Of a stretch of 5,451 bases of DNA, positions 1 through 5,451 are shown one piece after another (position 1 is the stretch's first letter; each line of letters starts with the position of its first letter). The notes under the pieces are model-generated. The model worked only from the letters and a program-made list of their open reading frames with translations. It did not search any database and was not told the origin of the DNA. Source of the stretch: a virus; the IMG/VR virus record IMGVR_UViG_3300045988_015028, positions 1 through 5,451 of that record. One strand, given 5' to 3'. A program made the position numbers and the translations under genes.

Positions 1-55
1 AAAATTTAGTTGTAAGGTACGCTTGCCCGCTTTCTCATTCTGTGGTATAATCAAC
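1..55. repeat. Terminal redundancy, left copy. It is identical to nt 5397-5451 and marks a circular genome of 5396 nt written with an overlap.
   Basis: Direct comparison: aaaatttagttgtaaggtacgcttgcccgctttctcattctgtggtataatcaac occurs at 1-55 and again at 5397-5451 with no mismatch. The ORF ending at 5405 runs into the repeat, so its last 9 nt are also nt 1-9. Confidence 0.95.
23..51 (+). promoter_or_regulatory. Candidate sigma70-type promoter with an extended -10: TTGCCC, 17-nt spacer, TGgTATAAT.
   Basis: TTGCCC at 23-28, a 17-nt spacer, TG at 43-44 and a perfect TATAAT at 46-51. It lies in the non-coding region after the stop of the last gene (TAG at circular positions 7-9). The same element recurs at 5419-5447 inside the terminal overlap. 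Confidence 0.5.
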
Positions 56-78
56 GCAAGGCAAGTTGTAATACCACA
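41..78. other. Inverted repeat or hairpin with an 8-bp stem (tgtggtat / ataccaca) and a 22-nt loop. Its 5' arm overlaps the -10 element.
   Basis: Nt 41-48 (tgtggtat) are the exact reverse complement of nt 71-78 (ataccaca). Confidence 0.45.
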
Positions 79-85
79 ACACATT

Positions 86-125
86 AAAGGCGTTCAGCGT
101 TATGTTGAGCGTCTTTTTTGTTTTT
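86..125 (+). terminator. Intrinsic (Rho-independent) terminator-like hairpin followed by a T-tract.
   Basis: Nt 89-98 (ggcgttcagc) pair with nt 104-113 (gttgagcgtc). That gives 10 bp, 3 of them G-U wobbles, with a 5-nt loop gttat. TTTTTTGTTTTT follows at 114-125. AAA at 86-88 can pair with the start of the T-tract. Confidence 0.5.
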
Positions 126-127
126 AT

Positions 128-146
128 ATTCCGGCTATGCCGGAAT
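128..146. other. Perfect short hairpin, attccggc-tat-gccggaat (8-bp stem, 3-nt loop), immediately after the terminator T-tract.
   Basis: Nt 128-135 are the exact reverse complement of nt 139-146. The element is non-coding. Confidence 0.6.
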
Positions 147-273
147 GATTGGTTTTGCTGTTCGCCAGCTGGAACAATCGCTTCACATCTTCGTAACAAT
201 CGCGGACGAGAATTAAGCCTTACGCAAAACTAACCTGCGCGCCTTGTTAGGTTAAGAAAGGAGATTTTTACGC

Positions 274-717
274 ATGGCTAAGTTCTATACGCTTTATGAT
301 GAGCAACCGCCAAAACCTCACGTTGAAATTACTCAGCCTTCGCTTGCTGACCAAACATTTGCTGAGGAATGTGATATTCATCACATTATAGCCAATTTTA
401 ATACAACTGGAATTGTTGATTCTGTTGGAGCACATGACCCGGCTACTTTGCAATATGGTGATACTACTCTTTTACCGGATTATGAAACAGCTTGCAACCT
501 TGTTGCTAATGTTAATGCAGAGTTTGCAGACTTGCCTTCTAGCGTCCGTGCTGAATTTGGCAATGACCCACGAATGCTGCTTGATGCTCTAACATCTACT
601 GACGCTAAAGTTGTATCTAGACTTGAAGAGTTAGGCCTTAAACCTAAAGCTATTGTAGATACTTCGGTAGAATCTGTCACTCCGGTAGCAGGAGAGAGTA
701 ATTTAGATCAAAAATAA
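274..717 (+). CDS. VP3: Internal scaffolding protein, gokushovirus VP3-like (Chlamydia-phage scaffold family).
   Basis: 147-aa ORF with AAGGAG at 258-263, 10 nt upstream of the ATG. QTFAEECDIHHIIANF resembles the conserved (S/T)F.(D/E)ECDIN.I motif of gokushovirus VP3. LPSSVRAEFGNDPRMLLDAL resembles the conserved C-terminal LP..(I/V)R..F.NDP..(F/L)L block. Recognised from memory and not searched. Confidence 0.8.
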   Translation: MAKFYTLYDEQPPKPHVEITQPSLADQTFAEECDIHHIIANFNTTGIVDSVGAHDPATLQYGDTTLLPDYETACNLVANVNAEFADLPSSVRAEFGNDPRMLLDALTSTDAKVVSRLEELGLKPKAIVDTSVESVTPVAGESNLDQK

Positions 718-755
718 CTTATATGCTAATATTCACTTATGTAGAATAATAACCT

Positions 756-803
756 TGTCACCTTGACCAGTTACCTACTTGATAGTAACTGGTCAAGGTG
801 ACA
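756..803 (+). promoter_or_regulatory. Perfect 19-bp stem-loop whose 10-nt loop is CTACTTGATA. Candidate (+)-strand replication origin and Rep (VP4) nick site. An alternative role is a terminator or RNA-stability hairpin after VP3.
   Basis: Nt 756-774 (tgtcaccttgaccagttac) are the exact reverse complement of nt 785-803 (gtaactggtcaaggtgaca). The loop at 775-784, ctacttgata, matches 9 of 10 positions of the phiX174 gene A protein minimal substrate CAACTTG/ATA. No T-tract follows the stem. Confidence 0.6.
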
Positions 804-927
804 CAAAATCAGAAAAGCCTTCAAAAATAAGCCTTTTATTTATTTTTAATTCCCTTCTGATTTGATAACAAAAATGCCGTTCTCGTGCTTTTTGGTCTTT
901 TAATAATATTAAGGAGATTTTAAAAAA

Positions 928-2574
928 ATGGCTCGCAATATTCGTGTTAACCAGTCGCATTTTGCGATGATTCCACAAGCTAATATTCGCCGTTCTGTCT
1001 TCGATAGAAGTCATGTTTATAAGACTACCTTTAACGAAGGCCAGCTTATTCCGTACTTTGTCGACGAAGTAATTCCAGGCGATACGTTCACTCTTAATCC
1101 TGTGGAGTTTTGCCGCTTGGCTACTCCGGTCGTTCCGTTCATGGATAACATTTACATTGAGAGTTTTTTCTTCTTTGTTCCGTCCCGCCTTGTATATGAT
1201 AAGTGGGTTAATCTGTGCGGTGAGCAGGAGAACCCTGAAGATTCTACGGATTACCTTGTTCCTACTGTTCCCTTAACCGGCGATATGACAAATAAGCTCC
1301 CCGATTATATGGGTATTGCTTGCGCTTCCGGTACATTCAATAATGTTTCTGTTAATTGTTTGCCTTTCCGCTGCTACTGGACTATATGGAACGAGTGGTT
1401 CAGAGATGAGAACTTACAAAAATCTGTTAAGGTTAGTAAAGGCGAAACTAACACAGTGCTTGAACCTATGGGACAATCTACCTCTAATCCTACTTATGGT
1501 TTGCCGTCCGGCGTATCTAATTGGTATGACCCGGCTCCGCGTGGGAAAAGATATGACTATTTCACCGGCGCGTTACCGTGGCCACAAAAAGGCCCTTCTG
1601 TTGATTTGCCTTTAGGACAGACTGCTGTTTTAACCGGTACTGCTCCGGTTTCTGTTTCTCAATCTCCGTTTATGCTTAATAATTCTAATGTCATTTCTAC
1701 CGGTAGTGGTAATTATGGCATTTCTACTGCTAATGGCGATACTTGGAATTCTGCTACTCTTAACGCTTCGGGTACTCTTTCCGATTGGTCTAATGTTTCT
1801 GTTGATTTGACGAGTGCTACTGCTATAACTATTAATTCGCTTCGTCAAGCGTTCATGCTCCAACGTTACTATGAGATTGATGCTCGTGGCGGTACACGTT
1901 ATACTGAAAAACTTCAAGCTCACTTCGGTGTTACTAATCCCGACGCCCGCTTGCAACGTCCGGAGTTTCTCGGCTCTCATTCTAGCATGATGAATATTAA
2001 TCCGGTCACTCAAACAAGCTCAACCGATTCCACTACTCCACAAGGTAATTTAGCTGCATATGGACTTAATGCCCAACGCTATCATGCTTTTACAAAGTCC
2101 TTTAGTGAATTTGGTTATGTTATCGGTTTGATTAATGTTCGTGCTGATTTAACTTATCAGCAAGGAGTTAATAAAATGTGGTTGCGTTCCGATGTGCTTG
2201 ACTTTTACTGGCCGTCTTTTGCTCACTTAGGCGAACAGACTATACAAAATATTGAGATTTATTGCCAAGGAAATGAAGATGACAAGAAAGTTTTCGGCTA
2301 TCAAGAACGCTATGCAGAGTATCGTTATAAGCCTTCTTTGATTACCGGTCAATTCCGTTCCACTTATAAAGAACCTTTAGACATTTGGCATTTGTCACAG
2401 AAATTTGCTACGCTGCCTACGCTTTCGGATGAGTTCATTCAAGACCATCCGCCTATTAGCCGTGTGGTTGCTGTTCCGTCTTATCCTCATTTTCTTTTAG
2501 ATGTCAAATTTAATTTGAAATGTATAAGACCTATGCCTATGTATGGTATACCCGGTATGATGGGTCATTTCTAA
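928..2574 (+). CDS. VP1: Major capsid protein VP1 (Microviridae F-protein family).
   Basis: 548-aa ORF with AAGGAG at 911-916. It carries hallmark gokushovirus-type VP1 blocks: RSHVYKTTFNEGQLIPYFVDEVIPGDTF near the N-terminus, DYFTGALPWPQKG, TINSLRQAFMLQRYYEIDARGGTRYTEKLQAHFGV, and FGYQERYAEYRYKPS near the C-terminus. Confidence 0.95.
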   Translation: MARNIRVNQSHFAMIPQANIRRSVFDRSHVYKTTFNEGQLIPYFVDEVIPGDTFTLNPVEFCRLATPVVPFMDNIYIESFFFFVPSRLVYDKWVNLCGEQENPEDSTDYLVPTVPLTGDMTNKLPDYMGIACASGTFNNVSVNCLPFRCYWTIWNEWFRDENLQKSVKVSKGETNTVLEPMGQSTSNPTYGLPSGVSNWYDPAPRGKRYDYFTGALPWPQKGPSVDLPLGQTAVLTGTAPVSVSQSPFMLNNSNVISTGSGNYGISTANGDTWNSATLNASGTLSDWSNVSVDLTSATAITINSLRQAFMLQRYYEIDARGGTRYTEKLQAHFGVTNPDARLQRPEFLGSHSSMMNINPVTQTSSTDSTTPQGNLAAYGLNAQRYHAFTKSFSEFGYVIGLINVRADLTYQQGVNKMWLRSDVLDFYWPSFAHLGEQTIQNIEIYCQGNEDDKKVFGYQERYAEYRYKPSLITGQFRSTYKEPLDIWHLSQKFATLPTLSDEFIQDHPPISRVVAVPSYPHFLLDVKFNLKCIRPMPMYGIPGMMGHF

Positions 2575-2591
2575 AAAAGGAGTGATTTGTA

Positions 2592-3392
2592 ATGTCATTT
2601 CTTGGTTCTGCTCTTGGAGCTGTTACTGGTGGCGTTTCATCTATCATTGGTGGTGCTCTCTCTAACTCTGCTGCTCGCCATGCTGCAACGGTAGCTAATC
2701 AGCGTAATGTATATAATTATCAGCATCGTTATCAATGGGCTATGGATGATATGCAAAAGGCTGGACTTAATCCTATGCTTGCTGCTACGCAAGGTATTGG
2801 TGGTTCTGTTAATGGTGCTTCTGCCCTCTCCTCTAATTATAATCTTGGTGAAGGTGTTACTGCTGGTATGTCTGCTCAGGCTGCTGGTAGCTCTGCTAAG
2901 GCTGCTCAGAAGCAGGCAAATACTGCAGAAGCTGTTGGCCAGGGTACTGTTAGAAAACTTGATTCTGACGTTGCTTTAAATGCTGCTTCTGCAAAGAATT
3001 TTGAAGCTGAAACTGCTGGCAAAACTATTGCTAATAAGTTAGCGCAGGATACATATAAAGATAATGTTGCTTTGTATAAACAAAATTTAGCTAATGCTCA
3101 AAAGCAAGGTGCTCTTATTGACGAACAGACAAAAAATGCTTTTTACCAGCGTGATGTCGTTATGCCAGCTCAAGCTAATATGATGATTGCTCAAGGAAAC
3201 TCTGCTAATTCTTCTGCTGCATATAGTAATCAGCTTGCTCTTCAATCTAAAGAAGCTACTGACCGTGCTTCTATGCAAAATGAGATGCGTGGTAAATATG
3301 GCTTTGATACTGATTCTTCTATTGCTGGTGCTATTGGTGGTTCTTTCAGTAAGGCTCTTGATAAAGCTAAGAAAACTTTTTTTGGAAGGTGA
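2592..3392 (+). CDS. VP2: Minor capsid / DNA pilot protein, VP2-like.
   Basis: 266-aa ORF directly after VP1, with AAGGAG at 2577-2582. It has a Gly/Ser/Ala-rich N-terminus, followed by YQWAMDDMQKAGLNPMLA, which resembles the (D/E)(L/M)(K/Q).AGLNP(I/M)LA block typical of gokushovirus VP2. The rest is Ala/Gln-rich and probably helical. Position and composition both fit VP2. Confidence 0.75.
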   Translation: MSFLGSALGAVTGGVSSIIGGALSNSAARHAATVANQRNVYNYQHRYQWAMDDMQKAGLNPMLAATQGIGGSVNGASALSSNYNLGEGVTAGMSAQAAGSSAKAAQKQANTAEAVGQGTVRKLDSDVALNAASAKNFEAETAGKTIANKLAQDTYKDNVALYKQNLANAQKQGALIDEQTKNAFYQRDVVMPAQANMMIAQGNSANSSAAYSNQLALQSKEATDRASMQNEMRGKYGFDTDSSIAGAIGGSFSKALDKAKKTFFGR

Positions 3393-3398
3393 TTAATT

Positions 3399-3668
3399 AT
3401 GTCTAACAAAACTACTGCTATTCTGACTTTCCTCGTTTCCACAGTAATTCCTTTTATTCAAGATGTTGTTGATTTTATCGACATGTTTCGTACCGGTAAA
3501 TATAACCGTGAAGGCTCTGCAAGCCTTAAAGCTATTTCGCTTGCTATGCAGGACGACCTTGTTAATATGCAGAAAAGAGGTCAAGACGATGTAAATGGCT
3601 TTCGCCACGCGGCAGCATCTGCGCAGGAAGAAAAAAGCTACTCCCGCTTTTTGGGAAAAAATAATTAA
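3399..3668 (+). CDS. Hypothetical 89-aa protein with a hydrophobic N-terminal segment and a charged C-terminal half. Function unknown.
   Basis: The ATG at 3399 is preceded by AAGGTG at 3386-3391, which overlaps the VP2 stop codon. The gene is on the same strand and tightly packed with its neighbours. Residues about 6-24 (TAILTFLVSTVIPFIQDVV) are hydrophobic. I recognise no family motif. Confidence 0.6.
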   Translation: MSNKTTAILTFLVSTVIPFIQDVVDFIDMFRTGKYNREGSASLKAISLAMQDDLVNMQKRGQDDVNGFRHAAASAQEEKSYSRFLGKNN

Positions 3669-3706
3669 CCTTTTAACCCTTGGTATTTATTTAAGGAGTA
3701 AACGCC

Positions 3707-3820
3707 ATGAAAAGAAGTAGAATTTCGCGCGGAAGCTCTCGCCGGAACTTTCGTAATCATGCCGTTCCGCGGCTTAAAAATCTTAAATCTCGTAACATGC
3801 GCGGCGGTATCCGCATGTAA
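3707..3820 (+). CDS. Small, highly basic 37-aa protein. Probable DNA-binding/packaging protein, the functional analogue of phiX174 J and gokushovirus ORF8/VP8.
   Basis: Hand translation gives MKRSRISRGSSRRNFRNHAVPRLKNLKSRNMRGGIRM, with 13 of 37 residues K or R and no acidic residue. AAGGAG at 3693-3698 lies 8 nt upstream of the ATG, and the stop TAA is at 3818-3820. It fills the otherwise unexplained gap upstream of VP4. At under 60 aa it is absent from the supplied ORF track. Confidence 0.7.
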   Translation: MKRSRISRGSSRRNFRNHAVPRLKNLKSRNMRGGIRM

Positions 3821-3837
3821 CAGAAAGTGTGTGTATT

Positions 3838-4782
3838 ATGACTTGCCTTAACCCGATGTTTGCTAAACGCTCTGCTGTGCCTAACGCTAACGGCAAGTAT
3901 GAGCTATCAAATTTTGTTGCTTATCGTCAGCTGTCCGGTAAATCTCTTGAATATGCCAAGGCTGAATTAGCTAATAATTATGCTGTTGTCGTTCCGTGCG
4001 GTCAATGCTTAGGCTGCCGTTTAGACAAGGCTAATGACTGGGCTATTCGTTGCGTCCATGAAGCAAAATTACATCTTCATAACTGCTTCATCACGCTGAC
4101 CTATAATGATGATTGCCTTCCAGCAGACGGCTCTTTACATCGCGACCACTTACAACTTTTTTTTAAGAGATTACGTCGCTATTTAGATTATCATGACAAT
4201 TCTAAGATACGTTTTTTGTGCTGCGGTGAGTATGGCGATCTTAATTGTAGGCCGCATTATCATATTCTGTGTTTTGGTTGGTTTCCTGCTGATGTTCGGA
4301 AAGTATCGGCGTTAACGGCTGGTTATAATCTTTTTCGTTCTCCCACGTTGGAGCGACTTTGGCCGTATGGTTTCAATACTGTTGGAGCTATCACTTTTGA
4401 ATCTGCCCGCTATGTTGCTAAATATTCGCTTAAAAAGCAGACCGGTAAGAATGCCTGCATGTATGACGCTTTAGGCATTGCCCCGGAGTTTGTCGGCAGT
4501 TCTTTAAAGCCTGGTATAGGTGCTGATTATTTTGGCCTTTATTCTGAGGATATTTTTAAATTAGGCTTTGTTACAATTAACGGAGTAAAATATAAAATAC
4601 CTCGCTATTATCAAACATTATTTGAGCGCAGCAACCCCGTTTGGTATAGTATATACAAGCAGCAAAAGGCCGAAAATGCAAAGGCTGCCGTTATCGATTG
4701 TAAAAGGTTGGAAGCTAAGGAAAAGATTATGAAGCACCGGCAGGAACAATTTGAGCGTGATTTTGCTATTTTAGGCTTGTAA
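3838..4782 (+). CDS. VP4: Rolling-circle replication initiation protein VP4 (HUH endonuclease, phiX174 gene A superfamily).
   Basis: Motif I is FITLTY (nt 4087-4104). Motif II, the HUH motif, is HYHIL (nt 4255-4269). Motif III is the two-tyrosine YVAKY..KK (nt 4411-4425 onward). There is also an N-terminal PCGQCLGCR cysteine cluster typical of microvirus Rep proteins. I prefer the ATG at 3838 (MTCLNP...) as the start. The ORF track opens at an upstream GTG at 3829, which cannot be excluded. Neither start has a strong SD. Confidence 0.93.
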   Translation: MTCLNPMFAKRSAVPNANGKYELSNFVAYRQLSGKSLEYAKAELANNYAVVVPCGQCLGCRLDKANDWAIRCVHEAKLHLHNCFITLTYNDDCLPADGSLHRDHLQLFFKRLRRYLDYHDNSKIRFLCCGEYGDLNCRPHYHILCFGWFPADVRKVSALTAGYNLFRSPTLERLWPYGFNTVGAITFESARYVAKYSLKKQTGKNACMYDALGIAPEFVGSSLKPGIGADYFGLYSEDIFKLGFVTINGVKYKIPRYYQTLFERSNPVWYSIYKQQKAENAKAAVIDCKRLEAKEKIMKHRQEQFERDFAILGL

Positions 4783-4810
4783 AAAGTTGTAAAAAGTTGC
4801 AAAAAGTTGT
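4776..4810. repeat. Three and a half tandem 10-nt units, (c/g)ttg(t/c)aaaaa. They give three A5 tracts phased at 10 bp, forming an UP-element-like or intrinsically bent region upstream of the promoter.
   Basis: The sequence reads cttgtaaaaa gttgtaaaaa gttgcaaaaa gttgt(tgaca). The A5 tracts are at 4781-4785, 4791-4795 and 4801-4805. The first unit overlaps the VP4 stop codon at 4780-4782. Confidence 0.8.
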
Positions 4811-4838
4811 TGACATTTGCTATTTCACATATTATAAT
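4810..4838 (+). promoter_or_regulatory. Perfect consensus sigma70 promoter: TTGACA, 17 nt, TATAAT.
   Basis: TTGACA at 4810-4815, a spacer of exactly 17 nt (4816-4832), and TATAAT at 4833-4838. Phased A-tracts lie at roughly -40 to -65. A GAGG Shine-Dalgarno (4852-4855) and the ATG at 4864 lie just downstream of the expected transcription start, near 4845. Confidence 0.8.
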
Positions 4839-4863
4839 ATATATAGAAAGTGAGGTAAGCAAT

Positions 4864-5124
4864 ATGTTAAAAGATTACTATTATTCTTCATTCGTCGGTA
4901 CTAAATGTACTTTGAAGCCTTCTACCATTAAGGCCGTTAATGATATTCTTCTTATGCAAGCCTGCTTTAGCACCTATGGTCGTTATCGTGCTTATTGTAA
5001 GCGCGTGCAATCTTCCGGTAAATGCTTTCTTTGGCATGGTTTCTATCATGTGGTTACTGACGAGTGTAAAAACAGGCTTTTATGTATTTTAAAAGCTGAT
5101 TCTTTAAATGATGAGGTGGAATAA
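4864..5124 (+). CDS. Hypothetical 86-aa Cys/His-rich protein. It is an orphan ORF between VP4 and the VP5-like gene.
   Basis: The ATG at 4864 has GAGG at 4852-4855, 8 nt upstream. The longer TTG-initiated version in the ORF track (4807) would begin upstream of the predicted promoter -10, so it is disfavoured. The protein has 6 Cys and contains CKRVQSSGKCFLWHGFYH (C-x8-C-x3-H-x3-H). Its stop overlaps the next start (TAATG at 5122-5126). I recognise no family. Confidence 0.55.
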   Translation: MLKDYYYSSFVGTKCTLKPSTIKAVNDILLMQACFSTYGRYRAYCKRVQSSGKCFLWHGFYHVVTDECKNRLLCILKADSLNDEVE

Positions 5125-5405
5125 TGAAACTTTATTGTATTTATGACCGTAAAGGCGAGCTTATGAACCCGCCTTTCGTGCAACAAAATAATGCTATGGC
5201 TATCCGTCAATTTCAAATCATGGTTAATCAGCCTTCTACTCCGGAGCGTTCCAATATTATCCATGATTATCATGAGGACTTCGTTCTTATGTATCTCGGT
5301 GAATTTAATGACAAAACGTGTGAATTTTCCCCACAAAATCCCACTTTGCTTTTGTCTACCGCCACAGAACTATTGACTTCCCCACCCCAGACTGCTAAAA
5401 TTTAG
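5124..5405 (+). CDS. Small non-structural protein, gokushovirus VP5-like (tentative).
   Basis: 93-aa ORF with GAGGTG at 5113-5118 upstream. Its start overlaps the preceding stop by 1 nt. MKLYCIYDRKGELMNPPF...AMAIRQF...HEDFVLMYLGEFNDKTCEF resembles the pattern I recall for microvirus VP5-type proteins (MK.F.(I/V)YD.K.....PF......A.R.F .... EDY.L...G.FD...G). This is a memory-based call. Its position after VP4 fits VP5. Confidence 0.6.
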   Translation: MKLYCIYDRKGELMNPPFVQQNNAMAIRQFQIMVNQPSTPERSNIIHDYHEDFVLMYLGEFNDKTCEFSPQNPTLLLSTATELLTSPPQTAKI

Positions 5406-5451
5406 TTGTAAGGTACGCTTGCCCGCTTTCTCATTCTGTGGTATAATCAAC
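5397..5451. repeat. Terminal redundancy, right copy of nt 1-55. Most likely an assembly overlap of a circular contig rather than a biological repeat.
   Basis: Exact 55-nt identity with the window start. Microviridae genomes are circular ssDNA. An overlap of exactly 55 nt matches a commonly used de Bruijn k-mer size. Confidence 0.95.

Follow-up and report, generated by a model that had tools for sequence, protein, structure and literature searches.

Hairpin in the VP3-VP1 spacer

Does the long hairpin between the scaffold gene VP3 and the capsid gene VP1 of this phage represent the origin at which a Rep protein initiates viral-strand replication, or does it serve another purpose? The window, i.e. 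the whole analysed stretch of 5,451 nucleotides, is the genome of a gokushovirus-like microvirus. The genome is circular and comprises 5,396 nt, with positions 1-55 recurring at 5397-5451 of the window, and every recognisable gene is located on the + strand:

274-717, + strand: VP3 scaffold protein (PF09675), upstream neighbour of the hairpin
928-2574, + strand: VP1 major capsid protein (Phage_F), downstream neighbour of the hairpin
2592-3392, + strand: VP2-like ORF
Listed between the VP2-like ORF and the 37-aa basic ORF, + strand: 89-aa ORF
3707-3820, + strand: 37-aa basic ORF
3838-4782, + strand: VP4, HUH rolling-circle Rep (PF23343)
Listed between VP4 and VP5, + strand: 86-aa ORF
5124-5405, + strand: VP5 (PF20577)

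A near-identity DNA search of GenBank phages revealed no close relative and yielded short capsid-gene matches alone; IMG/VR contains 15 relatives with a VP1 identity of 85-88%. The spacer between VP3 and VP1 is filled by four hairpins, the second of which is the structure under study (SL1):

730-748, + strand: small hairpin SL0, upstream of SL1
756-774, + strand: 5' arm of SL1, TGTCACCTTGACCAGTTAC (19 nt)
775-784, + strand: loop of SL1, CTACTTGATA (10 nt), candidate VP4 recognition and cleavage sequence
785-803, + strand: 3' arm of SL1, GTAACTGGTCAAGGTGACA (19 nt)
797-804, + strand: conserved box GGTGACAC, consensus RSTGACAC(C), 15 nt after CTTGAT
806-863, + strand: hairpin SL2, outer stem 806-814/855-863, inner stem 823-831/839-847
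869-894, + strand: hairpin SL3, immediately 5' of the ribosome-binding site of VP1

The arms of SL1 are 100% complementary over 19 bp, and SL1 is the longest perfect hairpin of the window, the next perfect stems reaching only 8 bp. Folded as DNA, the 210-nt spacer attains -38.4 kcal/mol (z = -8.5; 0 of 200 shuffles), and its RNA fold is also much better than those of shuffled sequences (z = -6.6). The unusual length of SL1 in this window is due to the box GGTGACAC, which is base-paired with positions 756-762 and lies within the hairpin. The loop-proximal portion of the 5' arm, CCAGTTAC, is conserved in sequence across clades, and the middle four nucleotides co-vary with the 3' arm. Rfam returned nothing meaningful at SL1 (a mir-582 match with E = 0.5 is noise), and neither iterons nor a repeat array were detected near it in the examined region 640-960, which holds the single conserved box alone.

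SL0 is invariant in 12 close relatives, an invariance that neither supports nor opposes a structure. Compensatory changes occur at two outer pairs of SL2 in six of 12 relatives and, among close relatives, at two pairs of SL3. SL2 might be a complementary-strand origin or a transcript element, and SL2 and SL3 together are natural candidates for a complementary-strand origin, a possibility that we can state no more firmly.

An earlier note on this stretch, made from the sequence alone, had described a perfect 19-bp hairpin with a 10-nt loop in the VP3-VP1 spacer as the strongest structure of the genome and had named VP3, VP1 and a VP4 Rep with a YxxxY motif. The structural description holds, and the genes are as named there.

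The loop and its presumed enzyme

The record of phiX174 (J02482) reads CAACTTGATATTAATAACACTATAGACCAC, with the rep_origin annotated at 4306. The loop CTACTTGATA is identical to the phiX174 cleavage decamer at 9 of 10 positions, and the 14-mer CTACTTGATAGTAA agrees with the phiX174 origin at 12 of 14, so that both matches counted in the earlier note are correct. Protein A of phiX174 cuts between G4305 and A4306 (bioRxiv 10.64898/2026.07.25.740675), and the decamer is reported to be the minimal single-stranded substrate of this enzyme (van Mansfeld et al. 1980). The minimal origin of plasmid pC194 includes CTTGATA (PMC7072734, RCORI36 sequence), a core that is also present at positions 778-784 of the window; the pC194 nick reportedly lies at G/A (Gros et al. 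1987). The correspondence of the loop with the nick sequences of phiX174 and pC194 is thus a matter of direct comparison. By analogy with G4305/A4306, the nick is predicted between G781 and A782; cleavage by VP4 at this position, which the earlier note had proposed, remains an inference.

The loop is the sole match to the decamer with at most one mismatch in the window. Matches with up to two mismatches are about as frequent as expected (8 observed versus 6.5), and the unusual point is the placement in the loop, not the presence of a near-match. By our own arithmetic, agreement of any one 10-nt loop with a fixed decamer at no fewer than 9 of its 10 positions has a probability of 31/4^10, i.e. 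about 3e-5. The phiX174 origin itself resides inside gene A, and no pairing is predicted for it, which bears out the contrast drawn in the earlier note between the displayed loop and an origin that is not presented by a hairpin. This absence counts against reading SL1 as an origin, because a hairpin is therefore not required by the Rep superfamily.

VP4 is the presumed enzyme acting on the SL1 loop; nicking as well as its position and strand are inferred by analogy. The protein carries an HUH motif (H140-Y-H142, nt 4255-4263) and the two-tyrosine motif YVAKY (Y192/Y196, nt 4411-4425), and both HUH and YxxxY are invariant across an alignment of eight diverse VP4s. It exhibits a weak, local similarity to protein A of phiX174 (BLASTP E = 1e-5), and PF23343 is its only Pfam match. 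GenBank phage records alone comprise 3,389 genomes with a VP4 homologue.

Conservation and covariation of the hairpin

SL1 is retained in all 15 close relatives, with loop changes confined to the first and the last base. Their stem changes are compensatory and affect two adjacent pairs in L005, a C-G pair replaced by A-T in L010 and a C-G pair replaced by T-A in L014. Relatives with a VP1 identity of about 55% harbor GCGTCACC-gaa-GCCAGTTAC-TTACTTGAT-GTAACTGGC-gta-GGTGACGC in the corresponding position ahead of VP1, and a third clade has CACCGGAACCAGTTAC-TTACTTGAT-GTAACTGGTTCCGGTG. In an alignment of 23 distinct versions, 10 of the 19 stem pairs show changes on both sides, and the covariation score amounts to 0.334, compared with 0.118 ± 0.013 in shuffles (0 of 500 reach 0.334) and no more than 0.114 when the pairing partner is slid. 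The loop-proximal 5' arm was fixed by the pattern used to select the 23 versions, and the invariance of the top five pairs is accordingly in part a product of construction.

The pattern of a co-varying stem and a fixed loop extends to the type gokushoviruses and several non-gokushovirus microviruses. One example is provided by three phages in which the motif occupies the best or joint-best hairpin of the genome, with stems that are unrelated to each other:

Chp2 (host Chlamydia): stem CTAGCGTATAACAG, loop TCTACTTGAT
phiMH2K (host Bdellovibrio): stem AGTTCGGCTAC, loop GGACCCTACTTGTTGTAA
SpV4 (host Spiroplasma): stem TGGGGCATAT, loop ATTACTTGTTATA

The distribution of the hairpin was surveyed in 117 related genomes including Chp2, phiMH2K and SpV4; 79 further IMG/VR genomes had been gathered with a VP4 profile at 34-44% VP4 identity. 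The criterion was a perfect hairpin of at least 7 bp with CTTG[AT]T in its loop, an expression that fixes six loop positions by construction. Such a hairpin is present on the coding strand of 97 of the 117 genomes (83%), compared with 28 of 1,170 strand-genomes (2.4%) in shuffled controls, and it is found inverted in nine further genomes, so that both strands together account for about 91%. Among the perfect hairpins of a genome, the motif hairpin ranks first in 65 cases and second in 18. Most genomes outside the 97 contain an inverted copy, a one-base variant (ACTAGAT, ACTCGAT) or a motif that lies partly within the stem. The variants seen are ACTAGAT, ACTCGAT, CTTGAC and CTTGTC, and a few genomes show nothing recognisable. 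The surveyed genomes are not phylogenetically independent, and several clades are over-represented. Among distant non-gokushovirus microviruses from GenBank the module was recovered in six of eight genomes, some of them with CTTGAC; they include Parabacteroides phage YZ-2015a, Eel River pequenovirus and microviruses from peat and tortoise. It was not found in two 6.4-kb genomes among these eight.

About 9% of the surveyed genomes lack the canonical motif, an observation that speaks against the origin reading.

The comparison of relatives had been proposed in the earlier note with the expectation of a co-varying stem around an invariant loop. This outcome was met far beyond the close relatives, and the refutation that would have followed from a loop not conserved among relatives with homologous VP4 failed, the loop being conserved. 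Two points need to be amended. The hairpin had been presented for this genome and is in fact a family-wide module, and the unit extends beyond the loop, since sequence conservation also covers the stem top and a TGACAC(C) box downstream.

Architecture, position and orientation of the module

The extended unit became apparent when 95 non-redundant modules were anchored on CTTG. The loop core TACTTG(A/T)T is conserved among them. On the 5' side of CTTG, T is found at -2 in 71 and A at -1 in 80 of the 95 modules; on the 3' side, G at +6 (68/95), T at +7 (74/95) and A at +9 (85/95) prevail, and none of these positions is imposed by the search pattern. The sequence GTAACTG directly 3' of the motif is conserved, and the top of the stem consists of CAGTTAC/GTAACTG. 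A box with the consensus RSTGACAC(C) follows at a nearly constant distance, TGAC beginning 14-15 nt past the hexamer in 78 of 95 modules. In most other clades SL1 does not include the box, which instead forms a second hairpin with a partner further downstream (exemplified by TGACACCaaaGGTGTCA in L072); the stem of this second hairpin also co-varies between genomes. This layout of nick heptamer, about 15 nt and GAC(C)AC-type box parallels the 30-nt origin of phiX174; the homology of the boxes is inferred.

The module is consistently intergenic. It lies outside every recognised gene at 107 of 107 surveyed positions and is located after VP3 in 103 of them, either in the order VP3-module-VP1 (55) or VP3-module-(small ORFs)-VP4 (48). 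In nine of the 117 genomes the whole module including the box is oriented opposite to all genes, always in the VP3-VP4 spacer, and one distant GenBank genome likewise has an inverted module. The nine genomes originate from different samples, and the modules of two of them (L091 and L113) are near-identical, which makes an accident of assembly unlikely. If the origin model applies, it is the antisense strand that these phages would nick and package; to our knowledge, antisense-strand packaging is without precedent in Microviridae. That inverted modules in 9 of 117 genomes imply such packaging is an observation against the origin reading.

Proposed model of a viral-strand origin

We regard it as likely that SL1 and the TGACAC box together constitute the VP4 nick site and the (+)-strand rolling-circle origin, an assignment that is based on analogy and not on experiment. 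In the supercoiled replicative form, the 19-bp inverted repeat would extrude as a cruciform or melt on binding of VP4, and either process would render the loop CTACTTGATA single-stranded. VP4 would dock on the conserved duplex parts, i.e. the stem top CAGTTAC/GTAACTG and the TGACAC box, and one of its tyrosines would cut G781/A782 and become linked to the 5' phosphate. A host polymerase would then extend the 3' OH of G781. After one round, the hairpin may re-form on the displaced strand and present the regenerated site, which the second tyrosine of VP4 would cut, and the strand would be joined into a circle and packaged. Each enzymatic step, the exact position of the nick and the extrusion of a cruciform are inferred. 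Under the origin reading, conservation across hosts of different phyla is expected because the site would be read by the phage's own enzyme.

Alternative explanations

The most serious rival is a complementary-strand (-) origin, according to which the hairpin on the packaged strand would provide an entry point for host primase, the primosome or RNA polymerase. It is favored by the intergenic location of a viral-strand hairpin within a cluster of co-varying hairpins, by the comparable place of ori(-) in phiX174 (bioRxiv 10.64898/2026.07.25.740675) and by the fact that conserved hairpins of very small microviruses have been interpreted in this way, with reservations (Olo Ndela et al., PMC9865509); the integrase-bearing islands described below, if they need conversion to double-stranded DNA, would also require such a site. 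However, sites for host factors are expected to differ between hosts, whereas phages of Chlamydia, Bdellovibrio, Spiroplasma and Negativicutes share one loop heptamer and box with each other and with alphaproteobacterial islands. This conservation across host phyla argues against an exclusive (-) origin role. Moreover, two characterised Rep proteins from the superfamily of VP4 nick at the sequence found in the loop, and the nearby SL2 and SL3 could serve for priming. We therefore consider this explanation unlikely; the (+)-origin reading of the earlier note is supported, with complementary-strand priming not excluded as a second or alternative role. A transcript element, i.e. a terminator, an attenuator or an RNA-stabilising or processing hairpin between VP3 and VP1, would agree with the location between two highly expressed genes, with the very stable RNA fold and with the late-gene terminators of phiX174, which are inefficient intergenic hairpins (bioRxiv 10.64898/2026.07.25.740675). 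But the stem is followed by CAAAATCAG without a T-run on the coding strand, and the terminator scan of the window lists the hairpin for the gene-less minus strand only and predicts a canonical terminator elsewhere (86-125). Nor would such an element explain the conservation of the loop sequence across a virus family, its occurrence in either orientation relative to the genes, with nine genomes inverted, or its presence on islands far from phage genes. The terminator or RNA-stabiliser alternative that the earlier note had left standing is hence disfavored by the absent T-tract and the unexplained loop, and a transcript element appears very unlikely.

A protein-binding site unrelated to nicking is also hard to reconcile with the data. 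The module might be a packaging signal, an operator (for VP5, VP8 or the small basic protein) or a XerCD/dif-like site, in accordance with its inverted repeat with conserved duplex parts and a flanking box, with the coupling of packaging to the origin in phiX174, and with the integration of some gokushoviruses at dif, for which an attachment site folded from single-stranded DNA as in the CTX phage could be envisaged. Yet this explanation cannot account for the equality of the single-stranded loop with a Rep nick sequence, and we rate it as very improbable. A combined role in origin function and packaging would be compatible with the viral-strand origin and remains possible. Finally, a chance palindrome with a chance motif match could only invoke the lack of enrichment of decamer matches with up to two mismatches in the window. 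It is all but ruled out by the coding-strand frequency of 83% (about 91% for either strand) in 117 genomes versus 2.4% in shuffles, and by stem covariation together with a flanking box at a fixed distance.

A sigma-70 promoter mimic was considered separately and rejected; the scan predicts no promoter there, and stems vary from clade to clade.

Comparison with known replication origins

The closest counterpart of the module is the ori(+) of phiX174 and other Bullavirinae. Both share the nick core ACTTG/AT and a Rep superfamily characterised by HUH and two tyrosines, the GAC(C)AC-type box about 15 nt downstream of the heptamer may correspond to the GACCAC at the right end of the 30-nt phiX174 origin, and the module resides on the coding (viral) strand in nearly all genomes. 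In contrast to phiX174, where the origin lies inside the Rep gene and the nick site is unpaired, the module is intergenic and its putative nick site is displayed in the loop of a long hairpin; its spacer is a G+C-containing 3' arm and not AT-rich, and its box is in duplex.

The spacer of SL1 without the AT-richness of phiX174 is a further observation against the origin reading.

The double-strand origins of pC194 and pUB110 resemble the module in the presence of CTTGATA in a minimal origin within a short palindrome and in the use of an HUH-superfamily Rep. They differ in that the plasmid Rep_1 employs one tyrosine and a glutamate (PMC5703833), whereas VP4 has two tyrosines; Rep_1 belongs to another Pfam family, and the flanking sequences are unrelated. 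CRESS-DNA viruses and the plasmids pMV158 and pT181 present a single-stranded nick site in the loop of an inverted repeat or cruciform with a Rep-binding element beside the stem, as inferred for the module. Their loop sequence is a different one, the module is devoid of iterons, VP4 lacks an SF3 helicase, and the lineages are unrelated. The known (-) origins, namely the PriA site of phiX174, G4 oric and the plasmid ssoA and ssoU, are likewise intergenic hairpins of the packaged strand that are active only when single-stranded, but they are host-factor sites without a Rep nick sequence and are not conserved across host phyla.

The design of a nick site in a hairpin loop and the nick sequence of phiX174 and pC194 are already known. 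The apparent novelty lies in attributing this design to gokushoviruses and their relatives, in the combination of hairpin and box, and in how widely it occurs. The open-access literature that we searched contains neither a location of the origin of gokushoviruses or other microviruses nor a description of the hairpin motif, with the reservation that an early remark in the older genome papers on Chp2 and phiMH2K is not excluded; the nearest precedent is a paper in which possible (-) origins are seen in hairpins of very small microviruses (PMC9865509). Few ssDNA phages of gut, marine and soil viromes rival gokushoviruses and their relatives in abundance. For them, the module of about 50 nt provides a concrete nicking substrate for the biochemistry of VP4, a landmark to annotate and orient thousands of metagenomic genomes, and a cis element for gokushovirus phagemids or the production of ssDNA in vivo. 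It also links the unpaired origin of phiX174 with the hairpin-loop origins of other HUH replicons.

Prophages, a CRISPR spacer and integrase islands

Used as a tag, the module leads from prophages, CRISPR spacers and candidate satellites to hosts, namely Phascolarctobacterium, Veillonella, Victivallales and Micavibrio-like bacteria. A scan of species-representative genomes for the conserved core detected integrated prophages in Phascolarctobacterium and Veillonella, a spacer in a Victivallales CRISPR array that is exactly the module core, and two alphaproteobacterial loci with a complete module in a small island without homologues of capsid or Rep. The prophage of Phascolarctobacterium faecium DSM 14760 (L133) is flanked by dif-like direct repeats ATATATATTATGTAAA at 2793-2808 and 7326-7341, and its module is intact and located inside the prophage, about 95 nt from a dif-like repeat.

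Two candidate functions were discarded on this basis. A dif/XerCD site is rejected by the separation of the repeat ATATATATTATGTAAA from the intact module in L133 and by the dimensions of a 10-nt loop with 19-bp arms, compared with the 28 bp of dif (two 11-bp arms and a 6-bp spacer). Rep-mediated integration at the nick site is rejected for L133, whose module is intact and internal to the prophage.

The islands constitute a family of integrase-bearing elements of about 4.3 kb in Micavibrio-like Alphaproteobacteria. They encode a P4-type integrase, a conserved protein of 246-250 aa without known function, an AlpA-like protein and a small zinc-finger protein, followed by variable cargo (DUF5677, a ThsB-type TIR protein, DUF4917), beyond which the module is located. 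Both loci from the scan are inserted beside tRNA genes. The module or a variant is present in nine of ten inspected islands, with an individual stem in every case; CTTG(A/T)T occurs in seven of them and CTCTTGTCGT (CTTGTC variant) in two. The occurrence of the module on these gene-poor islands is thus documented. A metagenome scan for more islands recovered two short contigs only, the other islands having been found via the protein database. The 246-aa island protein was also considered as a hidden Rep and dismissed; it has no Pfam match, scores 1% in hhalign against the VP4 profile and shows no HUH by eye.

The islands resemble P4 and PICI satellites in the combination of an integrase with an AlpA-type regulator, in their tRNA-adjacent insertion, in the lack of a recognisable capsid gene, in variable defence-like cargo and in a size that matches the capsid of the helper. 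What would set them apart is a microvirus as the presumed helper and a rolling-circle origin as the hijacked element, and we know of no satellite of Microviridae. Islands that carry the module alone may point to its recognition in trans by the Rep and packaging machinery of a phage, which is one possibility; the island module might as well be a decoy or be served by an unrecognised initiator encoded on the island. A bolder reading, to which we would not quite give even chances, holds that the hairpin and the TGACAC box form a complete portable cis module for replication and packaging of non-Bullavirinae microviruses. If it were true, the islands would be the first satellites of Microviridae, with a helper gokushovirus providing for their replication and encapsidation, and the orientation of the module would set the packaged strand, with the roughly 8% of inverted genomes representing negative-sense microviruses.

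One island (L144) comprises 4,277 bp, is bounded by a 16-nt repeat of the 3' end of tRNA-Glu and has about the size of a small gokushovirus genome. The 246-aa protein of the islands has 128 homologues, many of them on contigs of 3.9-4.7 kb, and one contig of 4,281 nt is circularly permuted relative to the integrated form of the island.

Integrative islands carrying the module

The module, i.e. the hairpin and its downstream TGAC box, is present in nine of ten members of a family of integrative islands of about 4.3 kb (L144:2916-7208 in a Micavibrio MAG, L131, L151-L153, L155, L157-L159 and L161). Their gene order runs from a P4-type integrase via a conserved unknown protein of 246-250 aa, AlpA and a small zinc-finger protein to a variable cargo (DUF5677, ThsB_TIR, DUF4917), and no homologue of a capsid or Rep protein was found in any of the ten islands inspected. 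The L144 island comprises 4,277 bp with a 16-nt tRNA-Glu repeat at its borders, and the L152 contig (4,281 nt) is circularly permuted and resembles an excised circle. The islands may represent satellites of gokushoviruses, for which they are at present candidates. Two of them exhibit additional motif copies:

L153:3495-3840, two modules in the same orientation, 274 nt apart, with the loops ACAACTTGAT and TCCCTTGTT
L144:6283-6292, a second TCTACTTGAT, unpaired, about 20 nt past the box of the L144 module

It is conceivable that these arrangements represent pairs of initiation and termination sites.

Inverted and unpaired forms

Ten genomes have the complete module, box and hairpin loop included, on the strand that carries none of their genes.

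Genomes with an inverted module
IMG/VR: L052, L090, L091, L092, L102, L112, L113, L114, L120
GenBank: L169 (PQ007383)

The inverted module occupies the VP3-VP4 spacer in all nine IMG/VR genomes. If the module determines the packaged strand, these genomes would be negative-sense microviruses.

A loop-borne motif is missing in L167 (MG945757), a microvirus of 6.4 kb. Here (about 5579-5600) an unpaired TTACTTGATAATA lies immediately behind an 8-bp hairpin, a layout that is nearer to the arrangement of phiX174. Larger microviruses might employ the linear form of the motif.

Links to bacterial hosts

A CRISPR array of a Victivallales MAG (L148:6714-8000; 36-nt repeat, at least 18 units) contains the 30-nt spacer CAGTTACCTACTTGATGTAACTGTGCGGAC, which exactly matches the origin-module core from a gokushovirus. 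The spacer provides a host link to Victivallales and an example of immunity directed at the module.

Gokushovirus prophages are harbored by Negativicutes, namely, Phascolarctobacterium faecium DSM 14760 (L133:2793-7341) and the loci L134, L140 and L130 (Veillonella). In L133 the prophage measures 4,533 bp and is flanked by the direct repeats ATATATATTATGTAAA. This repeat resembles the dif core of Firmicutes, as represented by the dif site of B. subtilis. The likeness of the flanking repeats suggests XerCD-type integration of gokushoviruses outside Enterobacteria.

Further elements of the window genome and a close relative

In the VP4 gene of the close relative L005 (5147-6199), an inserted segment (…SEERRVGKECRSRWSPYH…) precedes a stretch of VP4 sequence that is present in duplicate. 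This looks less like biology than like an artefact of assembly or a chimera.

The following elements were observed in the window:

4777-4838, three tandem 10-nt repeats (TTGTAAAAAG, TTGTAAAAAG, TTGCAAAAAG) leading directly into a promoter
23-51 and 86-147, sites including a promoter-like TTGCCC-17-TATAAT with TG
806-863 and 869-894, a further pair of hairpins in the interval from SL1 to the start of VP1

The promoter behind the repeats is a perfect sigma-70 sequence (TTGACA-17-TATAAT, 4810-4838) at the end of VP4; the repeats could serve as operator, UP-like element or iterons. Less than 40 nt past the promoter-like site follow two terminator-like hairpins, one of them (86-116) with a long T-run. 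Because both are located in the VP5-VP3 spacer, the canonical terminator of the genome lies in this spacer and not at SL1. When 12 close relatives are compared, the hairpins at 806-863 and 869-894 both exhibit compensatory substitutions (CAG/CTG to ACG/CGT, A-T to G-C and G-C to C-G).

Follow-up and report, generated by a model that had tools for sequence, protein, structure and literature searches.

Gokushoviruses count among the most abundant phages of the gut, but little is known of their transcription signals and hosts. In phiX174, the constitutive promoters pA, pB and pD lie on one strand and are read by the host housekeeping polymerase, and hairpins serve as terminators. For bacterial promoters, Estrem et al. 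reportedly described in 1998 and 1999 the UP elements of rRNA P1-type promoters such as E. coli rrnB P1, with an E. coli consensus that is said to read AAAAAARNR in its proximal and AWWWWWTTTTT in its distal part. B. subtilis sigmaA promoters are said to carry A-tracts near -43, -54 and -65 (as reportedly compiled by Helmann in 1995), and Aiyar, Gourse and Ross are said to have found in 1998 that phased upstream A-tracts activate promoters. Such A-tracts follow each other at intervals of one helical turn ahead of the -35 hexamer, and it matters how they are phased relative to it (PMC9825172); curved DNA activating a Bacillus phage promoter (McAllister and Achberger 1989) is taken here as that article describes it. 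In SPO1, a large lytic Firmicute phage, the host-takeover genes 37-60 are small early genes with promoters and ribosome sites of highly expressed genes (PMC6873191). In the literature that we searched, the interval between the gokushovirus Rep and VP5 genes is nowhere described as holding a promoter.

Here we analyzed a 5,451-nt stretch of gokushovirus DNA (the window) and consider it likely that its positions 4777-4863 hold a strong, probably constitutive promoter, P1, that host housekeeping RNA polymerase would read and whose UP-type repeats would copy the architecture of host rRNA promoters. As a promoter, P1 is of an ordinary kind that joins a UP element to a consensus core.

Layout of the putative promoter and its repeats

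The features discussed below are as follows.

3829-4782, + strand: VP4 (replication initiator) ORF, with stop codon TAA at 4780-4782; PF23343, phrog_942
4777-4809, + strand: UP-element-like array (as interpreted here) of three 10-nt units, TTGTAAAAAG, with AAAAGTTG as their conserved core
4810-4815, + strand: -35 hexamer TTGACA, 6/6 at 17-nt spacing in 17/19 clade genomes
4816-4832, + strand: 17-nt spacer, here without the TG of an extended -10; column identity 0.71, equal to synonymous sites
4833-4838, + strand: -10 hexamer TATAAT, invariant in the 15-genome alignment and in 19/19 clade genomes
4845-4863, + strand: predicted start (A4845 or G4846) and 19-nt leader with SD GTGAGGT (4850-4856), placed by promoter geometry
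4864-5124, + strand: orfX, 86 aa, first gene of the unit, from a hypervariable small-protein family
5124-5405, + strand: VP5-like gene; PF20577 at 6e-21, phrog_1670
5419-5447, + strand: second promoter, TTGCCC-17-TGgTATAAT, conserved in relatives and without an A-tract array
86-125, + strand: first terminator-like hairpin and T-run downstream on the circle, with compensatory stem changes in relatives

Re-reading of the sequence upheld all coordinates that a preliminary description had given for P1 and its repeats, as well as the 12/12 consensus match at 17-nt spacing, which a consensus scan found to be the only such site on either strand of the window (runners-up reached 10/12). When the 5396-nt unit genome was shuffled 2000 times with dinucleotides preserved, 0.5% of the shuffles contained a 12/12 site. 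The layout is that of a sigma70/sigmaA promoter, with hexamers 17 nt apart facing the SD and the ATG (4864) that had been claimed to follow, the latter 25 nt downstream, and the discriminator is AT-rich (ATATATA). From promoter geometry, the transcript should start at 4845 or 4846. P1 had also been taken for the strongest transcription unit, which it may be; this does not follow from the 12/12 match, because promoter escape may be what limits a consensus promoter.

Upstream of the core, Tandem Repeats Finder reported the 10-nt unit in 3.4 copies over 4777-4810, in agreement with the three helically phased A5 units and partial fourth unit first described, such that the -35 hexamer lies inside the fourth unit, GTTGTTGACA, and the VP4 stop codon lies, as had been noted, inside the first. 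The A5 tracts (4781-4785, 4791-4795 and 4801-4805) are exactly 10 nt apart, with centers at about -62, -52 and -42 when 4845 is taken as +1, and so form a phased series in the sense of at minimum three tracts, each 4-5 nt or longer, that recur every 10-11 nt. Predicted curvature of 4776-4815 fell in the 98.8-99.7th percentile of the genome without being its maximum (wedge model with approximate parameters). An A/T-rich block occupies the UP position of about -38 to -59 (4786-4807, 16/22 A+T, with A5 tracts at -44 to -40 and -54 to -50), and its fit to the E. coli UP consensus in the form given above, judged by eye, is partial, with about 5-6 of 8 specified positions in the proximal gcaaaaagt and a poor distal match of about 6/11.

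Conservation of the core and of the repeats

Conservation was evaluated in two sets of relatives, namely 15 aligned genomes for column identity and 19 clade genomes tabulated for promoter features. Column identity was 1.00 in the -10 hexamer and 0.83 in the -35 hexamer, and the spacer (0.71) matched VP4 third codon positions (0.71); values were 0.94-0.96 for the SD and 0.43 for orfX past codon 5. Columns 4840-4844 vary (0.49-0.66) and 4845-4850 are invariant, so that conservation resumes at the predicted +1. Among the 19 clade genomes, the distance from the -10 hexamer to the ATG is always 25 nt, and 18 carry an extended -10 (TGnTATAAT), the window genome being the exception. The same promoter is found in L030 and L057-L064, and a diverged form in KT264820 and KT264821. 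Relatives, then, keep the hexamers and the 17-nt distance between them, whereas the spacer sequence drifts, the point on which the preliminary description had staked its reading. Two genomes depart from this pattern: a microhomology deletion has removed the promoter and most of orfX from L004, and the -35 hexamer is gone from L003, so P1 would be dispensable if these two are viable.

These patterns bear on whether P1 is a promoter at all. The region is AT-rich and intergenic, and single-stranded 4760-4870 folds with z = -1.75, as might be expected if the match were fortuitous or if the element served the ssDNA in packaging or as a complementary-strand origin. That fold is not significant (9/200 shuffles fold as well), no Rfam family matched the promoter region, and both the rarity of 12/12 sites in shuffles and the hexamer-specific conservation beside a drifting spacer speak against this explanation, which we regard as extremely improbable. 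P1 is very probably a real promoter of the sigma70/sigmaA type, as far as sequence comparison can tell.

The repeats are conserved as well. Their mean pairwise column identity (0.92) exceeds that of third codon positions in VP4 (0.71; p = 8.5e-6), and GTTG core and A-tract are conserved to the same degree. Unit copy number ranges from 2 to 4 in relatives, and the indels are whole units. The exact array is evidently not essential, because the proximal A-tract is broken (AAGAA) in L062-L064, copy number varies and L061 has two units only; nor is the kept phasing in itself proof of selection, because replication slippage also yields whole-unit indels. It is therefore conceivable that the core promoter functions alone and that the array is a neutral slippage product of an A-rich unit next to the -35 hexamer, as the copy-number polymorphism and the degraded units of L062-L064 and L013 would suggest. 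Against this stand the conservation of the units above the synonymous-site level, which the adjacent spacer does not exceed, the persistence of a two-unit array in KT264821 despite 55% VP5 identity, and the recurrence of the same array in bacterial stable-RNA and large-phage promoters (below), and we hold the neutral origin to be unlikely.

The same architecture in bacteria and large phages

L030 lies in a MAG, and many genomes of that MAG's class, which is called "Clostridia" here on the strength of the record title of one Clostridiales-labelled MAG, match the phage only at the AAAAAAAGTTGAAAAAAGTTGTTGACA segment (90-97% identity). Of 16 such places fetched, 15 showed a pair of A-tract/GT-rich units (in most cases A5-7 and then GTTG, GTTT or GTG) abutting TTGAC(A/T), with a -10-like hexamer 16-17 nt further on that matched TATAAT at 4-6 of 6 positions, and the genes downstream included 16S rRNA (5), 23S rRNA (1), tRNA (1) and the L21 leader (2). 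A strict 24-mer gave 18 matches versus 1 for its reversed control. When the whole phage genome was compared with five of these bacterial genomes, 7 of 9 matches, including the 4 best, covered 4782-4818, and no prophage or CRISPR match to the phage was found in those five. The 24-mer followed by N17-TATAAT also precedes an 18-tRNA array beside an integrase, on a contig of the same metagenome. An array of A-tract/GT-rich units is thus found at stable-RNA promoters of Clostridia-class genomes, as expected of a UP element, and since bacteria of the Clostridiales-labelled MAG's class place the architecture of P1 before their rRNA, tRNA and ribosomal-protein operons, the phage would be copying the strongest promoter type of its host.

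The architecture extends to two large dsDNA phage lineages, where we found 36 near-consensus early promoters (11-12/12) in about 32 kb, and the earlier remark that natural promoters rarely show such a match does not hold in this niche. An A-tract of at least 4 nt lies within 12 nt of the -35 hexamer in 28 of the 36 (background 14%, p = 2e-17), and one of them, L056:13901, has three phased units. A large phage among these was recognized as such solely by DpdA/QueC, RNA-ligase and phosphoesterase families, and no DNA match to it was found in the phage collection. Because the large phages lack VP4 and VP5, the A-tract motif would belong to the host polymerase.

These occurrences also weigh on whether the repeats might be operators or iterons through which a phage protein (VP5, VP4/Rep or orfX) controls P1 or replication. 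Repeats in direct orientation, spaced by the helical turn and with a GTTG core conserved like the A-tract, would suit such a role, as would the AAGTTACC repeats at the same place in KT264821 and the "DNA binding protein" label of VP5 in PHROGs. However, the same units abut TTGACA in bacterial rRNA/tRNA promoters and in large phages without VP4 or VP5, AAAAGTTG was found nowhere else on the + strand of the genome, and GTTGYAA near the second promoter shows no conservation as a motif, which together make regulation by a phage protein highly unlikely. We rejected GTTGYAA as a dispersed operator (8 found versus 2 expected) since its copy downstream of VP5 lacks conservation and the one at 65-71 belongs to a hairpin, and rejected an origin with iterons as the main reading since AAGTTG is not enriched and the motif also occurs in bacteria and in phages without Rep. 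With the same architecture in bacterial stable-RNA and large-phage promoters, the repeats are best read as a host-type UP element and not as a phage operator.

Under this UP-element reading, P1 would be read on the double-stranded replicative form by host housekeeping RNA polymerase, with the three phased A5-GTTG units acting as tandem copies of a host UP-element subsite on one helix face, at about -42/-52/-62. The C-terminal domains of the alpha subunits would presumably bind the units, with A-tract curvature aiding wrapping, and transcription would run from 4845 or 4846 through the 19-nt leader with its strong SD into orfX and then the closely coupled VP5. High promoter strength and the transcript end point are likewise presumed in this model.

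Transcript extent, the orfX insertion and known systems

The hairpin at 86-125 is likely the 3' end of transcripts from the second promoter (identical to 23-51 owing to the terminal overlap) and presumably also of those from P1. No terminator was found between VP5 and the second promoter, and with the first terminator-like hairpin at 86-116, read-through from P1 into VP3 and VP1 is possible. P1 may be dedicated to orfX and VP5, as initially suggested; it might instead be a main promoter of the whole circle, with terminators leaky enough, as in phiX174, for transcripts to continue into VP3, VP1, VP2 and VP4. All genes lie on one strand with only two good promoters there, and the stretch from VP5 through the second promoter up to the hairpin is open, which would allow this. 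The conservation of that hairpin through compensatory changes, its long T-run and the retention of the second promoter in L004, which lacks P1, argue the other way, and we consider a whole-circle role possible but doubtful. The retention in L004 suggests that the second promoter may serve the backbone genes.

The first gene behind P1, orfX, is no orphan, contrary to the preliminary description, as it belongs to a large hypervariable family with 98 protein clusters at E <= 0.001. It matched no Pfam or PHROG family and gave no tblastn match in GenBank phages, and its model (pLDDT 79) gave no fold match in PDB or BFVD. An in-frame TTG start at 4807 (105-aa ORF) was discarded, as relatives carry 10- and 20-nt indels that disrupt the reading frame. 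The orfX stop overlaps the VP5 start (TAATG, 5122-5126). In most other gokushoviruses examined, VP4 abuts or overlaps VP5 with no promoter between them, and by sequence comparison promoter, leader and orfX are a clade-specific insertion between these two genes. Homologues of orfX occur in large-phage contigs of 84, 85 and 52 kb (P0036 and P0071 among the names), with the same promoter ahead, a leader identical at 18/21 positions and ArdA nearby in the small-gene arrays.

The promoter, leader and orfX behave as an exchangeable early-expression cassette, being inserted between otherwise adjacent backbone genes, carrying a gene that unrelated genomes share and missing from L004, and no terminator of its own follows orfX. 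We tentatively raise, as something that could but need not be so, that this is a mobile cassette moving between ssDNA microviruses and large dsDNA phages that share a Clostridia-class gut host, with a UP element borrowed from that host, an array of 2-4 copies serving as a slippage-tunable dial of strength, and orfX as a fast-evolving host-takeover or counter-defence factor, a role suggested because orfX sits in small-gene arrays that also hold ArdA. If this were true, promoter architecture could assign hosts to gut gokushoviruses without a known host. P1 offers a concrete, testable transcription start in a gokushovirus, its upstream element is a host clue that matches the rRNA-promoter architecture of Clostridia-class bacteria, and the promoter with orfX is an example of an expression cassette common to ssDNA and dsDNA phages.

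Compared with the systems introduced above, the window phage would resemble phiX174 in being read by the host housekeeping polymerase from few constitutive promoters on one strand, with hairpins as terminators, and differs in subfamily and promoter position. The likeness to SPO1-type takeover regions lies in the arrays of the large phages that carry orfX homologues, whereas the window, from a microvirus, has just one cassette. With morons and PeSL-type cassettes it shares a promoter-led accessory gene between backbone genes, presence or absence among genomes, allele swapping and occurrence in unrelated phages; it differs in lacking a terminator after orfX and in the coupling of orfX to the backbone gene VP5, because of which P1 would also serve a core gene. 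P1 departs from phased A-tract or curved-DNA promoters in that the non-A part (GTTG) is conserved too, which favors a defined subsite over curvature alone. With rRNA and tRNA promoters of the rrnB P1 type, P1 has in common a near-consensus core and an A-rich element at -40 to -60, with contact by the alpha-CTD presumably made here too, and it carries the same units in the same register as the Clostridia-class rRNA promoters that we found, three here versus two there. It differs from them in lying on a 5.4-kb ssDNA phage, in driving small protein genes and in its AT-rich discriminator.

A probable promoter between VP4 and orfX

The window represents a complete circular gokushovirus-like microvirus with a unit length of 5396 nt and an exact 55-nt terminal overlap (IMG/VR class: direct terminal repeats), with all recognisable genes on the + strand. 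Between VP3 and VP1, at 756-803, is a perfect inverted repeat of 19 bp whose loop measures 10 nt.

Genes of the window, in order
274-717, + strand, VP3 scaffold
928-2574, + strand, VP1 capsid
2592-3392, + strand, VP2 pilot
between VP2 and VP4, + strand, 89-aa ORF
3829-4782, + strand, VP4 replication initiator
4864-5124, + strand, orfX, 86-aa ORF
5124-5405, + strand, VP5

Re-reading the sequence confirmed all coordinates in the preliminary description of the putative promoter P1, whose TTGACA (4810-4815), 17-nt spacer and TATAAT (4833-4838) form the sole 12/12 site on either strand of the window, such a site arising in 0.5% of 2000 dinucleotide-preserving shuffles. Tandem Repeats Finder placed 3.4 copies of a 10-nt unit at 4777-4810, with the VP4 stop codon inside the first unit and A5 tracts centred at -62, -52 and -42, taking 4845 as +1. 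Two ORFs covering the promoter were rejected, an in-frame TTG extension of orfX to 105 aa (4807-5124) and an 83-aa antisense ORF (4611-4862, - strand); 10- and 20-nt indels in relatives break the extension, and so neither looks coding. The promoter reading of P1 is clearly supported by comparison among relatives.

We compared 15 relatives from IMG/VR (VP5 88-99% identical), to which were added L030, a contig of 5.5 kb from the bin of a 'Clostridiales' MAG, and further ENA and Logan contigs, one Hadza gut sample among them. Mean pairwise column identity in the 15-genome alignment was 1.00 for the -10 hexamer, 0.83 for the -35 hexamer, 0.94-0.96 for the SD region, 0.71 for both the spacer and VP4 third codon positions, and 0.43 for orfX beyond codon 5. 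TATAAT is present in all 19 clade genomes, always 25 nt from the ATG, and TTGACA stands at exactly 17 nt in 17 of them; a TGn extended -10 occurs in 18, the window being the sole exception. Lack of hexamer conservation had been named beforehand as a ground for abandoning P1, and the hexamers proved to be conserved. Columns 4845-4850 of the same alignment are invariant and 4840-4844 variable, and this resumption of invariance fits a predicted transcript start at 4845 or 4846. Among GenBank genomes the nearest two, KT264820 and KT264821 (VP5 identity by alignment 55% and 50-55%), each have a promoter directly 3' of VP4 (TTGCAA-17-TGTTATAAT and TTGATA-17-TGCTATAAT, respectively) with its own A/T-tract repeats.

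Two relatives depart from this pattern. A 20-nt, two-unit deletion in L003 (~1110-1165) has cost the -35 hexamer, with the TGTTATAAT extended -10 and A-tracts kept. L004 (IMGVR_UViG_3300045988_121362, ~1395-1500) is a natural deletion variant with P1 and most of orfX gone and VP5 behind VP4. At its junction, a GTTGT microhomology, the first repeat unit (AAAAG) continues into the 3' portion of an L012-type orfX; a second promoter is kept in L004 despite the loss of P1. If these genomes are viable, P1 would be accessory rather than essential.

The VP4-VP5 insertion and its predicted transcription unit

Because most other gokushoviruses have VP4 directly against VP5 or overlapping it, and no promoter between the two, the promoter and orfX constitute a clade-specific insertion. 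The nearest relative found within an isolate-genome contig, an integrated gokushovirus prophage of Phascolarctobacterium faecium DSM 14760 (797-kb contig; VP1 53% identical to the window's), has VP4 overlapping VP5 and the intervening promoter absent. The 86-aa ORF had been called an orphan, a status overturned by a profile search that gathered 98 protein clusters into the orfX family, nearly all on ~5.5-kb contigs. orfX is hypervariable, with identity as low as 21-30% between phages that share at least 88% identity in VP5, and its homologues carry mosaic C-terminal extensions. One extension of ~30 aa (DLHFKAFIDYTSNELARDGV...) is common to the homologues of L005, L006, L016 and clusters P0013-P0018, on cores from different subfamilies, which suggests modular shuffling within orfX. 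The predicted orfX model (pLDDT 79) is a small alpha/beta fold that gave no fold match against PDB and BFVD.

The stop codon of orfX and the start of VP5 overlap (TAATG), and P1 may not be 'dedicated' to these two genes. That it is the strongest transcription unit, as the preliminary description had it, likewise gained no support. From VP5 to the second promoter (5419-5447) there is no terminator, and the first hairpin with a T-run after the P1 unit on the circle, conserved with compensatory changes, is at 86-125. The second conserved promoter, TTGCCC-17-TGgTATAAT, falls in 23-147 (equivalent to 5419-5451 plus 56-147); a small hairpin (GTTGTaataccACAAC) follows within ~35 nt, next a hairpin resembling a terminator, in which relatives show compensatory changes, and after it a second hairpin, and the downstream region is ORF-free until 274.

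Related promoters in large dsDNA phages

Two orfX clusters, P0036 and P0071, are on contigs of 84, 85 and 52 kb, whose DpdA/QueC, RNA-ligase and phosphoesterase families identify them as large dsDNA phages. Their orfX homologue is one of ~35 small genes arrayed on one strand, ArdA being a few genes distant. A TTGACA-17-TGnTATAAT promoter of its own, which has an A-rich run upstream, precedes the homologue; the leader matches that of the window at 18/21 positions, and the two begin with identical codons. Such arrays of ~35 genes each occur in L056/L065 (Logan SRR8316613 contig, 84 kb) and L066/L067, where near-perfect TTGACA-17-TGnTATAAT precedes most small genes, a hairpin terminator follows many, and DpdA/QueC (7-deazaguanine DNA modification), RNA-ligase and ArdA genes are nearby.

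The arrays hold 36 sites scoring 11-12/12, of which 28 have a tract of at least four A no more than 12 nt from the -35 (against 14% in the background, p = 2e-17) and 19 have at least two A-tracts within 35 nt (background 8%); in one (L056:13901) three units stand in phase, as in the window. Phages of this niche therefore commonly carry perfect-consensus promoters, previously described as rare. The array promoters also assign the upstream motif to the host polymerase and not to a microvirus protein, which makes it less likely that the repeats are an operator for a phage protein. P1 appears to head an exchangeable cassette common to the microvirus clade and large dsDNA phages, and the arrays resemble SPO1's host-takeover module, in which small early genes carry the kind of promoters and ribosome sites seen in highly expressed genes (PMC6873191).

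Upstream repeats and bacterial stable-RNA promoters

The repeat unit combines a conserved 8-nt core, AAAAGTTG, with two variable positions, and is present in two copies in L061, three in most genomes and four in L009, L011 and L014. Array lengths differ among relatives by whole units without exception, which slippage alone would yield, so their staying in phase does not prove selection; a neutral slippage array is nonetheless less likely, as the units are better conserved than synonymous sites (identity 0.92 vs 0.71, p = 8.5e-6). That the element is an ssDNA structure is likewise the less likely account. Predicted curvature of the repeat region reached the 98.8-99.7th percentile of the genome, short of its maximum (wedge model).

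Evidence from outside the microviruses appears decisive on the nature of the repeats. An exact IMG/VR search for AAAAGTTGNNAAAAGTTGTTGACA-N17-TATAAT had hits on eleven microvirus contigs and on a single contig of 46 kb from the same metagenome, L069 (IMGVR_UViG_3300045988_122277), where the pattern lies directly upstream of an 18-tRNA array. The eighteen tRNA genes (9361-11547) are arranged as three sets in tandem (Pro-Gly-Arg-His-Lys, with Leu or Gln), and the array ends in a tRNA-Lys, next to which lies an integrase-like gene of 417 aa (7986-9239); this region is probably a prophage-host junction with the tRNA array on the host flank. Searching with the L069 tRNA-promoter region against 400 genomes from the class of the MAG holding L030 revealed, in many of them, 27-39-nt matches at 90-97% identity that were confined to the AAAAAAAGTTGAAAAAAGTTGTTGACA segment and often close to contig ends. 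Two A-tract/GT-rich units abut TTGAC(A/T) at 15 of the 16 places fetched, with a -10-like hexamer 16-17 nt further on that matches TATAAT at 4-6 of 6 positions; the units are mostly A5-7 then GTTG, GTTT or GTG. The 500 nt downstream contain 16S rRNA at 5 of the places, 23S rRNA at 1, tRNA at 1 and the leader of ribosomal protein L21 at 2. Allowing at most one mismatch, the strict 24-mer matched 18 times in 10 of 401 genomes (three exact copies in one, five near-exact in another), the reversed control once. Reciprocally, when the whole phage genome was searched against five such bacteria, 7 of 9 matches, the four best included, covered 4782-4818.

Together, the viral-contig, bacterial-genome and reciprocal matches indicate that the repeats reproduce the upstream element of Clostridia-class stable-RNA promoters, and they are best read as a putative UP element with tandem alpha-CTD subsites on one helical face, possibly helped by A-tract curvature. 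A consensus core with a UP element is a known kind of element; what P1 adds is an exchangeable cassette that large dsDNA phages also carry and a clue to the host, its architecture being that of Clostridia-class rRNA promoters. Upstream A-tracts are said, from the 1998 work of Aiyar et al., to act through the alpha subunit. The UP-element reading of the P1 repeats agrees with such published work and with that on the phase of curved DNA, whose effect at a Bacillus phage promoter was phase-dependent (McAllister and Achberger 1989, as relayed in PMC9825172).
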